Assembly: GCA_029881435.1 (NCBI GenBank)
Contig: JAOUMR010000005.1
Location: 7,116-71,115, forward strand
DNA: 64,000 nucleotides
Direction: 5' to 3'
Origin: Nitrospira sp.
Lineage (GTDB): Bacteria > Nitrospirota > Nitrospiria > Nitrospirales > Nitrospiraceae
Within the stretch, counting starts at the first letter, position 1; every line of letters begins with the position of its first letter. Below the pieces are notes generated by a model that made no database searches, was not told the DNA's origin, and was given only the letters and a program-made list of their open reading frames with translations. Below are positions 1-64,000 of the stretch, piece by piece. Both the position numbers and the translations under genes were made by a program.

Positions 1-323
1 TCATACAGCAGCCGCTTGCGGACGTCCTGAAGGTCGACACCTCTGTTCTCCAATAGCTCAAAGAGGCCTTTCCTCGTATTGATTCTTTGCAGATCATCCT
101 CGGTTAGAGTGGAGCCTGGATCCCCGATTCTCTTCAATACCCTATCGATGGCAGCACCCCCCGGCGGTATATATCCATCTCCCTCCACCGGAACCCTTGT
201 AGGGATCGCCTCCAGGTCGTTCGCATCCGCTCCGTGTGTTTGCCTCGTGAGTCCATCGTTACCCGACACATCTCGATCTTTGCGGCCCTTGGACTTCCCC
301 GTCGATTCGCCATCAGCAGCCAT
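1..323 (-). CDS. hypothetical protein, partial (3' end runs off the left edge)
   Basis: Hand translation of the minus strand. ATG at 323-321 is preceded by GGGAGG at about 7 nt. The frame is open to position 1 (MAADGESTGKSKGRK...EDDLQRINTRKGLFELLENRGVDLQDVRKRLLY). It is absent from the ORF track because it has no stop in the window. The overlapping + ORF 79..393 is S/P/R-rich and looks like an antisense shadow. No family recognised. Confidence 0.4.
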   Translation of the reverse strand, partial: MAADGESTGKSKGRKDRDVSGNDGLTRQTHGADANDLEAIPTRVPVEGDGYIPPGGAAIDRVLKRIGDPGSTLTEDDLQRINTRKGLFELLENRGVDLQDVRKRLLY

Positions 324-352
324 GCAGACCTCCCTCAGCAGCAGATATGAAA

Positions 353-712
353 TCAGAACGCCACGCTTCGATCTCGTTCAGCTATGGCTTTGATGTAGTC
401 CGGCATGCCTTTAATAGAGGCGCCCGCTACCAGATCAGCTGTGCCGACTTGTCTGGCGACCGCACAAGCTCCGCAGACCCAGATTGGCACTCCTGCCGCC
501 TGCACCGCAGCGACCAGCTCTTTCAACGGAGTGAGATTCACGCCGGTCACATGATCCGCCACACCTTTACGACCCAACGTCACGGCTTCGTTCCATAGCC
601 ACAGAACCACATCGTGTCCTTGCTCTTTGGCCGTCTTGGCGGCCATGAACGGCAAGGTCGCCATCGTCGAATCGTCTGTTCCTCGGCTGCCTGAAATAAT
701 GAATGTCGCCAC
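353..712 (-). CDS. DsrE/DsrF-like sulfur-relay family protein
   Basis: The ORF 353..772 contains a DsrE-like pattern (ATFIISGSRGTDD...GHDVVLWLWNEAV...VCGACAVARQV...IKGMPDYIKAIAERDRSVAF). The likely start is GTG at 712, preceded by GGGAGGA. The N-terminal 20 codons of the long ORF look non-coding. Confidence 0.7.
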   Translation of the reverse strand: MATFIISGSRGTDDSTMATLPFMAAKTAKEQGHDVVLWLWNEAVTLGRKGVADHVTGVNLTPLKELVAAVQAAGVPIWVCGACAVARQVGTADLVAGASIKGMPDYIKAIAERDRSVAF

Positions 713-778
713 TGTTTTCCTCCCTGGTTCGTTGTTCGTATCTCGTCTCTCGCAGGCTCTCCCGCGCTTCACACCCGT

Positions 779-2191
779 TCACTTTGCTAGACTTCTGATA
801 TAGTGAATCAGCTGCCACACCTGGTCATCCGGCAACCCGGGAAACGCCATCATGCCGGTCCCCGGCGACCCATTCTTGATGATCCAGAACAGTTGCCCAT
901 CCGGCAGATCTCGCATCATGACGCCACAGGTAAAATTCCGGGGTGGAGGCACAAAGGCCGTCCCCATCAACCCCTTCCCATCTCCCAGCTCGCCGTGACA
1001 CATGACGCAGGCGACGGGCTGCACAGCCTTTAGAAACAACTCTTTTCCCGCCTTGATCGCTCCAGCAGACGAGGGAAGCGGATTCGTTGTGGTGAGAAAG
1101 TTTTCTGGAGCCGTGGCGGTCTTGCGCGGCTGCACACAGGCAGCTCCTTGCGCACCTCCTGCCGCCGCGGGTGCTAAGTCTGGTACTCCTTTGAAGGTTA
1201 CCTTCAAATAGGCGATGACATCTGCCACGCCTTGCTGGCCAATGGTCACTCCCCAGTAGGGCATGTTCGGCGATTTTCCGATCGCGACGCCGCCGTGATT
1301 GATCACAGTATAGAGATAGTCTACCGGAAGTTTGTCGAACGGCATGTTGGCGTGGATAGCCGGTTTTGGCTCTAGCCCGGAGGCGGCAGGACCATCACCT
1401 TTGCCGGTAAAGCCATGACACTGGGCACAATATTCCTTATAGAGCGTCTTGCCGCGCCCTGCGTCGGCCTTGCTGAACTCAGAACTCGTCCACGGCTCAT
1501 AATATTGAAAGTCCGACACCCCTTGGACCATCAGATAGCCGATTACGGCCCGCAGTTGCGGCTCCGTTGCATCAGCCAGGAATTCACCGCTGTGCGGTAC
1601 GAAGTCCTGCGGGTTGAGACCAAAGCGAAACAGCCAGTCCTTGTCGTATCGCTGGCCAGACTTCTGCAACGCCGCGCTCTGTGGCCCCCCGATCAGTTTG
1701 CCATTCTCTTCGATCGTGTGGCAGCCGAGGCAGGCATGGGCTTTATAGGCCATCCCGCCGAACGTCACGTCGAACTTCGTCACCTTGGAGAGATCGAATG
1801 CGCCGGCCGTCACACGCGGATCTTTGTTGTGTTCGGCAAAATAATCGGCGAGGGCATTCGCCTCGGACTCCGTCACCATCGGATGTTTCGCTGGAACGTC
1901 CGTCAAGTCCCACCGATACCCCTTGGCATAGAGCGGAGCTTCTTTTCCAGTGAGCCAACGAATGAGCCACGACCGTTGGTATTTGCTGCCGGCCCATATC
2001 AAATCAGGAGCATGTAGATTGAACCGAGAATCGGCTGTCCCTTCTAACCGGTGACATTGTGTACAGGTCTGTTCAATGAGCTCCTTAGCGCGAGATTGGT
2101 CGCTTGCAAAGGACAGGTCCTGAAACGACAGCAGGCCCACAAGCAATGTCACCGCCGCTCCAGCGACTCGTTTCTCCCTCCTCACATTCAT
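779..2191 (-). CDS. tetrahaem c-type cytochrome, secreted
   Basis: 470 aa with a hydrophobic N-terminal signal-like segment. Four CxxCH haem motifs are present (CTQCH, CLGCH, CAQCH, CVMCH). The C-terminal class I cytochrome c helix reads ...QVWQLIHYIRSL. Confidence 0.85.
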   Translation of the reverse strand: MNVRREKRVAGAAVTLLVGLLSFQDLSFASDQSRAKELIEQTCTQCHRLEGTADSRFNLHAPDLIWAGSKYQRSWLIRWLTGKEAPLYAKGYRWDLTDVPAKHPMVTESEANALADYFAEHNKDPRVTAGAFDLSKVTKFDVTFGGMAYKAHACLGCHTIEENGKLIGGPQSAALQKSGQRYDKDWLFRFGLNPQDFVPHSGEFLADATEPQLRAVIGYLMVQGVSDFQYYEPWTSSEFSKADAGRGKTLYKEYCAQCHGFTGKGDGPAASGLEPKPAIHANMPFDKLPVDYLYTVINHGGVAIGKSPNMPYWGVTIGQQGVADVIAYLKVTFKGVPDLAPAAAGGAQGAACVQPRKTATAPENFLTTTNPLPSSAGAIKAGKELFLKAVQPVACVMCHGELGDGKGLMGTAFVPPPRNFTCGVMMRDLPDGQLFWIIKNGSPGTGMMAFPGLPDDQVWQLIHYIRSLAK

Positions 2192-2257
2192 CCTCCCCCC
2201 TTACTTTTTCTAAACGAGGCCCTTGCCTGAATTCATTGTATAATTGCGTGTTAGCAC

Positions 2258-2677
2258 TCACGAATCATTGTCCTTGCGAGGTGGCTGCGGATTCAACGTG
2301 ATGGCGATATTCGGCGTTACAGCAATAGCTTGGTGAACAGTGCAGCCATGCGCCACCTTCAAGAGTCGCTCTCTTTGTTCTGCCGTGATTCGACGAGGTA
2401 AATGGATTCCGATGTCGATGCGACCAACGCGATGGGGGCGCTCGGCCATGGTCCATTCCGCATCGACGCTCAAGCCCTCCCGAGAAATACCGTGCCGCCC
2501 GCAAAATTGTCCGACGAAGTACGCGACACAACTTGCGACGGACCCGACAAAGAGTTCCACCGGGCTCATGCCGGCATCTTGCCCTCCGTCCTCTGCCGGC
2601 TGGTCGGTGATGACTCGATGCTGACCACTCACAATGTCGTAGCGTGTCCCGCCGTGAAAAGTGGCCGTGAGTTTCAT
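2258..2677 (-). CDS. OsmC-family protein
   Basis: 139 aa with an OsmC/Ohr-like pattern by eye (...GMSPVELFVGSVASCVAYF...LLKVAHGCTVHQAI...). Confidence 0.8.
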   Translation of the reverse strand: MKLTATFHGGTRYDIVSGQHRVITDQPAEDGGQDAGMSPVELFVGSVASCVAYFVGQFCGRHGISREGLSVDAEWTMAERPHRVGRIDIGIHLPRRITAEQRERLLKVAHGCTVHQAIAVTPNIAITLNPQPPRKDNDS

Positions 2678-2695
2678 CTCGCGCCTGTGGGCTGC

Positions 2696-3550
2696 TCAGT
2701 ACGGCACATCTGCAGGCTTGCCCCCCTTCGGCCAATCGTGGATCTTGTCCGGAAAATCGGGCCGTGGCTGTGTATTCATATAGGCCGCGACATCAAATGC
2801 CTCATCGTCCGAAACGGTCCACCCCCAACCTCTTGGCATATTGGCTTTGATAAACGACGCCGCCACGCTGACCCTGGCCATGCCCGCTCCGATATTGTAT
2901 GACCGTGGCCCCCACAGCGGTGGTCCCGCCATCGTCCCCTGTCCATCGGACCCATGGCAGAACAGACATTTCTGTTCAAACACCTTCCTGCCGTTGAGAG
3001 GATCAGGCTGACGTGTCGACGTGAGGCGTGGGATTCCTCGCCACGGCACGGCACTACCAGCCGGCATACTCTGTGACAACCATTCAATGTAGGCGACGAT
3101 GGCCGTCAGCTTGACACTATCCGACGGGAGAGACTTGCCATTCATGCTGCGTTCGAAACACTCGTTAATCCGATCCGCGAGGGTCATCTGTCGGCCGGCA
3201 CGCTCACGATATTGCGGGTAGACGACACTGATGCCGACAAACGGAGCCGCATTCGGGTTGACGCCGGCATCCAAATGACAATTAGTGCAGTTGAGCGCAT
3301 TACCGACGTACCGTTTCCCGTATTCTTGCGTATCGACCACCATCTTGTAACCCAGCCGGATTTGCTCTCCCCTGAGGTCGCCGGGAATAGTTTCAGGAGA
3401 AGGGGGGGCAAACAACGTGTTGACCGTTGACTCAGTATTGGAACGACCGACCGAATCCTCGCTCCCTGTCACCCGTGGAGGCGGGACACAACCGATCGTG
3501 ATCAACGCGACACCTGCCAGCACGAAGTTTGCCACCGACCGTGCACCCAT
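2696..3550 (-). CDS. dihaem cytochrome c, TsdA/SoxA-like (putative thiosulfate dehydrogenase family)
   Basis: Two CxxCH motifs (CTNCH, CLFCH). A conserved-looking RINECFERSMNG block lies about 40 residues after haem 1, the position where TsdA/SoxA proteins carry the Cys axial ligand. The likely start is ATG at 3550 (MGARSVANFVLAGVALITIGC, a signal or lipoprotein-like sequence) rather than 3622. Confidence 0.7.
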   Translation of the reverse strand: MGARSVANFVLAGVALITIGCVPPPRVTGSEDSVGRSNTESTVNTLFAPPSPETIPGDLRGEQIRLGYKMVVDTQEYGKRYVGNALNCTNCHLDAGVNPNAAPFVGISVVYPQYRERAGRQMTLADRINECFERSMNGKSLPSDSVKLTAIVAYIEWLSQSMPAGSAVPWRGIPRLTSTRQPDPLNGRKVFEQKCLFCHGSDGQGTMAGPPLWGPRSYNIGAGMARVSVAASFIKANMPRGWGWTVSDDEAFDVAAYMNTQPRPDFPDKIHDWPKGGKPADVPY

Positions 3551-3558
3551 TTCAGACC

Positions 3559-3777
3559 TCACTTCTTCAGGTTCGATGGAGGAGAACAGGTATTGATGCC
3601 GAACAATGTAAACAACGGGCAAAACCCCACCGCCCCGGTGAGTAGTAATATGGCTCCCACTGCCAAGAGCGCCCCGGCAATGGCCGATGACAACCCAGCA
3701 AAGAGACCGATGCTGATCGCCAAAATTCCTGCACCGATGCGTATCGGTCGCTCCGCTCCTCCGACATTACACGTCAT
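3559..3777 (-). CDS. DUF2892 (YgaP C-terminal-like) small membrane protein
   Basis: MTCNVGGAERPIRIGAGILAI...LLTGAVGFCPLFTLFGINTC matches the DUF2892 pattern (2 TM helices, GxCP motif). GGGAGG lies 7 nt upstream of the ATG at 3777. Confidence 0.7.
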   Translation of the reverse strand: MTCNVGGAERPIRIGAGILAISIGLFAGLSSAIAGALLAVGAILLLTGAVGFCPLFTLFGINTCSPPSNLKK

Positions 3778-3865
3778 GATAATCCCTCCCTTGTTCACGA
3801 AGAAAATGGTTCCCGTCTATCCGACACGCTGGTATGAGACACGTCCCGCCAATTGGATTCATCTG

Positions 3866-4255
3866 CTACGGCTGCTGGCTGGACTCAAAACCCAACGTGC
3901 GGACATAGGCTAAGACATCCCAGATTTCTTCATCGGAGAGCGAATGTTTCCACGCACCCATGGCGGTATTTGGTTTGCCTTCATGAATGCGCCGGAACAA
4001 TGTGCCGTCGAGTCGATTGTGAACATCGGGCGAGGTGAGGTCTGCCGGAGGTGGAACGAGTTTGATTCCGAGCGCACCTTTGCCGTCGATGCCATGACAA
4101 CGGATGCAGGTGTTTACGTAGATTTCCCGCCCACTGACTGGATCTCCTCCCTTTGCTGAGCTGGTGAGTTCTTTCACTCCAAGATTGCTGAAACCCAGCG
4201 CTGACATACCAGTCAACAGTGCGCAAAAAGCCAGCATCCGTCCAGTGATAGGCAT
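3866..4255 (-). CDS. monohaem class I cytochrome c, secreted
   Basis: A single CIRCH motif and a C-terminal ...HEGKPNTAMGAWKHSLSDEEIWDVLAYVRTL. The likely start is ATG 4255 (MPITGRMLAFCALLTG, signal peptide) with GAGGTG upstream. Confidence 0.8.
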   Translation of the reverse strand: MPITGRMLAFCALLTGMSALGFSNLGVKELTSSAKGGDPVSGREIYVNTCIRCHGIDGKGALGIKLVPPPADLTSPDVHNRLDGTLFRRIHEGKPNTAMGAWKHSLSDEEIWDVLAYVRTLGFESSQQP

Positions 4256-4681
4256 CTTTTTCACCTCTCTACACTGATATACACTGAACCTTGCGATCAG
4301 CATGCCATTCCCCCAGTAACAGATCAGCACTATTCCCATTGCTGAACAAAGACTTATGACGTTGCTTTAGAATGGATCGGAGAAGCGGATCTTGGACTGG
4401 TGAAGAACGCCACAGAACCCTATCACCCTCTGGCGCAGGACGCTACACAGCTCCACATCCGAGTGCTAGAGCCTCGGCAAGCGTAACTACTAAAACGCCG
4501 AGTGAACTCGTTACCCCCTGCCACGTAGTGCGCCCATCGAGGAAGTCGACTCGACTCCGCTCGGAAAGTGACAATTTCTTTCAACTTTTTCCGAAACCCA
4601 CTACCCTATTCTTTCGGTAAACAGATCGCTCGTAGGAGCTATTTCTCCTTGGCATAGTTTCGGATTTGGCGCCTTATTGAG

Positions 4682-7600
4682 ATGTCGCAACCACCCTCCC
4701 CGGTTATACACAATCTTGCATCACTCTTTCAGTGGCGTTGCCGGAGAAATCCAAATGACCTGGCCTACGCATTCGTCCGTGACAACCTTGTAGTTGAAAG
4801 CCAAGTAACATTTGGCCAGCTTGAACGCAGGGTCTATTCGCTTGCCATCCATCTTGCCCGCGAGGCCCCGTCAGGAACAAGAGCCCTTCTTCTCTACCCA
4901 CAGGGGCTGGATGTCGTCTATGCATTTTGGGCATGCGCCTGTGCCGGTCTCGTTCCGGTTCCTACTCCGACTCCTGATCTCGTCAGGCAGAAACACAGCC
5001 TGCCGAGACTCCGTTCCATCATTGACGATGCCCAGGCATTGCTTGCGCTCACGACCTCAGACATCAAGGCCCAGGCATCAGAGCTGTCGATCGCAAAGGA
5101 GATTAGTCAGATCAAGTGGGTGGCGACAGATCATCCCTACGAGCAGGCCCACTCGGATGAGCTACCACGGTCTACGAACACCGCCCTTGCCTATCTGCAG
5201 TATACGTCCGGGTCGACGGCCACTCCTCGTGGTGTCATGATCAGCCATGGAAACGTAATCTCCCACTGTAGGGCTTTGAGTCTGGTGGGAGAAGTGTCGG
5301 ACAGCAGCCGATCGCTTTGCTGGTTGCCCTATTTCCATGACTATGGGTTACTGCACGGAATCATCGCCCCGTTCTATACCGGTAATCCCGCCTATCTGAT
5401 GTCGCCCGTCACGTTCCTCCGGCGGCCATTACGTTGGCTCGAAGCGGTGGCTCGGTTTGGGATCACCCACAGCGGGGGACCGAATTTTTCCTATGAAGCT
5501 TGCCTCAGAGCTGTGCGGCAACAGGAGGGATGGCAGGCCGACTTGAGCAAGTGGGTGGTCGCCAGTTGCGGAGCCGAACCCATTCATCCCGATACAGTTG
5601 AGCGGTTTATCGACACTTTTGGCCCATATGGCTTCCGGCGAACGACCTTTGCCCCGGGATATGGACTTGCAGAGGCCACGCTATCGGTGACGGTGAAGCG
5701 GGCCGGAACGGAGCCGAGCTTCCTGCATGTTGATGCCGACGCGTTGGCCGACTCGATCGTCAAGGAGTCGCCCCGGTCAGAACGAGGAACGCGAACACTC
5801 GTTGGATGCGGGGTACCCCTCGAAGAGACTCATGTCCGAATTGTGAACCCGACTACTCGACGCGAGTGCCCACCATGCGTAGTCGGAGAGGTGTGGCTGG
5901 CCGGTTCCGGAATCGCCGCCGGATATTGGGAGAAACCAGAAGAAAGCGAAGCCGTCTTTAAGGCCACCCTCGCTGGATCAAACGAGGGTCCCTACTTGCG
6001 GACCGGCGACCTGGGATTCATCCATCGAGGAGAGCTGTTCCTCACCGGACGCCTCAAGGACCTGATCATCGTGCGCGGACGGAACTATTACCCCCATGAT
6101 CTGGAGTGGACGGCCCAGCAAGCGCATTTCGGCTTGCGACGAGGATCTGGAGCGGCCTTCTCGATTGAGGGCAAGACGGGAGAACTGGTGGTGCTGGTTC
6201 ATGAGATCGACAGGCAGGTGTCCGAATCCGACCTGCCGGACGTGATGAACTGCATCCGTCGTGCGTTGGCCGACGAATATGGACTCGAACTCCACAGTAT
6301 GGTGCTGATCAAGTCCGGGACGATCCCAAGAACCTCCAGTGGGAAAATTCAGCGAAGTGCCTGCCGAGCCGCCCTTGAGTCCAGCCAACTCGCCGTCGTC
6401 GCAGCAAGCACATTGGATCTGGCTGACGCTGAACCCGATGAGTTACGAAGTGAGCCCCCGCAAACTACCATCGAGAAGAAGCTGGCCGATATCTGGCAAG
6501 AGGTGCTTGCAGGACCTGCTCCGCATCGCCATGCGAACTTCTTTGCACTCGGAGGGAACTCCCTTCTCGCAGCACAGGTTGTTGCGCGTATCCTCGATGC
6601 CTTCCATGTCGAGTTCCCGCTCAGTGTGCTGTTCGAATTTCCGACATTGTCCACACTGGCCGCCCGCATCGGTGAACCGAACACGAGTCCGGCTGACGCG
6701 GACCAGCCCGAGGACAGGAGTGGGTACGCAAGTGGCGACGGCAGGACGCGGATTCCGGTTGTTCCGCTTCCCTCGGCATTCACAAGGGAAGGCAGGATTC
6801 CGCTCAGCCCCTCGCAGCAGCGACTGCGGTTCTTGGAGCAGGTTCATCCTGGGAGTGCGATCAACCATATTTCCATGGCTGTGCGTATCCGAGGGTCGGT
6901 CAACCCCGATGTGTTGGAGCGCTCGGTTCAGGAAATCATCCGTCGACACGAGATTCTCCGAACCCGTTTTGGATCGGAGAAGGGTGAAGGCTTCGCAGCA
7001 ATATCCCCTGAAGGTTGCTTCACGCTGGCCGAGCATGATTTCAAAACGCTGAGTCGGACCGAACAAGAAATCGAGGTGCGACAGTTCCTTCGAACGGAAG
7101 CCAGTCGGCCATTTGATCTCGGCCAAGGGCCATTGTTTAGAGTTGCGCTACTGGCACTCGATCAAGATCTGCATGTCTTGGGGCTGACGTTCCATCGCCT
7201 CGTCGCGGATGGTTGGTCCCTTCGCCTCTTCTGTAAAGAATTGGCCCTCCTGATGGAGGCCGGTGGGAATGCTCAAGAGGCTCGTCTTTCCACACCGTAC
7301 ATTCAGTATACGAACTACGTGAACTGGCATCGGACCAGGCTTGATCGAGGCCTTCGTGAGGTCGACCGCGAGTACTGGATCAAGCAGTTGCGCGATGTGC
7401 CGCCGCCTGCTGAATTACCTGCCGACCGTCCACGGCCAAGGGTGCGTGCCTTCGAGGGGGCCGCCCATTCTCGGTCTCTTTCTCCTAGTCTAACTAACTT
7501 GCTGAGCCTCTTTTGTCGGCAGCAGAGCGTGACTCGATTCATGGTGTTGTATGCCGTGTTTGTCACATGGCTGCAACGCTACACGCACGAGTCGGATGTC

Positions 7601-10600
7601 GTGACTGGATCGATCGTGTCCGCCCGGCGTCGGAAAGAGCTCGAAGACGTGATGGGGTATTGCGTCAATACGGTGGCGTTGAGGTCCGAACTTTCGGATG
7701 GGCTGACCGTACACGAGCTGTTGGAGCAGATCCGCCGTGTGGTGGTGGAGGCCTATGACCATCAGGACCTCCCATTTGAAGAAGTGATCGAGGCGTTGTC
7801 GCTACAACGAGGGCATCAGCTGTTTCCACTGTTTAATGTGATGATCGTGGGCGAAGACGACCCCCTGTCCACGTTCAGCGTCAGTGATCTTGAAGTTACC
7901 CATCTCCCCTGGGAACCAACCGCGTCCGAGTTCGACCTCGTGTTGATGGTGGTCAACAAGGTGCAGGGGTTGGAATTGGCGGTTCTTTACGATCGCATGC
8001 TTTTTGACGAGTCGACGATCATTCTCATGTTGGGACAGATCGAAATGCTTCTTGAGCAATTCATCGAGAAACCCGATTCCCCTCTTGACACACTCTCGCT
8101 CCTGACGGCTCAGGAACGCGAGCATCTTCTGACGAAATGGAATCGGCCAAGCCTCCCGGTTCCACATCCTTGTGGTATCCATCAACTCATTGAGGCACAA
8201 GTTAAGCGCACTCCCCATGCACCCGCTGTCACCTGTGGGGACAAATCCATCAGCTATCAAGAGTTGAACGAACGAGCGAATCGGGTCGCACGCGCCCTCA
8301 AGAAGTTAGGGGTTGATGCAGACCACCCAGTAGGTCTTTGTATCGAGCGCTCTGTAGACGCTCTCGTAGGCCTGTTGGGCATTCTCAAAGCTGGGGGAGG
8401 TTATGTCCCTCTGGATCCATCCTTTCCCGCCCATCGCCTCCAACTCATACTCGACGACGCGAATGTCTCCATCGTGGTGACACAGGAGCGGCTGCATAGC
8501 CATCTACAGGGCTACGCAGGCCAGATATGCGACGTGGAGACACTCTGTCATCCACCAACAAGTGGAAATGAGGAAAACCTCGCAATTTCCACTTCTCCTG
8601 ATCAGCTAGCCTATATCATCTACACATCAGGCTCAATCGGACGTCCCAAAGGCGTGGCAGTGACACACCGAAATGTGGTGACCTCGCTTCAGGCCAGACT
8701 TCACTATTATTCGGAATCCGTGGACCAGTTCTTGCTGACCTTCTCTCTGGCCTTCGATGGGTCCGTCACGGGTATTTTTTGGACATTATCGCAGGGAGGA
8801 GAATTAGTCATCCCATCGGAGATCGCTCATCGCGATCCCACCGAACTTGCTTCGCTCATCGCACTGCACCACATCTCGCACGTCGTGTGGGTGCCTTCTT
8901 TGTACCATGCCGTGCTTGGCGAGGCGTTGGGCACTCAGCTGGATTCACTTCGCATCGTCATTACGGCCGGAGAGAGCCTGCCTCTTGAACTCGTGCGACG
9001 GCACTACCAGCTCTTGCCTCATACCACGCTGTACAACGAATATGGACCGGCGGAAACCACGGGCTGGTGCAGCGTGTATCAAACAACTCGCGAGGAAGCC
9101 GGGGCCCGAGTCCCGATCGGCAAACCCATCAACCATATGCAGCTCTATGTGCTGGATGCGAAGCTTCAGCCGATGCCCATAGGCGTTCCCGGTGAGCTGT
9201 ATGTCTCAGGGGACTGCTTGGCCCGTGGCTATGTCAACCAACCGCAGTTGACCCAAAAGCGGTTTCTTGCGAACCCCCACGTGGTCGGTACCAGACTGTA
9301 TCGAACCGGTGACCTGGCTCGGTATCGTGCCGACGGCAATGTGGAGTTTCTTGGGTGGATGGACCAGCAGATCAAACTGCGTGGCTATCGGATCGAACCG
9401 GGAGAAATCGAATCTGTGTTGAGTAACTTCCCGGGTGTGCATCACACGGCGGTGCTGCTTCGGCAGGATAAGGGAGACCAGCACCGGTTGGTCGGCTATA
9501 TCGTCGGCGAGTCGTCGCTCAAAGGAAGGCTTGAACAGGTCCGCCGTTATCTCGCAACTCGATTACCGCATTATATGGTGCCCTCCGTCATTTTGTGCCT
9601 CGATAGCATGCCGCTTAATGCCACCGGAAAGGTGAATTGCAGCGCCCTTCCCGCTCCGGACGACACCACCACTCGGGCGGTGTCCAGGGTTGCTCCCAGA
9701 AATCAGGTTGAAGAATCCCTGGCTGAGTTGTGGAAATCCGTGCTTCAAGTCCCGGAGGTGGGCATCCACGACAACTTCTTTGAGCAGGGAGGCCACTCGC
9801 TCTTGGCGACTCAGCTCGTCTCTCGAATACGTGAGCTATTTGAGGTTGATATCTCACTTCCGGCGCTGTTTGCGCGACCGACGATTGCGGCATTGGCAGA
9901 AGAAGTGACGCGATTGCGCCAGGAGGAGAAGGCATCCATGATGCCGTCGATCGTTCCGGTCCCCAGAGATCAGCCACTCCCCCTTTCCTATTCTCAGCAA
10001 CGCATGTGGTTGATGCATCAGCTGGCTCCTCAGAGCACGGCGTATAACATGCCGTTTGCGTCGAGACAGATGGGACGACTCAACAAAGTGGCTCTCCGGA
10101 ATACGATCGATGCCATCTGTCGCCGCCATGAGGCATTTCGGACGACGTTCATGATGAGTGGTGACGGACCGGTCCAAATGATCCACCCATTTCGCCCTCC
10201 TCATTGGGTCGAAACGGATCTTCAGCAATTGCCACGCGAACAGCGACGGCAGCAGGCGGCTCGGCTTGTAGAGCAGGAAGCGAACCAGCCGTTTGATCTC
10301 GAGCAAGGTCCTCTCGCACGATTCCTCTTGATCGAGATCGAGCCCGAAGATCACGTGTTGGTGCTCACGATGCACCATATAATTGGTGACCAGTGGTCGT
10401 TCGGGATCATTGGCCGCGAGTTCGCGTTCTTCTACAACGCGTTTAGCCGCGGAGAGATTCCTTCGCCAAAGCCGATCCCCATTCAGTATGCCGACTACGC
10501 GGTGTGGCAGCGGCGCTGTCTGACCGATGACTGGCTCAGCATACAATCGGATTATTGGCAGAAGAAGCTGGCCGGACTTTCCAAGCTTTCGTTGCCGACC

Positions 10601-13600
10601 GATCACCCACGGCCTGCGTTGCAGACATTTAATGGCTCCCATCGCATGCTGGAGTTGCCCTCGTCGTTGATCGAACGACTGAAGCAGTTCAGTGCAGACC
10701 ACAATGCGACGGTATTCATGACCCTGCTAGCCTGTTTCCAGATACTCTTGAGTCGCTATTCCAGCCAGACCGACCTTGCCGTCGGCTCTCCCATCGCCAA
10801 TCGGACTCAATCCGCAGTCGAGGCGATCATCGGCTCGTTTGTCAACACACTCGTCTTGCGTACAGATCTCTCCGGCAATCCAACGTTCGTCGAGTTGATG
10901 GCACGGGTACGTGAAACAGCGCTAGAGGCCTACGCCCATCAAGACTTCCCATTCGACAAGTTGGTCGAAACGATGCACTCCTCCCGCGACAATAGCTCTG
11001 CCCCGCTGGTGCAGGTTCTTTTCAATGTACCGAACGCTCCCATCGGGGAGATCAACGTTCAGGGGTTGAGCTGGGTGCCGTTCGAGGCGGAGACACACGC
11101 CGCACAATTCGACCTAAGTTTAACGATTGAAACCGAAATCTCCCGAAAGGCCTATCTGTCTTTCAATACCGACCTCTTTGAGGCACACACGGCTGAACGG
11201 ATGTTGCAACAGTACAAGACCCTGCTCCAGAGCGCATTGGCTAATCCTCAAAACAAACTGTCCGAGCTTCCGACAGTGACAGCATTCGAGCGCAGACAGA
11301 TGTTACAGGATTGGAACCGCACGCAAAGAGAGTATCCACAGTCTGCATGTTTTCCTCAGCTATTTGAAGCGCAGGTTGATCGGATGCCTGACGCGGTTGC
11401 GTTGTCGATGGGGCAGAAGACCCTTCGGTACAGTCAGCTCAATACCCAGGCTAATCAGCTAGCACGCTATCTCCAAACACAGGGTGCTCGTCCAGGGGCG
11501 GCGGTGGGGATCGGTCTTGAACGATCCGTGGAGATGGTCATTGCATTGTTGGCCGTGCTTAAAACCGGTGCGGCCTACGTGCCACTCGACCCTGATTATC
11601 CACGGGATCGACTTCGGTTCATGTCGGAGAATGCCTCACTCATCGCCGTGCTCACATCCGCCTCGCTGTCCGATCGGTTTGATGCCCAAGTCTGCCGCAC
11701 ACTGTGTCTCGATCAAGAGCAGGAACGGATCGCACAGGAGCCCGACCACAATCTTCCACCTACCGCCACGCCTCAGGATTTGGCGTACATCCTGTATACA
11801 TCGGGGTCGACGGGACAGCCGAAGGGGGTGGAAATTCCGCACAGAGCGCTGGTGAACTTCTTATGGTCGATACGACAAGAACCAGGATGTTCCGCTCAAG
11901 ATGTCATGCTCTCTGTCACAACCTTGTCGTTTGATATCGCCGGGTTAGAACTGTACGTGCCACTGCTGGTCGGGGCTCGCGTCGAAATCGCCACTCGTGC
12001 TGTTGCCATGGATGGACGACAACTGCGAGCTCTCTGTGAAGCCGTTCAGCCGACGATCATGCAAGCGACCCCCGCCACATGGAGAATGTTGGTTGAGGCC
12101 GGGTGGCAGGGCAGTACTAGACTGACGATACTCTGCGGAGGTGAGCCTCTTCCCCCTGATCTTGCGGTGACATTGTTAGATCGGAGTGAAACCCTATGGA
12201 ATATGTATGGCCCGACCGAAACCACGATTTGGTCTACGATCGAGAGAATCGAACGGAATGATCAGGACATCACCATTGGCAGACCCATTGCCAATACTGA
12301 CGTGTACATCCTGGATCAATTTCTCCAGCCAGTTCCGGTCGGTGTTGCCGGTGAACTCTATATCGGAGGCCTTGGATTGGCACGAGGCTATCGGGGGCGA
12401 CCTGAGTTAACCGAAGAGCGGTTCATTCCTCATCCATTTTCTGCAGAGCCTCTCGCGAGACTGTATCGAACAGGAGACTTGGCGCGGTATCGACCGGATG
12501 GACGCATTGTGCATCTCGGACGTTTGGATCACCAAGTCAAGATAAGAGGGTACCGGATTGAATTGGGCGAGATCGAAACCGCCTTGAGCCGCCATCAAGC
12601 CGTCCGTCAGGCAGTGGTCATGGCACGAGAAGATCAACACGGTGTCAAACAGCTAGTGGCCTATGTGGTCTGCCAGGATGGCCCTGCGCCAAACCAACCG
12701 GAGCTTCGCTCGTTTCTGAGGTCAGAAATTCCCGACTATATGGTTCCTTCACTCTTCGTGTTTCTGGATGCCATGCCATTGACGGCCAATAATAAGGTCG
12801 ACCGGAACGCCTTACCGGCTCCTGTCTCCACACTCACGAGCGATGCGGCTTTTGTTGCACCGTCCGATCGCATGGACATACAAATGGCGGTTTTGTGGCA
12901 ACAGGTGTTTGGGGTCGACCAGGTCGGGATTCACGACAACTTTTTCGATCTCGGCGGCCACTCACTCAAAGCAGCTCACCTATTCTATCTCATTGAACAG
13001 GTTTACGGCAGACATCTTCCGCTATCGACATTGTTTCAAGCTCCAACCATTGCCACGCTCACGTCGGTTCTTACACAGGAACAGTGGGCACTCCCTTGGC
13101 AATCCCTGGTGGTAATGCAGCCCAACGGGTCGGGCATCCCGGTGTTTTTGGTGCCAGGAGTAGGTGGCGATGTGTTGTGGTTCGCCAATCTCGCTCGGCT
13201 CCTCGGCCGTGCGAACCCGGTGTACGGCTTACAAGCCCGAGGATTCGATGGAAAAGAGGACCCGTTTCTTTCAGTCCCTGAAATGGCAAAACACTACGTT
13301 ACAGAGATCCGTAGATGCCTTCCACAAGGCCCCTATGTTCTCGTTGGTGCATGTACTGGTGGGCTGGTCGCCTATGAGATGGCACAACAATTAGGCGAAC
13401 AGAACACCGTTGCCATTTTGATCATCTTGAATAGCTGGCATCCGACTTCGTATCACACGCGTCATAGTGATCTCTCCCTCAGATTTGCACTTCCGCTGAG
13501 AATCCTTTCGATGACCACGAGCACCCTTGACGAACTCCACCGTACACCTATGAAAGATTGGTTGCTGATCATGCACCGTAAGTATGAGAAGGTTCGGTCG

Positions 13601-13933
13601 GCTTTCCGAAAACCGACCGATGATGAACTGAGACAGCGTCAACTCAAACGCATTCAACAGGCGATGTTCCGGTCAGCCGCCTCCTACACTCTGCATACCT
13701 ACCCCGGCCGCATTCTTAACATCGTGGCTTCACAGCGGATTGCGGACCACGATACCAGATATGGTTGGGGCAAGCTGGCAGGCGATGGAAGCCTGACCAT
13801 AGAGGTTGCGGTTCGTCGTACAGCAGACCTTCTTGCTTCACCGCATGTGGAGAGCGTATCTAGCCATATTCGGCGCTTTATCGACGACGAGTCTCAGGAT
13901 TCATCTGTCCGACCTGTAAATAGAGCTGCGTGA
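4682..13933 (+). CDS. non-ribosomal peptide synthetase with domain order FAAL-T-C-A-T-C-A-T-TE (3083 aa)
   Basis: Motifs read directly from the translation:
- FAAL/adenylate motifs: [35 protein letters not shown].
- Three carrier-domain serines: GGNSL, GGHSL, GGHSL.
- Two condensation domains: [10 protein letters not shown] and [10 protein letters not shown].
- Two adenylation domains: [29 protein letters not shown] and [29 protein letters not shown].
- A C-terminal alpha/beta-hydrolase TE: [12 protein letters not shown]...LVGACTGG. Confidence 0.95.
   Translation: [3083 protein letters not shown]
4700..6400 (+). other. NRPS domain: fatty acyl-AMP ligase-like loading domain (approximate bounds)
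   Basis: An N-terminal adenylate-forming domain with FadD32/FAAL-like motifs. It is directly followed by a carrier domain and a C domain. Confidence 0.75.
6455..6670 (+). other. NRPS domain: carrier (ACP/T0); Ser codon 6560-6562 in GGNSL
   Basis: LADIWQEVL...[15 protein letters not shown]. Confidence 0.8.
6790..8110 (+). other. NRPS domain: condensation C1 (starter-type position); active-site motif reads H-R-L-V-A-D-G at 7193-7213
   Basis: [13 protein letters not shown]... C1 motif; [10 protein letters not shown] in place of HHxxxDG. Confidence 0.75.
8170..9680 (+). other. NRPS domain: adenylation A1 (substrate not recognised)
   Basis: The A3, A5, A7, A8 and A10 core motifs are all present. 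Confidence 0.8.
9700..9905 (+). other. NRPS domain: thiolation T1; Ser codon 9797-9799
   Basis: [34 protein letters not shown]. Confidence 0.8.
9965..11290 (+). other. NRPS domain: condensation C2 (LCL-like); HHIIGDQ at 10373-10393
   Basis: [24 protein letters not shown] and [10 protein letters not shown]. Confidence 0.8.
11330..12830 (+). other. NRPS domain: adenylation A2 (glycine-like specificity code by hand alignment)
   Basis: [34 protein letters not shown]. The hand-extracted code is D-I-L-Q-L-G-M-I-W-K. Confidence 0.7.
12860..13065 (+). other. NRPS domain: thiolation T2; Ser codon 12962-12964
   Basis: [31 protein letters not shown]. Confidence 0.8.
13105..13900 (+). other. NRPS domain: thioesterase-like alpha/beta hydrolase with GxCxG (Cys codon 13352-13354)
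   Basis: [22 protein letters not shown]...[12 protein letters not shown]...[22 protein letters not shown]...LIILNSW. Confidence 0.75.
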
Positions 13934-13991
13934 TCTTCTCCATATGCCTTGTTCGATCGATTGATACACTCTCGGAATCAAGGATGCAATT

Positions 13992-14756
13992 GTGCTGATT
14001 TCATTCCACTCGATTGAGCGTGCCACCTGTGATGACTGGTTGCATTCCATCGACCTTGAACCAAATACCGTTCATATCTGGGGCATCACGCTCGACGGAT
14101 CCTCATACTGTCTGGCGCGATGTAGGGAGTGGTTGGATGATCTGGAGCGGGAACGTGCCACTCGCTTTATTCGAGAAAGAGACCGCAATCGCTACGTGCT
14201 GGCTCACGGAGGCCTCAGAGCAGTGCTCAGTCAATATCTGGGTATCGGACCTGGTTCGGTACGCTTCGATCGTACCGAATCAGGCAAGCCCCTGTTGGCA
14301 AAGGAATTACGAGATCGATCGACCATCACGTTCAATTTGTCTCATGCCCATGGCCGCGCGCTCGTGGCGGTCTCACGAGCACAAGAAGTCGGAATCGATC
14401 TTGAACGTGTTCGTTCAGATGTCCCGGTTGAGAATCTATCCAGGCGTTTTTTTTCTCAATCAGAACACACGGCGATCATGCAATTAGCTCAAAAGCAGCG
14501 AGCAACCATTTTCTTCCGCTACTGGGTTGCGAAAGAGGCGGTGTTGAAGGCGCAAGGTATCGGTCTCAGGGGATTGACTGGGTGCGAGATTATACTGGGG
14601 ACGGATGGAGTTGGAAAAGACGTTCGAGTCCGGGTCGATTCCCGGCTCCTAGATCCAGTGAGGGTTCGGCTTCTCTCTTGCGACCCAGAGTGGGAAGCAG
14701 CGGTGGCCGCCAAAAATTTGGGCCAAGTGAGGCAGTGCGGCCTAGACCCACAGTAA
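13992..14756 (+). CDS. 4'-phosphopantetheinyl transferase, Sfp type
   Basis: 254 aa with a GTG start. Sfp-type motifs are GKPLL, FNLSHAHGRALVAVS, VGIDLERV and FRYWVAKEAVLKAQG. It lies 58 nt downstream of the NRPS stop on the same strand. Confidence 0.9.
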   Translation: MLISFHSIERATCDDWLHSIDLEPNTVHIWGITLDGSSYCLARCREWLDDLERERATRFIRERDRNRYVLAHGGLRAVLSQYLGIGPGSVRFDRTESGKPLLAKELRDRSTITFNLSHAHGRALVAVSRAQEVGIDLERVRSDVPVENLSRRFFSQSEHTAIMQLAQKQRATIFFRYWVAKEAVLKAQGIGLRGLTGCEIILGTDGVGKDVRVRVDSRLLDPVRVRLLSCDPEWEAAVAAKNLGQVRQCGLDPQ

Positions 14757-14776
14757 AGGGTAGCTCGTCTACAAGG

Positions 14777-15211
14777 CTAGCGAATGACCGGCTCGAGTGT
14801 GACTGTGGCTTTCATCGAATTGGATATCAGGCAATTCCGCTCAGCCTTTTCAATCAACTCCTTGGCCTGAACCACATCATCCCCGGACTTCATTGTGATC
14901 GAAGGCCTGATCGTAATAGTGGTGAATTGAAATTTGCCCTCTACTAGCTCCAGCCGACCCTCCGCCGTGCTTTCATAGCTGGAGAAGGCGAGTCCGGCTC
15001 GCTCCGCCACGGCCAGAAACGTGGTCATCAAGCAGACGTTCGCGGACGCTACAAAGAGGTCTTCGGGAGACCAAATCCCCTCATGTCCTTTAAACTCGGG
15101 AGGGGTGGCTACTTGCACATCTGGTTTCCCTTCGCAGGAGATGACTCCCTTGCGCTGTTCTGTCCATTTCACTGTGGTTTGATACATATACACTTTGCTC
15201 TTCTGTTCCAT
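14777..15211 (-). CDS. OsmC/Ohr-family peroxiredoxin-like protein
   Basis: 144 aa. The two Cys sit in the typical OsmC context (SPEDLFVASANVCLMTTF and AERNCLISNS). AGGAGGGGGG lies upstream of the ATG. Confidence 0.85.
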   Translation of the reverse strand: MEQKSKVYMYQTTVKWTEQRKGVISCEGKPDVQVATPPEFKGHEGIWSPEDLFVASANVCLMTTFLAVAERAGLAFSSYESTAEGRLELVEGKFQFTTITIRPSITMKSGDDVVQAKELIEKAERNCLISNSMKATVTLEPVIR

Positions 15212-15251
15212 CCCCCCTCCTAAGTTTCGGGTATCCGCTCACCGCTCATTG

Positions 15252-15440
15252 CTATGGTTTAATATAGGCCCACCCTTGTTCTTGTCGCTCCATGAGTCGA
15301 ACCATTGCCGGTACCGCTTCATCCACCTCGCTGATCACATCTTCTCTCGTCGCCTTCATCGTATCGGAGCAAGCCGCATGGTTCAGCCCGTAGGTGCGTT
15401 TCAACTCAGTCAGTTCGTCAGCAAATGTTGTTGAGGGCAC
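15252..15440 (-). CDS. small hypothetical protein (62 aa if GTG at 15440 is used)
   Basis: Only the C-terminal third of ORF 15252..15581 looks protein-like (VPSTTFADELTELKRTYGLNHAACSDTMKATREDVISEVDEAVPAMVRLMERQEQGWAYIKP). GAGAAGG lies 9 nt upstream of the GTG. No family recognised. Confidence 0.3.
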   Translation of the reverse strand: MPSTTFADELTELKRTYGLNHAACSDTMKATREDVISEVDEAVPAMVRLMERQEQGWAYIKP

Positions 15441-15636
15441 CCCGTTGGACCTTCTCGTCGCCGGAGTTGAGGTGCATGACGACACGGTGCGGCTGACTTG
15501 CCGGGCGTTCCGCACCAGAACCCTCGCTCCAGGCAGGTTGATGAAACACCTGCGCCACGAGAAACACGGACGCGCCTGCAATCTGTTATCACATTATTGC
15601 CTCTTTATTTAGTGGATTCATCTTGCTGCTCGCGAC

Positions 15637-16158
15637 TTATCGGACTATCTGTGTCGCAGCCCAGACAAGAAACACCCCGTACACCGAGCCGAAAAACCAG
15701 GGAAAGCTGACTGCTCTATGGGCCCACCATCGACGGTGTTGGCGAAAGGCCCAGTTCGGCAAAAACACCGGTGGCTCGTTCCGTGGATCTTGAATCGGCT
15801 GTCTCGTTTCATGAAGCTGATAGAGGCTTGTGACCAGCTGCTGCCGATCCCAGCCTGGAGATTGCTCGATTCCCCGCAACCGCCACTCCCACAAGGCATT
15901 CTGACCTGACAATCGTCCAAGCACGATTGCCATCTGAAGACACATGAGCACGCCAAAGGCACAGAGCAGGACAATCATGCCGGTGAGGGACAAGGGCAGC
16001 AATTCCCGTGACACAATCAGACCGATCACCGCCACGAAAATGGAGTTGGCCGTGAGATAGTCGGACAGCATCGAATGATAGTCCCGAACCCCGGAGGTCC
16101 AGAGCATCAGCAGATGCTCATAATCCGAATCGAGATCGGAGCAATCCGACGCAGCCAT
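15637..16158 (-). CDS. hypothetical integral membrane protein
   Basis: The likely start is MAASDCSDLD (16158). There are two central TM helices plus a C-terminal TM helix. No family recognised. It lies immediately downstream of the P-type ATPase. Confidence 0.5.
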   Translation of the reverse strand: MAASDCSDLDSDYEHLLMLWTSGVRDYHSMLSDYLTANSIFVAVIGLIVSRELLPLSLTGMIVLLCAFGVLMCLQMAIVLGRLSGQNALWEWRLRGIEQSPGWDRQQLVTSLYQLHETRQPIQDPRNEPPVFLPNWAFRQHRRWWAHRAVSFPWFFGSVYGVFLVWAATQIVR

Positions 16159-16247
16159 CAGGGCCTCCCGTCCGTCAAGTCCTGCTGAACCCGACCACCG
16201 GCTGCATGTGTGGCGGTGCCTCGCCTCGCGCAATCACCGATGTCCAT

Positions 16248-19037
16248 TCAGCCCCCAAACTTCTTCGGACTCAGAGGGGATATCGGGATCTGAGGGATGG
16301 GTACGTCCTTCGCAGTGCCTCCGCCAAACCGCTTCGTCGTTTCGAAAGTGACGAGACTTAAAATCCCGGCAGCCACACACACCGCCAAATCAATGGGCTC
16401 GAGTGCTGAGAACCGAAATACCCCCCGCAGGAACGGAATAGTCAGCACAAGCGTCAATAACGCCAGGGCGCTCCCGATCACCCACCACAGGGCTTGATTG
16501 GGCACGCGAAACATGTCGGCCATCGAGCGGGACCAAGACCGATTGGTGACAATAAGTCCGAGGCTCGCCAATATCAGTGCCGTGAACGTCAGTGCTCGTG
16601 CATGCTCCGCACCGTCACCACGGTACAGAGACATTGAGAAGATCGTTAGCACGATCAGGAACAGACAGAGCCCTTGCACCAGACCCAGCGTGATGGTGGA
16701 TCGATCAAAGAGCGGGGCATCGGGCACACGTGGCGGTCGGCGCATAACCTCGTTTTCTTCCGCTTCCGCTTCGAAGACGATTGAACAGGCCGGGTCGATA
16801 ATCAACTGCAGGAATAGGATGTGGACCGGCAACAGAATCAACGGCCAGCCCAACATGACCGGTACGAGCGACAAACCGATAATCGGGAAATGCGCCGCGA
16901 TCACGAATGCGATGGCCTTCTTCAGGTTGTCGAAAATCCGTCGACCCAGCTTCACCGCCTCAACGATCGATGAGAAATCGTCATCCAACAACACGACCGC
17001 CGCCGCTTCGCGCGCCACATCGGTCCCGCGCCCCCCCATGGCGATACCGATATGCGCCGCCTTCAGTGCCGGAGCATCGTTGACGCCGTCCCCGGTCATC
17101 GCGACGATTTCACCGCTGGTCTTGAGCGCATTCACGAGACGAAGTTTTTGCTCCGGCACGACCCGACAGAATACGTTGATACGGCCAACCTGACGCTGCA
17201 ACTCCGCATCGCTCATTGTATCAATCTCCGACCCGGAAATGATGCCATCGTCAGACACGAGGCCGATTTGCTGAGCGATCTTCCGCGCTGTCATCGGATG
17301 ATCCCCCGTCATCATCACCACCCGAATACCGGCTTCTTGGCTTTCCTTGATTGCGTCGGGCACGGCGGGTCGGACCGGATCCAGCAGGCCGATAAGCCCA
17401 AGCAGATGGAACTCGAAATCATGCTGGATGTCCGGCAAGGCGGTGCGCGTGAAACTCGCCTGAGCCACACCCAATACGCGCAAGCCTTGCTCCGCCATGA
17501 CATTGATCTGCCGGCTGACCGCTTCGGCTCGTTGCGGATCCAGGTGGCACAACTCTACGATCGCTTCAGGGGCACCCTTGGCGGCAATGACATACCGATC
17601 TCCCTCTGGTGATTGCCACACCCGGGACATCGCCAGCAGCTCCGGCGATAACGGATACTCTTCCACCAGCATCCAGTCCTCGTGCCAATGTTCTGTGCCG
17701 GCAAGAAGCGTCTGTCCCGCCTCACGTATGGCCTTTTCCATCGGGTCAAACGGATCGCGTTGGCTTGCCAGGACACTGAACTCCAGCAGCTCGTGAAACG
17801 TCTCGGGGAGACCCCTGGGGGCAAGCGCAGTGACATCGAACGACTGTCCGTCGACAGATACCACCACCAGCGCCATACGGTTCTGCGTCAGCGTACCGGT
17901 CTTGTCGACACAGAGCACCGTGGTCGATCCAAGCGATTCGACTGCGGGGATGTGACGAATCAATACTCGCTTCTTGGAAATGCGCCACGCACCCAACCCA
18001 AGAAAGATCGTGAGAATGACCGGTAACTCTTCCGGCAAAATGGCCATGGCCAGCGTAATCCCAACGAGCAATCCATTGAGCCAATCAGTGCGGGTCACGC
18101 CATACCAGATGGCCACAAGGGCCGCCAGTGCTAAACCGACCCAGGCGAGTCGTTTCACGGCAACCCCGGTTTCACGCTGAATGCGGGTCGGTTCCTGTTC
18201 CATACGGGTCAACGCGTTGCCGATACGGCCAATTTCGGTGCGCGGTCCGGTTGCCTGAACCGTTGCTGTCCCTGTGCCTTGCACCACCAGCGACCCTGAA
18301 TAGATGAAGGGCAGATCGTCTCCCCCCGGCCGACCCAATTGTGTCTCATGAGCCTGACCGGCCCTCTTTCGCACGGGAACGGATTCCCCCGTCAGCAGCG
18401 ACTCGTCAATGGCCAAGACCGAACAAGAGTTCAGCACCGCATCGGCCGGCACGCGATCCCCCTCGGCGAGCAGGATGAGATCGCCGCGCACGACATCTCG
18501 GCCGGGAATCCGAATTGGTTCACTATCACGGACCACCAACGCGCGCGGGCTAGACAAGTCGCGCAGCGCCTCCAATGCGCGCTCTGTTTTGCGTTCCTGG
18601 AATACCGTGATGCCTATCACGATACAGACAAACCCAAGCAGCATCAGCGCCTCTTGGGCATCCCCGAGGATCAGGTAAATCGCACCGCAAGCCATCAACA
18701 GCATGAACATCGGCTCGCGTGCCACATTGAACGCGATCGCCCACGTGCTGCGCGGCTTAGAGGAAGGCAATTCATTATAGCCGTCAGTCAGAATGCGCGC
18801 TGCCGCATCAGCTGCCGTGACGCCCGCCATCGAGCCTACGATCGGTTGACGATCGATCAATTCCTGCGTCTTCACTCGCACCTCTTGGCCACACCCTTTG
18901 GCAGTGACTGGTCCATCTGGTTGGGAAACATCCTCTTTCGCGCTACACTCAGCATGCCGGTGAAGGACCGTACCTTGATACAGCGCCTTAACTGGAATCC
19001 CCAGAACGACTGTTAGGAAGGCCACGGGGTGAGGCAC
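16248..19037 (-). CDS. cation-transporting P-type (E1-E2) ATPase, P2/Ca-Mg-like
   Basis: TGES, DKTGTLT, KGAPE, MTGDHPMTA and TGDGVNDAPAL motifs, with about 10 TM helices. The start is uncertain, between 18830 and 19037. The Cation_ATPase_N-like segment begins around ...AGVTAADAAARILTDGYNEL. Confidence 0.9.
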   Translation of the reverse strand: MPHPVAFLTVVLGIPVKALYQGTVLHRHAECSAKEDVSQPDGPVTAKGCGQEVRVKTQELIDRQPIVGSMAGVTAADAAARILTDGYNELPSSKPRSTWAIAFNVAREPMFMLLMACGAIYLILGDAQEALMLLGFVCIVIGITVFQERKTERALEALRDLSSPRALVVRDSEPIRIPGRDVVRGDLILLAEGDRVPADAVLNSCSVLAIDESLLTGESVPVRKRAGQAHETQLGRPGGDDLPFIYSGSLVVQGTGTATVQATGPRTEIGRIGNALTRMEQEPTRIQRETGVAVKRLAWVGLALAALVAIWYGVTRTDWLNGLLVGITLAMAILPEELPVILTIFLGLGAWRISKKRVLIRHIPAVESLGSTTVLCVDKTGTLTQNRMALVVVSVDGQSFDVTALAPRGLPETFHELLEFSVLASQRDPFDPMEKAIREAGQTLLAGTEHWHEDWMLVEEYPLSPELLAMSRVWQSPEGDRYVIAAKGAPEAIVELCHLDPQRAEAVSRQINVMAEQGLRVLGVAQASFTRTALPDIQHDFEFHLLGLIGLLDPVRPAVPDAIKESQEAGIRVVMMTGDHPMTARKIAQQIGLVSDDGIISGSEIDTMSDAELQRQVGRINVFCRVVPEQKLRLVNALKTSGEIVAMTGDGVNDAPALKAAHIGIAMGGRGTDVAREAAAVVLLDDDFSSIVEAVKLGRRIFDNLKKAIAFVIAAHFPIIGLSLVPVMLGWPLILLPVHILFLQLIIDPACSIVFEAEAEENEVMRRPPRVPDAPLFDRSTITLGLVQGLCLFLIVLTIFSMSLYRGDGAEHARALTFTALILASLGLIVTNRSWSRSMADMFRVPNQALWWVIGSALALLTLVLTIPFLRGVFRFSALEPIDLAVCVAAGILSLVTFETTKRFGGGTAKDVPIPQIPISPLSPKKFGG

Positions 19038-19058
19038 CAGCTAAATAGTCGGGCACGC

Positions 19059-19409
19059 TCATCGGGGCAAGGTCAGGAGATAGGCCAACACATCGCGGAT
19101 GGCCTCGTCTGATAGTCTTGATTTCCAGGCATCCATGGCGGTATTCGGTCGTCCCTCATGGATGCTCTTTAAGAGGCGAGAGTCCGGCTTCAGAAGCACG
19201 TCGCTCGATGTCAGGTCCGCCACAGGCGGGTCAAACTGCACGGCTCCATCCCCTCGACCTTGCGGACCGTGACAGGCCAGGCAATACTTCTCATAGAGCT
19301 TCTTGCCTCGCACCAGATTTCGCTCATTCGCGGCGAGGCTGGGTGTGGACGCCATGAGACAATAAGCCGTCGTCAACACACACAGGACATAGAGGCTGGG
19401 ATACTTCAC
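19059..19409 (-). CDS. monohaem class I cytochrome c, secreted (paralogue of 3866..4255)
   Basis: A signal peptide, a CLACH motif and a C-terminal HEGRPNTAMDAWKSRLSDEAIRDVLAYLLTL. Confidence 0.8.
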   Translation of the reverse strand: MKYPSLYVLCVLTTAYCLMASTPSLAANERNLVRGKKLYEKYCLACHGPQGRGDGAVQFDPPVADLTSSDVLLKPDSRLLKSIHEGRPNTAMDAWKSRLSDEAIRDVLAYLLTLPR

Positions 19410-19442
19410 GGCTTTCTCTTTCCACCAGATCCAGCACGCACT

Positions 19443-20081
19443 TTATGAGCGATCGCACCCCGTCGAATGCTGTACGCATTGCCGAAGCCACGAAACGATC
19501 TGATCAAGCATGCTAGTGACCGCTCGATTGGCGGCTAGGACCCCTCCATAGGCGTTCTCGCTCGGAGCATTCTCCACTGCCTCGAACGCTCGGGCTCCGA
19601 GAATCGTTGATTCTTTCAAGTCCACGAGCTGCAATCGAGCCGTCACTCTGACTCGACTGGGCTGTTGGAGAAATTCTTGCTGCAAAAGAACTCCGTACGT
19701 GTCAAGGCGATAGTCCCCACTGACTGCGCTCGGCAAGGAAATCACGGTCCGCCATGTCCCACTCTGATTGAGCACCTGGACCATCAGGGGGGGGAGCATG
19801 CGCACCGGGCTGTCAGCCCACTGATTCACAGCAAAATATTCGAGTTCGTACGGACGTTTGACGTACACCATGCGCTGCGTTTCAAAGCCCGGCTCCGCTT
19901 GAGGTGGACTCACGAGCAACACTGGACCGTCCGTCTCGACAGGACGCTCTTCACTCTGCAAGCCATCAAGGCTCAAGTGATACGTATGGATTTCCGGAGA
20001 ATCCGTTCGGGTCGATAGACAACCGGTTGTCGTCATAACCAACACAGCGCACAGGACATGGATAAGTTGATACTTCTTCAT
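19443..20081 (-). CDS. ABC-type transport auxiliary lipoprotein (DUF330/PqiC-like)
   Basis: The likely start is MKKYQLIHVLCAVLVMTTTGC (lipobox). It sits directly after an MlaD-like gene, as is usual for this family. Confidence 0.65.
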   Translation of the reverse strand: MKKYQLIHVLCAVLVMTTTGCLSTRTDSPEIHTYHLSLDGLQSEERPVETDGPVLLVSPPQAEPGFETQRMVYVKRPYELEYFAVNQWADSPVRMLPPLMVQVLNQSGTWRTVISLPSAVSGDYRLDTYGVLLQQEFLQQPSRVRVTARLQLVDLKESTILGARAFEAVENAPSENAYGGVLAANRAVTSMLDQIVSWLRQCVQHSTGCDRS

Positions 20082-20100
20082 GGCATGATATTTCAGGACA

Positions 20101-21063
20101 TTATTCCCCTGGACCGCGCGGCGGTGTCTTTCGTCCAAACACCAACGAGCTCGGTTCTCGTTCCAACTCCCGTGCCACGCGAGTTAACGTACTCGTGAGC
20201 TGTCGGAGCTCCGTCACCAATAGGCCGGTTTCGGGCAGAGTGCGTCGGCTGAATTGTTGCAGTTCTGGTCTGGCCTCATTGACGACCGTTCCCATGGTCT
20301 TGCTGGTCCGAGCCAGCTCGTCCGTCGCAGTCCCCAAGGTTGCAACACTCTTGTTGATTCCCGCGAGTACGGTAGGAACCTGCGCATTCAACGACGCCGT
20401 CAACTTGACAAGATTGTCGGCACTTCGTGCGGCACCGTCAAGGCTTTGTTCGATTTGCACCTTGTGGGCCGCAACGGTCTGCGCAACATCGGCGAGATCC
20501 GTAATCGTCCTCTTGAGCAGTGTGCGATTTTCTTCATCCAAGACCTTCCCCACCCCTTTCACCGCTGTATCAAGATCGACCAACAGTTGGGCCAGACCTT
20601 CTTCCGCCAATAGACGAGACACTGCCTCATCCAAGCGGACGAATAGGGAGGGACCGGTCTTGATGACCGGATAGGCTTGCCCGTCCTCAGCTTGCAACGA
20701 AGGAGCCTCCTTGCTTCCGCCGGTCAAATTGATGGTCGCAAGACCGGTGAGCCCCTGGGTTTCGAGTACAGCAACCGTGTCGGTCTTGATGGGTGTTCCC
20801 CGCACGATATCCATCGTCAGCAGAACTTCCTTGGGATTATCAGAATTTAAGGCAATGTCCTTGACCCGCCCTACATCGACGCCTCGATACTTGACGGTCG
20901 AGTTCACGCTCAATCCTGCGACCGACTCCTTCATATAGGCCACGTACCGGTCATAAGAGCCTCGGTAGTCGGACTTTCCCAACCACAGAATACCGGCAAG
21001 GATGCTCGCGCCGAGTAACGCCACGAATGATCCCACGAGAACATAGTTGACCTTGGGTTCCAT
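20101..21063 (-). CDS. MlaD/MCE-domain substrate-binding protein
   Basis: An N-terminal TM helix (VLVGSFVALLGASILAGILWL), then an MCE domain (GLSVNSTVKYRGVDVGRVKDI) and a long helical C-terminus. Confidence 0.85.
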   Translation of the reverse strand: MEPKVNYVLVGSFVALLGASILAGILWLGKSDYRGSYDRYVAYMKESVAGLSVNSTVKYRGVDVGRVKDIALNSDNPKEVLLTMDIVRGTPIKTDTVAVLETQGLTGLATINLTGGSKEAPSLQAEDGQAYPVIKTGPSLFVRLDEAVSRLLAEEGLAQLLVDLDTAVKGVGKVLDEENRTLLKRTITDLADVAQTVAAHKVQIEQSLDGAARSADNLVKLTASLNAQVPTVLAGINKSVATLGTATDELARTSKTMGTVVNEARPELQQFSRRTLPETGLLVTELRQLTSTLTRVARELEREPSSLVFGRKTPPRGPGE

Positions 21064-21109
21064 TCAGTTCCCCTTCAGTTGCTCGTCCTTGTCCTGCTGA
21101 ATAGGTATT

Positions 21110-21919
21110 TCACGCGCGACGTTCCCTCGTGTTCCAGGCCGCCTGTTCGCTCGCTGCCCTACCGCGTGAGCCGTGGAAATATTCACGGATGACGGGATCA
21201 TCGGCCCGTGATAACTCCTGCATGCTCCCCACGCCCAGTACCTTCCCGCCTCCCAGGACTGCTACACGATTAGCAATGCGCCACAACGAGTCCAGATCGT
21301 GCGTCACCATCACCACCGTCAGTCCCAAGAGATCCTTTAACGAGAGAACGAGATCATCAAATCCCGCGGCGATGATCGGATCGAGCCCGGCCGTCGGCTC
21401 GTCGAGAAATAACAATTCTGGATCCATAACGATCGCTCGGGCGAGCGCAGCTCGTCTGCGCATCCCACCGCTTAGTTCGTTTGGATATTTCACGGCACTA
21501 TCCGGAGGTAAGCCCACCATCGCAATCTTGGCTGCGACAATATCACGGATCAGTCCTGCACTCAGTGTCGTATGCTCGCGCAGCGGCACGGCAACATTCT
21601 CCGCCAGCGTGAACGAGCTGAACAGCGCCCCATACTGGAACATGACACCGAATCGGCGGTGGACTGGATGACCATCGCCCGCCTCCAAATGTCGGCTATC
21701 GATTCCGAACAGCCGTATCGTTCCGGCCGAGGGTATGATCAGACCGATGATCTCCCGCAGCAAGGTGGTCTTACCACACCCATTGCCTCCGGCAATTGCG
21801 AAAATTTCGCCACGTTGGATGGACAGACTGACATCCTCGTGCACGACGGCGTTCCCAAACTTCGTCACGACATGGCTCACGTCAATCACCGGACTGTCCG
21901 TGTTCGTGGCCGACGGCAT
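21110..21919 (-). CDS. ABC transporter ATP-binding protein (MlaF-like)
   Basis: Walker A GGNGCGKTT, signature LSGGMRRR, Walker B LLFLDEPTAGLD. Confidence 0.9.
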   Translation of the reverse strand: MPSATNTDSPVIDVSHVVTKFGNAVVHEDVSLSIQRGEIFAIAGGNGCGKTTLLREIIGLIIPSAGTIRLFGIDSRHLEAGDGHPVHRRFGVMFQYGALFSSFTLAENVAVPLREHTTLSAGLIRDIVAAKIAMVGLPPDSAVKYPNELSGGMRRRAALARAIVMDPELLFLDEPTAGLDPIIAAGFDDLVLSLKDLLGLTVVMVTHDLDSLWRIANRVAVLGGGKVLGVGSMQELSRADDPVIREYFHGSRGRAASEQAAWNTRERRA

Positions 21920-21953
21920 CAGAGGTTACCTTTCACACAGGTTGCACAACATG

Positions 21954-23120
21954 TTACAGGTCCCACCAATTGAGCAGGATGCTGCAGACCGCATCGAACA
22001 CGATCACGAAAAAAATCCCCTGCACGACGCTGATAGTGGTATGGCGACCAACGTCATCCACGCCCCCACGAATCTGAAATCCTTGATAGCAGCCCACCAA
22101 GGCGATAATCGCCGCAAAGAAGGGCGCCTTGCCCAATCCGATCAGAAAGTGTCGCACAGGCACCGCTTCCTCAAACCGAGCGATAAACTCCGCGAAACTC
22201 ACATTGAGCTCTCCCAACGCAATCAGCATACCTCCGAAGACGCCCACGACATCTGCGTACACAGTTAACAGCGGGAGAGCGATGACCAAGGCGAGCGCGC
22301 GCGGCAGCACGAGCAGGTTCATGGGCGAAATGCCCAATGTGCGCACCGCATCCAATTCTTCTGTGACCTTCATCGTGCCGATCTCCGCCGCATAAGCTGA
22401 TCCCGAACGGCCGGCGATGAGGATCGCCACGATCAACGGCGCAATTTCACGCAACAGCGAGATGCCGACCAGATCCACGATAAAAATGTTCGTACCGAAC
22501 TTCCTGAGCTGTTCCGCCCCCTGATAGGCAATGACGACACCGACCAAAAAGGTCAGGAGGCCGGTGATCGGCAAGGCTCGTAGACCGTCCAGCTCCACGA
22601 ACCGCAACAGTGTCCGCCATCGGATGGAACGTGGCCGTATCAGCGATCGTCCCAATGCGATGGTGCTTTCTCCGAGAAAGGCGAGCGCGCGAAGTATAGA
22701 AACTTGCCGAGATTGTACAGCTTGGGCAAGACTGTCGGTCCATCCCCCCCTCCGGATCGCGCTTCCATGCTCCGATTGAGGCCACTGCGCTTCAATCTTT
22801 CGGAGCAACTCCTCGAACTCAGGTCTGAGCCCTTCGAGTGACATCTGTTGGCCCTTGCGCCGCAGGGTGTCGATGCAACGCTGGAGCACGATCGCTCCGC
22901 CTGTATCCATGGCGGTCACTCCTCCGGCATCGCAGAGAACCGGGGACTCATCCGGCCATCGAAGCGCTCGACTGCCTCGCTCCAGCTGGGTCAGGTTCGA
23001 AAGGACCCAAGCCCCACGGCAGCGGATGATATTATCTTCGATCGAGATCGTTGCCTGTTGTTCCATCCATCCGATCCTAGGCTCAAAGCTGCATGAACGT
23101 TCAGAAGTCGTTTCACGCAC
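21954..23120 (-). CDS. MlaE-family ABC permease with N-terminal STAS/MlaB-like extension
   Basis: The C-terminal 260 aa are MlaE-like (...LREIAPLIVAILIAGRSGSAYAAEIGTMKVTEE...YQGFQIRGGVDDVGRHTT...). The N-terminal roughly 110 aa resemble a STAS domain (ISIEDNIIRCRGAWVL...GGVTAMDTGGAIVL). The start may be 23066 rather than 23120. Confidence 0.85.
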   Translation of the reverse strand: MRETTSERSCSFEPRIGWMEQQATISIEDNIIRCRGAWVLSNLTQLERGSRALRWPDESPVLCDAGGVTAMDTGGAIVLQRCIDTLRRKGQQMSLEGLRPEFEELLRKIEAQWPQSEHGSAIRRGGWTDSLAQAVQSRQVSILRALAFLGESTIALGRSLIRPRSIRWRTLLRFVELDGLRALPITGLLTFLVGVVIAYQGAEQLRKFGTNIFIVDLVGISLLREIAPLIVAILIAGRSGSAYAAEIGTMKVTEELDAVRTLGISPMNLLVLPRALALVIALPLLTVYADVVGVFGGMLIALGELNVSFAEFIARFEEAVPVRHFLIGLGKAPFFAAIIALVGCYQGFQIRGGVDDVGRHTTISVVQGIFFVIVFDAVCSILLNWWDL

Positions 23121-24915
23121 TCTCTAGGATTGCCTTTAGCTCAGCCCCGGTCATCACCTCGCGTTCCAGCAAGAGCTGCGCACCCTGGTGTAGGGCGGTT
23201 TTCCTTTCTTCTAGCATTTGCCTCACGCGCCCGTACTGCTCGTCAATGATCCGCCGAACCTCGCAGTCGATTTCACGGGCGGTTTCTTCGGAATAATCGC
23301 CTTTTTCCGACGCGAGAGGAAGTTGGAGGAACTGAGGCTGTCGTTCTCGTTCCAACGTGATGGTGCCCAGTTTTTCGCTCATCCCGTAGGCCTTCACCAT
23401 ACTTTTGGCGATGTCGGTGGATTTCACGAGATCGTTCTGCGCTCCCGTCGAAGCTTCGCCGAAGATCGTTTCTTCGGCGATCCGACCACCGAGTAACACG
23501 GCAACTTTATTCTCCAACTCAGATTTCGTCATGAGAAACCGGTCCTCTGTCGGGAGCTGCAACGTGTAGCCGAGTGCCGCCACACCTCGGGGAATGATGG
23601 AGATCTTCTGCACCTGATCCATCCCCGGCAACGACATGGCAATGAGGGCATGGCCCGTCTCATGGTAGGCCACCCGCTCCTTCTCCATTTTATTCAGGAC
23701 ACGATTCTTCTTCTCCAAGCCGGCAATGACTCGCTCGACCGCCTCCTGTAATTCGGAAAAACCGACCTCATCCTTACCACGGCGCACCGCCAGCAACGCC
23801 GCCTCGTTGATGATGTTGGCCAAATCGGCTCCGGAGAACCCAGGGGTCATCGCGGCGATGTTTTCGAGATCGGCGTCGGGACCCAGCGTCACCTGTTTGG
23901 CATGCACACGAAGAATGGCGAGGCGACCGATCTTGTCCGGACGGTCCACCACCACATGTCGATCGAATCGGCCGGCCCGCAGCAACGCGGGATCAAGAAT
24001 CTCGGGGCGATTGGTTGCGGCCATAAGAATGACCCCGATGCGCGGATCGAAGCCATCCATCTCAACTAGCAACTGATTGAGCGTCTGTTCCCGTTCCTCA
24101 TGCCCCATAGGCCCTGCGCCACGCGCTTTTCCGAGCGCATCCAATTCATCGATGAAAATGATGCAGGGGGCTTTGAGCTTAGCCTGATCGAAGAGATCAC
24201 GGACCCGAGCAGCCCCGACCCCAACGAACATTTCGACAAACTCCGAGCCGCTGATGCTGAAGAACGTCACGCCGGCCTCGCCGGCCACAGCACGGGCCAG
24301 CAACGTCTTGCCGGTCCCCGGAGGTCCGACCAGCAGAATCCCCTTGGGAATCTTTCCGCCGAGTTTGGTGAACTTCTCCGGCGTCTTCAGGAACTCAATC
24401 ACCTCCTGCAATTCTTCCTTCGCCTCGTCCACACCGGCGACATCCGCAAACGTCACCTTGATGTCCTTCTCCATGTAGATCTTGGCTTTGGATTGCCCGA
24501 CCTGCATGAAGCCGCCCTGAGCCTGTCCCAATCGTCGAAAGATAAAGAACCAGATACCAACGAACAGCGCGACCGGGATGATCCAGGATAGAAGATCACG
24601 CCAAAACGTGGATTCAATGACGCCGGTAAAGATCACTCCATGTTGATCGAGTTCCCGGACAAGGTCCGGGTCTTCAACCCGGACGGTCGCAAAGGCTTTC
24701 GGCTCCTTTGATTCGCCCTCAGGTTTCAACTTGCCGGTCAGCACTTGGCTCGTCACCGAGACTTCTGCCACCTTCCCAGCCACCACCAAACTTTTAAACT
24801 GACTGTAGGGGAGTTCCTCGACCTTGTTCAGCGCGTGAATAAAGTCATGGACGAGCACCACGGCCATAATGGCGAGGAGCACATACCAAATAGAAAAGGA
24901 AGTTGTTTTATTCAT
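23113..24915 (-). CDS. ftsH: ATP-dependent zinc metalloprotease FtsH
   Basis: 600 aa. It has two N-terminal TM helices, AAA+ Walker A GPPGTGKT, Walker B IIFIDELD and the zinc site HETGHAL. Confidence 0.95.
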
Positions 24916-24962
24916 CTCTCACACCCCACTACTGAAAGACGAGGATCGCCCCCCGAGAACCG

Positions 24963-25952
24963 CTAAAACATGAAATAGGCCCCTAGGCCGATCGATTCGA
25001 TCTTCTGGTTGATCGCAAACAGACCATAGGGGTTAAATCCATGGAAGTAGTGTGCCATGATTCGAAAACGGCGGAGCGAGCCCGTTCGGGACCATTCGAA
25101 CCCACCGAGCACATTGGTGTCGATAATCCACTCGTGTGCCTGTATCGACTTGAAATCCGCCGAGAGCACAGGTGTCACGACGAGCCGGTCGAGGAACGGC
25201 ACCAAGATCCGTGTACGCATGGATGGAGCCCGTGCTTCGAATCCCCACTGAACCTTCCCGCGGTCGAATGTTGCCGGTTCTCGATGCACCAGATACCCGC
25301 CCCCTCCATAGACACGCAGCCATCTGTAGTCGTAGGAAAGAATTGCGTCCACCTCTTCAAGGATAAACGTAATCGACTTGAATCCTGGATTGGCTCCCAC
25401 AAATTCGTCGCCGATGTGGCTGCTTTGATGATAATAGCGCAATCTTGCGGACCAATTTCCTGAGCGCCATGTAATCGGTATGCCGACATTGAAGTCCGTG
25501 TTCACCAATTGGGCATTCTTTTCATCTAGGTCGAATTGGGCAAAAACGCCGGTGAGCAGGCTGATCTGCCACCCATTGCACCCGTCCCGCCTCGTATAAA
25601 AGCCGAAGTTTTCTCCGATCGCAACCGACCCGATATTGGAGGTTGTGCGGTCGGTACGTGATCGCGTCGATCGCCAGTTTGCAAAGAACTGCGGCTGCTT
25701 GGGATCCGCCAACAGGGGACGGAACAGGTCGTCGGAGGGAAAGGCTTCACCGACTGTTTCACCATCGGTTTTCCCATAGGCTTGCCCGTACCGACAATCG
25801 AGCAACTCCTTCGGCTCTGAGTCACCCAGCTTCTTGTCATCTGTATCGCCAGCATAGGCTTGCCCTGCCAGCAGAACCATAAGAGAAAGTATTCCAACTA
25901 TCAATCGATCGCAAGACACCCCCCGGCCCATCGCTTTCCTCCCCTTTGACAT
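24963..25952 (-). CDS. outer-membrane beta-barrel-like protein (DUF1207-like by memory)
   Basis: A signal peptide (LSLMVLLAGQAYA), the motif FPSDDLFRPLLADPKQPQFFA, an alternating beta-strand pattern and a C-terminal ...GAYFMF ending in Phe. Confidence 0.5.
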   Translation of the reverse strand: MSKGRKAMGRGVSCDRLIVGILSLMVLLAGQAYAGDTDDKKLGDSEPKELLDCRYGQAYGKTDGETVGEAFPSDDLFRPLLADPKQPQFFANWRSTRSRTDRTTSNIGSVAIGENFGFYTRRDGCNGWQISLLTGVFAQFDLDEKNAQLVNTDFNVGIPITWRSGNWSARLRYYHQSSHIGDEFVGANPGFKSITFILEEVDAILSYDYRWLRVYGGGGYLVHREPATFDRGKVQWGFEARAPSMRTRILVPFLDRLVVTPVLSADFKSIQAHEWIIDTNVLGGFEWSRTGSLRRFRIMAHYFHGFNPYGLFAINQKIESIGLGAYFMF

Positions 25953-26181
25953 TCTTGGATGATTCTAACTGGACTCCGTTCACAGCCCCCTTCGATAGCA
26001 TATTTATAAGAGGAAATTCATATGTTTGTTTATCCAAAGAATTTGCAGGGTCTGAGCCAAGACAAAGAATGACGAACGAGCACATGATACACAGGAAACG
26101 CTGCCGCAGTCGGCGACCGTATGCTTAGCCCATCAATGATGTAAGGCCGGTGGTCGTCATAGACAAGATGGACTGGAGGTC

Positions 26182-26217
26182 ACGGCGAGCGACCCGACTT
26201 TGTTCTGGGTTGGCTAA
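26182..26217. repeat. 36-nt copy (34/36 identical) of an internal nhaA segment (30814..30849)
   Basis: ACGGCGAGCGACCCGACTTTGTTCTGGGTTGGCTAA compared with ACGGCGGGCAACCCGACTTTGTTCTGGGTTGGCTAA. Both read LANPEQSRVARR on the minus strand, and both mismatches are synonymous third positions. Confidence 0.8.
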
Positions 26218-26352
26218 AAAGGGACATCTCAAATCGGTGAATTGTGGACAACCATCGTCGTGCCTTGACAATCCGCATGAGACGACACAGCACGGGCCCT
26301 TTGTCCCACGACAGGCCCTGTAGGGTCAGATGGGACCCAGATGAGCACTCGC

Positions 26353-27058
26353 TTACTGGACCAGCTTCTTCAGGAGGCTGGCCAGGTCTTCTGCATGTTC
26401 TTCCTCTTGTGCCAGGATCCCTTCCAAGACTTTACGAGTCGTGGGATCATCTGTGCTAACATAGGCAACCATTTCGCGATAGCTGTCGATTGCGATCCGT
26501 TCGGCAACCAGATCTTCCGTGATCATCTCCACCAATGATTCTCCTTCGATATATTCTGAATGGCTTCGGCTCAGCATCCCTTCAGGAGAGAGCTTTGGCT
26601 CCCCCCCCAAGTTGGACGATGCGTTCGGCCAATTGATCAGCATGGGTCTGTTCCTCAATGACATGCTGGAGAAACTCGGCCTTCACGCCAAGAGAGTTGA
26701 TCCTGCTGGCCATGAAGTAATGGCGTTTGTAGCGGAGGATGCAGACTATTTCCGTGGCCAGGGCTTCATTCAGCAGCCTGATCACCGTCTCCACGTTGGC
26801 CTTGGAGCCCGCTGTCATGGCGCCGTCTTCAATCCCTTGCCGGGCCTGGGCCCGGAGCGACTTTACATCGGACAGACCAATGGCTTCTTTGATGATTCCT
26901 TTCTGTCGGGGAGCGCGAGACGCCGTTGTTCCAGATTGTGCCGGGATCGTTGTCGTTGCTTTCACCGTGTCCTCCCCCCGGGGAGTGTCCTCGTTTGTAT
27001 TATCTCGATCACGAATCGCCCAAGGCTTTCCGGTTATGCTCGGACGGATTCCCCCCAA
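26353..27058 (-). pseudogene. ferritin-like/bacterioferritin-family gene split by a +1 frameshift in a G8 (C8 on +) run
   Basis: ORF 26582..27058 ends ...HADQLAERIVQLGGGAKALS*. ORF 26353..26664 continues in another frame with ...LGGEPKLSPEGMLSRSHSEYIEGESLVEMITEDLVAERIAIDSYREM...EEEHAEDLASLL. Removing one C from 26601-26608 joins them into one ferritin-like protein. Confidence 0.75.
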
Positions 27059-27290
27059 GCCCGCTCGTACAGCTGCAGCCGCTTCTCCACTGACCTCCAG
27101 TCGATGTTCGCAAAGAATGCCTCAATATGTCATAGGTGCCGAAACTGTCTTCTGCAGCTTTCACAAAAGCAGAGCCGTGATCGGGATTCCTGGTTCCGCC
27201 GTGAGTCAAGTTCTCAAAGTAATATTCATGCAAGACCAGCCCGTTGTATTCAAAACCCAGCCGTCTGGTCAGCTCGGAATACGCCGCCAT
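27034..27290 (-). pseudogene. Fe/Mn superoxide-dismutase-like gene remnant (internal deletion plus frameshift)
   Basis: The frame of ORF 27009..27290 gives ...YNGLVLHEYYFENLTHGG...AAEDSFGTYD. This resembles the SOD segment around the second metal His and the FGS(F/Y)D motif. A different frame from 27129 to 27034 reads HIEAFFANIDWRSVEKRLQLYERA, like the SOD C-terminus (YxxAFWNVVNWxxV). The N-terminal HxxxHH helix and the central GSGW...DVWEHAYY part are absent. Confidence 0.45.
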
Positions 27291-27574
27291 TTCCTCCCGA
27301 TCGATCCGTCAAAAGACCACGTCATTTCTTTCTATGCTTCCACTATCGCCACGATAACCCGGCTTCTCCCTGCTGACATCAGAGCACGCGTGGAAATGCC
27401 ACCAGGTCCTGCTTCTCTTCTGCCGTCAACTGAAGCCCTACCGCCGCAAGATTGACGAACTCTACTATGACAAGCAGCATTGCAGGAGTCTGGTCATAAT
27501 TGCTCAGTACGCAAGACCCGAAGAGCGTATCGTTAACCGTAAGCTTGTTTTACATTTATCCCAAGGAGGCTCCA

Positions 27575-27937
27575 ATGGTATCCATTCCAAGAATCATCGG
27601 TGTTCTGTCGTGCAGCTTCTTCCTGTGCCTGGGTTTGTCGACCGTCGCGTCGTCCGCAGACAGCCTCAACACTGGGCAATTGGGCGGAAAGATATGGACC
27701 GTGTCTGATAAAGACAGCTTTGTAGCCGGCAAGGCGGTCAAGGGCGAAATCGTGAAGATCGATGGTGAGCACTATGTCGTCAGAGAGGCATCTGGGGCTG
27801 AGGTGCGCATGCATGTTGATGCCAGTACTGAAAAGAGATCAAAGATGACTCCGAAAGTGGGAGAACATGTTCTTGCAAAAGTGGATGCGAAAGGTCACGC
27901 AGTGTCGTTTCTGACCGACGCCTCTGTCGCCCACTGA
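27575..27937 (+). CDS. small secreted hypothetical protein
   Basis: ATG at 27575 with AAGGAGG at 27563-27569. A signal peptide is present (MVSIPRIIGVLSCSFFLCLGLSTVASSA). The mature part has two similar lysine-rich beta-like halves (GKAVKGEIVKIDGEHYVV / KVGEHVLAKVDAKGHAV). Confidence 0.6.
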   Translation: MVSIPRIIGVLSCSFFLCLGLSTVASSADSLNTGQLGGKIWTVSDKDSFVAGKAVKGEIVKIDGEHYVVREASGAEVRMHVDASTEKRSKMTPKVGEHVLAKVDAKGHAVSFLTDASVAH

Positions 27938-28238
27938 CGTTGTTCTGGCGTCAGCCAGGGCGATGAAGGGGATAGGAGCCAGTCATTGCTCGGCGGGAGT
28001 CGACAGCATGGTTCAGTTACGGACCATCTGCCGACTCCGACCAGCACTGTTCTGAGTCATATGAACACCGTCGGGGCTAGGCAGGTCGCGGGCTGAGACG
28101 TGCGTAGGTCCTGTCGCCTTGAGATACAGGAAGGCTTCGACAATCACATCGAGTTGCTTGCGATGCGCACTGAGGAGTCGCCAGGACTCGTTGTGGCGCT
28201 CGCCGTTAATCTTGATCACCTCGATGTCGAGTATTCCT

Positions 28239-29693
28239 TCATTGAGCTGTCTTCTTAGCCCCCGCCGCTCCTAAGACCGGGTTGTGCCAGACTCCGTCTG
28301 CTCGGATGAGCGCATCCGCCTCCTTCGGCCCCCAGGTGCCGCGTCGGTAGTGCCGGACCGGATGGTGAGTCTTCAGGGCTGGATCAACCACCGCCCAAGC
28401 GGCGTCCACTGAATCCTTATGCGCGAAGAGCGCGCCGTTGCCGGCCATGGCGTCACCCAAGAGCCGCTCGTAGGGCGTTTCCTTTTCCGGTTGCTCGTCG
28501 AGCAAGTAGAGTTCTCGCTGGTCGCCGATGAATTCCTTTCCCGCGCGCTTGACACGAGCGGCAAGGGCCACGGCGGAACTGGGGGAAAGCCGGAAGCGCA
28601 GATAGTTGGTCCGCCCGGTCACCGGCCTTGAATCGTCAAACAGCCGTTGAGGTGGGGGTTTGAGTTCCACCAGGACCTCGGCCGCTGTTGTCGCCAAGCA
28701 CTTGCCCGAGCGCACGTACCACGGCACCCCTTCCCAGCGCCACGAGTCGATAAACAGCCGCAGGGCGCAGAAGGTCTCCACGTCGGACCCTTTCGCCACT
28801 CCCGGCTCCTGTCGGTAACCGGCGTACTGGCCGCGCACCACGTCGTCCGGCTGCAGCGGACGCATGGCCTGAAACACCTTGGCCTTCTCGCTGTGCACGG
28901 CACCATAGCCCTGATAGGCCGGAGGTTCCATGGCCAGCAACGCCACGACTTGGAACAGGTGGTTCTGCACGACGTCGCGCAGGCATCCCACGGTTTCGTA
29001 AAACTTGCCGCGACCCATCACGCCGAAATCCTCAGCCAGCGTAATCTGGACACTGGCCACACAGTTGCGGTTCCAGATCGGCTCCAGGAAGGAATTGGCG
29101 AAGCGAAAATAGAGGATGTTCATGATCGCCTCTTTCCCAAGGTAGTGGTCGATGCGGAAGATCGACTCCTCCGGGAACACCAATTGTGCGATGTGGTTGA
29201 GCTCTCGCGCGGAGGCCAGATCGCGTCCGAACGGCTTTTCGACGATGACGCGTGCCCGGTCGGCCAAACCCGCCGCCCCAAGCCCTTGGATGACCGTCGC
29301 GAAGAGCGCGGGCGGGATGGCGAGGTAGTGCGCCGGGCGCTGAGCACAACCCAGCGACTTTTTTATCGCCGTGAAGGTGTCCCGGTCATTATAGTCGCCC
29401 TCTACATACCGGAACAGGGTGAGCAGATGCTGGAACGCGCGCTGGTGATCGATTCCACCCGCTTGTGTGATGCTCTCCCTCACATGTGTTTGCAACTGCG
29501 CCAGATTCCAATGAGAGGAGGCGACGCCGATCACCGGAACCCTCAAGGCGCCTCGTTTTGCCATTGCATAGAGCGCCGGAAAAATCTTCTTGTAGGTGAG
29601 ATCACCCGTCACACCGAAGAGCACGAGCGCGTCGGATCGTGCCGCGCCACCGTTGGTCTTGTTCAACTCAGCTTCCCCTCTTTTTCTACTCAT
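28239..29693 (-). CDS. zwf: glucose-6-phosphate 1-dehydrogenase
   Basis: 484 aa with the N-terminal dinucleotide motif [12 protein letters not shown] and the active-site motif RIDHYLGKE. Confidence 0.95.
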
Positions 29694-29728
29694 GCTGGTC
29701 TACCTGCTTCCAGATCGCTGAAGGTTCC

Positions 29729-29742
29729 GGTATCTAGATACC
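29729..29742. promoter_or_regulatory. perfect 14-bp palindrome GGTATCTAGATACC upstream of zwf
   Basis: Read directly from the sequence. It lies 36-49 nt upstream of the zwf start codon (29693) and 79 nt downstream of the stop of the upstream gene (29821). Confidence 0.3.
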
Positions 29743-29820
29743 TACATCGGCCGTTCACAATTTACGTGAGGCATACCACAGGCTTTTCACCCTCGGCCAC
29801 CGCGCCAGTTCGTTTGCTCG

Positions 29821-30354
29821 TCACCGGGCATCACGCGTGGCCTGGCGGCGCTTTCCACGGGCGCTGAGATGCCCCTGAATCGCGCGCATCTTTGATTTCT
29901 GGAACTGCCGCGTGATGCGCGGCGCCTGTGCGGCTTCATTCGACGCCCGACCCTGCTGCGTCTTCCTGCGAACCGTGTCGCGTTGCGCGATCGGACCACG
30001 GAGACTCTTGGGGACCGGCGTCGCCGGCGGGCGAGGCCGGCGACGCGCCTCCCTTGTCAACTGCTCCAGGCGCTTCTCAAAACGATCGAGGGCGCCGGCG
30101 AAGACCTGCGCCTTGCGCTCGGTTCGCACGTTCAGGGCCGGCTGCAGCCGGCCCTGTTGCCGACTCGTCTTTGTCGTCCGCTGTTGCTGGCGGGCCAGCT
30201 CGCGATACTTATCCCAGAATCTTCTCACTCGCACGATCCGATTGTTCAGTTGTGCAAAGGTATACGCCCTGATCCGTGAGGGTGCACTCGATTCAATCAG
30301 CGCCAACTCCGTCGCAGTCAACAATGCTCGATCTTGGATTCGCAGTGAAGTCAT
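29821..30354 (-). CDS. highly basic hypothetical protein
   Basis: 177 aa, starting 3 nt after the nhaA stop. It has a helical N-terminus (LTATELALIESSAP...) and an Arg/Lys/Gln-rich tail ending ...MRAIQGHLSARGKRRQATRDAR. Several overlapping alternative-frame ORFs in this GC-rich stretch make the call less secure. Confidence 0.45.
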   Translation of the reverse strand: MTSLRIQDRALLTATELALIESSAPSRIRAYTFAQLNNRIVRVRRFWDKYRELARQQQRTTKTSRQQGRLQPALNVRTERKAQVFAGALDRFEKRLEQLTREARRRPRPPATPVPKSLRGPIAQRDTVRRKTQQGRASNEAAQAPRITRQFQKSKMRAIQGHLSARGKRRQATRDAR

Positions 30355-30357
30355 GGC

Positions 30358-31710
30358 TCAATCCTCCTTGTTGTTCTGAATGTATCTCAGCAAGAGCCAC
30401 CCGGTCAGCCCCGCGACCGTCGAGGCAATCAGAATACCTTCCTTGGCGGCCATCAACACGGGTCCACGGGGAAAGGCCAGCCCAGCGACGAAGAGCGACA
30501 TGGTGAATCCGACCCCCGCAAGCACACCGACGGCCACAAGTTGAGGCCACGACACACCCTCGGGCATCGTGGCGAGGCCCCCACGGATCGCGAGCCAGGC
30601 TGAGAGCACGATACCGACAGGTTTCCCCACGAGCAGGCCGAGCAGAATTCCCAGCGCCACCGGAGTGACCAGCATGGTGACGATGTCCGCGTCGAGCGTC
30701 ACGCCGGCGTTGGCGAGCGCGAACACTGGCATGACGACCACCGTCACCCATGGATGCAGGGCATATTCTAATTGCTGTAAAGGCGTCCCAACATGCGCGA
30801 CAGCGGTTTTCATACGGCGGGCAACCCGACTTTGTTCTGGGTTGGCTAACGGGGGTTGGTCTGGCGATGCGACCTCTTCGAACAGCGTGAGCAGCACCTT
30901 CCCTTTCTTGAGAAATTCGCGCCCGGTGAGTCGTGTCCGTGCTGGAATCGTCATGGCCGCGATCACGCCCGCGATGGTGGCATGCACACCCGACAGAAGA
31001 AAGGCCAGCCACAGCCCGCCGATCCCGAGGATCGAATACACGAGCGGGTGCCGCACTCCCACCATGTTTGCGCCAATCATCAAGATAAGGAACAGCGCAC
31101 CAACCGCCAGGCTCGTCCAGGAAATCGTCGAGGTGTAAAACAGCGCAATGACCAACACCGCCAGGAGATCGTCGGCGATAGCCAGTGCGGTCAAAAATAC
31201 TTTCAGGGCCAGCGGGACGCGTGTGCCGAGCAATGAGAGGATGCCCAGCGAGAAGGCGATGTCCGTCGCCATCGGGATGCCCCAGCCCTTAGCGCCATCC
31301 ATTCCCGCGTTGAGTACCGTATAGAGCAACGCCGGAAGAATTGATCCGCCCAACGCCGCGGCCAGAGGCAACGCAGCCTGTCGCCATGAGGCGAGTTCTC
31401 CGACCAGGATTTCCCGCTTGATTTCCAACCCGATGACGAAGAAGAACATGGCCATCAGGCCATCGTTGATCCATTCCAGCAAGGTTTCCGTCAACGTGTG
31501 AGACCCGACCACCAGACTGACAGGGGTGTGCCAGAACTCCGTATAGGATGCGGCCCATGGAGAATTGGCCCAGATCATCGCCGCGATCGTCGCACCCAGT
31601 AGCAGAATGCCGCCTGCCGTTTCGGCATGAATGAACTTTTGAAACGGCTCGACGACCGGTTGAACGAACCGTGAGTCCTGATCTTCTGCTTCCTGACTGA
31701 TATGTGTCAT
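30358..31710 (-). CDS. nhaA: Na+/H+ antiporter NhaA
   Basis: 450 aa. The typical NhaA N-terminus is present (PFQKFIHAETAGGILLLGATIAAMIWANSPW), along with the conserved ...LAIADDL... acidic pair region and about 12 TM helices. Confidence 0.9.
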   Translation of the reverse strand: MTHISQEAEDQDSRFVQPVVEPFQKFIHAETAGGILLLGATIAAMIWANSPWAASYTEFWHTPVSLVVGSHTLTETLLEWINDGLMAMFFFVIGLEIKREILVGELASWRQAALPLAAALGGSILPALLYTVLNAGMDGAKGWGIPMATDIAFSLGILSLLGTRVPLALKVFLTALAIADDLLAVLVIALFYTSTISWTSLAVGALFLILMIGANMVGVRHPLVYSILGIGGLWLAFLLSGVHATIAGVIAAMTIPARTRLTGREFLKKGKVLLTLFEEVASPDQPPLANPEQSRVARRMKTAVAHVGTPLQQLEYALHPWVTVVVMPVFALANAGVTLDADIVTMLVTPVALGILLGLLVGKPVGIVLSAWLAIRGGLATMPEGVSWPQLVAVGVLAGVGFTMSLFVAGLAFPRGPVLMAAKEGILIASTVAGLTGWLLLRYIQNNKED

Positions 31711-31731
31711 CTATTGATCCTTATGCCCTCT

Positions 31732-32400
31732 TCATTTCGACCCTCCGACTTGCCTCAGGAGCCGTCCCAAATTGACCCCGCTTGAAATCACCCCGATATG
31801 GCTGAAGTCCTGCGGATAGTTGCCGAGGAACGCCCCGGTCGAAGAATCGATTTCCTCAGGGAGCAACCCGAGCGTACCGGCTCTCGCGCAGAGGGAGTCG
31901 TACAGCTCCAGCGCCTCATCCAGCCGGCCTTGCTTGGCGAGATTATCCACGAGCCAGAAGCTGCAGAGCAGAAACGCGCCCTCATGCCCGGCGAGGCCAT
32001 CAGGCGATTTGTCCGGCAAGTAGCGATAGAGCAGGCCCTTCCCGGCGCCTAATTGTTCCGAGACTGCGCGGGTCGCCGCGATCATGTAGGGATGGTCGGC
32101 TTTTATGACTCGGCGCAGCGGCAGAGCCAGCAGACTCGCGTCCAACCCGCCTCCGCCCAAATGTTCCGTCAACGACTGTACCTTCTCGTCCCAGGCTTCT
32201 TTCAAAATCGCTTGCCTGATCTCATCTGCCGTGTGTCGCCAAGTCTCGGAAGGTCCCGGCAGTTCGAACCGCGCCACCATGCGAGCCGCTCGGTCCAGCG
32301 CCACATGACACATCGCGGCAGAATAGGTATTGAGCCTAGTGAGCCTAGGCGACATAAGATCAGTTGGGGAATTTACGTGCGGTGGCCTAGCTGAATTCAA
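31732..32400 (-). pseudogene. glycoside hydrolase family 15 (glucoamylase/trehalase-like) C-terminal fragment
   Basis: Only the last roughly 200 residues of a normally about 600-aa GH15 protein are present (...YSAAMCHVALDRAARM...LDASLLALPL...GAFLLCSFWLVDNLAKQGRLDEALELYD...GLLPEEIDSSTGAFLGNYPQDFSHIGVI). Weak further similarity (EPQPRRGDSGRIQRK compared with the GH15 ...PDxGIWExR block) lies upstream in another frame. Confidence 0.7.
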
Positions 32401-32487
32401 ACTGACCCACTTGCGTACTTTCTCTGGATCCGGCCGGAATCCCCTCTCCTGGGCTGAGGCTCCTCAGCATGGAAGAACGGGTTCAGC

Positions 32488-32712
32488 TCATGAAAGGTAC
32501 ATTCCGCATCCCAACGGCATGGCATTGTCCAAGACGATCAGGTCGTGTTTAAGGCGCTGCCCACGCCCAGTCACCCGCGCCACCCAGCCCATATTCCGGA
32601 TCAGAGGTATGTCGAGCTTGAGGGCGACGACGCCACATCCTGCCGCCAGCAGCAAGAACGCGGCCACTTCGTAGAAGACGCTGTTGAAGACAGGCATGAA
32701 ATTGTCCTTCAT
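32488..32712 (-). CDS. short membrane ORF, possibly the N-terminal relic of a CPA2/Kef-type antiporter
   Basis: MPVFNSVFYEVAAFLLLAAGCGVVALKLDIPLI resembles the first TM helix and the ...RLxxPxLVGY start of CPA2 proteins. The similarity is lost after about 35 residues. This is a weak call. Confidence 0.25.
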   Translation of the reverse strand: MKDNFMPVFNSVFYEVAAFLLLAAGCGVVALKLDIPLIRNMGWVARVTGRGQRLKHDLIVLDNAMPLGCGMYLS

Positions 32713-32784
32713 CTTCGACCACCGAAAACAGAGGCTTCTGTGCTTCCGACCTAAATCATACGCTATCGTCCGAGAATGCGGTTA

Positions 32785-35208
32785 TCACGAACGTCGCCGT
32801 TTGCCTTGCCCCTGTCCTGAGGTCCACCGCCATTCCCGAATCTCCGGCATATCTTCGCCATATTTGGCAATGTATTGTTTGTGCTCAAAGCGTTTGTCAC
32901 GAAGCGCCTGCTTGGCATAGTCTGCACGTGAACCGCGCAGTGGGATCCGGTCAATGACGTCAGCGACCAGATGAAAGCGATCGAGATCGTTCATCACCAC
33001 CATATCGAACGGGGTTGAGGTCGTCCCTTCTTCTTTGTACCCGCGCACGTGCAGGTTCTTGTGATTGGTCCGCCGGTAGGTCAGTCGGTGGATCAACCAC
33101 GGGTAGCCGTGAAACGCGAAGATGATCGGCTTGTCCGTCGTGAATAGCGCATCGAAGTCCTTGTCGGGCAATCCGTTCGGATGCTCATTGGGCGGTTGCA
33201 GCTTCATGAGATCTACGACGTTGACCACCCGCACTTTCACGTCCGGCAGATACTTCCGCAGTAAGGACACGGCCGCCAGCGTTTCCAGTGTGGGCACATC
33301 GCCGCAGCAGGCCATCACGACATCCGGCTCGCTCGTTCGGTCGTTACTCGCCCATTCCCAGATGCCGATGCCAGCGGCGCAGTGTTTGAGCGCATCATCC
33401 ATGTTCAGCCACTGGGGCGCCGGTTGTTTGCCCGCGACGATGACGTTCACGTGGTTGCGGCTGCGCAGACAATGGTCGGTGACGGACAAGAGGGTGTTGG
33501 CATCGGGCGGCAGATAGACCCGAATGACCTCGGCCTTCTTGTTGACCACGTGATCGATGAAACCGGGGTCCTGATGGCTGAACCCATTATGATCCTGTCG
33601 CCAGACATGAGAGGACAAGAGGTAATTCAGCGAAGCGATCGGTCGTCGCCATGGGATATGGTTGCAGACCTTGAGCCATTTGGCATGTTGATTGAACATC
33701 GAATCGATGATGTGAATGAAGGCCTCATAGCATGAGAAAAATCCATGTCGTCCGGTCAGGAGATATCCCTCCAGCCACCCCTGGCACTGGTGTTCACTCA
33801 GCATCTCCATCACCCCGCCGTCCGGCGCAAGATGGTCGTCGTACGAAAGGCGGTCCGCCATCCAAGCCCGGTTGGTAACTTCCAAGACGTCTTGCCAGCG
33901 ATTCGAGTTGTTTTCATCCGGACTGAAAAGCCGGAAATTCCGTTGCTCCATGTTGAGCTTCATCGTATCGCGCAAAAACGTCCCCATCACGCGAGTGGAT
34001 TCCGCTTCGAGAACGCCGGGCCCCGGAATCTTGACGGCATACTCCCGGAAATCAGGCAGACGTAGATCCTTGAGCAGGAGGCCGCCGTTTGCGTGGGGAT
34101 TCGCACTCATACGACGGTTTCCTCTTGGTGCCAGCTCCGCCAATTCAGGCTGAAGGGCTCCTGTCTTGTCGAACAACTCGTGGGGCTTGTAGCTCTTCAT
34201 CCATCGTTCGAGGATCTTGATATGTGCTGCGTTGTCCATGTCGCCCATTGGCACTTGATGAGACCGCCAGTAGTCTTCGGTCCGCTTGCCGTCGATCTGT
34301 GGTGGACAGGTCCAGCCTTTGGGCGTCCTGAGCACGATCATCGGCCAGAGCGGGCGTGCGCCGGAAGCCTTTTGGTGGGCATTGGCCTTGATCCGCTGGA
34401 TGTCCTCCAGCACTGCATCAAGGGTCATGGCCATGAGCTGGTGCATGGTGACCGGATCACTACCCTCGACGAAATGGGGGATATAACCATAGCCGCGCAT
34501 CAGGTGATCCAGCTCGTCGTGACTGATCCGGGCCAGCACGGTCGGATTCGCAATCTTGTAGCCGTTCAGATGGAGAATGGGCAGGACGACGCCGTCGGTG
34601 AGCGGATTGAGAAACTTATTGGAATGCCAGCTCGTAGCAAGCGGACCCGTTTCCGCTTCCCCGTCGCCGATAACGCAGGCCGCAATTAGATCCGGATTGT
34701 CGAAGACGGCCCCATAGGCATGTGAGAGCGCATACCCCAGTTCACCTCCTTCGTGAATGGAGCCCGGCGTCTCAGGCGCGACATGACTGGGAATACCGCC
34801 CGGAAAAGAAAATTGTTTGAAGAGCCGCTTCATTCCGCGCTCGTCCTGCGAGACGTTCGGATAGACTTCACTGTACGTACCTTCGAGGTAGGCATTGGCG
34901 ACAAGCCCTGGTCCCCCGTGGCCAGGCCCGGTGATATAGATCATGTTGAGGTCGTGTTCCGTAATGATACGGTTCAAATGGACATAGATGAAGTTCAAAC
35001 CCGGCGTCGTGCCCCAATGACCGAGGAGGCGTGGCTTGATATGAGCCCGTGTCAGCGGTTTCTTCAGCAATGGGTTGTCGTACAAATAGATCTGGCCGAC
35101 CGACAGATAATTGGCCGCTCGCCAATAGGCGCCCATTTTCTTCAGCTGCTCTGGATTCAATGTCTTCGGCTTGGTTCGTTGCATAGTCTCCTCGTTTTTC
35201 GTCGTCAC
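32785..35208 (-). CDS. xfp: xylulose-5-phosphate/fructose-6-phosphate phosphoketolase
   Basis: 807 aa with [44 protein letters not shown] and GDGEAETGP motifs. The start is GTG 35208 (4-nt GTGA overlap with the ackA stop) or ATG 35184. Confidence 0.95.
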
Positions 35209-36407
35209 AATTCGGCTCCGATCATCTCCATCACGGACCGGGCGATTTCACTTTCTTCATTCGTGTGAATGACCCGTACGGTCACGTTGCTGCTTTCCTT
35301 GGAAATTACGGCTTCACCGGCCTCGTTGCGCACAGAATCGATGACGATACCGAGAAATTCCAATCCTTCACAGATCCGCGCTCGTACGATCGGCGAGTGC
35401 TCTCCGATACCCGCACTGAATACCAGTGTATCCAACCCGCCCAAGGCCGCAGCCAACGAACCGATGTATCGTTTCACATGATAACAAAACAGCGCGACCG
35501 CTTCGGCTGCTCTCACATCGTTCCGTTCCTCCTTGAGGAGATCGCGCATATCGGAACTGGTCTCCGAGACCCCGAGCAGGCCCGATTCTGTGTTGACCAT
35601 CTTATGGAACTGCTCTGGGCTCATCCCTTCGGTACGTGCCAGATAGGAAATAAGTCCTGGGTCGAGATCGCCCGAGCGGCGGCTCATCGGCAGGCCGGAG
35701 GTCGGCGTAAAACCCATGGTCGTGTCGAGACTCTTTCCGTCCTTGATGGCGGCCATACTGGCTCCGTTTCCCAAGTGGGCCAGAATGACGCGACCGTCGG
35801 CCTCGTTCTTCTTTCCGACTCTCGCCAACTCTTTCATCAGGAAGGCATAGGACAATCCGTGAAACCCATACCGCTGCACACCCGACTTGTCAAAGCGTCT
35901 TGGGATCGACAGCAGGCGTGCCACCCGCGGCATGTCGCGGTGAAATGCCGTATCGAAACAGGCGAATTGAGGGAGCTTCGGGTCGCGCTTGCCGAAGGCT
36001 TCGATGAGCGCCAGCTCAGATGGCATATGCTCCGGATCATAGGGGCTGATTCGTCGCAACTCGGCTAACAATCCCGGAGTCACAGGTTCAGGTTGGCTGT
36101 ACGTCAGACCACCGTGGACGACCCGATGACCAATAGCGCGCAGATGCCTCATGTCGATTTGGCGTTCCAGCCAGCCGATCAAGACACCCACGCAGGCCAC
36201 TGGGTCAGATGCAGTAAGCCCACGACGTTCCAACTGGCCGCCCTCACGGTTCGTTATGATCAGTATGCTCTCCGGCAGCCCGATACGATCAATCATGCCG
36301 CGCAATAACGCAACCGGACGATTCGTCTCTTGGAACAAGGCAAACTTGAGGCTCGATGACCCGCCGTTGATTGTGAGAACGAAATCGTCAGCGTGTGGCA
36401 CGTTCAC
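35205..36407 (-). CDS. ackA: acetate kinase
   Basis: [16 protein letters not shown]-terminal motif and ...[11 protein letters not shown]...GFTP..GLPM. The likely start is GTG 36407 or 36401. The first roughly 44 codons of the long ORF (to 36539) overlap glgP and look non-coding. Confidence 0.9.
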
Positions 36408-36438
36408 CGTATCCCTCGAGTCACGACATGAGCACCTA

Positions 36439-38181
36439 TCATGCCGACCTCTGGCGCAGCACTCCCGGCGATTGACCCAACCGATACGCATCATGGAGAT
36501 ACTGAGCCACCATACGTTGCGTATTGAAAAACGCTCCATTCAAGGCAATCGCATGCCGCATGATCTCGACAAACCGTTCATGCTCCTTATAAAAGCAGGG
36601 CATGACCTTCTCTTCCAGCTTTCGATAGAGTTCCACTGCGTGGCAATCATCCCTCCCAGACTGTGGCTCCAGGCAGGCCTCCACCCGATCACCGATCGAC
36701 CAGCCGGTCACACCTTCGAGATGGCCCTCGATCCACCAACCGTCCAACACGCTCAGGCTCGGCACACCATTCATGGCCGCTTTCATCCCACTCGTCCCCG
36801 ATGCCTCCAGCGGCGGCAACGGGGTATTGAGCCAGACATCTGCGCCGGCACAGAACATCTTGGCCACCTCCATGTCATAGTTGGTCAGATAGGCAACGTT
36901 GATGCTACCACCCAGCGCATCACGCATCTCATGGATGCGCGCGATAAGATCCTTGCCCTCTCGGTCGCGTGGATGCGCCTTGCCGGCAAAGACGATCTGG
37001 ATCGGCCCCGCTGATCGGACAATCTGCTTGAGCCGGTCGAGATCCTGAAAGATCAAACCAGCGCGTTTGTAGGCCGCAAACCGACGGGCGAATCCGATCG
37101 TCAGCACCTCGCGATCGAATCCCGCATTCGATTCTCGATTCACATACTCGACTAACGTGCGCTTGGCCTCCACATGGGCCGCCCAGATATCTGAGGTGGG
37201 GATACTGACGGCATAGCGGAGTGAAAGTTGATCGCACCGCCAATCCGGCAGATGGGTATCAAAGAGCCTCTGAAACGACGGAGCGGTCCACGTGACCGCG
37301 TGGACTCCGTTGGTGATGGAATGAATCGGGTAGCCGGGGAACAGGCTGTGCGAGATCTCCCCATGTTTCATCGCTACCCCGTTGACATACCGGGAACCCC
37401 GCAGAGCCAGTTGCGTCAGATTGAGCGTCTCCGCAGCACCGGAGGCCTTCAGTATGGCCCACCAGCGTTCGCCCAACACCTGGCGCGCGAGTGTCTCGGG
37501 AAACTTATCGTGCCCGGCCGGTACGGGGGTATGGGTCGTAAATACGCACTGCTCGCGAATGGTTTCGATCAGCTCGTGTGAAATCGAATCCGATTGGTTC
37601 TGCGCGGCCAGCTTCTCCTCGCCAAGCGCAAGGACGAGTAAGGCGGCGTGCCCCTCATTCATGTGAAACCGGCGGATGTCTTGGTATCCGAGAGCCCGCA
37701 AGAGTCGAAACCCTCCAACCCCCAGCACCATTTCCTGACATAAGCGATAATGGTCGTCGCCTCCATAGAGCACATCCGTCAGCTTCCGATCCCATGGCTG
37801 ATTCTCGCTCACATCGGTATCGAGCAGATACACCGAGACGACATGGCCGGACTCGCCCGTGACGCGGTATCTCCAGGCTCTGACATGGACCGTACGACCT
37901 TCGATGTCGACCGTGGCCTGCTCGTCGATCAGTTCCGCAAAATCATTGATCGGCCAGGCAACGGCTTCCTCACTTTGATGACCCTGCGCATCCAGCCGCT
38001 GGAAAAAGTATCCGCGCCGGTGGATCAACGACACCGCCACCATCGGCACCTCGAGATCCGCGGCGGAGCGAATCGTGTCGCCGGCGAGCACGCCGAGCCC
38101 TCCCGAATAGGTCGGCATCCCGGATTCCAGCCCAATCTCCATCGAGAAATAGGCAACGAGTGGCGATTCGACAGTGGGCAC
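36439..38181 (-). CDS. glgP: alpha-glucan (glycogen/maltodextrin) phosphorylase, GT35
   Basis: YFSMEIGL...PTYSGGLGVLAGD N-terminus and the EASGTSGMKAAMNG PLP-lysine region. GTG start with GGAAGGAG upstream. Confidence 0.9.
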   Translation of the reverse strand: MPTVESPLVAYFSMEIGLESGMPTYSGGLGVLAGDTIRSAADLEVPMVAVSLIHRRGYFFQRLDAQGHQSEEAVAWPINDFAELIDEQATVDIEGRTVHVRAWRYRVTGESGHVVSVYLLDTDVSENQPWDRKLTDVLYGGDDHYRLCQEMVLGVGGFRLLRALGYQDIRRFHMNEGHAALLVLALGEEKLAAQNQSDSISHELIETIREQCVFTTHTPVPAGHDKFPETLARQVLGERWWAILKASGAAETLNLTQLALRGSRYVNGVAMKHGEISHSLFPGYPIHSITNGVHAVTWTAPSFQRLFDTHLPDWRCDQLSLRYAVSIPTSDIWAAHVEAKRTLVEYVNRESNAGFDREVLTIGFARRFAAYKRAGLIFQDLDRLKQIVRSAGPIQIVFAGKAHPRDREGKDLIARIHEMRDALGGSINVAYLTNYDMEVAKMFCAGADVWLNTPLPPLEASGTSGMKAAMNGVPSLSVLDGWWIEGHLEGVTGWSIGDRVEACLEPQSGRDDCHAVELYRKLEEKVMPCFYKEHERFVEIMRHAIALNGAFFNTQRMVAQYLHDAYRLGQSPGVLRQRSA

Positions 38182-38196
38182 GGCAGTCTCCTTCCT

Positions 38197-40254
38197 CTAC
38201 TGCATCCTTCTCACAAGAACCACGATTGAACGAGGGCGCACCTCGTAGATCATTGACCGAAGCTGTTCTTCTTGCCCCCATTCACAAAATTCCTCTGGGC
38301 TTGCAAGGCTCGTATCGATCACCCGCCGCCAGTCCGACGCCTGACCTTCCTGAACGGTGAATGATAGATCCTCCCAGTAACCGTTGATCATTATGTAGAG
38401 ATCGTCGTCTTGCTGAGACGCACCCGAGAGATAAAAGGCCAGACTATGCGAGTCATGCGAGAGATCCACATCTGGTCCGACTCCGTACCAATGGACATCC
38501 TCGCGCCAGAAGCGGCTACGGCCAAGCGACGGATGAGCTTTCCGAAAGGCAATCATCCGTGTGAAAAATCGAAAGATGTCCTGGTTTCGTTGCAGCAGGT
38601 CCCAATTCAACCAGGTCGTCTCGTTGTCCTGGTTGTAAGGATTATTGTTCCCGCCCTGGGTATTCATGAACTCATCACCCGCGCAGAACATGGGAGTGCC
38701 ATTGGACAGGAATAGAAGGCAGCAGAAATTCTTGATCTGCCGCTTGCGCAAGGCCATGACATCAGCAGGCACGCCATGGTCGCCCTCGCATCCGCAGTTC
38801 CAACTATGGTTGTCATCTCGGCCGTCTTGATTCTGATGCCCATTGAGCCAATTATGTTTGTTGTTGTAGGCGACAAGATCGTAGAGGCTGAATCCGTCGT
38901 GGCAAGTGACGAAATTGACGCTTTGATAAGCGTGGTACGCATGCACGAGCTGGTCGGGGAAAAAGTCGTCGCTACCATATAGCCTGGTCATCAGCGATGG
39001 GACAGCCCCTCTATCGCCCCTCATGAACGAACGGACATCATCACGAAACTTGCCGTTCCACTGCAACCAGTTCAGGCCTGGGAAACTTCGGCCGAGTTGG
39101 TAGGAGGCGAGGTCCCAGGCTTCCGCGACGAGACGAATCTTTTTCAGCTCCGCGAGCCCGCTGATCTCAGCGATGATCGGCGGATCATCCAGATTGATGG
39201 AGCCATCCGTGTTTCGCGTAAACAGAGATGCCAGATCGAAGCGAAATCCGTCCACGTGCATCTCTTCCGTCCAATACAGCAAGCTCTCCACGATCGTCCG
39301 GCGTACATAGCGATTCGCCGTATGCACCACATTGCCGGTTCCCGTATCGTTCCGATACCAGCGCCGATCCTGCTCTAGCAGGTAGTAGGTCGTATTGTCG
39401 ATCCCTCGATACGAGTAGGTCGGGCCGTTCTGATTTCCCTCAGTGGTGTGGTTATAGGCCACATCGAGCCACACCTCGATATCGGCGGCATGCAGGGCCT
39501 TGACCATGGCACGAAACTCTTGGACCTGTTCACCCACCGCCGCATGACTGGCATATGTGTGATGTGGCGAAAAGAAATTGAGCGACATGTATCCCCAATA
39601 GTTCCCTTCCTGGGGATCGAATTGGTGGACCGGCAGCAGTTCGACGACCGTCACGCCAAGTTCCTTGAGGTAGGGAATCTTTTCAATCACCCCGGCAAAG
39701 GTCCCGCGCTTGTTTGGACTGACGCCGGAACTGGCTCTCATCGTTAATCCCTTTACATGCATCTCATAGATCACCGTCTCGTGCGTGTGACGCGGTGACC
39801 TGTCTTGCCCCCATTCGAATTGCCGTTGGTGGTGAAGCACGCCAAGTGGCGCACGACCCGCGTTCGAGCCTGATTCTCGAGCCGCCTCCCGATCAAACCC
39901 CTGAGGAAAGAAGACCCCCTTGGCGTAAGGATCGAGAAGAATCTTCTCTGGGTCAAAGCGCTGGCCTTCCGCTGGCTCAAACGGGCCCTCCACCTCATAG
40001 GCGTAATAGGCCGTGTCGCGTAGCTGTGATGCCGGGATCCGACAATGCCAGATTCGTCCAGACTTATTCGTCAGATAGTTAAGGTGGTATTGGTTTGCCG
40101 GCGTCACCACATCGTCCGCTGCATATAACAACAAGGTCACCCCTGTAGCATGTTTGGAGTAGAGCGCAAAATTGTATGCCTGCTCTTCTTCAACCCATGA
40201 CACGCCCAACGGAGAAGGAGAGCCTTCGCTCTCATCCCAACGACGCATACTCAT
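38197..40254 (-). CDS. glgX: glycogen debranching enzyme (isoamylase-type GH13)
   Basis: An N-terminal CBM48-like region (LGVSWVEEEQAYNFALYSKHATGVTLLLY), then GH13 regions DVAYNHT, HVDGFRFDLAS, LVAEAWD and FVTCHDGFSL. Confidence 0.9.
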   Translation of the reverse strand: MSMRRWDESEGSPSPLGVSWVEEEQAYNFALYSKHATGVTLLLYAADDVVTPANQYHLNYLTNKSGRIWHCRIPASQLRDTAYYAYEVEGPFEPAEGQRFDPEKILLDPYAKGVFFPQGFDREAARESGSNAGRAPLGVLHHQRQFEWGQDRSPRHTHETVIYEMHVKGLTMRASSGVSPNKRGTFAGVIEKIPYLKELGVTVVELLPVHQFDPQEGNYWGYMSLNFFSPHHTYASHAAVGEQVQEFRAMVKALHAADIEVWLDVAYNHTTEGNQNGPTYSYRGIDNTTYYLLEQDRRWYRNDTGTGNVVHTANRYVRRTIVESLLYWTEEMHVDGFRFDLASLFTRNTDGSINLDDPPIIAEISGLAELKKIRLVAEAWDLASYQLGRSFPGLNWLQWNGKFRDDVRSFMRGDRGAVPSLMTRLYGSDDFFPDQLVHAYHAYQSVNFVTCHDGFSLYDLVAYNNKHNWLNGHQNQDGRDDNHSWNCGCEGDHGVPADVMALRKRQIKNFCCLLFLSNGTPMFCAGDEFMNTQGGNNNPYNQDNETTWLNWDLLQRNQDIFRFFTRMIAFRKAHPSLGRSRFWREDVHWYGVGPDVDLSHDSHSLAFYLSGASQQDDDLYIMINGYWEDLSFTVQEGQASDWRRVIDTSLASPEEFCEWGQEEQLRSMIYEVRPRSIVVLVRRMQ

Positions 40255-40632
40255 AGTTATGATCTCTTTTTTGCTGTTGCGGTCATCGACCTTAGCCGTG
40301 TCTTCTCAAAGCGCCAAGTACAGTCCAATCGATCAGGCTGTCTGCCGTCGTGCCGATGAGAGACGCATGATCGTTCATATTTGGTCCGCCGAGCCACGAG
40401 AAACGACATGAGAGGACACACTCCCAACATCACGAAGTAGGCTGTTCCTGCCACCAGGTCAAACACGTCGACATACTGACGGAATGACAGAGCGCGAAGT
40501 AGAGCCCGGCGCCTTTTACAATCTGATCACTCTTTACTGGAACTGCCTCAGGAATTGCTCTGTGCTGAAGTCCACCACCCGCGAGTATCGTCTAGGCATC
40601 TCATGCTCTGGATGCGCTCTTCGTGCGCCGCA

Positions 40633-41793
40633 CTACACCACCCGCTGCTCCCTCAACCTCACCACCAACTCCTTTTTTGTAATCAGAATGGCCCCGAGTC
40701 CGGCCACCATCGTCAACATGGTGACCAGCCCCCCGACGAGTGGAATGACCGAAACAATGAAATAGCAGACGAGGCCTGTCACGAACGCCCATGCCATCGA
40801 CGGTGAATCCGATACCAATCCCAGCAGTCGTTGTCCAAGCCACAGCATGACGAACACGCGTCCCAGATACATGGTCACGAGATACATCGCGCCCAGCATC
40901 AGCCCGATCGGGATTCCCAGTACCGAAACCATGCATAGGAGAATCAGCAATGGAACGCCGAGCAACAACGCTCCGCCGACGCCGAGCACGACCCAGGGCT
41001 GTTCTTGAATTGTCGACGCGACCCTCGGCGTAAAGACAGGGTAGATGCGCAGGAGCAGCAGGCCGAGGATCAACGTCGACGCAACACTGACTGCTCCGGC
41101 CCCGAGCTTCATACCGGCGAAACCCCGTCGGAACTCCTCGCCCTTAAAAACTTCCGGGATCTCGTGCTTCGTCACCGTTCCCAAGACCGTCGCCCCTTCG
41201 TCGATTGAAGGTGCCTCGTCACTCCAATGTCTGAAATGCCCTCCGACCGAAGCTTTGGACGTGAGACGAATCGCCGCCGCCGCGACAGCCAGATCGCCAC
41301 CGATCTTGTTTGACAACGTGACGTTCCCTGCGCCGATCCTTGCGTCTCGATCAATCAGACCAGCTAGTTGCAAGTTTCCGGCTCCGACGAGCAGATTCCC
41401 TTCAATGTGCGCCGAATCGGTCAGATGAACGCTCCCCCCGCCCAATGTGGCGTTACGGTTAATCTGTCCGCTGATCGTGACGTTCCCTCCCGCGACTCGA
41501 GCGTCCTGAGCGACCTTGCCAGACAGCGTCACATCGCCGCCGGCCACGATCAGATCTCCGTCGACGACCCCGTCCACCAACACCTCGCCGCCTGCCGCAT
41601 AGACGTCTCCATGGACGGTCCCTGAGATCTCCACGTGCGGGCCGAAGGCAAAGTAATCACCCTGAATTTCCTGCCCGGCGCGCAAAACTACTCGCTCACG
41701 CCACTTGGCTTGTTCCGACGATTCCTCGGCCCAGGCGAGGGAGGGCAATGCAAGACAAGCGATCATCGCGAGAAGAATGTTCTTGGTTCCCAT
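40633..41793 (-). CDS. secreted beta-helix (bactofilin/polymer-forming-like repeat) protein with C-terminal multi-TM domain
   Basis: The likely start is MGTKNILLAMIACLALPSLAWA (signal peptide). About 170 residues carry degenerate repeats of the type GDVYAAGGEVLVDGVVDGDLIVAGGDVTLSGKV...ARVAGGNVTISGQI... A C-terminal block of 4-5 TM helices follows. The gene starts 60 nt downstream of the second ABC-2 permease gene. Confidence 0.65.
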   Translation of the reverse strand: MGTKNILLAMIACLALPSLAWAEESSEQAKWRERVVLRAGQEIQGDYFAFGPHVEISGTVHGDVYAAGGEVLVDGVVDGDLIVAGGDVTLSGKVAQDARVAGGNVTISGQINRNATLGGGSVHLTDSAHIEGNLLVGAGNLQLAGLIDRDARIGAGNVTLSNKIGGDLAVAAAAIRLTSKASVGGHFRHWSDEAPSIDEGATVLGTVTKHEIPEVFKGEEFRRGFAGMKLGAGAVSVASTLILGLLLLRIYPVFTPRVASTIQEQPWVVLGVGGALLLGVPLLILLCMVSVLGIPIGLMLGAMYLVTMYLGRVFVMLWLGQRLLGLVSDSPSMAWAFVTGLVCYFIVSVIPLVGGLVTMLTMVAGLGAILITKKELVVRLREQRVV

Positions 41794-41853
41794 CGGATCC
41801 TCCATCCCCGTCGGCATAGCAACTCCCATCCGCATTCGTGTTGTCGCGGCGAC

Positions 41854-43026
41854 CTACGCGAATTGCCTGCGAAACCGCCACATGCCGAGCCCGAACATCG
41901 TCCCGCCCAAGAGGGCCATCGCTAACACGGAATCCCACAGTAAATCGAGTCCAATCCCCTTGAGCAAGATTCCATACGTGATGTCGATATAGTAGCGAAG
42001 CGGAGAGAGTGCCATTAGAGTTTGGACCCACGAAGGCATGGCTCCAAACGGTGTTGTGATACCTGACAGCAATAACATCGGTGAGATTACCAGCAACGCG
42101 ACCATGCCAACCTGTGCCTGATTTTTCGTGATGGTGGCGGCGAACAGGCCGAGCCCGGCCGTCGTGAAACTGTAGAGCGCGGTCAGCAGCAAGAAGAGGA
42201 CCGCACTGCCTCTAATCGGTACGCCGAAGACTGGCTTGAGCACGCTCACCGTGGCGAGCACCGTGGCGGCAAGGATCACCAGCGTCATGGCCAGCACCTT
42301 CGACAGCATGATCTGAAGCGGCGTGACAGGGGAGACGAGCAACTGCTCCACAGTCCCATGCTCTTTTTCCCGCACCAGCGCCGCCGCTGGAAGCAGAAAG
42401 GCGAATAGCGTAATCATACGAAGGATATGGGAGATGGACTGGAACCACGTCTCGTCTTGATCCTGGTTGAACCAGACCCGATGGGCGCTGTCGACCATCG
42501 GCATCCGCATGTTGCCGTCCGAGGCGGCGCCGAGTCGAGACAGGGCAAGGTCAAAGGAAAATCTCCCCACAATACGGGCGGCATAGGCGGCCGCCGACAG
42601 TCCTTGCGGCGCATTGGTGGTATCGACCTGCAATTGGACCGACACCGGTTCACGCCCATGGATCGACTCATGAAACCGGGGTGGAATGTCCAACAGCACC
42701 ATTGCCGTTCCTTGGTCAAGCTGCCTCAACCCGTCATCCGGATCCTGTACTTCTCCGTCAAAGCGAAAATAGGGTTCGCGGAAACGATGGATCAGCTCTC
42801 GCGAAGATTCACTGTGGTCCCCGTCGTGGACCAACAGACTGGCATTGGTCAATTGCATTGCAATCCCCGCACCACTGACATACACCGAAAGGGAGAACGA
42901 ATAGATCAAGAACAGGAGCAAGGGAACGTCACGTCCCAGTTGCAGCAATTCTTTCCGTGTCATCGCGAACAGACGGACGACCCAGAGTCGGGCCGTCTCG
43001 GGAACTATGCCGACGCGGCTGATCAT
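41854..43026 (-). CDS. ABC-2 type transporter permease (YbhR/YbhS-like)
   Basis: The likely start is MISRVGIVPE... (43026). It has an N-terminal TM helix, a large periplasmic loop and 5 C-terminal TM helices, as in ABC-2 permeases. The longer ORF to 43368 overlaps the upstream gene. Confidence 0.85.
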   Translation of the reverse strand: MISRVGIVPETARLWVVRLFAMTRKELLQLGRDVPLLLFLIYSFSLSVYVSGAGIAMQLTNASLLVHDGDHSESSRELIHRFREPYFRFDGEVQDPDDGLRQLDQGTAMVLLDIPPRFHESIHGREPVSVQLQVDTTNAPQGLSAAAYAARIVGRFSFDLALSRLGAASDGNMRMPMVDSAHRVWFNQDQDETWFQSISHILRMITLFAFLLPAAALVREKEHGTVEQLLVSPVTPLQIMLSKVLAMTLVILAATVLATVSVLKPVFGVPIRGSAVLFLLLTALYSFTTAGLGLFAATITKNQAQVGMVALLVISPMLLLSGITTPFGAMPSWVQTLMALSPLRYYIDITYGILLKGIGLDLLWDSVLAMALLGGTMFGLGMWRFRRQFA

Positions 43027-43049
43027 GCGTATTCCCCCACACACCGGAC

Positions 43050-44204
43050 TCAGGCCTTCGGTCGTTTTGTAAAGAGGCTGTAGGCTATCACGCGGAACGC
43101 CACAGCAAAGCCGGCCAGCGCAAGCAGGTCCGTCCACATGTCCTTCAGGTCCAACCCTTTGAGAAAGCTTCCCCGCACCACATCCGTGTAGTACATGGCC
43201 GGAAACAAATGGGCCTGGATCTGAGCACCGGGACTCAACGACGACACCGGGACCAACAGGCCGGAAAACAGGATGGTCGGAACCATCGCAATGATAATCG
43301 TGATGATCAGCGCTGCCATTTGCGTCTTGACCAGGAGTGAAATGATGAGCCCGATTCCGGTGGTGCACAGGACAAAGAGCAGCGAAGCCGAGAAAAAGAC
43401 CGCGAAGCTTCCCTTGAACGGCACTCCAAAGAGCCAGACGGCGATCATCCAGAGCACGACGACATTGATCGTCGAGATGACAAAATAGGGAACAAGTTTA
43501 CCGACCAGAAACTCGACCTTGCTGACCGTAGCACTATAGATGTTGTAGATCGAACCGGTTTCCTTCTCCCGGACCACTCCCAAGGCCGTCAGCAGCGGAG
43601 ACGCCACCATCAAGGAGAACATGATCAAAGCCGGCACCATCGACCAGGTGTTCCGGACTTCCTCGTTGTAGAGATACCGTGTCTGGAGGGAAACAGGCTC
43701 CACGAGCCGACGCGCTTCTTCCGGTACGAGCCCTCTGGTGCGGGTCAAAAAATCGCTGAGCAGTTCTTGCGTGAAGGAATTGTTCACGGCGATCACATAG
43801 CCCTTCGTGGTATCCGCATACAGAGGGAAGGTTCCGTCCAGCAACGTTTGAACCGTGACGGGCCTCCCCGCCACAAGCTGTTCTTCGAATCGATCCGGCA
43901 CGATGATCGCCATGCGGATCGCCGTATCGCCCAGCAACCGATCGATCTCCCGCTCGTCGGAGACGGACCCTCGGTAGTCGAAATAGCGCGATTCGATGAA
44001 TCGGTAGAGGTAGTCCCGGCTCAAGGACGACTGGTCACGATCCAGCACCGCGAATGGGACATGCTCGACGTCCAGAACCAGACCGTACCCGAAGACCACC
44101 ATCCAGATCGGCGGCAGCAAAAAGGCCATGAGCAGGAACAGCCGGTCGCGGACCGTTTCCTTCCATTCCTTTGTCGCCACTGCGGCGATACGCCTCACGT
44201 TCAT
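43050..44204 (-). CDS. ABC-2 type transporter permease (YbhS/YbhR-like)
   Basis: The likely start is MNVRRIAAVATKEWKETVRDRLF (44204). This gives an ATGA overlap with the stop of the ATPase gene. The topology is the same as its neighbour. Confidence 0.85.
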   Translation of the reverse strand: MNVRRIAAVATKEWKETVRDRLFLLMAFLLPPIWMVVFGYGLVLDVEHVPFAVLDRDQSSLSRDYLYRFIESRYFDYRGSVSDEREIDRLLGDTAIRMAIIVPDRFEEQLVAGRPVTVQTLLDGTFPLYADTTKGYVIAVNNSFTQELLSDFLTRTRGLVPEEARRLVEPVSLQTRYLYNEEVRNTWSMVPALIMFSLMVASPLLTALGVVREKETGSIYNIYSATVSKVEFLVGKLVPYFVISTINVVVLWMIAVWLFGVPFKGSFAVFFSASLLFVLCTTGIGLIISLLVKTQMAALIITIIIAMVPTILFSGLLVPVSSLSPGAQIQAHLFPAMYYTDVVRGSFLKGLDLKDMWTDLLALAGFAVAFRVIAYSLFTKRPKA

Positions 44205-46201
44205 GCCGCTGCCTCTTGCTTGGCGGACATTTCTATACGTTCCAGCGCCATGACTCGGTAGACAAACACGTCTTCCAGACTCAGAGGCCGCTCGTTTACC
44301 GAGATCACCCGCACACCGCTGTCTTCCAGAGCTTGGCACGCACAGGCCTTGTCTCGGAGAGGATCACGACAAAAGACATGAAGTCTGGTTCCGAAGAGCG
44401 CCGCCCCGTGAAACCCCGCCTGCTGTAAACGCACCAACGCCTGACTCGGTTGATCGGTGATGACTTCAAACAATAGGCCCGCCTCCTGCTCGATGTGGCG
44501 CTTCATGTCTGCCGGAGACCCTTCCGCCACGATCCGGCCCGCATACATGAGGGCAAGGTTGTCGCAATGCTCGGCTTCACTCATGTAATGGGTGGTCACG
44601 AGCATCGCGACTCCTTCTTCTCGCGCCAGCCTCGACAGGATGTCCCAGAAATGCCGCCGGCCGATCGGGTCGACACCGGAGGTCGGTTCGTCCAGAAATA
44701 ATACCCGTGGGCTGTGGACCAACGCGCAGCCGAGCGCCAACCGTTGACGAACTCCCATCGGCAATCGGCTGGTCAGGCTGGACTCGTACCCCGATAGTCC
44801 CGCCATGGTGACGATCCATTGATACCGATTGATCATTGAACGCTTGTCGAGTCCATAGATCCCGGCGAAGAGCCTGATATTTTCCTCCACGGTTAAATCC
44901 AGATAGAGCGAAAAGGCCTGGGACATGTAGCCGATCCGTTGTTTGATCGTTCCACTCGCTGTTCGCATCTCCGCCCCTGCCACCAGACCGGTGCCTCCTG
45001 TCGGTAAAAGTATGCCGTTCAGCATCTTGATGACCGTCGTTTTGCCCGCTCCGTTGGCGCCCAACAAACCAAAGATCTCCCCTTGCTTGACCTGAAAACT
45101 AACCCTGTCCACCGCACGGAAGGATCCGAAATCGCGGATAAGTCCCTGCGCTTCAATCGCGAAACCATCGCGGTCGTGCCCCACTGCTGAAGCCGAAACT
45201 GAACTGAACGCCTCTTTCTGGTCGGTCTTTAGAAGGAGCAACGCCACGAACACATCTTCTAACTCCGGCTCATCCACCCTGAACGACGAATGAGTGAGGT
45301 CGCCCAAAGCGGCTTCGATCTGCGACGTGGCCTCAGACCGATCGATGCTGTCGACGAAGACATGCAGCAATGGACCCAACGATTCGACCTGCCTAAACGA
45401 CGCCTTCAGCCTGTCGATCGCTTCCAACTGAGGGGTCGCTTCAAATGTCACGATCGAGCCGGGAACCAGTGCCCGCACTTCCGTCGGCGTTCCAGAAACC
45501 AATACTTTGCCGCCCGAGAGAAAGGACAGCCGATGAAACCGTTCGGCCTCGTCCATGTAGGCCGTGGAGACCAAGGCCGTCATGCCATTTTCTTCGAGCA
45601 GTTCAGCCAAGATCGACCAAAAATCACGCCGCGAGACGGGATCGACGCCGGTCGTCGGCTCGTCAAGAATCGCCAGTTCCGGTTCATGGATGAGCGTGCA
45701 GATCAATCCAAGCTTCTGCTTCATTCCTCCCGAGAGATTTTTCATCGGGCGATCACGGAATCGGTCGAGCCTGGTCATGGCCAGCAGCCGGGCCTTACGC
45801 TCACCCACGTCTTTGTCAGGAACCAGGCGAAGATGTGCAAAGAAGTCGATGTTCTCTTCGATAGACAGTTCGGGATACAGATTCAACCCGAGTCCTTGCG
45901 GCAAGAAGCCGATCTTGGGCTTGATTCGTTCAGCAGCGCGCTCGGAGTCGACCCTGGTCCCGAACACTTCGACAGCGCCGCCGTCATAGGTCAACACGCC
46001 GGCGATCGCCTTCATGAGGCTGCTTTTCCCTGCCCCGTCTGGCCCAATCAGGCCATAGATCTCACCTTTCCGGATTTCAAGATCGACCCCGTTGACTGCC
46101 ACCTCTTTCTTGTACCGCTTCACAAAGTCAGACACGTTGACGACGGTGTCAAAGTGCAGAGGTTTGAGTGCTGGGTGCTGATGTGCGGGCTCCGTTTTCA
46201 T
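44201..46201 (-). CDS. ABC transporter ATP-binding protein with two fused ATPase cassettes (YbhF-like)
   Basis: Two Walker A motifs (GPDGAGKSS, GANGAGKTT), signature LSGGMKQK plus a degenerate LPMGVRQR, and two Walker B motifs (LAILDEPTTGVD, VLFLDEPTSGVD). The likely start is MKTEPAHQ at 46201 with GAGGAG upstream. Confidence 0.9.
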   Translation of the reverse strand: MKTEPAHQHPALKPLHFDTVVNVSDFVKRYKKEVAVNGVDLEIRKGEIYGLIGPDGAGKSSLMKAIAGVLTYDGGAVEVFGTRVDSERAAERIKPKIGFLPQGLGLNLYPELSIEENIDFFAHLRLVPDKDVGERKARLLAMTRLDRFRDRPMKNLSGGMKQKLGLICTLIHEPELAILDEPTTGVDPVSRRDFWSILAELLEENGMTALVSTAYMDEAERFHRLSFLSGGKVLVSGTPTEVRALVPGSIVTFEATPQLEAIDRLKASFRQVESLGPLLHVFVDSIDRSEATSQIEAALGDLTHSSFRVDEPELEDVFVALLLLKTDQKEAFSSVSASAVGHDRDGFAIEAQGLIRDFGSFRAVDRVSFQVKQGEIFGLLGANGAGKTTVIKMLNGILLPTGGTGLVAGAEMRTASGTIKQRIGYMSQAFSLYLDLTVEENIRLFAGIYGLDKRSMINRYQWIVTMAGLSGYESSLTSRLPMGVRQRLALGCALVHSPRVLFLDEPTSGVDPIGRRHFWDILSRLAREEGVAMLVTTHYMSEAEHCDNLALMYAGRIVAEGSPADMKRHIEQEAGLLFEVITDQPSQALVRLQQAGFHGAALFGTRLHVFCRDPLRDKACACQALEDSGVRVISVNERPLSLEDVFVYRVMALERIEMSAKQEAAA

Positions 46202-46302
46202 CTCCTCTGTTCTCACCCGGCTAGGGAGACTAGGGGACCTTTTACTGCGCGCATTGAGTGAGCACATTCTGATCGTGCGCGCTCAGCGAGCACAAAGGTT
46301 CC

Positions 46303-47412
46303 CTAGCCCTTCGGCTTCGTCCATGCCACATCTTCTTTCCATCGAATGATCGCATCAGCCGGAAGGCCTGGCGTCAGACGATGATCCGGGTTTTCGGTGA
46401 GATAGAGTTTGACCGGAAAAATCAATTTCACTCGCTCATCCGGCGTTTGAACCTCTTTCGGGGTGAATTCAGCTTTCGATGCGATGTACCGGACCGTTGC
46501 ATCAAACGGATGGTCGGGAAACGCATCGGTATAGACCCGAGCAGGCAAGTCCAAGCGTACCTTCCCGATCTGCACCTCAGGCACAAACACCTTGAGATAC
46601 AATCGATCGAGATCGACTAATTCCAGCAGGGGAGCACCGGTCGAGACGACTTCTCCAGCATCGACCATGCGCGTTGTGATCGTCCCACCGGTCGGTGCCG
46701 TGATCGTGAGGTCCGACAAAATGCTCCGGGCCTCCTCTAGAAACGCATCGGCCTGGTCACGCCGACGTTCCAAGGCTGCGACCTCTGCCTCCTTCGCTCT
46801 GATGCGTTTCCAGCCCAGCTCGGCTTGCGCCAATCCATTTTGTGCCTGTGCTAGTCCCGCGTGGGCGATCGCAATTTCTCTCTTAGCCACGTCCCATCTC
46901 ATCTCAGCCTGTTCCCACTGTTGCTTCGAGGCCTGATCCTTTTCGGCCAAGTTGCGGAACCGTTTCGCGTCGCTGCTCGCTTCCTTTTCCACAGCGATCG
47001 CTTTTGCAACCTTGGCTTTGGATTCAACAACTTCTGCCTCAGCTGCTTCAATCGCCAACGGGACGTCAAGGTTTAGCACCGCCAGGTCTGCGTGAGCGGC
47101 TTGAACCTCGGCCTCCACAGCTTCGGAGGCGTGGCGTGCTTGCTCGAGACGTGCGGTCGTTTGTGCGTCATCCAGCTTTACCAGGACTTGCCCCTTCGTG
47201 ACCTGGTCTCCTTCGCGTGCCAGCAACTCCAGAATGCGCCCGGGGTATTTACCGGCAATAGCCACATGATCACCCTCGATCCGGCCGTTCACCTGGATCA
47301 GGCCGTCCGGCAATCCGCTGTTTAAGACCCAGCGGTCGAGCGCGAGATACCCACCGATCGCCACGAGGATCGCGAGCACGAGCAGGCCAAGTTCTTTCCG
47401 GCCTATTTTCAT
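46303..47412 (-). CDS. HlyD-family periplasmic adaptor (YbhG-like)
   Basis: An N-terminal TM helix, a lipoyl-like segment (GKYPGRILELLAREGDQVTKGQVLVKLD), a long coiled coil and a beta-barrel C-terminus. The start is 47412 or 47439. Confidence 0.85.
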   Translation of the reverse strand: MKIGRKELGLLVLAILVAIGGYLALDRWVLNSGLPDGLIQVNGRIEGDHVAIAGKYPGRILELLAREGDQVTKGQVLVKLDDAQTTARLEQARHASEAVEAEVQAAHADLAVLNLDVPLAIEAAEAEVVESKAKVAKAIAVEKEASSDAKRFRNLAEKDQASKQQWEQAEMRWDVAKREIAIAHAGLAQAQNGLAQAELGWKRIRAKEAEVAALERRRDQADAFLEEARSILSDLTITAPTGGTITTRMVDAGEVVSTGAPLLELVDLDRLYLKVFVPEVQIGKVRLDLPARVYTDAFPDHPFDATVRYIASKAEFTPKEVQTPDERVKLIFPVKLYLTENPDHRLTPGLPADAIIRWKEDVAWTKPKG

Positions 47413-47502
47413 GAAGTCTGCACCATTGCCAATCGTCAAACGTCATTCGTGAAGGTGCCCTGAATGACCCTTCTCCTCATACGGATTCACGGTTGACGGC
47501 CT

Positions 47503-48888
47503 TCAGAACAGGTTTTCGATCTCGCCCTTCGCCCTAGCCAGATTGATCCGCGATGCGTTGAATCGGAACAGTGCCTCGATCACATTGTCGCGCGCGCGCG
47601 CCATGGAGGTCTGCGCATTGGTCACCTCAATGTTGGTCGTCAGGCCAGCCGCGAATCGATCGCGCGCGAAGGTTAGTTCCTTCTTCGCCAGTTCGATGCC
47701 TTTCTCGGCGACCGAGACCTGTTGCGTGGATGAGTCGAGTGTGAGCAGCGCATGGCGGACTTCGAGGGTGATCTGATCGGACACATCCTCCATCCGGATC
47801 GACTCCTGTCTCACACGGCTGCGGGTCTCCGAGATTCGAGCTTCCCTCTGCCCACCGTCGAAAATCGGCACCGACAGCATGAGCCCGATTGAGCGTGTCA
47901 CGAGCGCGTCGTCTGGTTTCAGCCCGATCCAGCCATAATCGCCGTTCAGGGACAAGGAGGGGATCCGTTCACTTGTGATGGAGCTGAGGCTGAGTGACGC
48001 CAGTTTCTGGCGTGTGACCTGCGCTTTCAGTTCGGCGCGGTTCTCGCGGGCGGCCAGGAGTGCGTGGGTAGGAGTCTGAGAAGCCACCGTGACGAATGCC
48101 AGCTCATCAGTCAACGTCAATCGCACATCGAAATCGATTCCCAATGCCCGAATCAGGTTCAGCTTCGCACTTTCATGGTCATTGTCCGCAACGAGGAGTC
48201 GTTGGCGGGTATTTTCTAGCTGGACTTCTTCGCGGGTCACATCGAGCCCGGTTGCCACGCCGGCTTTCTTTCGATCCTGAGCCAACTTCAGCAGTTGCTG
48301 GCTAAGCTCCATGTCCGCCTGACGCGCATTCACAGCCGCCGCCGCTCTGGTTGCCTCCATATACAACAGGCCCACCGTGGCCATCACATCGCGTTTCGTC
48401 ACTTCGGCTTCCAGGTTTGCCACATCCACACCTGACTTCGCTGCACGCCATCGTTGAATAAGGCTCAAGCTGAAAATATTCTGAACGAGGCTGGCACGCG
48501 CGTCGTAGACATCAAAAGGCTGTGTCACGCTGCCGGATAGTCCAAGAGCCCCGAGTCTGTCTTGAGGGAGGCCGAATGCGGCGAGGTTGATCGTTTGATT
48601 GCGCCAGCTCGCGTGCCCCGAGACATTCGGCAACAAGGCCCCAAAACTTGTGTTCGCTGCCGACTGCGCCGCGGCAATGCGCTCCTTCAGAAGCCGCACG
48701 TTGACGTTGTTGTCGACCGCCGCTTGAATGGCGTCGCGGAGACTGAGTTTGAGTTCGGGAGGGTTTGGCTCAGACTCCTCCGCAGCAACAATTTCTATCC
48801 CTGCCCCACAGAAGACTGTGACGAGGATGAGAAAAAGGACAAGCCCTGCGACTGGGCAGTGTGGTCGTATGCGTATAGAAGCCCACAT
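47503..48888 (-). CDS. TolC-family outer membrane efflux protein
   Basis: 461 aa with a signal peptide. It has a two-fold internal repeat of the OEP pattern (...LSLRDAIQAAVDNNVNVRLL... / ...LTEVRHALLTLDSSTQQV...). Confidence 0.85.
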   Translation of the reverse strand: MWASIRIRPHCPVAGLVLFLILVTVFCGAGIEIVAAEESEPNPPELKLSLRDAIQAAVDNNVNVRLLKERIAAAQSAANTSFGALLPNVSGHASWRNQTINLAAFGLPQDRLGALGLSGSVTQPFDVYDARASLVQNIFSLSLIQRWRAAKSGVDVANLEAEVTKRDVMATVGLLYMEATRAAAAVNARQADMELSQQLLKLAQDRKKAGVATGLDVTREEVQLENTRQRLLVADNDHESAKLNLIRALGIDFDVRLTLTDELAFVTVASQTPTHALLAARENRAELKAQVTRQKLASLSLSSITSERIPSLSLNGDYGWIGLKPDDALVTRSIGLMLSVPIFDGGQREARISETRSRVRQESIRMEDVSDQITLEVRHALLTLDSSTQQVSVAEKGIELAKKELTFARDRFAAGLTTNIEVTNAQTSMARARDNVIEALFRFNASRINLARAKGEIENLF

Positions 48889-49202
48889 GAACGTATTCCG
48901 TGCTTATTTGGATCGCTGAACTGCAGGACTGCAAAGAGAGAGCCGGGAAGGGGAAAAACCCAACCACGACGGCTTTCTGTTGCAAAATTCACGAGTTGAA
49001 CAACAGCGGGAGAGAGGAAGGTCTGAGCACAGGGGAAAGTTGCGACAGAAAGAAAACCACTGCTGTTGCAGAAGGCGACAGGCTAGGAAACGTTTTGTGT
49101 ATTGAAGAAGAGGCAGCGAACCTTGTCCGTTCGCGTACCGTTTCTGGTACGGACATCCTCAGCGAGGCGCTGATGCGCGCACCCTACGTTTTCACAGCGC
49201 AA

Positions 49203-52200
49203 TTAGCCGGGAACCAGCTGTGAAGGTTTGCCGTGAGTAATAGCATCTCCGTTTCCTAGGACCTCCTTCCCATCAGCATGGTTCGGTCCAGCCGGTTTTC
49301 CCATCATGTGGTAGTAGACCACCGGAATCACGACGAGGGTCAGGAGCGTCGAAGCGCCGACCCCGAAGAGCAATGAGACGGCTAACCCCTGAAAGATCGG
49401 ATCGAGGATGATGACAAACGCACCCACCATCAGCGCTGCGGCTGTCAGCAAGATGGGGCGGGTCCGAATGGCACCCGCTTTGATCACGGCTTCTGATAAG
49501 GAAACGCCCGCTCGTTCTTGTAGTTGGATGAAATCGACGAGGAGAATGGAGTTCCTCACGATGATCCCCGCGAGCGCGATGAAGCCGATCATTGATGTGG
49601 CGGTGAAGTACGATCCAGTCAGCCAATGCCCTGGCAGAATGCCGATCAGTGTCAGCGGAATCGGCGCCATGATGATCAGCGGCGTGATGAACGATTGGAA
49701 CTGTCCGACGATCAACAAATAGATCAGCAACATGGCCACGGCAAAGGCAATCCCCATATCGCGGAACGTTTCATAGGTGATGTGCCACTCGCCATCCCAT
49801 TTCATTGCGATTTTCTCTTCCGACCAAGGCTGCGCCGTATAGTATTGTTCGATCTGATAGCCTTCCGCCGGTCGAAAGTCCTCCAACTTTTTTCCGACCC
49901 CCAGCACACCATAGACCGGACTTTCAGCCTTTTCCGCTCCAGGGCCACCGACGTCGGCAACCACATAGACCACCGGTTTCTGATTCTTGTGATAGATCGC
50001 CTTGTCCTGAACTGTTTGTTCGATCTTGAGCAGTTCGGACAGTTGGACGATGCCGCCGGCACTTGTGCGCATCCCGATCTCTCCCAAGTGCTCCAAGCCG
50101 GTCCGCTCGGCGAGCGGTAAGCGCAACACGATGTGCACCGGGCTCTTTTCTTGAGGAATATGGACCAGCCCCACCTTAGATCCCTGCAGTGCCATGCGTA
50201 GGGTATTCACAATGTCTTGGGAAGGAATACCGGCAAGGGCAGCCTTTGCCCGATCAACCGTGAAGACATATTTCACCTGATCAGCTTCGATATAATCATC
50301 CACGTCGACTACTCCAGAGGTGCTCTCGAATAGCGTCCGAATCTCACGAGCCACCGCGAGCTGCCTGTTGTAGTCAGGGCCGTAGACCTCCGCCACCAGC
50401 ACCGATTGCACGGGCGGACCGGGTGGCACTTCGAGGATCTTGACGTTCGCGCCAAATTCTCGAGCGATTTCGTGCATGGAAGGACGAATCCGCTGAGCGA
50501 TCTCGTGACTTTGGGCACCACGCTCGTGTTTCCCCACTAAATTGATCTGGATATCGGCCTCGTGTGGTAGTTCCCGTAAGTAATAGTGGCGGACCAGCCC
50601 GCTGAAATTAAACGGCGATGCCGTCCCGACATACGCTTGGTAGTCCCGCACCTCCGGCACAGTCCTCACATATCGAGCCAACGCTTGCGTGACACGCGCA
50701 GTCTCTTCAAGCGTCGTGCCTTCCGGCATATCGATCACCAGCTGTATTTCACTTTTATTGTCGAACGGGAGCATTTTCACCACGACGTGGCGGGTATAGA
50801 ACAACACAGTTGACCCTACGAGCAACAGACCGACCACCCCGAGAAACGCGTACGCCAGAATTGGATGGGCCAGTAGCGGGGAAAGGACGCGCCGATACAT
50901 TCGGGCGATGAGCCCTCGCTCATCACCTTCATGGTCGACACCGGCTACAATAGCTCCTGGGCGATAGCACGTTTGGCAAAACCAGGGAATCACAATGAAG
51001 GCGACCAGCAGCGAGAAGAACATGGCGATGGAGGCGTTCACAGGAATCGGCCTCATATAGGGACCCATCAATCCGGAGACGAAGGCCATCGGCAACAGCG
51101 CTGCGATGACGGTGAATGTCGCCAGGATCGTTGGGTTTCCGACCTCGTCGACCGCCTTGATGGAGGCTTCGTGATGAGACGCGAGGCGCATCTTCAGATG
51201 TCGGTACGTATTCTCGACGACCACGATGGCATCGTCCACAAGAATGCCGATCGAAAAAATGAGAGCAAACAAGGTTACCCGGTTGATCGTGTACCCAATC
51301 ATCATCGACGTAAAGAGCGTGAGAGCAAGGGTCAGAGGGATCGCGATCGAGACGACGAGAGCCGGCCGCGCGCCCAATGCCACACCGAGAAAGACCACGA
51401 CCGCGACTACGGCGATCAGAAGGTGCCATAACAGTTCATTGGCCTTCTCCTGAGCCGTTTCTCCGTAATCACGAGTAACGGTCACGCGTACGTCCGATGG
51501 AATTGTCACGCCCTTCATGCCTTCGACTTTGCGGATCACCTCGGCGGCAACAGTGACCGCATTCACGCCCGCTTGCTTCGCAATCGCGACAGTGATCGCG
51601 GGGGATTCCCTTGTTACAAGAGATGAGGCATCAGGTGAGACGACACCGGCTCCACCGGGGCCGAGTCCAAACCAGACGTAACTCGTTGCTTCCGCCGGGC
51701 CGTCTGTCACCTCCGCCACTTGACGCAGATAGACAGGCCGCTGCTCACTGACACCGACCACCAAGCTTTCCAGATCTTCGCGTGACCGGATGAATCGACC
51801 GGTCTCCACGAGCAAACTTTGATTGCGGCTGTCAAAGCGACCCGTCGATAACGCTCGATTCTCCCCGCGTACCACGTCTGCAACCTGCAGAGGTGTCAGC
51901 CCATAAGCCTTTAGCCTTGTCGGGTCGATCTGAATGCGAAGCTCACGTGGCCGTCCGCCGACAATAAATCCGGCCGACGTGCCGGATACTTTCTTGCTCT
52001 CCTCCAATATTTGTTCGGCGAGACGATGGAGTTCGAATTCACCATATCGCTCGCTGGAGAGCGTAAGGGTGACGATCGGAACATCATTCACATCCTTTGG
52101 CTTGACCAGAAAAGGCTCAGCGCCTGGCGGTAACAGGTCTTGGTTTGACATCAGCTTGTCGTAGAGATCGACCAGACTCTGTTCCATCGGCTGGCCGACG

Positions 52201-52523
52201 TAGAAGCGGACGATGATCAACGCACCGCCTGGGCGTGAAATGGAATAGACGTATTCGACGCCTTTGATCTCCGAGAGTTTACGTTCAAACGGCTTGGTGA
52301 GTTGCTCTTCGACGACTTTGGCCGAGGCACCAGGAAATGGCAGCCAGACATCGGCCATCGGCACTACAATCTGCGGCTCCTCCTCACGAGGAGTGCCGAT
52401 CACTGCAAACAGGCCCAGCACCAGCGCACCGACCATGATGAGCGGCGTGAGTTTACTATCGATGAAGAGGGCGGCAATGCGGCCGCTGAGTCCTGGTCTG
52501 TATGAAGAAGGGTGTGAAGTCAT
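49203..52523 (-). CDS. RND-family efflux transporter permease (AcrB/HAE-like)
   Basis: 1106 aa with the typical N-terminus ...IAALFIDSKLTPLIMVGALVLGLFAV. It has 12 TM helices with two large periplasmic loops. Confidence 0.95.
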   Translation of the reverse strand: MTSHPSSYRPGLSGRIAALFIDSKLTPLIMVGALVLGLFAVIGTPREEEPQIVVPMADVWLPFPGASAKVVEEQLTKPFERKLSEIKGVEYVYSISRPGGALIIVRFYVGQPMEQSLVDLYDKLMSNQDLLPPGAEPFLVKPKDVNDVPIVTLTLSSERYGEFELHRLAEQILEESKKVSGTSAGFIVGGRPRELRIQIDPTRLKAYGLTPLQVADVVRGENRALSTGRFDSRNQSLLVETGRFIRSREDLESLVVGVSEQRPVYLRQVAEVTDGPAEATSYVWFGLGPGGAGVVSPDASSLVTRESPAITVAIAKQAGVNAVTVAAEVIRKVEGMKGVTIPSDVRVTVTRDYGETAQEKANELLWHLLIAVVAVVVFLGVALGARPALVVSIAIPLTLALTLFTSMMIGYTINRVTLFALIFSIGILVDDAIVVVENTYRHLKMRLASHHEASIKAVDEVGNPTILATFTVIAALLPMAFVSGLMGPYMRPIPVNASIAMFFSLLVAFIVIPWFCQTCYRPGAIVAGVDHEGDERGLIARMYRRVLSPLLAHPILAYAFLGVVGLLLVGSTVLFYTRHVVVKMLPFDNKSEIQLVIDMPEGTTLEETARVTQALARYVRTVPEVRDYQAYVGTASPFNFSGLVRHYYLRELPHEADIQINLVGKHERGAQSHEIAQRIRPSMHEIAREFGANVKILEVPPGPPVQSVLVAEVYGPDYNRQLAVAREIRTLFESTSGVVDVDDYIEADQVKYVFTVDRAKAALAGIPSQDIVNTLRMALQGSKVGLVHIPQEKSPVHIVLRLPLAERTGLEHLGEIGMRTSAGGIVQLSELLKIEQTVQDKAIYHKNQKPVVYVVADVGGPGAEKAESPVYGVLGVGKKLEDFRPAEGYQIEQYYTAQPWSEEKIAMKWDGEWHITYETFRDMGIAFAVAMLLIYLLIVGQFQSFITPLIIMAPIPLTLIGILPGHWLTGSYFTATSMIGFIALAGIIVRNSILLVDFIQLQERAGVSLSEAVIKAGAIRTRPILLTAAALMVGAFVIILDPIFQGLAVSLLFGVGASTLLTLVVIPVVYYHMMGKPAGPNHADGKEVLGNGDAITHGKPSQLVPG

Positions 52524-52583
52524 TGAACATTGGGAAATGGGTGCGCCGGCCCACGCCTCGTAGGCTGTACCGTTGACAAATGA

Positions 52584-53666
52584 CTATTGGCCAATGGCGC
52601 TCTTCCCCGGCACCGATGGCGCGGCCACCGTCTCGGCGATCTGGACTGTTACTCCATCAACGCCCCGGCTGCCGTCTGTCAAGACTCGCTCCCCCTCGTT
52701 GAGGCCGGCAAGGATTTCCACGTGTTGGTCGAATCGCCGCCCAAGCTTGACCCACCGAAGCCGAGCGACTTGATCCGCTCCCACGGCATAGAGGCTGGTC
52801 AGTTCGCCCCGTTCGATGATGGCTGTCAACGGAACCAGAATGGTTGGCGTGGCACCCTTGTCGAGCTGGAACCGACCGAACATGCCGGTCCTCAGTCCGG
52901 GGGTGTTGGGCAAATCAACCTTGACCATAAAGGTGTGAGTTTGTGGATCGCCGGCAGGGAGAATTTGACTGACCCTTCCGATCACGACATCCTCTCCCAA
53001 CGCATCAATGACCACAGAAATTTTGTCTCTGTTAGAAACGGACTTCAGATCACCTTCCGCCACCGTGGCTTCCAGCCGCAGACGCCGAGGATCCTCTATC
53101 TTGAGCAGTAGCTGCCCCGGCGAGGCTAATTCGCCCGATTCCACTTTCTTTTCGGTGATGACACCGTCGAAAGGCGCTTTCACCACCGTGTAGCTCAGCT
53201 GAGCCGCGACCACTTTGTGATTCGCCTCCGCAACAAGATAGGCCCTGGTCGCATTCTCCATCTCCTGTTTTGACACCGCATCTTGGGTGTATAACTGGTC
53301 CATACGGTCGAGGTGGGCTTTCGCATTCTCGACGTCGGCGTTGGCGCGGGCCAAGTCCGCCTGAAGGTCGCGGCTATCCAGCTTGATCAGAACCTGACCT
53401 TTAGAGACCTTCGTGCCTTCCCGGACGAGCAACTTGTCGATTGTGCCTTGGATGCGACTGGAGAGCGTGGCTTGAAAGATCGCGGCGACCTGACCGGTGA
53501 CTTCCACACGGATCGGCACCGACGTCCGTTGAGCCTCGAAAACCGCAGCCTGAATGGTGTTCTGCGGGGCAGCCGACACCACCGTTCTGGCTGGTTCCTC
53601 CTTGGCCTCACAACCGACCAGAAGCGCGATGGCAACAACTAGGCGTTTCACGGATCTGACCGTCAT
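52584..53666 (-). CDS. RND efflux periplasmic adaptor (membrane fusion protein)
   Basis: The likely start is MTVRSVKRLVVAIALLVGC (lipobox) at 53666. Lipoyl (GTKVSKGQVLIKLD), hairpin and beta-barrel segments are present. Confidence 0.85.
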   Translation of the reverse strand: MTVRSVKRLVVAIALLVGCEAKEEPARTVVSAAPQNTIQAAVFEAQRTSVPIRVEVTGQVAAIFQATLSSRIQGTIDKLLVREGTKVSKGQVLIKLDSRDLQADLARANADVENAKAHLDRMDQLYTQDAVSKQEMENATRAYLVAEANHKVVAAQLSYTVVKAPFDGVITEKKVESGELASPGQLLLKIEDPRRLRLEATVAEGDLKSVSNRDKISVVIDALGEDVVIGRVSQILPAGDPQTHTFMVKVDLPNTPGLRTGMFGRFQLDKGATPTILVPLTAIIERGELTSLYAVGADQVARLRWVKLGRRFDQHVEILAGLNEGERVLTDGSRGVDGVTVQIAETVAAPSVPGKSAIGQ

Positions 53667-53689
53667 CTGTGCGGTACATTCATCCTGGC

Positions 53690-54235
53690 TCACTGTCCAC
53701 CAGTGGCCGCGCGAGCATGGTCCTCGCAGCGATCCTCTGGTTGTGGGTGCGCCCGATTTTGATCGTCCCATGTTCCACGCCTGGCTCCAAGCTGTTGAAG
53801 CAGACATTCAGCCGTCGCCAACAACTCCTCAAGACCATGGTCCGGCTTCGCACCATAGTGGCCACGATCGAAAATAGGGATTTGAAGGCACACCTCCGCG
53901 CGATACCGGCGCTCCGGAGAATACATGATCCGATACATCGGCGGTTCGGGATGTTCGCAGGGTTTCAGAAGATCCAACGATTGAAAAAACACTCGACAGA
54001 CACGGCGCAGTCCTCCTATCAATTCACGCAGCTCTGTATCTTCGCCAGACGGCAGATGCTTAGGATCCTGAAACGCTGCGTAGAGGTTCAGTTGAAAACC
54101 AATTTGGACGATCTGCCCTGATCCATCTCTCACATAAAAGGGATTGTGATCGAAACACACCTTTCTAGCCACCATTATATCCTGCAGGGCCTGCTCACTG
54201 TCGAACGCACCGTCGAGAATAAGGGGAATCGTCAT
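53690..54235 (-). CDS. hypothetical protein (181 aa), no family recognised
   Basis: A clean ORF ending 24 nt upstream of the MFP gene start. The composition is soluble-looking (MTIPLILDGAFDSEQALQDIMVARKVCFDHNPFYVRDG...). Confidence 0.5.
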   Translation of the reverse strand: MTIPLILDGAFDSEQALQDIMVARKVCFDHNPFYVRDGSGQIVQIGFQLNLYAAFQDPKHLPSGEDTELRELIGGLRRVCRVFFQSLDLLKPCEHPEPPMYRIMYSPERRYRAEVCLQIPIFDRGHYGAKPDHGLEELLATAECLLQQLGARRGTWDDQNRAHPQPEDRCEDHARAATGGQ

Positions 54236-54318
54236 GGCTTTCTCCTAGTCCCTCGTCACTCTCCACAACAACACACTGGCATCCTGGAAGATATAGGAAC
54301 CGCTCTGCGAGGTCTGGG

Positions 54319-54507
54319 CTATTCTTGTACCCCAAGCTTACGCAGCAGCACCATCATCGGACACCAGCCCGTAAAGGCCGATTGGATAAGGTTCACCGCG
54401 ACAAAGGCTGCGAAATAATTCCAGTATGGATGGACCGTTGCACCCAGGATCACCGCGGCGAGCACAAATATTCCGGCAATCAATCGCAAACGCTCGTTGA
54501 GTCTCAT
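54319..54507 (-). CDS. DUF2892 small membrane protein (second copy in window)
   Basis: MRLNERLRLIAGIFVLAAVILG...NLIQSAFTGWCPMMVLLRKLG matches the DUF2892 pattern (2 TM helices, GxCP). Confidence 0.65.
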   Translation of the reverse strand: MRLNERLRLIAGIFVLAAVILGATVHPYWNYFAAFVAVNLIQSAFTGWCPMMVLLRKLGVQE

Positions 54508-54574
54508 GGCGCCCTCCTTTCTTCTTGCCTATGTGAGGCAGCAGTGGAGCAAAGGATTCAGAGCGAAGAGGCCG

Positions 54575-54703
54575 TCACATTGGCCGCTCTATATCCCGCT
54601 TGGTGATGCCTATTGCATTGTGCTGTTTGTCCAACAATGCCCGTGCTTCATGGGCGGCGTGCAAACCACCGATCAATGCGCTGATGATCGCCACTCGTGC
54701 CAT
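54575..54703 (-). CDS. candidate small ORF (42 aa)
   Basis: Hand-found and below the track cut-off. GGAGGTG lies 4 nt before the ATG at 54703. The translation is MARVAIISALIGGLHAAHEARALLDKQHNAIGITKRDIERPM. No family recognised. Confidence 0.3.
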   Translation of the reverse strand: MARVAIISALIGGLHAAHEARALLDKQHNAIGITKRDIERPM

Positions 54704-54790
54704 CGTTCACCTCCAGTCCTACTAACACGTGCTGAGTCCTGATCGTAGGCTTTCACTCAGCCCTCGCTTCCCAGTTCTCAGAACTCCTTC

Positions 54791-55111
54791 CTAGCGGCCA
54801 CCCCCGCCTCCTCCCCGCTCGCCACGTTCCATTCTCTCATGCTGCGGCTTTTCAGGGCGCTCTGTCTGCATGTGCTCCCTGGCCCGTTCACGCTCTCGCG
54901 TCCGCTCCTGCTCTTTCAGTTGGTCTTTGTCTTTCAGCTGATCCTTGTCTTTCAGCCGGTCTTTGGTCTGGAGTTTGTCCTTGTCCTGGAGTAGCTGGTC
55001 CGTCTTCAGCTGATCGCGGTCGCGATCTTGTGCCGACGCGATGGCCACGATACCAACCGGCAACAGCATAACTGTTGCCACTGCGATGGAAAGCATCATT
55101 CTGGACTTCAT
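54791..55111 (-). CDS. secreted low-complexity protein with hexapeptide (DKDQLK-type) repeats and a Gly-rich tail
   Basis: The likely start is MKSRMMLSIAVATVMLLPVGIVAIASA (signal peptide). This is followed by DRDQLK TDQLLQ DKDKLQ TKDRLK DKDQLK DKDQLK, then an ER-rich tract ending GGGGGGR. Confidence 0.55.
   Translation of the reverse strand: MKSRMMLSIAVATVMLLPVGIVAIASAQDRDRDQLKTDQLLQDKDKLQTKDRLKDKDQLKDKDQLKEQERTRERERAREHMQTERPEKPQHERMERGERGGGGGGR
54923..55030. repeat. six degenerate 18-nt tandem units (CTTTCAGCTGATCCTTGT-like)
   Basis: Units begin at 54923, 54941, 54959, 54977, 54995 and 55013. They encode the hexapeptide repeats of the gene above. Confidence 0.7.
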
Positions 55112-55305
55112 CTGGCACCTCCCTGTGCAATTAGCTGGAGCGACATTGCTCTCGGCTGTGGCGGACTTCCCGCCTTTCGGAGCTTGTGCCATCCGGCCAT
55201 GACAGGAGCACTCATTGGGTGGGAGTCGCCATGTCGAAAATGGATTCGCGCGTGATCCGAAGTTCTTTCTGTCCTTCTATTGCTGGTTGCTGAGCATTGG
55301 GGCTA

Positions 55306-55770
55306 TCAGTTCGCGCTGAATCTGTACATGTCATGACAAGCCGTGCAACGGGCGGTCATGCTTGATAAGCGCTTCAACAGTTGTTGCGGCGTCTCGTGTT
55401 GTGTGATCGCATCGGCCAAGGAATCCATGTCTTTGTGGATCGACATGCCCATCTGCTTAAACGGCAGCGGCAGCTTGGCCATGATGGCGGGTTCTGTATC
55501 CGCAGCCATGTGCATCCCGACCGCTCTGGCCGCTGCTTCCATCAGCTTCAGATCAGGCTTCGGCTCTCCCAGTTCCCTGACGACGCCGTCCACCGCTTTC
55601 AAGAGCTGCCGCATTTCCGCCAAGATCTGATCGCGTTCAGCGACCGCCAAGAGTATTTCGGTGCGACCGTCGCTTCCTTTCGTCGTCCATCCCTTCACGA
55701 AAAACCACCCAACCATGGTTAACGTGATAACCCACAGGAGGATGGCAGGGAAGCACACTTTCCGTTTCAT
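55306..55770 (-). CDS. class II (cytochrome c'/c-556-like) four-helix cytochrome c with N-terminal membrane anchor
   Basis: A single CxxCH lies at the extreme C-terminus in the class II context (ARCTACHDMYRFSAN). The body is helical and about 125 aa. The N-terminal hydrophobic segment is CFPAILLWVITLTMVGWFFV. Confidence 0.65.
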   Translation of the reverse strand: MKRKVCFPAILLWVITLTMVGWFFVKGWTTKGSDGRTEILLAVAERDQILAEMRQLLKAVDGVVRELGEPKPDLKLMEAAARAVGMHMAADTEPAIMAKLPLPFKQMGMSIHKDMDSLADAITQHETPQQLLKRLSSMTARCTACHDMYRFSAN

Positions 55771-56023
55771 TTCATTCCTTCTGGAACTTAGCCGTACTCA
55801 GCCACGACTCGAGCGCCCGATGTGTGTGGTCTAGGTGCAAGGAAGAAGCCGAATGAGACAGATTAAGAGTTCGTGTAAGAAATTCAACGGTTTGACTGAA
55901 GCAACAAGAATATCGTTCGCGACACGTTGCCCTTTGCCACAGGGAACACAAGGTCTCTGGCGCAGAAGGCAACAGACCACGGAGGTAGCGTTCTAATACT
56001 CGCCTCACGTTCTTCTCATAATC

Positions 56024-56098
56024 CGTTCGCCCTGAGCATGTCGAAGGGCGTGTGATTTCAGGCAGTTCCGTTCATGATTCGACAAGCTCACCATGAAC
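56024..56098. repeat. imperfect inverted repeat element in an AT-richer 600-nt intergenic region
   Basis: GAGCATGTCGAA (56034-56045) pairs with TTCGACAAGCTC (56078-56089), matching at 11 of 12 positions. The flanking CCGTTC motifs are also inverted. Translations read ...FALSMSKG... and ...MVSLSNHER..., which I associate with a short interspersed repeat often mis-annotated as tiny ORFs. Confidence 0.4.
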
Positions 56099-56371
56099 GC
56101 ATTTCTGGGACGCAACACTAGGTGTTGGTGATCAAAGAAGTTGAACTTCGAAATCGTTGCGATGTAGATCTTCCGCAACTTGCCGGAAACCCGTACAGGG
56201 GGTCGAATCATCAATCGCCCCAATATTCCGTCAGGCGCTTCGCGTCTTTATGATGAGGCCGCGTTATGTTATGTTCTCGGCCATGAAGGCTGTATTCACG
56301 ATGCCCGATGCTCTGTACCTGGAGGCGAGACGCACTGCCATAGGGCAGTCACAAGTGGGAAGGAAGTGCGT

Positions 56372-57646
56372 ATGAGGCGGTCACTTGGAGTGCTGGGTTT
56401 TGTCATATGCTTGAACATGACCGCAAACTCCGTGGCGGCGCTGGCAGCCGACGCTGGCAAGCAGGACTTCGCCAAAGGAGAGAGTCTTTTAAAGCACAAA
56501 CAATATGCCGAAGCGCGCGCGACGTTGGAGGCAGGGCTCATCAAGAATTCGTCTAATGTGCAGGCTCATTTCAACCTGGCTGAGGCCTGTCGAGGATTAG
56601 CAGCCTGGGACTGCGCGGAAGAACATTACGAGACCGCGTTACATCTGGATGCGAAATCCAGGATCAGGGGGACGAGGGAAGCACGGTTAAGCAAAATGAA
56701 GGTGTGGCAGTCGCTGGAGGAAGTGACAGCGTGGCGCTTGCTGGAGAAAGCGAAGAGTCTGATTGCCGGTGGGCAGGCTCAGCCAGACCAGATGAAGCAG
56801 GCGGAGGAGGCCCTGGACGGCGCTAATGAGCTGGGCCTCAATAATGAGCAACAGGCCGTCTATCAACAGTTACAAGCGAAATTCCCTGGGCGACGTTCGA
56901 CTAGCTCGCCGGATAGTCTGAAACCAGATGGATCAGCAGGAGAGGCGTTCCAGACCGATCCCCGCGACGTACCGATGGCGCTGGTGCCGGCAGGGGAATT
57001 CACGATGGGGAGTACGCTGAAAGCTGACGAAAAGCCTGTGCATCACGTCTACCTTGACGCTTTCTATATGGACAAGTACCACGTGACGGTGGGGCAGTAT
57101 GCCAAGTATCTGGAGGCGACGGGCACGGAGGCACCGCCGGAATGGGAGATCATGAACCAACCCCGCCATCAGAAACGTCCGGTCGTGAACGTCAGCTGGT
57201 CGGATGCAGCCACGTACTGCAAATGGGCCGGCAAGCGTCTGCCGACCGAAGCCGAGTGGGAAAAGGCGGCGCGGGGGACGGATGGCCGCCTCTACCCCTG
57301 GGGCAACGAGGCCCCCACCAGACTCCACGCGAATTTCGGCAAGAAGGAATGGGCGAACCATATGGCGTTGGTTCCGGTGGGGATGTTCGAAATGGGCAAG
57401 AGCCCCTACGGTATCTATGACATGGCCGGCAATGCCTGGGAATGGGTCAACGACTGGTATGACCATGACTATTACAGGAAGAGCCCAACGAAGAATCCTC
57501 AAGGACCGACAACGGGTAAGTCTAAAGTAGTGCGGGGCGGAAACTGGCTCTATATTCAGGAGTTTCTGGGATCGTCCTTCCGTTACAATGCCGAACCGTC
57601 TCGTAGGCACCTCGGCTACGGATTTCGTTGCGCAAAGACTCCGTAG
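56372..57646 (+). CDS. secreted TPR-like + formylglycine-generating-enzyme (SUMF1/FGE-sulfatase) domain protein
   Basis: The likely start is ATG 56372 (MRRSLGVLGFVICLNMTANSVAALA, signal peptide). The N-terminal region is helical-repeat. The C-terminal FGE-type domain reads MALVPAGEFTMGS, HHVYLDAFYMDKYHVT, RPVVNVSWSDAATYCKWAGKRLPTEAEWEKAARG, GIYDMAGNAWEWVNDWY, VVRGGNW and FRCA. Confidence 0.85.
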   Translation: MRRSLGVLGFVICLNMTANSVAALAADAGKQDFAKGESLLKHKQYAEARATLEAGLIKNSSNVQAHFNLAEACRGLAAWDCAEEHYETALHLDAKSRIRGTREARLSKMKVWQSLEEVTAWRLLEKAKSLIAGGQAQPDQMKQAEEALDGANELGLNNEQQAVYQQLQAKFPGRRSTSSPDSLKPDGSAGEAFQTDPRDVPMALVPAGEFTMGSTLKADEKPVHHVYLDAFYMDKYHVTVGQYAKYLEATGTEAPPEWEIMNQPRHQKRPVVNVSWSDAATYCKWAGKRLPTEAEWEKAARGTDGRLYPWGNEAPTRLHANFGKKEWANHMALVPVGMFEMGKSPYGIYDMAGNAWEWVNDWYDHDYYRKSPTKNPQGPTTGKSKVVRGGNWLYIQEFLGSSFRYNAEPSRRHLGYGFRCAKTP

Positions 57647-57709
57647 GTTCTGGTTGCCGGCGGATCACATCATCTACAAGCGCCTCTGATTCACTCATTG
57701 TGGCTAAGT

Positions 57710-57734
57710 GTCTTCAAAAGGCTTTGTGTTGAAG
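57710..57734. terminator. hairpin between convergent genes (7-bp stem TCTTCAA/TTGAAGA, 11-nt loop)
   Basis: Read directly from the sequence. It lies between the FGE gene stop (57646) and the stop of the minus-strand membrane gene (57794). There is no clear U-tract. Confidence 0.25.
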
Positions 57735-57793
57735 ATGCCGGGCGAGAGGAGTGGGCTGGGCGTCTACGGATCGGTGGCTCGACAGGTGTGCAT

Positions 57794-58270
57794 CTACGAC
57801 CGTGCCAGAATTGCTGCAGCAACCACCACGGCCAGGGCAATCAGAAGAGAGAGTCGCGGTAACCACCGCGCGGTTTTGAATACAATCTGCTCACCAGTCG
57901 TGCGTTGAGATTCGGGTATGGCACTGACGTGACTGACCCTTGGACCAAGGACGAGATCATGCAGCAAGGTCAGGAACAGTAAGAGAGCCACCAACGTCAG
58001 CTTGACCGTCACGATCCCCGACCAGGAGGCTGGGTCCATCACACGCATGCCGCGACCTGACAACAACATCGGGCCGGTGGCCACGAGTATCGCCATGGCG
58101 ACCCAGACGATGGGGCGAAACCGAAGTGCCGCCGAGCGAAACAGCGCCATGAACTCCGGCGCAGCTTTCCGCCCCCTGACCAAGGGGGCCAACACGAGGG
58201 AGAGAAACACCATTCCCCCGACCCAGGTTACGGCGGCAAGGATGTGGAGAATCACGAGAGTTGAGTACAT
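57794..58270 (-). CDS. integral membrane protein, CopD/DUF4149-like
   Basis: 158 aa with 4 TM helices. The N-terminus MYSTLVILHILAAVTWVGGMVFLSLVLAP is typical of the CopD-like fold family. Confidence 0.5.
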   Translation of the reverse strand: MYSTLVILHILAAVTWVGGMVFLSLVLAPLVRGRKAAPEFMALFRSAALRFRPIVWVAMAILVATGPMLLSGRGMRVMDPASWSGIVTVKLTLVALLLFLTLLHDLVLGPRVSHVSAIPESQRTTGEQIVFKTARWLPRLSLLIALAVVVAAAILARS

Positions 58271-58357
58271 GCGACCTCATCATAGTCGATCCGGTGAGAA
58301 AAATCGTCCGGCCTCATTCGCCAAGTCGGATCCCGGCGCTGTATCCTTGGACGGTCT

Positions 58358-58912
58358 CTATCGAGAAACTGGGGCATGACGAGGCGACGTTGAAGCGGCG
58401 AGTTGGAGCATTAGCTTCCGCCCTCGACTTTTCATGGAGGGGCTACCTGTTTTCGTGAGAGATGAGATGAGCGGCCGGATTGAATTCCTTAACCGTGGAT
58501 CCTGCATAGCCAAGTCGGCCAAGCTCTGCATCGCGAAGGTCTTTACGATTCGACTTTGGTCTTGAAGATAGCCTCGAAAAATTGCCGCGACGACCATACG
58601 GTCTCTCCGTGACAACTCCAATCGCGGAAGCATTTGGGCCAGGTGCCACCGCAGTTCCTGTTGTTCTGCGCATGCTGCCAAGCCGATGAGCCGCCGCTTG
58701 AAGGGTCGGAGCCACTCCGGATTCGTCACGGTGAGTTTTTCTACTGCATCGGCGGCACGCATGCGGACGAGTTCATCCTCGTGGTACATGCCATCTATGA
58801 GGGCGGGAAACAGTGCAGGGCGGCGGCGTACGATCTTCACCACCTGATTGGAGCGGCCAATGGAGCGTCTATCGCCACCCTTGAGCGTATCTAAAACAGC
58901 TCGTTGTTCCAC
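58358..58912 (-). CDS. HEAT/ARM-like helical repeat protein
   Basis: 184 aa and all-helical, with repeat-like segments (...DELVRMRAADAVEKL..., ...RIVKTFAMQSLADLA...). It starts 12 nt after the stop of the upstream sigma-54 activator, so it is probably co-transcribed. Confidence 0.4.
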   Translation of the reverse strand: MEQRAVLDTLKGGDRRSIGRSNQVVKIVRRRPALFPALIDGMYHEDELVRMRAADAVEKLTVTNPEWLRPFKRRLIGLAACAEQQELRWHLAQMLPRLELSRRDRMVVAAIFRGYLQDQSRIVKTFAMQSLADLAMQDPRLRNSIRPLISSLTKTGSPSMKSRGRKLMLQLAASTSPRHAPVSR

Positions 58913-58924
58913 AAAATGGAATCT

Positions 58925-60304
58925 CTACTCGATGGCGTACGCACGAAGCTTGTTGTAGAGACTTGCTCGACTGATCTTGAGCAACTTGGCAGCTTTCAAT
59001 CGATTTCCCGCGGTCTTCTTCAACGCATCAACAATCCGGGTACGTTCCGCCTGGGCAACAGCCCCGCGCGACGCCGATCGTAGACTCTCGTCGTCAGCAA
59101 CCTCATCCAGTGCGGCAAGATCAGCACACACAAGCGATGGACCTGTGGTCGTCACCACGGCTCGCTCGATGTAGTGCTGCAACTCACGGACGTTGCCAGG
59201 CCATGGAGCCCCGCTCAAGGCCTGCATTGTCGCCTCATCGATGTTCCGCACCACCTGACGATGTCGAGCACAGGAATCTGCGACAAAGTGCTGTGCCAGC
59301 AAGGGGATGTCGTCTCGGCGTTCCCGGAGCGCCGGCAAATACAGCGGCAACACCGCAAGCCGATAGTACAGGTCCTGTCGGAACATCTTCCCTTTCACCA
59401 GTTCAGCCAAATCTTTGTTCGATGCAGAGATGACCCGTGCATGGATCTTCATCGATCGCGTGCCACCGACCGGTTTGATCTCGCCTTCCTGTAACACCCG
59501 CAGAAGCTTCGCCTGAAAGGTCGGCGTCGTATCGGCAATTTCGTCGAGGAAAATCGTCCCCCCGTTGGCTGCTTCGAACAAGCCTCGTCTGTTTGCCACC
59601 GCTCCAGTGAATGCTCCTCTCACGTGACCGAAGAGTTCACTTTCCAGAAGAGTTTCAGGAAGTGCGCCACAATCGACCACGACGAACGGCTGTTGATTCC
59701 TCTGACTGAGCGCATGGATCGTTCTCGCCAGGAGTTCTTTTCCGGTTCCGCTTTCACCCTGAATGAGAACCGTGGCCGAGCTGTCAGCGACCAACCGGGT
59801 CATGTCAAAGAGTTGTTGCATGATCTGGCTCTGGCCGATGAGATTGCCGAGTCGAGCCGTGATAGGCAAAATCGAGATATCATTGGGCGGAGTGCTGTGC
59901 GTCGTTTTCGATGCCGATTCGAAGAGTACCAGCATCGATGCTACTGCACCCTGCTGATCGGTTAACGGAAATGCCTGCTGCATCCCGCAGGCGGTGCCGT
60001 CACCCCCTCCTGAACAAGACACACACTGCACCTCAGGCACCTCGAACACTTTAATCGCCGGACAGGTGCCGCACGGGTCCGTGCGGTGCGCAAACGCTTC
60101 ATAGCACTTGGCGTGACGCCGAGGAGTTGGTTCAGTCTGGCAGGTGATCCATGCCGCCTCGTTGGCGTACACGATATTGAAGGCACGATCCATAACCGCC
60201 ACTCGGTTGGACAATCCACGAGCGAGTTGTTTAATGGCTTCAATGCGAGCAGTAATGATGGGATCTGTCGGCGCGGACCCGTGCTGGATGTCTGAGTCAG
60301 ACAA
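58925..60304 (-). CDS. sigma-54-dependent transcriptional activator with Cys-rich PAS-like N-terminal sensor
   Basis: The AAA+ enhancer-binding-protein core has GESGTGKE, GAFTGA and ESELFGH, and the C-terminal Fis-type HTH reads AGNRLKAAKLLKISRASLYNKL. The N-terminal 140 aa carry 7 Cys, including CGTC and CVSC pairs. Confidence 0.9.
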   Translation of the reverse strand: MSDSDIQHGSAPTDPIITARIEAIKQLARGLSNRVAVMDRAFNIVYANEAAWITCQTEPTPRRHAKCYEAFAHRTDPCGTCPAIKVFEVPEVQCVSCSGGGDGTACGMQQAFPLTDQQGAVASMLVLFESASKTTHSTPPNDISILPITARLGNLIGQSQIMQQLFDMTRLVADSSATVLIQGESGTGKELLARTIHALSQRNQQPFVVVDCGALPETLLESELFGHVRGAFTGAVANRRGLFEAANGGTIFLDEIADTTPTFQAKLLRVLQEGEIKPVGGTRSMKIHARVISASNKDLAELVKGKMFRQDLYYRLAVLPLYLPALRERRDDIPLLAQHFVADSCARHRQVVRNIDEATMQALSGAPWPGNVRELQHYIERAVVTTTGPSLVCADLAALDEVADDESLRSASRGAVAQAERTRIVDALKKTAGNRLKAAKLLKISRASLYNKLRAYAIE

Positions 60305-60376
60305 GGCTATCTCGTGTCACACGGAAGCATTGGTTCTGGGAGTGATACGCCGTGAGCTGACAAACGGACTGACCCA

Positions 60377-60772
60377 TCAGCCATCAGCTCTCGTTCCAGA
60401 GTCCAACAATTGTTGCACACATTTCTTGAGGTCGGCAATACGGATGGGCTTGTCAAAGTAGGCGTTTGCTCCTGCTTTTAACACTCGGGCTTTCAAGGTC
60501 GCATCACCAAATCCTGTGATCACGACAATGGGACAGTGGGGAGCCACAGTTCGTAAGCGGCTGACGTAATCATCTCCACCTGCCGGCATTCGCAGATCGG
60601 TGAGGATCAGGTCCGGTACGGATTGCAGCACAGACAGAAAGGCTTCGTCTCCATCCCTTGCCTCGCGAAGCTGATACCCCGTTCCCCAAAATTCATCACA
60701 GAGCAGACTGCGCATGTCCCGATCATCTTCGACAATCAGTAGAACGGCCGCCTTTCGTTCGGGCAGGGTCAT
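60377..60772 (-). CDS. stand-alone response-regulator receiver (CheY-like)
   Basis: 131 aa with LLIVEDDRDMRSLL, ...LILTDLRMP... and ...YFDKP. GAGGAGG lies upstream of the ATG. Confidence 0.85.
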   Translation of the reverse strand: MTLPERKAAVLLIVEDDRDMRSLLCDEFWGTGYQLREARDGDEAFLSVLQSVPDLILTDLRMPAGGDDYVSRLRTVAPHCPIVVITGFGDATLKARVLKAGANAYFDKPIRIADLKKCVQQLLDSGTRADG

Positions 60773-60820
60773 AATCCTCCTCGCCTCTGGTCATTCCTAA
60801 GATGTCAGAGAAACTACGAG

Positions 60821-60835
60821 GCAAGGTGCGTGCCC
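60821..60835 (-). promoter_or_regulatory. candidate sigma-54 (-24/-12) promoter
   Basis: The minus strand reads GGGCACGCACCTTGC, that is GGCACG-N4-TTGC, matching the TGGCACG-N4-TTGC consensus apart from the first T. The -12 element lies about 49 nt upstream of the receiver gene ATG (60772). Confidence 0.55.
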
Positions 60836-61023
60836 CAAGAAGTCGGTGACAGTGATCAAATGCCCTGAGAATTGAGGCAGAATCGGGATGAGCAGGAATC
60901 GAGTGGCGAGAAAGTCCACATCCACGGGCATATCTGCTGTTGCAGGATGCAACAGCTTTTGGACCCCCGCCATGTCGCTGAAGGTCCCCGGCTGACAGGT
61001 CCCATTGTCAGTTCGTTCTGCTG

Positions 61024-63324
61024 TCAACTGGTTGACGCAAGCGGCAAAAGCACTTTAAACGTCGTCCCCTTCCCTTCTTCGCTCTCAACGGCGATGGAGC
61101 CCTGATGCTCTTCGATGATGCCCTTGACCACGGTTAATCCCAATCCGGTCCCCTTGCCGAACTCTTTTGTCGTAAAGAAGGGCTCGAAGATCTTCGTAAC
61201 CATAGCCCTGGGAATTCCACAGCCCGTATCAGCGACCGTGAGTTTGACCATCTGTTTCTCCGCCATCAGCGCGACTCGCAACGTGCCGCCGTCCGGCATG
61301 GCATGCACGGCATTCATGACGAGGTTGATGAAGATTTGACTCATCTGATCGGGATCGGCCAGCACCAAGGGACAATGATCGGCCAGAATCAATTCGACCT
61401 TGATCAGGCTTTGCGCGAGACGTTCCTCAAACATCTCCATACCGTCCTCTATCACTGTCCGGATGTTCAGAGGACGTCGTTCGGGCGCTTTGCGCCGTGC
61501 AAACGATAGTAGCTGATTCATAACCTTCGTAATCCGCTCCACCTGTGTGACGATGGTCTGGAGCCCCTTTTTGATCGGCTCCTCCGTCACTCGATCCATC
61601 AGATATTCGGCTCGGCCAAGAATGACATTCATCGGCGTCCCGATTTCGTGCGCCATACCGGATGCCAACGTCCCAAGCTCCGCAATCCGCTCGGTCTTGC
61701 GCAATTGTTCCTGCAGCCGCTTCCATTCGCTGACATCCCGGAGCATGGCCAAGATGGCCGGCCCCTCTTCATCAGTGAACCGAGTCGCACTCATCTCGAC
61801 GTCGAGCGACCTCCCATCGAGCCTGACAATTTGTTCCTCCGTGACGGGAACAACTTGCCTGCCCTCTAACAACTCATGGATCCGCTGACGAACGACGGCA
61901 TGACAATCCGGATGAATAAGGTCCAACAGCGGCGTCCCCAGAATTTCATCCGCCTTCACCCCTCCGAACAGCTTGATGGCCTGGTCGTTCGCAAACACAA
62001 TCCGGTCGCCTCTGTTTACAAGGATTGCGTAGGGTGAGAACGCGATGAGGCGTCTGTAACTTTCTTCGCTCTGTCGGAGCAACTGTTCGGCTCGCTTGCG
62101 TTCGGTCACGTCGGTGACGAATCCTTCTAGGTAGTTGAGCGAGCCGTCCAATCTGTAAATCCCCTCCCCCCGCTCCCAAACCCACTTGACCTCGCCTGAT
62201 TTAGTTAGGACGCGGTAGGTCATCTCGAAGGGACGATGTTGCTCCAAGGCGGTTTGAACTTCCTGCCACACGTGCTCTCGGTCATCAGGACGCATCTTCT
62301 CGCCGTATGAGATGCTGCGTTGAGCGAGATATTCATCGACGGTATACCCTGTCAAATCGGATACCCCCTCACTGACATACTCGAATGTCCGGTCGCGATC
62401 ATTATTGCAACGATACACGAAGCCCGGAAGATTGCCGATCAACGTGGCAAGTTGCCGCTCACCTTCGCGGATGGTCTCTTCCGCCTGTTTACGTTCGGTG
62501 ATGTCCCGGAGAATGACGGTATAGAATTTCTTCCTCTCCACGACGATATGCGAGATGGCGGCTTCGATCGGAAACTCCTCTCCGTTCGAGCGGAGCCCCA
62601 TCACCGTTCCCAATTTACCCATCTTTCGGCTCGTCAAACTGGATTCCCCGAATCCCTGAACATGGTGATGGTGGGCTTCCCGGAAACGTGCCGGCAAGAA
62701 GCGATCAAGCGGTTGCCCGATGGCCTCTCGAGTGGAACAGCCGAACATCTGCTCAGCCGCGCGGTTAAACAACACCGCTCTTTGCTCCTCGTCCACGGTG
62801 ATGATCGCATCCATCGCGGATTCAATGATGCTTTCCAGCCTGAGCCGGCTGATCAGGAGTTGCTCCTCAGCCTCACTGCGGCCGACTGCGGCACGCACGG
62901 CGTCCCTATCCGCATAGTAGCGTGCTTCTTGCGCCGCCATCATGAGGCCTTCGGCTTGGGCTTGCTCGACACGCGCGGACTTCAGCTCCTGCTGAGTCCG
63001 TTTATACTGGATCAATCCTATGGCAATGCCCCAGATGAGCGTCGTACCCAATGCGCGGTTGGATACCGCGTAGGGAATCGGGACACCGACCGGTTTGACC
63101 AGAAGGTCGATCCAGGTCAGCACAGTGGCTGCCGCTGAGAAATAGAGCGGGTCGCGCACGCGGGGTGAGAATAGTGTCAGTAGTATCGGAATGACATACA
63201 GAATCGACACGGCAATTCCGACCGGAGCGAGGAGGTCGATGACAAGAATTCCGATCGTGAGAAAGGGGATCATCCACGGCACAGCACGCATAACATACCT
63301 GTCCACGAGCTTCACGTGATCCAT
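61024..63324 (-). CDS. membrane-bound multi-PAS sensor histidine kinase
   Basis: 766 aa. It has an N-terminal block of about 4 TM helices, a coiled coil and three PAS-like segments. The H-box reads HEIGTPMN, the N-box [10 protein letters not shown]1 DTGCGI and G2 GTGLGL. Confidence 0.9.
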
Positions 63325-63383
63325 CCCGGCCTATGTCAAGATTGGTCCGAGCCAATCCTGATCTGATGATCAGAAAGAGGTTG

Positions 63384-64000
63384 TCATTCCTCTGGATGAG
63401 ACTTCCCTTCGATTTCGGCGAGCTTACGATACAAGGTCTTTCTGTCGATGCCAAGGGCGTGAGCGGCTTGGTACTTATTGCCGCCGGACTTTTCGAGGAT
63501 CTTCTTGATGTATTCCTTTTCTAATTCATCTAAAGGGAGCGCCTTCTCGGCCGCTTCGTCCAAAACACGACGGTCACCACGAGCTCCTTGCACCGCTGGA
63601 GGGAGATCATCCGGAGAAATCTTCTCACCTCGACTGAGCGTCACCGCCCGTTCGATGACGTTCTCCAATTCCCGTACGTTGCCGGGCCAGGCATAGTCCA
63701 TTAACATCGCCAAGGCCGCCTCGGTCACGCCCTTGACCTCTTTCCCGCGCACCTCGCCGCACTTTTTCAGAAAGGCCTCCACCAAGAGCGGGATGTCCTC
63801 TCGGCGCTCCCGGAGCGGTGGTAGCTTCAATTCAATGACATTGAGCCGATAATAGAGATCCTCCCGGAATCGTTTGTTCTTCACTTCCTCGCTGAGATTC
63901 AAGTTGGTGGCGGCAATGATGCGCACATCGACCGAGATCGGTTTGGTGGCTCCCACCCGCCTGATTTCTTTTTCTTGGATCGCGCGCAGAATCTTGGCCT
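63384..64000 (-). CDS. sigma-54-dependent (NtrC-family) regulator, C-terminal part; 5' end beyond the window
   Basis: ...VDVRIIAATN..., YRLNVIELKLPPLRERREDIPLL, WPGNVRELENV and the Fis-type HTH GGNKYQAAHALGIDRKTLYRKL. The reading frame stays open to position 64000. Confidence 0.85.
   Translation of the reverse strand, partial: AKILRAIQEKEIRRVGATKPISVDVRIIAATNLNLSEEVKNKRFREDLYYRLNVIELKLPPLRERREDIPLLVEAFLKKCGEVRGKEVKGVTEAALAMLMDYAWPGNVRELENVIERAVTLSRGEKISPDDLPPAVQGARGDRRVLDEAAEKALPLDELEKEYIKKILEKSGGNKYQAAHALGIDRKTLYRKLAEIEGKSHPEE

Follow-up and report, generated by a model that had tools for sequence, protein, structure and literature searches.

A FAAL-initiated two-module NRPS and its Sfp-type PPTase, conserved in uncultured Nitrospira, with a predicted acyl-dipeptide product

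Two neighbouring genes in a 64-kb stretch of Nitrospira DNA (64,000 nucleotides, here called the window) encode an NRPS with an N-terminal FAAL domain and an Sfp-type PPTase. On balance we consider it probable that the pair is a working cassette for a lipo-initiated NRPS in a lineage of uncultured Nitrospira, which is a prediction from sequence, as is its mechanism leading to an acyl-His-Gly product. The cassette ends in a thioesterase-fold domain with a Cys nucleophile, which belongs to an entirely uncharacterised subfamily.

Results

Gene pair and domain layout

The NRPS reading frame starts with ATG and runs intact over 9.25 kb with no frameshift. Pfam detects in it three AMP-binding, two Condensation and three PP-binding domains, two AMP-binding_C domains and one Thioesterase domain (aa 2820-2932). 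Together with the NCBIfam domains this bears out the order FAAL-T-C-A-T-C-A-T-TE in a single ORF of 3083 codons, as a previous sequence-only reading had claimed. The Sfp-type PPTase gene that the same reading placed 58 nt after the NRPS gene is confirmed by the ORF listing, by Pfam and by the best PDB match, which is B. subtilis Sfp. The gap between the genes covers 13934..13991, and an AAGGA Shine-Dalgarno sequence is located 6 nt upstream of the PPTase start codon. Features of the locus are listed in Table 1.

Table 1. Features of the NRPS-PPTase locus (coordinates in the window)
Feature	Coordinates	Strand	Evidence
NRPS gene, FAAL-T-C-A-T-C-A-T-TE, 3083 aa, ATG	4682..13933	+	Pfam, NCBIfam, orthologues; dN/dS 0.15-0.17 vs six orthologues
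FAAL domain, aa 12-570	4715..6391	+	NCBIfam FAAL families, PF23024, PDB matches
Carrier T1, aa 596-665, Ser627 in LGGNSL	6467..6676	+	Pfam PP-binding; Ser in 73/73 orthologues
Condensation C1, aa 706-1140, site H838-R839-LVA-D843-G844	6797..8101	+	Pfam; Txo1/Txo2 alignment
Adenylation A1, aa 1165-1660, predicted substrate His or His-like	8174..9661	+	pocket code, A-core neighbours
Carrier T2, aa 1678-1745, Ser1706	9713..9916	+	Pfam, orthologue alignment
Condensation C2, aa 1766-2208, HHIIGDQ, LCL-like	9977..11305	+	Pfam, orthologue alignment, PDB ranking
Adenylation A2, aa 2228-2712, pocket DILQLGMIWK, predicted Gly	11363..12817	+	pocket code, PMC12283262
Carrier T3, aa 2733-2800, Ser2761	12878..13081	+	Pfam, orthologue alignment
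Thioesterase-fold release domain, aa 2818-3083	13133..13933	+	alignments, AF2 model, profile searches
Sfp-type 4'-phosphopantetheinyl transferase, 254 aa, GTG	13992..14756	+	ORF listing, Pfam, NCBIfam, PDB match; downstream of NRPS in relatives
Conserved block, likely promoter and 5' leader of the NRPS gene	4560..4681	+	seven-locus Nitrospira alignment; function inferred

When seven Nitrospira loci are aligned, the only invariant intergenic columns are those of the block directly upstream of the NRPS gene (…AATTTCTTTCAA…CTAC…), which is likely to comprise its promoter and 5' leader. A consensus promoter scan gave nothing above chance in this block, the counts of promoters and terminators in 4200-15300 were at or below the shuffled expectation, and an Rfam scan of the whole window returned no family at the gathering threshold. 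An inverted repeat in the 5' leader (about 4624-4641) folds in the window and in loci L001 and L004, not in L006-L009, and was dropped as weak.

FAAL, carrier domains and PPTase

Residues 12-564 of the NRPS score 558 bits against the NCBIfam FAAL model PRK05850. For aa 12-570 the best NCBIfam matches are all FAAL families (PRK05850, FadD21/28/32), each below its own cut-off, Pfam finds PF23024 in the domain, and the best PDB matches are exclusively FAALs (7r7f, 3kxw, FadD23/32/28, 3pbk). These matches identify the N-terminal adenylating domain as a predicted FAAL, not an acyl-CoA ligase or an amino-acid A domain, and support the lipo-initiation logic that had been proposed for the cluster. The phosphopantetheine-accepting serines of the carriers, in GGNS627L, GGHS1706L and GGHS2761L, are invariant in the 73 NRPS orthologues over which all our residue counts were taken.

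In the PPTase, the Pfam domains AASDHPPT_N and ACPS both score over their cut-offs, and aa 43-240 align to Sfp (1qr0). The protein has the two lobes and ACPS fold of the Sfp-type (group II) enzymes, and its motifs VGIDLE and WVAKEAVLKA correspond to G-x-D and W/F-x-x-K-E-A-x-x-K. HetI itself was rejected as an identity, the HetI equivalog scoring 177 bits against a cut-off of 370.

Distribution and selection

Orthologues of the NRPS fall into about 86 clusters with 66-81% identity, and every named one is from an uncultured Nitrospira or Nitrospiraceae MAG; outside this set identity falls to 42% or less. The pair is thus no one-off of a single genome, the orthologue being conserved across many uncultured Nitrospira. 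A scan of GTDB genomes by exact 8-mers recovered only 9 Nitrospira loci, a number that undercounts the distribution. Downstream of the NRPS gene, directly or after an ABC gene, the PPTase gene is found in 10 of 11 other Nitrospira loci, in two unrelated flanking contexts. The dN/dS ratio is about 0.16 in every domain of the NRPS, with a range of 0.10-0.28 for the TE.

Condensation domains

In the C1 motif HRLVADG, R839 aligns on the second His of HHxxxDG, and this position is Arg in 65 and His in 8 of the 73 orthologues. Compared with PDB entries, C1 scores 226 bits against Txo and 158 against TycC6, versus 123, 68 and 38 against the Cs domains of SrfA-A, RzmA and CDA. C2 keeps both His in HHIIGDQ, with Gln in place of Gly, and Txo, fuscachelin and TycC6 rank far above Cs and DCL examples. 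The choice between Cs and LCL subtypes, which the earlier reading had left for confirmation, can be answered for C2, which appears LCL-like. C1, which has Arg in place of the second His, does not come out as a classic starter Cs domain and is closer to the elongation type. The fold and the other motifs of the C domains are present, and dN/dS of C1 is 0.15-0.20. Absence of the second His of HHxxxDG, as in C1 of most orthologues, lowers activity in some C domains.

Adenylation domains and predicted product

Both A domains have Asp235, Lys517 and a readable pocket, and Lys517 is invariant among the orthologues in both. The A1 pocket reads DGTVIAEGWK in the window, where Gly330 is rare, and DGTVIAEVWK in the family consensus. 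The consensus agrees at 7 of 10 residues with the His code DSALIAEVWK, among them all of the IAEVWK block, and differs at three positions (S236G, A239T, L278V). The A1-core relatives nearest outside Nitrospira (44-59% identity) have, with few exceptions, DSALIAEVW or DSVLIAEVW, and relatives with Ser, Val, Thr, Asx or Gly codes appear only below about 43% identity. Because these nearest relatives carry the His-type code and the IAEVWK block is shared, the A1 substrate is most probably histidine or a close analogue. The protein search with the A1 core gave only fragments of up to 384 aa, which provide codes and no product names; the neighbours of His type are themselves uncharacterised. The A1 code strings were not found in the literature searched.

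The A2 pocket is identical in 72 of 73 orthologues, and its code has been named as a Gly code (PMC12283262), so that A2 is predicted to load glycine. The product of the NRPS would then probably be fatty acyl-His(-like)-Gly, and an N-acylated dipeptide, as suggested earlier, is still the best reading of the domain layout.

Release domain

Key residues of the release domain are Cys2891 (in GACTGG), Glu2899, Tyr3002, Asp3024-Thr-Arg3026, Trp3029 and His3055. Cys2891 aligns on the catalytic Ser of Skyxy-TE (7crn, motif GWSLGS) and is located on the nucleophile elbow of the AF2 model (pLDDT 84), which matches the TE fold in a structure search. Where type I NRPS thioesterases have a GxSxG nucleophile, the motif here is GACTGG, with Cys in 73 of 73 orthologues. 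In a profile search no solved TE was matched in sequence by the C-terminal half of the domain. Among the fold neighbours of the model are TEs of the transferase type, such as Pks13 and the oocydin branching TE.

The release domain is a member of a large subfamily (thousands of representatives at E<=1e-30 against the profile) that has the pattern GxCxGG...E...Y...DxR...W and shows no variation at the Cys, Glu(+8), Tyr, Asp-x-Arg and Trp. The canonical catalytic His is present in 67 of 73 orthologues (His3055 in the window) and in 48 of 78 subfamily members, i.e. it is missing from 6 and from about 38%, respectively. At the post-beta6 acid (position I) the orthologues have Asp, Asn or Glu, and the window has Asn (N2917); the invariant D3024 follows the seventh strand of the AF2 model, which corresponds to position II. 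Simple hydrolytic release is not assured, because of the Asn at the position-I acid and the frequent lack of the canonical His, and from a Cys-type TE whose subfamily is unstudied the chain may leave by hydrolysis or by other chemistry.

Genomic neighbourhood

In 5 of 12 Nitrospira loci (L004, L006, L008, L022, L023) an ABC exporter gene of the PvdE/SyrD-type cyclic peptide export family TIGR01194 (452 bits, cut-off 286) is located between the NRPS and PPTase genes. A TIGR01194 gene also follows the NRPS gene in the trimodular out-groups L024 and L025. The ancestral unit is NRPS-ABC exporter-PPTase, with the ABC gene lost from the window. The scan of the 64-kb window found no cyclic-peptide-type ABC exporter and no MbtH motif, no exporter, receptor or regulator that would hint at a role is located in the window, and neighbour annotation found no tailoring enzyme or regulator adjoining the pair. 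This agrees with the sequence-only reading, which saw no MbtH-like gene, tailoring enzyme, regulator or dedicated exporter there. Its view of a self-contained two-gene cluster holds as far as the bare context here is concerned, but the two-gene state is a derived one, as relatives have the ABC gene.

The neighbours are, as described before, c-type cytochromes, two OsmC genes and a P-type ATPase, and the pair accounts for two of only four plus-strand genes in the window, the other plausible ones being 26519..27376 and 56180..57646. The P-type ATPase gene together with an 8xMP gene is an insertion specific to this genome and was not counted in the system. A functional link to the flanking OsmC, cytochrome c and Mla genes was rejected, as these are syntenic in only one of the two genomic contexts.

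Discussion

Our results suggest the following order of events. The Sfp-type PPTase would turn the three carrier domains into their holo forms, and the FAAL would adenylate a free fatty acid and load it onto T1. C1, an elongation-type domain with HRxxxDG, would couple the acyl group to the amino acid from A1, which is most probably His or a close analogue, and C2, with its HHxxxDQ motif, would add the glycine loaded by A2. Fatty acyl-His-Gly would then move by thiol-thioester exchange onto Cys2891 of the alpha/beta-hydrolase domain and be released, with the free lipodipeptide acid from hydrolysis as the default product. Because the catalytic His is not conserved in the subfamily, the chain could well be passed to another nucleophile. 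In the ancestral arrangement the PvdE/SyrD-type ABC transporter would export the product. Since its gene is lost in this genome, export would rely here on another system or on none.

As had been stated before, the cluster matches no described product that we could find, and our searches turned up no relative that is characterised over its full length. Among NCBIfam models the PvdL-type PRK05691 matches the whole protein best (aa 11-2804), but the score of 2287 bits stays far below the cut-off of 4090 and the protein is thus not a PvdL equivalog. PvdL of Pseudomonas pyoverdine synthesis likewise has a fused N-terminal FAAL-T unit followed by C-A-T modules, and PvdE/SyrD belong to the same family as the ABC partner found in relatives. 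PvdL has four modules and an E domain, lacks a TE and feeds further NRPSs, making the chromophore precursor. In contrast, the Nitrospira protein has two modules only and a terminal Cys-TE, with no downstream NRPS or periplasmic maturation genes. The mycobacterial Rv0096-0101/kupyaphore system, which reportedly makes a small diisonitrile lipopeptide with a role in metal homeostasis, similarly combines a FAAL, a carrier and a bimodular NRPS. There, FAAL and ACP stand alone as proteins, the product is released reductively and tailoring enzymes that form the isonitriles are indispensable; nothing of the kind is linked to our gene pair. The myxobacterial corallorazine synthetase Crz1/Crz2 is a bimodular NRPS for an N-acylated dipeptide with Gly as the second building block (PMC11342130), and is in these respects similar. 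It differs in its acyl supply, which goes from a separate ligase through an ACP to a classic Cs domain, in the dehydrating CmodAA type of its C2, in the N-methyltransferase within A2 and in reductive release through a TD domain, all of which the Nitrospira pair lacks. As in lipo-initiation of the surfactin/CDA type, the C domain would N-acylate the first amino acid with a fatty acyl thioester, but C1 scores better against elongation C domains, has HRxxxDG and would take the acyl group from a carrier loaded in cis by the FAAL.

For the release domain the closest known parallels are two other Cys-TEs. Most NRPS TEs place the Asp after beta6, not beta7, whereas in ObiF and SulM it stands after beta7 and the thioester intermediate is used for non-hydrolytic release (PMC11298585). 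The Nitrospira domain has in common with ObiF1 and SulM the Cys nucleophile in a GxCxG elbow and the invariant Asp at position II. However, a profile search detects no sequence relationship to either, the 50 best fold matches include neither of them, the subfamily here varies at the canonical His, and the motif is A-C-T where SulM has Q-C-N; SulM also has a basic pocket. In addition, the last residue is Gly, with neither beta-OH nor beta-NH2. We rejected beta-lactone or beta-lactam chemistry, because the terminal Gly offers no side-chain nucleophile and there is no similarity to ObiF or SulM.

It must be considered that the terminal domain is not a hydrolase and passes the acyl-dipeptide thioester to an acceptor (an amine, a sugar or exopolysaccharide, a lipid or an intramolecular group), giving a conjugate or a cyclised product. 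We regard this as rather unlikely. The invariant residues of the subfamily alongside a variable canonical His, the C-terminal half without a sequence match to solved TEs, the transferase-type fold neighbours and the non-hydrolytic release by ObiF and SulM would be consistent with it, as would two out-group operons placed amid polysaccharide synthesis and export genes. With only two cases such contexts may be coincidence, none of the Nitrospira loci has a linked gene that would supply an acceptor, the beta-lactone or beta-lactam route is ruled out by the terminal Gly, and His3055, kept in most orthologues, would allow an ordinary Cys-His mechanism with water. As to the first residue, by pocket alone the Trp codes DAAIIGE[IV]WK and what we take to be the Tyr code, DGTITAEVAK, are about as close to A1 as the His code. 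DAAIIGE[IV]WK and DAGLVGEVWK share E322, V/I330 and W331 with A1, the Tyr code has D-G-T at 235/236/239 in common, and the deepest-branching Nitrospira orthologues carry DGIAIGEVWK or DV[TS]AIGE[VI]WK, which lean to Trp codes. A fatty acyl-Trp-Gly or acyl-Tyr-Gly product nevertheless seems unlikely to us, since the A1-core neighbours carry His and not Trp or Tyr codes, and A301 and the full IAEVWK block match His.

The product could be a metallophore that binds, e.g., Cu, Zn, Ni or Fe and arises by a PvdL/PvdE-like route, in which an acylated precursor formed at the membrane leaves the cell through the ABC transporter and may then be deacylated. The PvdL-type model as best whole-protein match, the PvdE/SyrD family of the ABC partner, an imidazole-bearing head group able to bind metals, and known lipopeptide siderophores that use His or beta-OH-His domains with the same code all point this way. 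However, one imidazole and a carboxylate chelate metals weakly, 7 of 12 loci do without the exporter, and no locus examined has a linked TonB-dependent receptor, uptake system, hydroxylase, PvdQ-like acylase or metal-responsive regulator; we therefore consider a metallophore quite improbable. It is even harder to believe that the NRPS gene is a decaying or inactive relic. Arg in place of the second His of the C1 motif, N2917 where other orthologues have Asp or Glu, and the absence of the ABC gene might be taken as signs of decay. But the ORF is intact, the three carrier Ser, Lys517 of both A domains and the Cys are all invariant, and the low dN/dS extends to C1 and the TE. The HR motif is a maintained feature, because it is the majority state across 65 independent orthologues.

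Conclusions

Nitrospira dominate nitrite oxidation in soils, freshwaters and wastewater plants and are also the complete ammonia oxidisers there. They are hard to grow, and to our knowledge almost nothing is known about their small-molecule chemistry. The literature on Nitrospira and NRPSs that we searched gave no product and just one genome-mining survey, in which NRPS clusters are recorded for Nitrospira. The lipopeptide cassette, which purifying selection maintains in dozens of uncultured Nitrospira species, offers a concrete target, and its compactness (10 kb, two genes) suits heterologous expression.

More speculatively, the terminal domain might represent a new functional class of NRPS off-loading enzyme, with a TE fold and invariant Cys, Glu, Tyr, Asp-x-Arg and Trp and no need for the canonical His, which releases Gly-terminated lipopeptides non-hydrolytically, e.g. 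by acceptor transfer or unusual cyclisation; the acyl-His-Gly-derived product would in that case serve environmental Nitrospira as a lineage-defining factor of the envelope, of biofilms or of metal handling. We hold this to be doubtful. As the subfamily is very large and the canonical His is frequently missing from it, the study of one member would annotate many NRPSs. An imidazole-headed amphiphile suggests a metal-binding, surface or envelope function, and a lipopeptide product could bear on aggregation, metal supply and interactions of Nitrospira with partner nitrifiers.

Architecture and surroundings of the cassette

The sequence-only reading had proposed an intact 3083-codon ORF with the domain order FAAL-T-C-A-T-C-A-T-TE and an Sfp-type PPTase gene 58 nt downstream. 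Both proposals are borne out by the ORF listing and domain searches. Pfam finds three AMP-binding, two Condensation, three PP-binding and one Thioesterase domain in the NRPS, and AASDHPPT_N plus ACPS in the PPTase. The first adenylating domain matches fatty-acyl-AMP ligase families (NCBIfam), and its top solved structures are all FAALs (7r7f, 3kxw, FadD23/32/28 and 3pbk). The PPTase, which has Sfp as its top solved relative, contains GIDLE and WxxKEAxxK motifs, and an AAGGA ribosome-binding site lies 5' of its start codon.

The minimal context described in that reading also stands: neither an MbtH motif nor a peptide-type ABC exporter was found in the 64-kb window, and no tailoring enzyme or regulator was found adjoining the pair. 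The c-type cytochromes, two OsmC genes and P-type ATPase named as neighbours are present in the window annotation.

Features of the NRPS/PPTase locus and of other loci in the window (nt, window coordinates; aa, NRPS residues)
Feature	Position	Strand	Remarks
NRPS ORF	4682-13933 nt	+	3083 aa
FAAL	12-570 aa		
T, first	596-665 aa		
C, first (C1)	706-1140 aa		
A, first (A1)	1165-1660 aa		
T, second	1678-1745 aa		
C, second (C2)	1766-2208 aa		
A, second (A2)	2228-2712 aa		
T, third	2733-2800 aa		
TE	2818-3083 aa		
PPTase ORF	13992-14756 nt	+	254 aa, GTG start, 58 nt 3' of NRPS ORF
Leader inverted repeat	4611-4645 nt	+	GCTC-GTAG-GAGC
Cytochrome block	779-4339 nt	-	three c-type cytochrome genes (one SoxA/TsdA-like), OsmC gene
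ATPase pair	15637-19037 nt	-	P-type cation ATPase (929 aa), '8xMP' membrane protein
Mla-like lipid ABC system	19443-23120 nt	-	ABC_trans_aux lipoprotein, MlaD, ATPase, STAS-MlaE
Carbohydrate block	31732-40254 nt	-	phosphoketolase (XFP), acetate kinase, GH15 fragment, phosphorylase-like protein, isoamylase
TPR-FGE-sulfatase gene	56180-57646 nt	+	formylglycine-generating-enzyme-like

The OsmC, cytochrome c and Mla genes were rejected as parts of the system, as their synteny with the NRPS is restricted to one genomic context. The P-type ATPase and 8xMP genes, located between one OsmC gene and a 116-aa cytochrome c gene, are missing from the syntenic loci L004, L006, L007, L009 and L022 and thus represent an insertion specific to the window genome; they were rejected as well. 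Several other observations concern the window itself. The Mla-like system is conserved beside the NRPS in just one Nitrospira context, and its MlaE has an unusual N-terminal STAS fusion. The cytochrome block, whose counterpart in L022 also has DsrE and PPK2 genes, is possibly a Nitrospira module for thiosulfate or sulfur-related functions. The carbohydrate block resembles a chemolithoautotroph's route from glycogen to acetyl phosphate. The TPR-FGE-sulfatase gene, one of the few on the plus strand, has CopD-like and cytochrome c' genes beside it.

Distribution, selection and operon structure

The sequence-only reading had also proposed a check of phylogenetic distribution. A search of 5.8 billion proteins, clustered at 90% identity, shows that the NRPS is conserved across uncultured Nitrospira: about 86 clusters contain near-full-length orthologues with 66-81% identity to the window protein. 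All named ones come from uncultured Nitrospira, Nitrospiraceae or Nitrospirota MAGs, five contigs of 4.1-4.7 Mb being among the sources, and beyond them identity drops sharply to ≤42%. Compared pairwise with six orthologues, the gene has a dN/dS of 0.15-0.17 overall, with 0.15-0.20 in C1 and 0.10-0.28 in the TE, which indicates purifying selection on every domain. NRPS clusters in Nitrospira genomes have already been recorded, without product, in an antiSMASH survey (PMC9765116).

The PPTase gene follows the NRPS gene in eight of the nine loci taken from GTDB species representatives (L001-L009). In L004, L006 and L008 an ABC gene (553-555 aa) lies immediately 3' of the NRPS; the L004 protein scores 452 bits (cut-off 286) against NCBIfam TIGR01194, a family named 'cyclic peptide export ABC transporter' that includes PvdE and SyrD. 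The order NRPS-ABC-PPTase is also found in L022 (contig of 4.14 Mb; flanks as in the window) and in L023, which carries the most divergent orthologue. Among more distant proteins, the trimodular relatives P0089, P0097, P0115 and P0119 (38-42% identity) have a Cys-TE, a last C domain with HHxxxDQ and a Gly-type last A domain. The two out-group loci looked up have NRPS-ABC-PPTase (L025) and NRPS-ABC (L024). We read the three-gene operon as the ancestral unit, and its exporter gene as lost from the window and from six other Nitrospira loci. The PPTase is the sole constant partner of the NRPS. Both out-group operons lie among exopolysaccharide genes (GT2, Wzx-type flippase, Wza-type exporter, Bac_transf and polysaccharide deacetylase).

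The flanks of L023, L002, L003 and L005 are quite different: upstream lie MatE and DUF2779, downstream a deaminase and an ECF sigma factor. An integrase-core (rve_3) fragment immediately 5' of the NRPS in this alternative context (L003, 9305-9814) hints at past movement of the cassette within Nitrospiraceae.

The short inverted repeat in the NRPS 5' leader has equivalents in L001 and L004, with an apparent compensatory change relative to L004 (GTTG-ATAG-CGGC); no fold was found in L006-L009. The intergenic region upstream of the L001 NRPS contains a run of N (about 7480-7700), making this locus uninformative for promoter comparison.

Condensation domains

C2 has an HHIIGDQ motif, invariant across orthologues. 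It scores 304-314 bits against Txo, 251 against fuscachelin and 234 against TycC6, all LCL-type elongation structures, but much less against the DCL example TycB1 (85) and the starter example SrfA-A (110). C2 thus ranks as a putative LCL-type elongation domain, in agreement with the lack of an E domain in the NRPS. C1 cannot be regarded as a classic Cs domain, since elongation-type structures (Txo 226, TycC6 158) score above the Cs examples (SrfA-A 123, RzmA 68, CDA 38); PvdL C1 scores 129. The C1 motif is H838-R839-LVA-D-G, with Arg aligned onto the second, normally catalytic, His. Arg occupies this position in 65 of 73 aligned orthologues; the remaining eight, more divergent, keep His, and five of them have variant A1 codes. 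Decay was rejected because the Arg state is maintained under selection, and we treat HRxxxDG as a probable tolerated or functional variant.

Predicted chain and its release

Stachelhaus positions were taken from PheA numbering, with which the GrsA code DAWTIAAICK in PMC12283262 agrees. The A2 pocket is DILQLGMIWK in 72 of 73 orthologues, given as a Gly code in the same source (PMC12283262). The A1 pocket is DGTVIAEVWK in 49 orthologues; another 14 have DGTVVAEVWK, and the window itself has the rare form DGTVIAEGWK. These strings had no match in the literature searched. The nearest tabulated codes belong to His (DSALIAEVWK, 10 domains; DSPLIAEVWK) and to Trp (DAAIIGE[IV]WK; DAGLVGEVWK). When a 220-aa A1 core was used as query, about 40 proteins with 44-59% identity ranked next after Nitrospira fragments, almost all with DSALIAEVW or DSVLIAEVW, which nests A1 beside His-type A domains. 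Seven of ten pocket residues are common to A1 and these domains, and pockets of the Ser, Val, Thr, Asx or Gly type are confined to matches below about 43% identity. The preferred A1 substrate, with moderate probability, is histidine or a close analogue, the alternatives being Trp or Tyr; the predicted chain would be fatty acyl-His-Gly.

The TE has the nucleophile elbow GACTGG, in which Cys2891, invariant in 73 of 73 orthologues, aligns to the catalytic Ser of Skyxy-TE (7crn). An AF2 model (23 orthologues as input; pLDDT 84, pTM 0.77) predicts an alpha/beta hydrolase with a helical lid and the Cys after strand 82-87; its Foldseek matches are type I TEs (Skyxy, AB3403, GbnD6, oocydin branching TE, Vlm2, NocB, Pks13 and FAS). 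The acid position after beta6, usual in NRPS TEs, varies between D (38 orthologues), N (28) and E (7), the window having Asn, and Asp3024-Thr-Arg after beta7 is invariant. The same Asp placement has been reported for the two characterised Cys-TEs, ObiF1 and SulM (PMC11298585). No sequence relationship to ObiF/SulM was detectable by profile search, and both are absent from the top 50 fold matches of the model. ObiF1 and SulM make beta-lactone/beta-lactam; the chain predicted for the window NRPS ends in Gly, and such chemistry was rejected for this reason.

When 1.84 billion representatives were searched with a profile, 3909 matched at E≤1e-30. Of 165 TE-like domains from the best 150 proteins, 116 have Cys. 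A tight subfamily (n=78) is C-terminal in NRPSs with one to four modules; all members looked up are environmental, unnamed proteins. Cys, Glu(+8), Tyr3002, Asp3024, Arg3026 and Trp3029 are invariant within it. The canonical His slot, between a conserved Pro and Val, holds His in 48 of the 78 members and in 67 of the 73 Nitrospira orthologues. We take hydrolysis as the default mode of release; transfer of the chain to a nucleophile other than water is a serious alternative.

Comparison with known systems and conclusions

The cassette appears to operate like other lipo-initiated NRPSs and most resembles the PvdL/PvdE logic, with which it has in common a FAAL-T unit fused at the start and, in relatives, an ABC exporter from the PvdE family. 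Module number and termination differ from PvdL, and the window protein stays below the PvdL model threshold (2287 bits, cut-off 4090). The corallorazine synthetase makes an acyl-X-Gly dipeptide, the type predicted here, but there the ligase and ACP are separate, a Cs domain, a C domain that dehydrates and an N-methyltransferase are involved, and the chain is released reductively (PMC11342130). A FAAL is likewise combined with a bimodular NRPS in the mycobacterial diisonitrile lipopeptide system, from which the cassette differs in fusion, TE and absence of tailoring.

The cassette is real and its first interpretation was essentially right; its product, release chemistry and biological role we infer. 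To that interpretation the present analysis adds conservation of the NRPS at genus level, the HRxxxDG motif of the first C domain, a predicted acyl-His-like-Gly product, a two-gene state that we read as derived, and a TE that falls into a Cys-type subfamily, widespread and unstudied, in which the His is not conserved.

Follow-up and report, generated by a model that had tools for sequence, protein, structure and literature searches.

A cysteine thioesterase domain without the catalytic histidine, conserved at the end of a predicted lipopeptide synthetase of Nitrospira

By the textbook account a thioesterase (TE) domain requires a Ser/Cys-His-Asp triad. In the 64,000-nucleotide stretch of Nitrospira sp. 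DNA analyzed here (assembly GCA_029881435.1, contig JAOUMR010000005.1; the whole stretch is called the window) a nonribosomal peptide synthetase (NRPS) gene ends in a TE domain where a first-pass annotation, made from the sequence alone, had read Cys as the nucleophile and Asn at the usual Asp position and had found no G-x-H motif ahead of the C-terminal 'SPHV' helix. This raises the question of how, or indeed whether, such a domain releases a peptide chain. By direct reading the gene is in frame from 4682 to 13933 on the plus strand, so that the TE does lie, as had been stated, inside an otherwise intact open reading frame. The features of the synthetase referred to below are:

4682..13933, + strand: NRPS gene, 3,083 amino acids, predicted order FAAL-ACP-C-A(Tyr-like)-T-C-A(Gly)-T-TE (open reading frame list, translation, Pfam and NCBIfam FAAL models)
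12845..13066, + strand: last carrier domain, T2 (Pfam PP-binding)
13097..13933, + strand: TE domain, alpha/beta-hydrolase fold, residues 2806-3083 (Pfam PF00975, AlphaFold2, Foldseek)
13151..13168, + strand: oxyanion loop V-P-G-V-G-G, residues 2824-2829, with Pro2825 where the canonical x-H-P-x-G-G has His
13346..13363, + strand: nucleophile elbow G-A-C-T-G-G, with Cys2891 encoded by TGT at 13352-13354, right after beta5 in the AlphaFold2 model
13430..13432, + strand: Asn2917 (AAT) at the canonical acid site after beta6 ('position I'), 26 residues past Cys2891 at the end of 'AILIILN'
13436..13444, + strand: W-H-P motif with His2920 (13439-13441), the sole candidate for a catalytic His that has moved
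13718..13720, + strand: Asn3013, midway along strand beta7, invariant (79/80 loci) and specific to the family (Leu or Phe in canonical relatives)
13751..13759, + strand: D-T-R motif (Asp3024-Thr-Arg3026) closing the post-beta7 loop, from the alignment of 80 loci
13808..13822, + strand: post-beta8 loop A-V-R-R-T, residues 3043-3047, at the place of P-G-x-His, with Arg3046 (13817-13819) in the His column

Judged by profile and predicted structure, the domain is a type I NRPS/PKS TE (PF00975) of the alpha/beta-hydrolase fold. It scored 65.8 bits against PF00975 (cut-off 26.4), with only positions 2-116 of the 226 in the profile matched. The AlphaFold2 model (pLDDT 91.4, pTM 0.84) has its strands and helices in the order expected for a type I TE, and the top 50 Foldseek matches were TE domains throughout, the top PDB matches (7crn, 4zxh, 9f7b, Vlm2 and NocB) all being type I TEs. 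In the model Cys2891, Asn2917 and the A-V-R-R-T loop directly follow beta5, beta6 and beta8, the three places that the triad residues canonically occupy in type I TEs. The G-x-S/C-x-G elbow expected after beta5 is thus present with Cys as nucleophile, and the Cys codon, the Asn codon and the missing G-x-H motif all stood as first described. The V-G-A-C-T-G-G motif quoted in the first-pass annotation is also real, but it had been started one codon late, at 13346, as its Val is encoded at 13343-13345.

The loop after beta8 is spelled I-E-V-A-V-R-R-T-A-D-L-L (13799-13834), and in the DSSP assignment of the model A-V-R-R-T sits between beta8 (232-237) and the helix that starts at 242. Arg3046 fell in the His column both in MAFFT alignments with canonical relatives and in an HMM alignment to the 'LPGDH' motif of AB3403, and no catalytic His follows beta8 in any of 80 orthologous loci. 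Nor is there a canonical triad elsewhere in the domain, as no column of the clade alignment holds a conserved His. His3055 of 'SPHV' was rejected as a catalytic residue: it is 90% conserved, but canonical TEs have it too, and Y, N, F, S, T or Q can stand in its place.

A sequencing or assembly error would need only one substitution at either unusual codon (TGT from TCT or AGT, AAT from GAT). Independent assemblies argue against this, as Cys2891 is invariant in 80/80 genome loci, which use both Cys codons (TGT 59, TGC 21), as well as in 76/76 metagenomic relatives and 63/63 clade representatives; Asn occupies position I in 27/27 loci of the window's subtype (AAT 15, AAC 12), and Asp or Glu in 53/53 loci of the sister type. 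The earlier caution about the TGT codon could therefore be dismissed, and we regard the chance of such an error as negligible. The Arg codon likewise varies (CGT 12, CGA 9, CGC 4), and we take these residues as real because they are conserved across orthologues despite synonymous codon variation. 'R-T' is kept in 25/27 loci of the window's subtype and is swapped for P-G-L-L or G-G-M-M in L005, L019 and P0006. These triad-position states are deterministic sequence features to which a chance test is not applicable. The NRPS locus as a whole is conserved and syntenic across Nitrospira, with cytochromes c, OsmC and Mla-type transport genes among its neighbors.

Cys-type TEs are indeed rare, making up about 2% of known TEs (PMC13288461), as the first-pass annotation had stated. 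In this lineage, however, the Cys is not the oddity that it had been taken for. The best solved relative is AB3403 (ABBFA_003403) of Acinetobacter baumannii (PDB 4ZXH/4ZXI), which gave a profile match of E 6.6e-85 including the carrier domain and was among the top Foldseek matches. Its TE has the Cys nucleophile in G-W-C-F-G-G, its terminal module was crystallized with glycine (the last A domain in the window has a Gly code), and both pathways are of the lipopeptide type. AB3403 differs in having Asp1164 at position I, the His of 'LPGDH' and the His of 'F-H-P-I-G-G', where the window has Asn2917, Arg3046 and Pro2825, and the window TE has in addition gained Arg3026. The window TE thus shares with AB3403 the sequence similarity, the Cys and the Gly module, and lacks the Asp and both His residues. 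Because AB3403 combines Cys1137 with Asp1164 and the 'LPGDH' His, the Cys predates the loss of His.

The wider clade was surveyed with the 150 best representatives at 50% identity, which yielded 120 TE domains and form a sample biased towards relatives of the query. Within this representative sample His was absent from 63/79 Cys-type TEs and kept in 38/38 Ser-nucleophile TEs, and a first search had given the same pattern. By these alignments it is the loss of His that is unusual and defines the clade, while Cys is ordinary for the lineage. Two further shifts correlate with it across the clade. The oxyanion-loop column, which is His in 92% of Ser/His TEs, is Pro in 90% of His-less Cys TEs, so that H-P has become P-G, and Arg has been gained in D-x-R. 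The Arg3026 column is 95% Arg in the His-less clade and has no preference in canonical TEs; no other polar residue has been gained throughout the clade. Among Nitrospira loci the motif is D-[T/S]-R in 80/80 (D-T-R in 79, D-S-R in L011). We define the His-less Cys-TE clade here by a Cys nucleophile, no post-beta8 His, a P-G oxyanion loop and Arg in D-x-R-x-x-W; the window TE belongs to it with Cys2891, A-V-R-R-T, V-P-G-V-G-G and D-T-R-Y-G-W. Literature searches turned up no published name for this clade, nor any account of a Cys TE lacking His, of the Nitrospira cluster described here or of coupling between a TE and an exporter.

The outgroups of the two Nitrospira types carry Asp/Glu together with D-S-G, and the window's type is therefore derived. 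The ancestral form has Asp/Glu at position I, an x-[D/N]-S-G loop and a TIGR01194-type ABC exporter downstream, whereas in the window position I is Asn, the loop reads R-T-A and the exporter is missing. On these alignments the Asp-to-Asn change is limited to one subclade, of which the window carries the rarer, derived version. Asn together with Arg-Thr and the loss of the exporter is essentially one evolutionary event with no statistical weight as co-evolution, and co-evolution of Asn with Arg-Thr is not claimed, as their association reflects essentially a single clade split.

A papain-like arrangement, which the first-pass annotation had raised, would need a relocated His. The candidate is His2920 in the post-beta6 loop, three residues past Asn2917, which would act as general base in a Cys2891/His2920/Asn2917 triad. 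The W-H-P His appears alongside the His-less state (73/78 and 76/80 Nitrospira-family sequences), and its loop was modeled at high confidence. In the SrfTE and FAS-TE structures residues 3-5 past the position-I acid line the active-site pocket, and this placement also counts in favor of His2920. However, the residue is replaced by Q, Q, L and P in the set of 78 sequences and, among the 80 loci, by Q in L017 and L024, P in L019 and Y in L038, all otherwise intact orthologues. In the wider His-less clade the same column reads H 23, P 17 and L 6, Pro accounting for about a third, and His2920 therefore cannot be a general solution. Moreover, Asn is confined to one subtype whereas the W-H-P His is commonest in the Asp/Glu subtype, and the Foldseek matches place the domain in the alpha/beta-hydrolase fold and not that of papain. 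We consider such a triad unlikely.

The other possibility raised at the outset was a degenerate domain. A catalytically dead TE might be kept as a structural or docking module that holds the carrier or contacts a partner, while the chain hydrolyzed off spontaneously or was released by an unlinked enzyme. Such a module would fit the loss of both His residues and, in the window, of the acid, the restriction of the Pfam match to the N-terminal half, and the fast divergence of the lid and the C-terminal core (28% and 45% identity between types); the TE is also the least conserved domain in the window's subtype (61% identity versus 75-85%). In the Cys-type macrocyclase MacB-TE the D116N substitution leaves only trace activity (PMC13288461), and degenerate second TEs do occur in tandem TE-TE proteins. 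Those clearly degenerate domains have lost the nucleophile, with Asp in its position, whereas a dead TE would have no reason to retain it, and here more than 200 sequences all have the Cys, despite synonymous turnover of its codon. The domain is under purifying selection, with dN/dS (Nei-Gojobori) at 0.23 in one subtype and 0.21 in the other, compared with 0.11-0.21 for the large FAAL, C and A domains (0.18-0.21 for FAAL and C1), values which, with the fully conserved Cys, go against the first impression of degeneracy. The clade-specific polar residues Arg3026, Asp3024 and Asn3013 are also conserved. Neither the window nor the 80 related loci have a conserved trans-acting release enzyme (hydrolase, reductase or terminal C domain), and this too argues against a dead domain, an explanation that we find improbable.

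What the domain would have to release can be predicted from the adenylation domains. The code of the first A domain is DGTVIAEGWK (Tyr-like) and that of the last DILQLGMIWK, which is a Gly-activating code (PMC12283262) and is identical in 50/50 orthologues. The terminal module is thus predicted to activate Gly, and the chain on the last carrier of this putative lipopeptide synthetase would be N-acyl-(Tyr-like)-Gly.

This bears on the precedent cited for the Cys nucleophile, namely strained-ring release by the beta-lactone- and beta-lactam-forming TEs of ObiF and SulM. Their triads are Cys1146/His1284/Asp1254 in ObiF1 and Cys2818/His2956/Asp2926 in SulM, with the Asp in the post-beta7 loop (PMC6668435, PMC11298585; PDB 6N8E). 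Like the window TE they have a G-x-C-x-G nucleophile in an alpha/beta-hydrolase fold and a position I that is not Asp (Gly1173 in ObiF1), and Arg residues have been implicated in acyl transfer or substrate stabilization in both, which we count as a likeness. Asp3024, in the post-beta7 loop and invariant in the family, could match their 'position II' acid, and it is also common in canonical relatives with a position-I acid. Both enzymes, however, keep and need the catalytic His, act on a C-terminal residue with a beta-functional group and group with type II TEs, whereas the window TE has no His, takes a predicted C-terminal Gly and is an AB3403-like type I domain. Its sequence lies nearest that of AB3403; matches to ObiF1 and RifR, by sequence or by profile, spanned only the N-terminal half of the TE, short of Asp3024; and the Gln-Cys-Asn motif of SulM reads Ala-Cys-Thr in the window. 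As a C-terminal Gly has neither a beta-OH nor a beta-NH2, strained-ring release is effectively excluded, and we give the suggested link to ObiF and SulM hardly any credence.

The genes downstream of the synthetase set the two Nitrospira types apart. Two further features are needed here:

13992..14756, + strand: Sfp/HetI-type phosphopantetheinyl transferase (PPTase) (Pfam ACPS and AASDHPPT_N; NCBIfam HetI model)
~12300..14756, + strand: recombining 3' cassette of the A2 C-terminus, T2, TE and PPTase, its extent extrapolated from the mosaic of loci L002 and L071 and not seen on the window

In the window the PPTase gene starts 58 nt past the NRPS stop with no exporter gene between them, an adjacency found in 26/27 loci of this type. 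The usual order in the clade is normally the NRPS followed directly by an ABC exporter and the PPTase. The NRPS stop is immediately followed by an ABC exporter gene in 5/5 non-Nitrospira clade members versus 0/3 Ser/His controls, and these non-Nitrospira exporters are 43-57% identical to the Nitrospira exporter. [quoted passage not shown] No exporter homologue was found elsewhere in the window, where there were only weak generic ABC-ATPase matches. The last carrier domain also co-varies with TE type: T2 identity is 0.85 and 0.81 inside the two types and 0.70 across them, and in this the A2 domain is unlike T2. In DNA, L002 and L071 are 93-97% identical as far as roughly NRPS residue 2540; from there the figure drops to 44-75%, and past the PPTase it is back at 83-89%. 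The sister cassette allele additionally carries the ABC exporter. The TE version of the window has been passed between lineages of Nitrospira in a 3' cassette that recombines. L002 and L071 form a natural near-isogenic pair which differs only in the release cassette. The restriction of Asn to one subclade, the clade-defining loss of His, the additional loss of the oxyanion-loop His and the co-variation with the exporter all go beyond the first-pass annotation.

On balance we lean, though not strongly, towards reading the TE as a functional, non-canonical type I release domain from a large uncharacterized clade, which would transfer the acyl chain through Cys without the help of His. The N-acyl-(Tyr-like)-Gly chain would pass from T2 to Cys2891 by thiol-thioester exchange, a step for which a thiol at the N-terminus of the elbow helix and a backbone oxyanion hole may need little general-base help. 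Arg3026, specific to the clade, may stabilize the thiolate or the oxyanion electrostatically. The reactive, unhindered glycyl thioester could then be resolved by a nucleophile that does not require activation by His, most plausibly an amine, or else water or a thiol. The ancestral form has Asp/Glu at the acid position, Asp/Asn then Ser-Gly at the His position, and the TIGR01194-type exporter and PPTase downstream; in the derived allele of the window Asp/Glu has become Asn2917 and Asp-Ser has become Arg3046-Thr3047, with the exporter gene gone. The derived allele would therefore imply a changed release step or a changed destination of the product.

Two systems give a works-like analogy only, each with a thioester acyl-enzyme on Cys. 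Apolipoprotein N-acyltransferase (Lnt), of the nitrilase superfamily, uses a His-free Cys-Glu-Lys apparatus in which the role of His falls to a carboxylate plus a cationic residue; Cys, carboxylate and Arg are present in the ancestral Asp/Glu-type TE. The fold of Lnt is unrelated, however, and the window's allele is without even the carboxylate. SyrC and CmaE are free-standing Cys alpha/beta-hydrolase shuttles that move acyl groups from thiol to thiol, described with a His-containing triad.

A further comparison is MacB-TE, which is, like the window TE, a Cys-type type I domain in a lipopeptide NRPS. It differs in having a full triad (Cys89/His218/Asp116), and the paper describing it reports no natural His-less form (PMC13288461). 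It cannot work without its Cys, whereas H218A or D116A leaves it active at a lower turnover, and earlier reports had described Cys-type TEs that naturally have Asn or Ser as the acid-position residue (both in PMC13288461). As D116N retains only traces of activity and H218A is impaired, catalysis by a Cys TE that has Asn and lacks His could be very slow.

TE domains decide the release of nonribosomal peptides and are prime targets for engineering and chemoenzymatic synthesis. If Cys-type TEs work without His, this would be a second mechanistic solution for chain release and would account for the retention of Cys in some TEs; annotation and genome-mining tools, which would call these TEs inactive, would then need revised active-site rules. 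The tight linkage of TE, exporter and PPTase suggests that release is coupled to export. More speculatively, and as a plausible rather than a probable extension, the His-independent Cys/Arg apparatus, with or without the carboxylate, may be a widespread unrecognized release class that forms a unit with a dedicated ABC exporter, and the two recombining Nitrospira cassettes may lead the same acyl-dipeptide to different fates, whether chemical or within the cell. Near-isogenic cassette pairs such as L002 and L071 offer a ready-made experiment. Nitrospira are the main nitrite oxidizers and comammox organisms of soils and wastewater plants, and their secondary metabolism is essentially unstudied; in them a conserved TE that has no His and yet retains its Cys points to an undescribed route of product release.

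The synthetase gene was read directly in the window, together with the active-site elements of its terminal thioesterase (TE), as listed here.

4682–13933, + strand: NRPS open reading frame, 3,083 aa by translation, with the domain order fatty acyl-AMP ligase (FAAL), ACP, C, A, T, C, A, T, TE (Pfam and NCBIfam FAAL models)
13346–13363, + strand: nucleophile elbow G-A-C-T-G-G (codon reading)
13352–13354, + strand: Cys2891, TGT (codon reading)
13430–13432, + strand: Asn2917, AAT, at the end of the strand AILIILN, 26 residues past the Cys (codon reading)

The first-pass annotation had described a G-x-C-x-G elbow, an Asn at the usual Asp position and the lack of the usual GxH motif before SPHV, and direct reading bore out all three; the TE has no G-x-H motif ahead of SPHV, where the sequence is I-E-V-A-V-R-R-T-A-D-L-L. 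The residues had been placed correctly, except that the Val of V-G-A-C-T-G-G lies at 13343–13345, one codon ahead of the start given for that motif. The Pfam Thioesterase model aligned over its N-terminal half only, indicating that the C-terminal half of the domain is divergent.

An AlphaFold2 model of residues 2806–3083, from an alignment of 92 sequences, had the classical alpha/beta-hydrolase TE topology (pLDDT 91.4, pTM 0.84), with Cys2891 immediately past beta5, Asn2917 immediately past beta6 and A-V-R-R-T immediately past beta8, followed by a short helix. The top Foldseek matches in the PDB were exclusively type I TE domains (Skyxy-type 7crn, AB3403 4zxh, GbnD6, Vlm2, NocB, Pks13 and FAS). 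Arg3046 fell in the catalytic-His column both in alignments with canonical relatives and in the profile alignment to AB3403. In the predicted structure, Cys2891, Asn2917 and A-V-R-R-T occupy the three canonical triad positions.

The nearest solved relative, Acinetobacter baumannii AB3403, itself contains G-W-C-F-G-G ... V-M-I-D-T ... L-P-G-D-H, a canonical Cys/Asp/His triad by profile alignment. A first homology search with the TE returned 153 hits, with a close family of 78 sequences including the query. G-x-C-T-G-G was present in 78/78 of these and a His in the post-beta8 loop in 0/78, while the acid column held Asn in 21, Asp in 43 and Glu in 14. Among 42 remoter hits, all 25 TEs with a Ser nucleophile kept G-x-H, and of the 17 with a Cys nucleophile about half lacked it. 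These alignments indicate that the Cys nucleophile is ordinary for this TE lineage and that the absent His is the unusual feature.

In a scan of species-representative genomes, 154 loci were identified, nearly all from Nitrospira/Nitrospiraceae, 80 of which were analyzed; these encode a synthetase matching that of the window in size (~3,090 aa), with an Sfp/HetI-type PPTase next. The Cys2891 column was Cys in 80/80 loci (TGT 59, TGC 21), Asn at the 2917 column was encoded by AAT in 15 and AAC in 12, and Arg at the His position by CGT in 12, CGA in 9 and CGC in 4. Sequencing error at the three codons was ruled out by this conservation of residues with synonymous codon variation. Pooled Nei-Gojobori estimates from close pairs gave TE dN/dS values of 0.23 and 0.21 in the two subtypes, compared with 0.18 for FAAL, 0.21 for C1 and 0.12–0.14 for A2; these values and the invariant Cys speak against the degenerate domain raised in the first-pass annotation. 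In a per-domain comparison of the related loci, change within the TE was faster at the lid and the C-terminal core; TE lids are fast evolving in general.

Two TE types were found at one chromosomal site, with cytochrome c genes on one side and OsmC/Mla genes on the other.

TE types of Nitrospira and the ABC exporter gene between NRPS and PPTase (an association reflecting few evolutionary events)
Window's type: Asn at the acid position; former His loop A-x-R-T; exporter in 0/27 loci, PPTase ~60 nt downstream
Sister type: Asp or Glu at the acid position; former His loop A-x-[D/N]-[S/A]-G; exporter in 52/53 loci

With a length of 553 aa, the exporter matches the model TIGR01194 ('cyclic peptide export ABC transporter'), and the 64-kb window has no exporter of this type at any other site. 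The three c-type cytochrome genes directly upstream of the NRPS (779–4339, − strand) keep this placement in both cluster types. A gene for a 929-aa P-type cation ATPase (16248–19037, − strand) separates the cluster from the Mla-type transport genes; it looks like a genome-specific insertion, as none of the 80 related loci has a counterpart less than 10 kb from its NRPS.

Same-size outgroups from outside Nitrospira carry Asp/Glu with D-S-G. The Asn-type TEs were monophyletic in a TE tree, while a tree from the remaining 2,700 residues scattered the Asn-type loci among the Asp/Glu-type loci, and the window's TE type is best read as a derived, recombining allele. Between L002 (an Asn-type locus) and L071 (an Asp/Glu-type locus), protein identity was 90–97% to about residue 2,550 and then fell to 75, 64, 45 and 34%. 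DNA identity was 93–97% to about NRPS residue 2,540, 44–75% across T2 and TE, 54–69% in the PPTase and 83–89% again from OsmC onward, with the exporter in L071 only.

Alternative 3' cassettes, delimited by DNA identity
L002: nt ~9150–11750
L071: nt ~9150–13850
Window: ~12300–14756, by extrapolation

This drop in identity indicates that the A2 C-terminus, T2, TE, exporter (where present) and PPTase behave as an exchangeable cassette that exists in two old alleles, a recombining dimorphic release/export module among Nitrospira synthetases.

Specificity codes are common to both TE types. The A1 code, ~DGTVIAEVWK, is close to a Tyr code. The A2 code, DILQLGMIWK in 50/50, is listed for Gly-activating domains in a published survey (PMC12283262). 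Release as a beta-lactone or beta-lactam, the strained-ring precedent cited in the first-pass annotation, is excluded by a Gly at the C-terminus; moreover, ObiF1 and SulM retain and require the catalytic His, which the window's TE lacks. Asp3024 of the window's TE may correspond to the position-II acid of these two enzymes. At A1 (window residues ~1357–1650) most related loci have DGTV[I/V]AEVWK, three Asn-type loci DG[I/L]AIGEVWK and two Asp/Glu-type loci DTET[V/I]GTVAK, indicating that the first amino acid varies within the family; the window's own code has G rather than V at position 330. The first (lipo-initiation) C domain reads H-R-L-V-A-D-G at 7193–7213 (residues 838–844) against H-H-x-x-x-D-G, with Arg for the second, normally catalytic His, as in 42/50 full-length orthologues (H-H in 8). 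The second C domain reads H-H-I-I-G-D-Q at 10373–10393 (residues 1898–1904), with Gln for the Gly of HHxxxDG, and D-Q is found in 50/50 orthologues.

Searching 1.84 billion representatives exhaustively yielded 30,112 hits, and 120 TE domains were taken from the best 150 of these. In this set the His was kept in 38/38 Ser-nucleophile domains, but in only 16 of the 79 Cys-nucleophile domains; in most of the 63 His-less ones x-[D/N]-S-G replaces the His loop. Within the same best 150 hits, the oxyanion loop H-P-x-G-G has its His in 92% of Ser/His TEs, Pro-Gly is found there in 90–95% of the His-less clade (V-P-G-V-G-G in the window), and Arg3026 in D-x-R-x-x-W is 95% conserved in that clade with no preference elsewhere. 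The loss of His defines a large clade reaching beyond Nitrospira; its named members, all with generic names, belong to Accumulibacter/Rhodocyclaceae, Steroidobacteraceae and other Gammaproteobacteria. An ABC exporter of ~550 aa abuts the NRPS stop codon in 5/5 non-Nitrospira members examined (PPTase next in 3/5) versus 0/3 Ser/His-TE controls, a small cross-phylum sample. These exporters are 43–57% identical to the Nitrospira exporter. Outside the window's subtype, the exporter adjoins the NRPS stop in each of the His-less Cys-TE synthetases examined, often with the PPTase next.

TIGR01194-type exporters abutting or overlapping the stop of a His-less NRPS, by related locus
L081: 17315–18982
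L083: 12275–13951
L084: 12170–13798
L085: 15426–17105
L086: 4426–6081
L032: 10902–12563

In the tandem TE-TE relatives P0131, P0169 and P0185 the nucleophile of the second TE is replaced by Asp (G-L-D-x-G-G) and the His is missing; this copy is truly degenerate, unlike the Cys-retaining clade. Four T-TE fragments of the broader family (P0075, P0085, P0087, P0089) have the JGI name 'aspartate racemase'; their recorded domains are PP-binding and Thioesterase only, so the name looks like a mistake in annotation.

The invariant Cys, the loss of His only in Cys-type TEs and the purifying selection together argue that the Cys works and that a thiol makes the His dispensable. The chain would pass from the carrier domain to Cys2891 by thiol-thioester exchange, a near thermoneutral step expected to need little base catalysis, and the resulting glycyl thioester would be reactive and unhindered; the thiolate or oxyanion would most plausibly be stabilized by Arg3026. 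Cys-Glu-Lys acyl-transferases work without His, and the ancestral-form TE, with carboxylates both at position I and where the His used to be, plus the Arg, resembles them by analogy only. A papain-like triad using His2920 of the W-H-P motif is an unproven alternative, and this column is not conserved across the wider clade (H 23, P 17, L 6 in the best 150 of 30,112 hits) and is lost in a few orthologues of the window's own subtype. The R-T pair is likewise lost in a few Asn-type TEs (loci L005 and L019 and protein P0006, with P-G-L-L or G-G-M-M). Such losses point either to residues that can be spared or to copies in decay; L019, from which the W-H-P His is missing as well, is the second copy within the MAG of L001 and may be a decaying paralogue or reflect a bin mixing strains.

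Release by Cys without His agrees in part with mutagenesis of the Cys macrocyclase MacB-TE, in which the Cys is indispensable, H218A and D116A merely lower turnover and D116N is nearly dead (PMC13288461). According to the same paper, Cys-type TEs with Asn or Ser at the acid position were already known from earlier reports, so the Asp-to-Asn change is by itself not new. No published description of a His-less Cys-TE clade was found in the literature searched, and as judged from sequence the window's TE is a derived Asn/Arg, exporter-less member of this previously undescribed clade. With Asn and Arg in place of the ancestral carboxylates and the exporter absent, the window's allele suggests a different release nucleophile or a different product destination.
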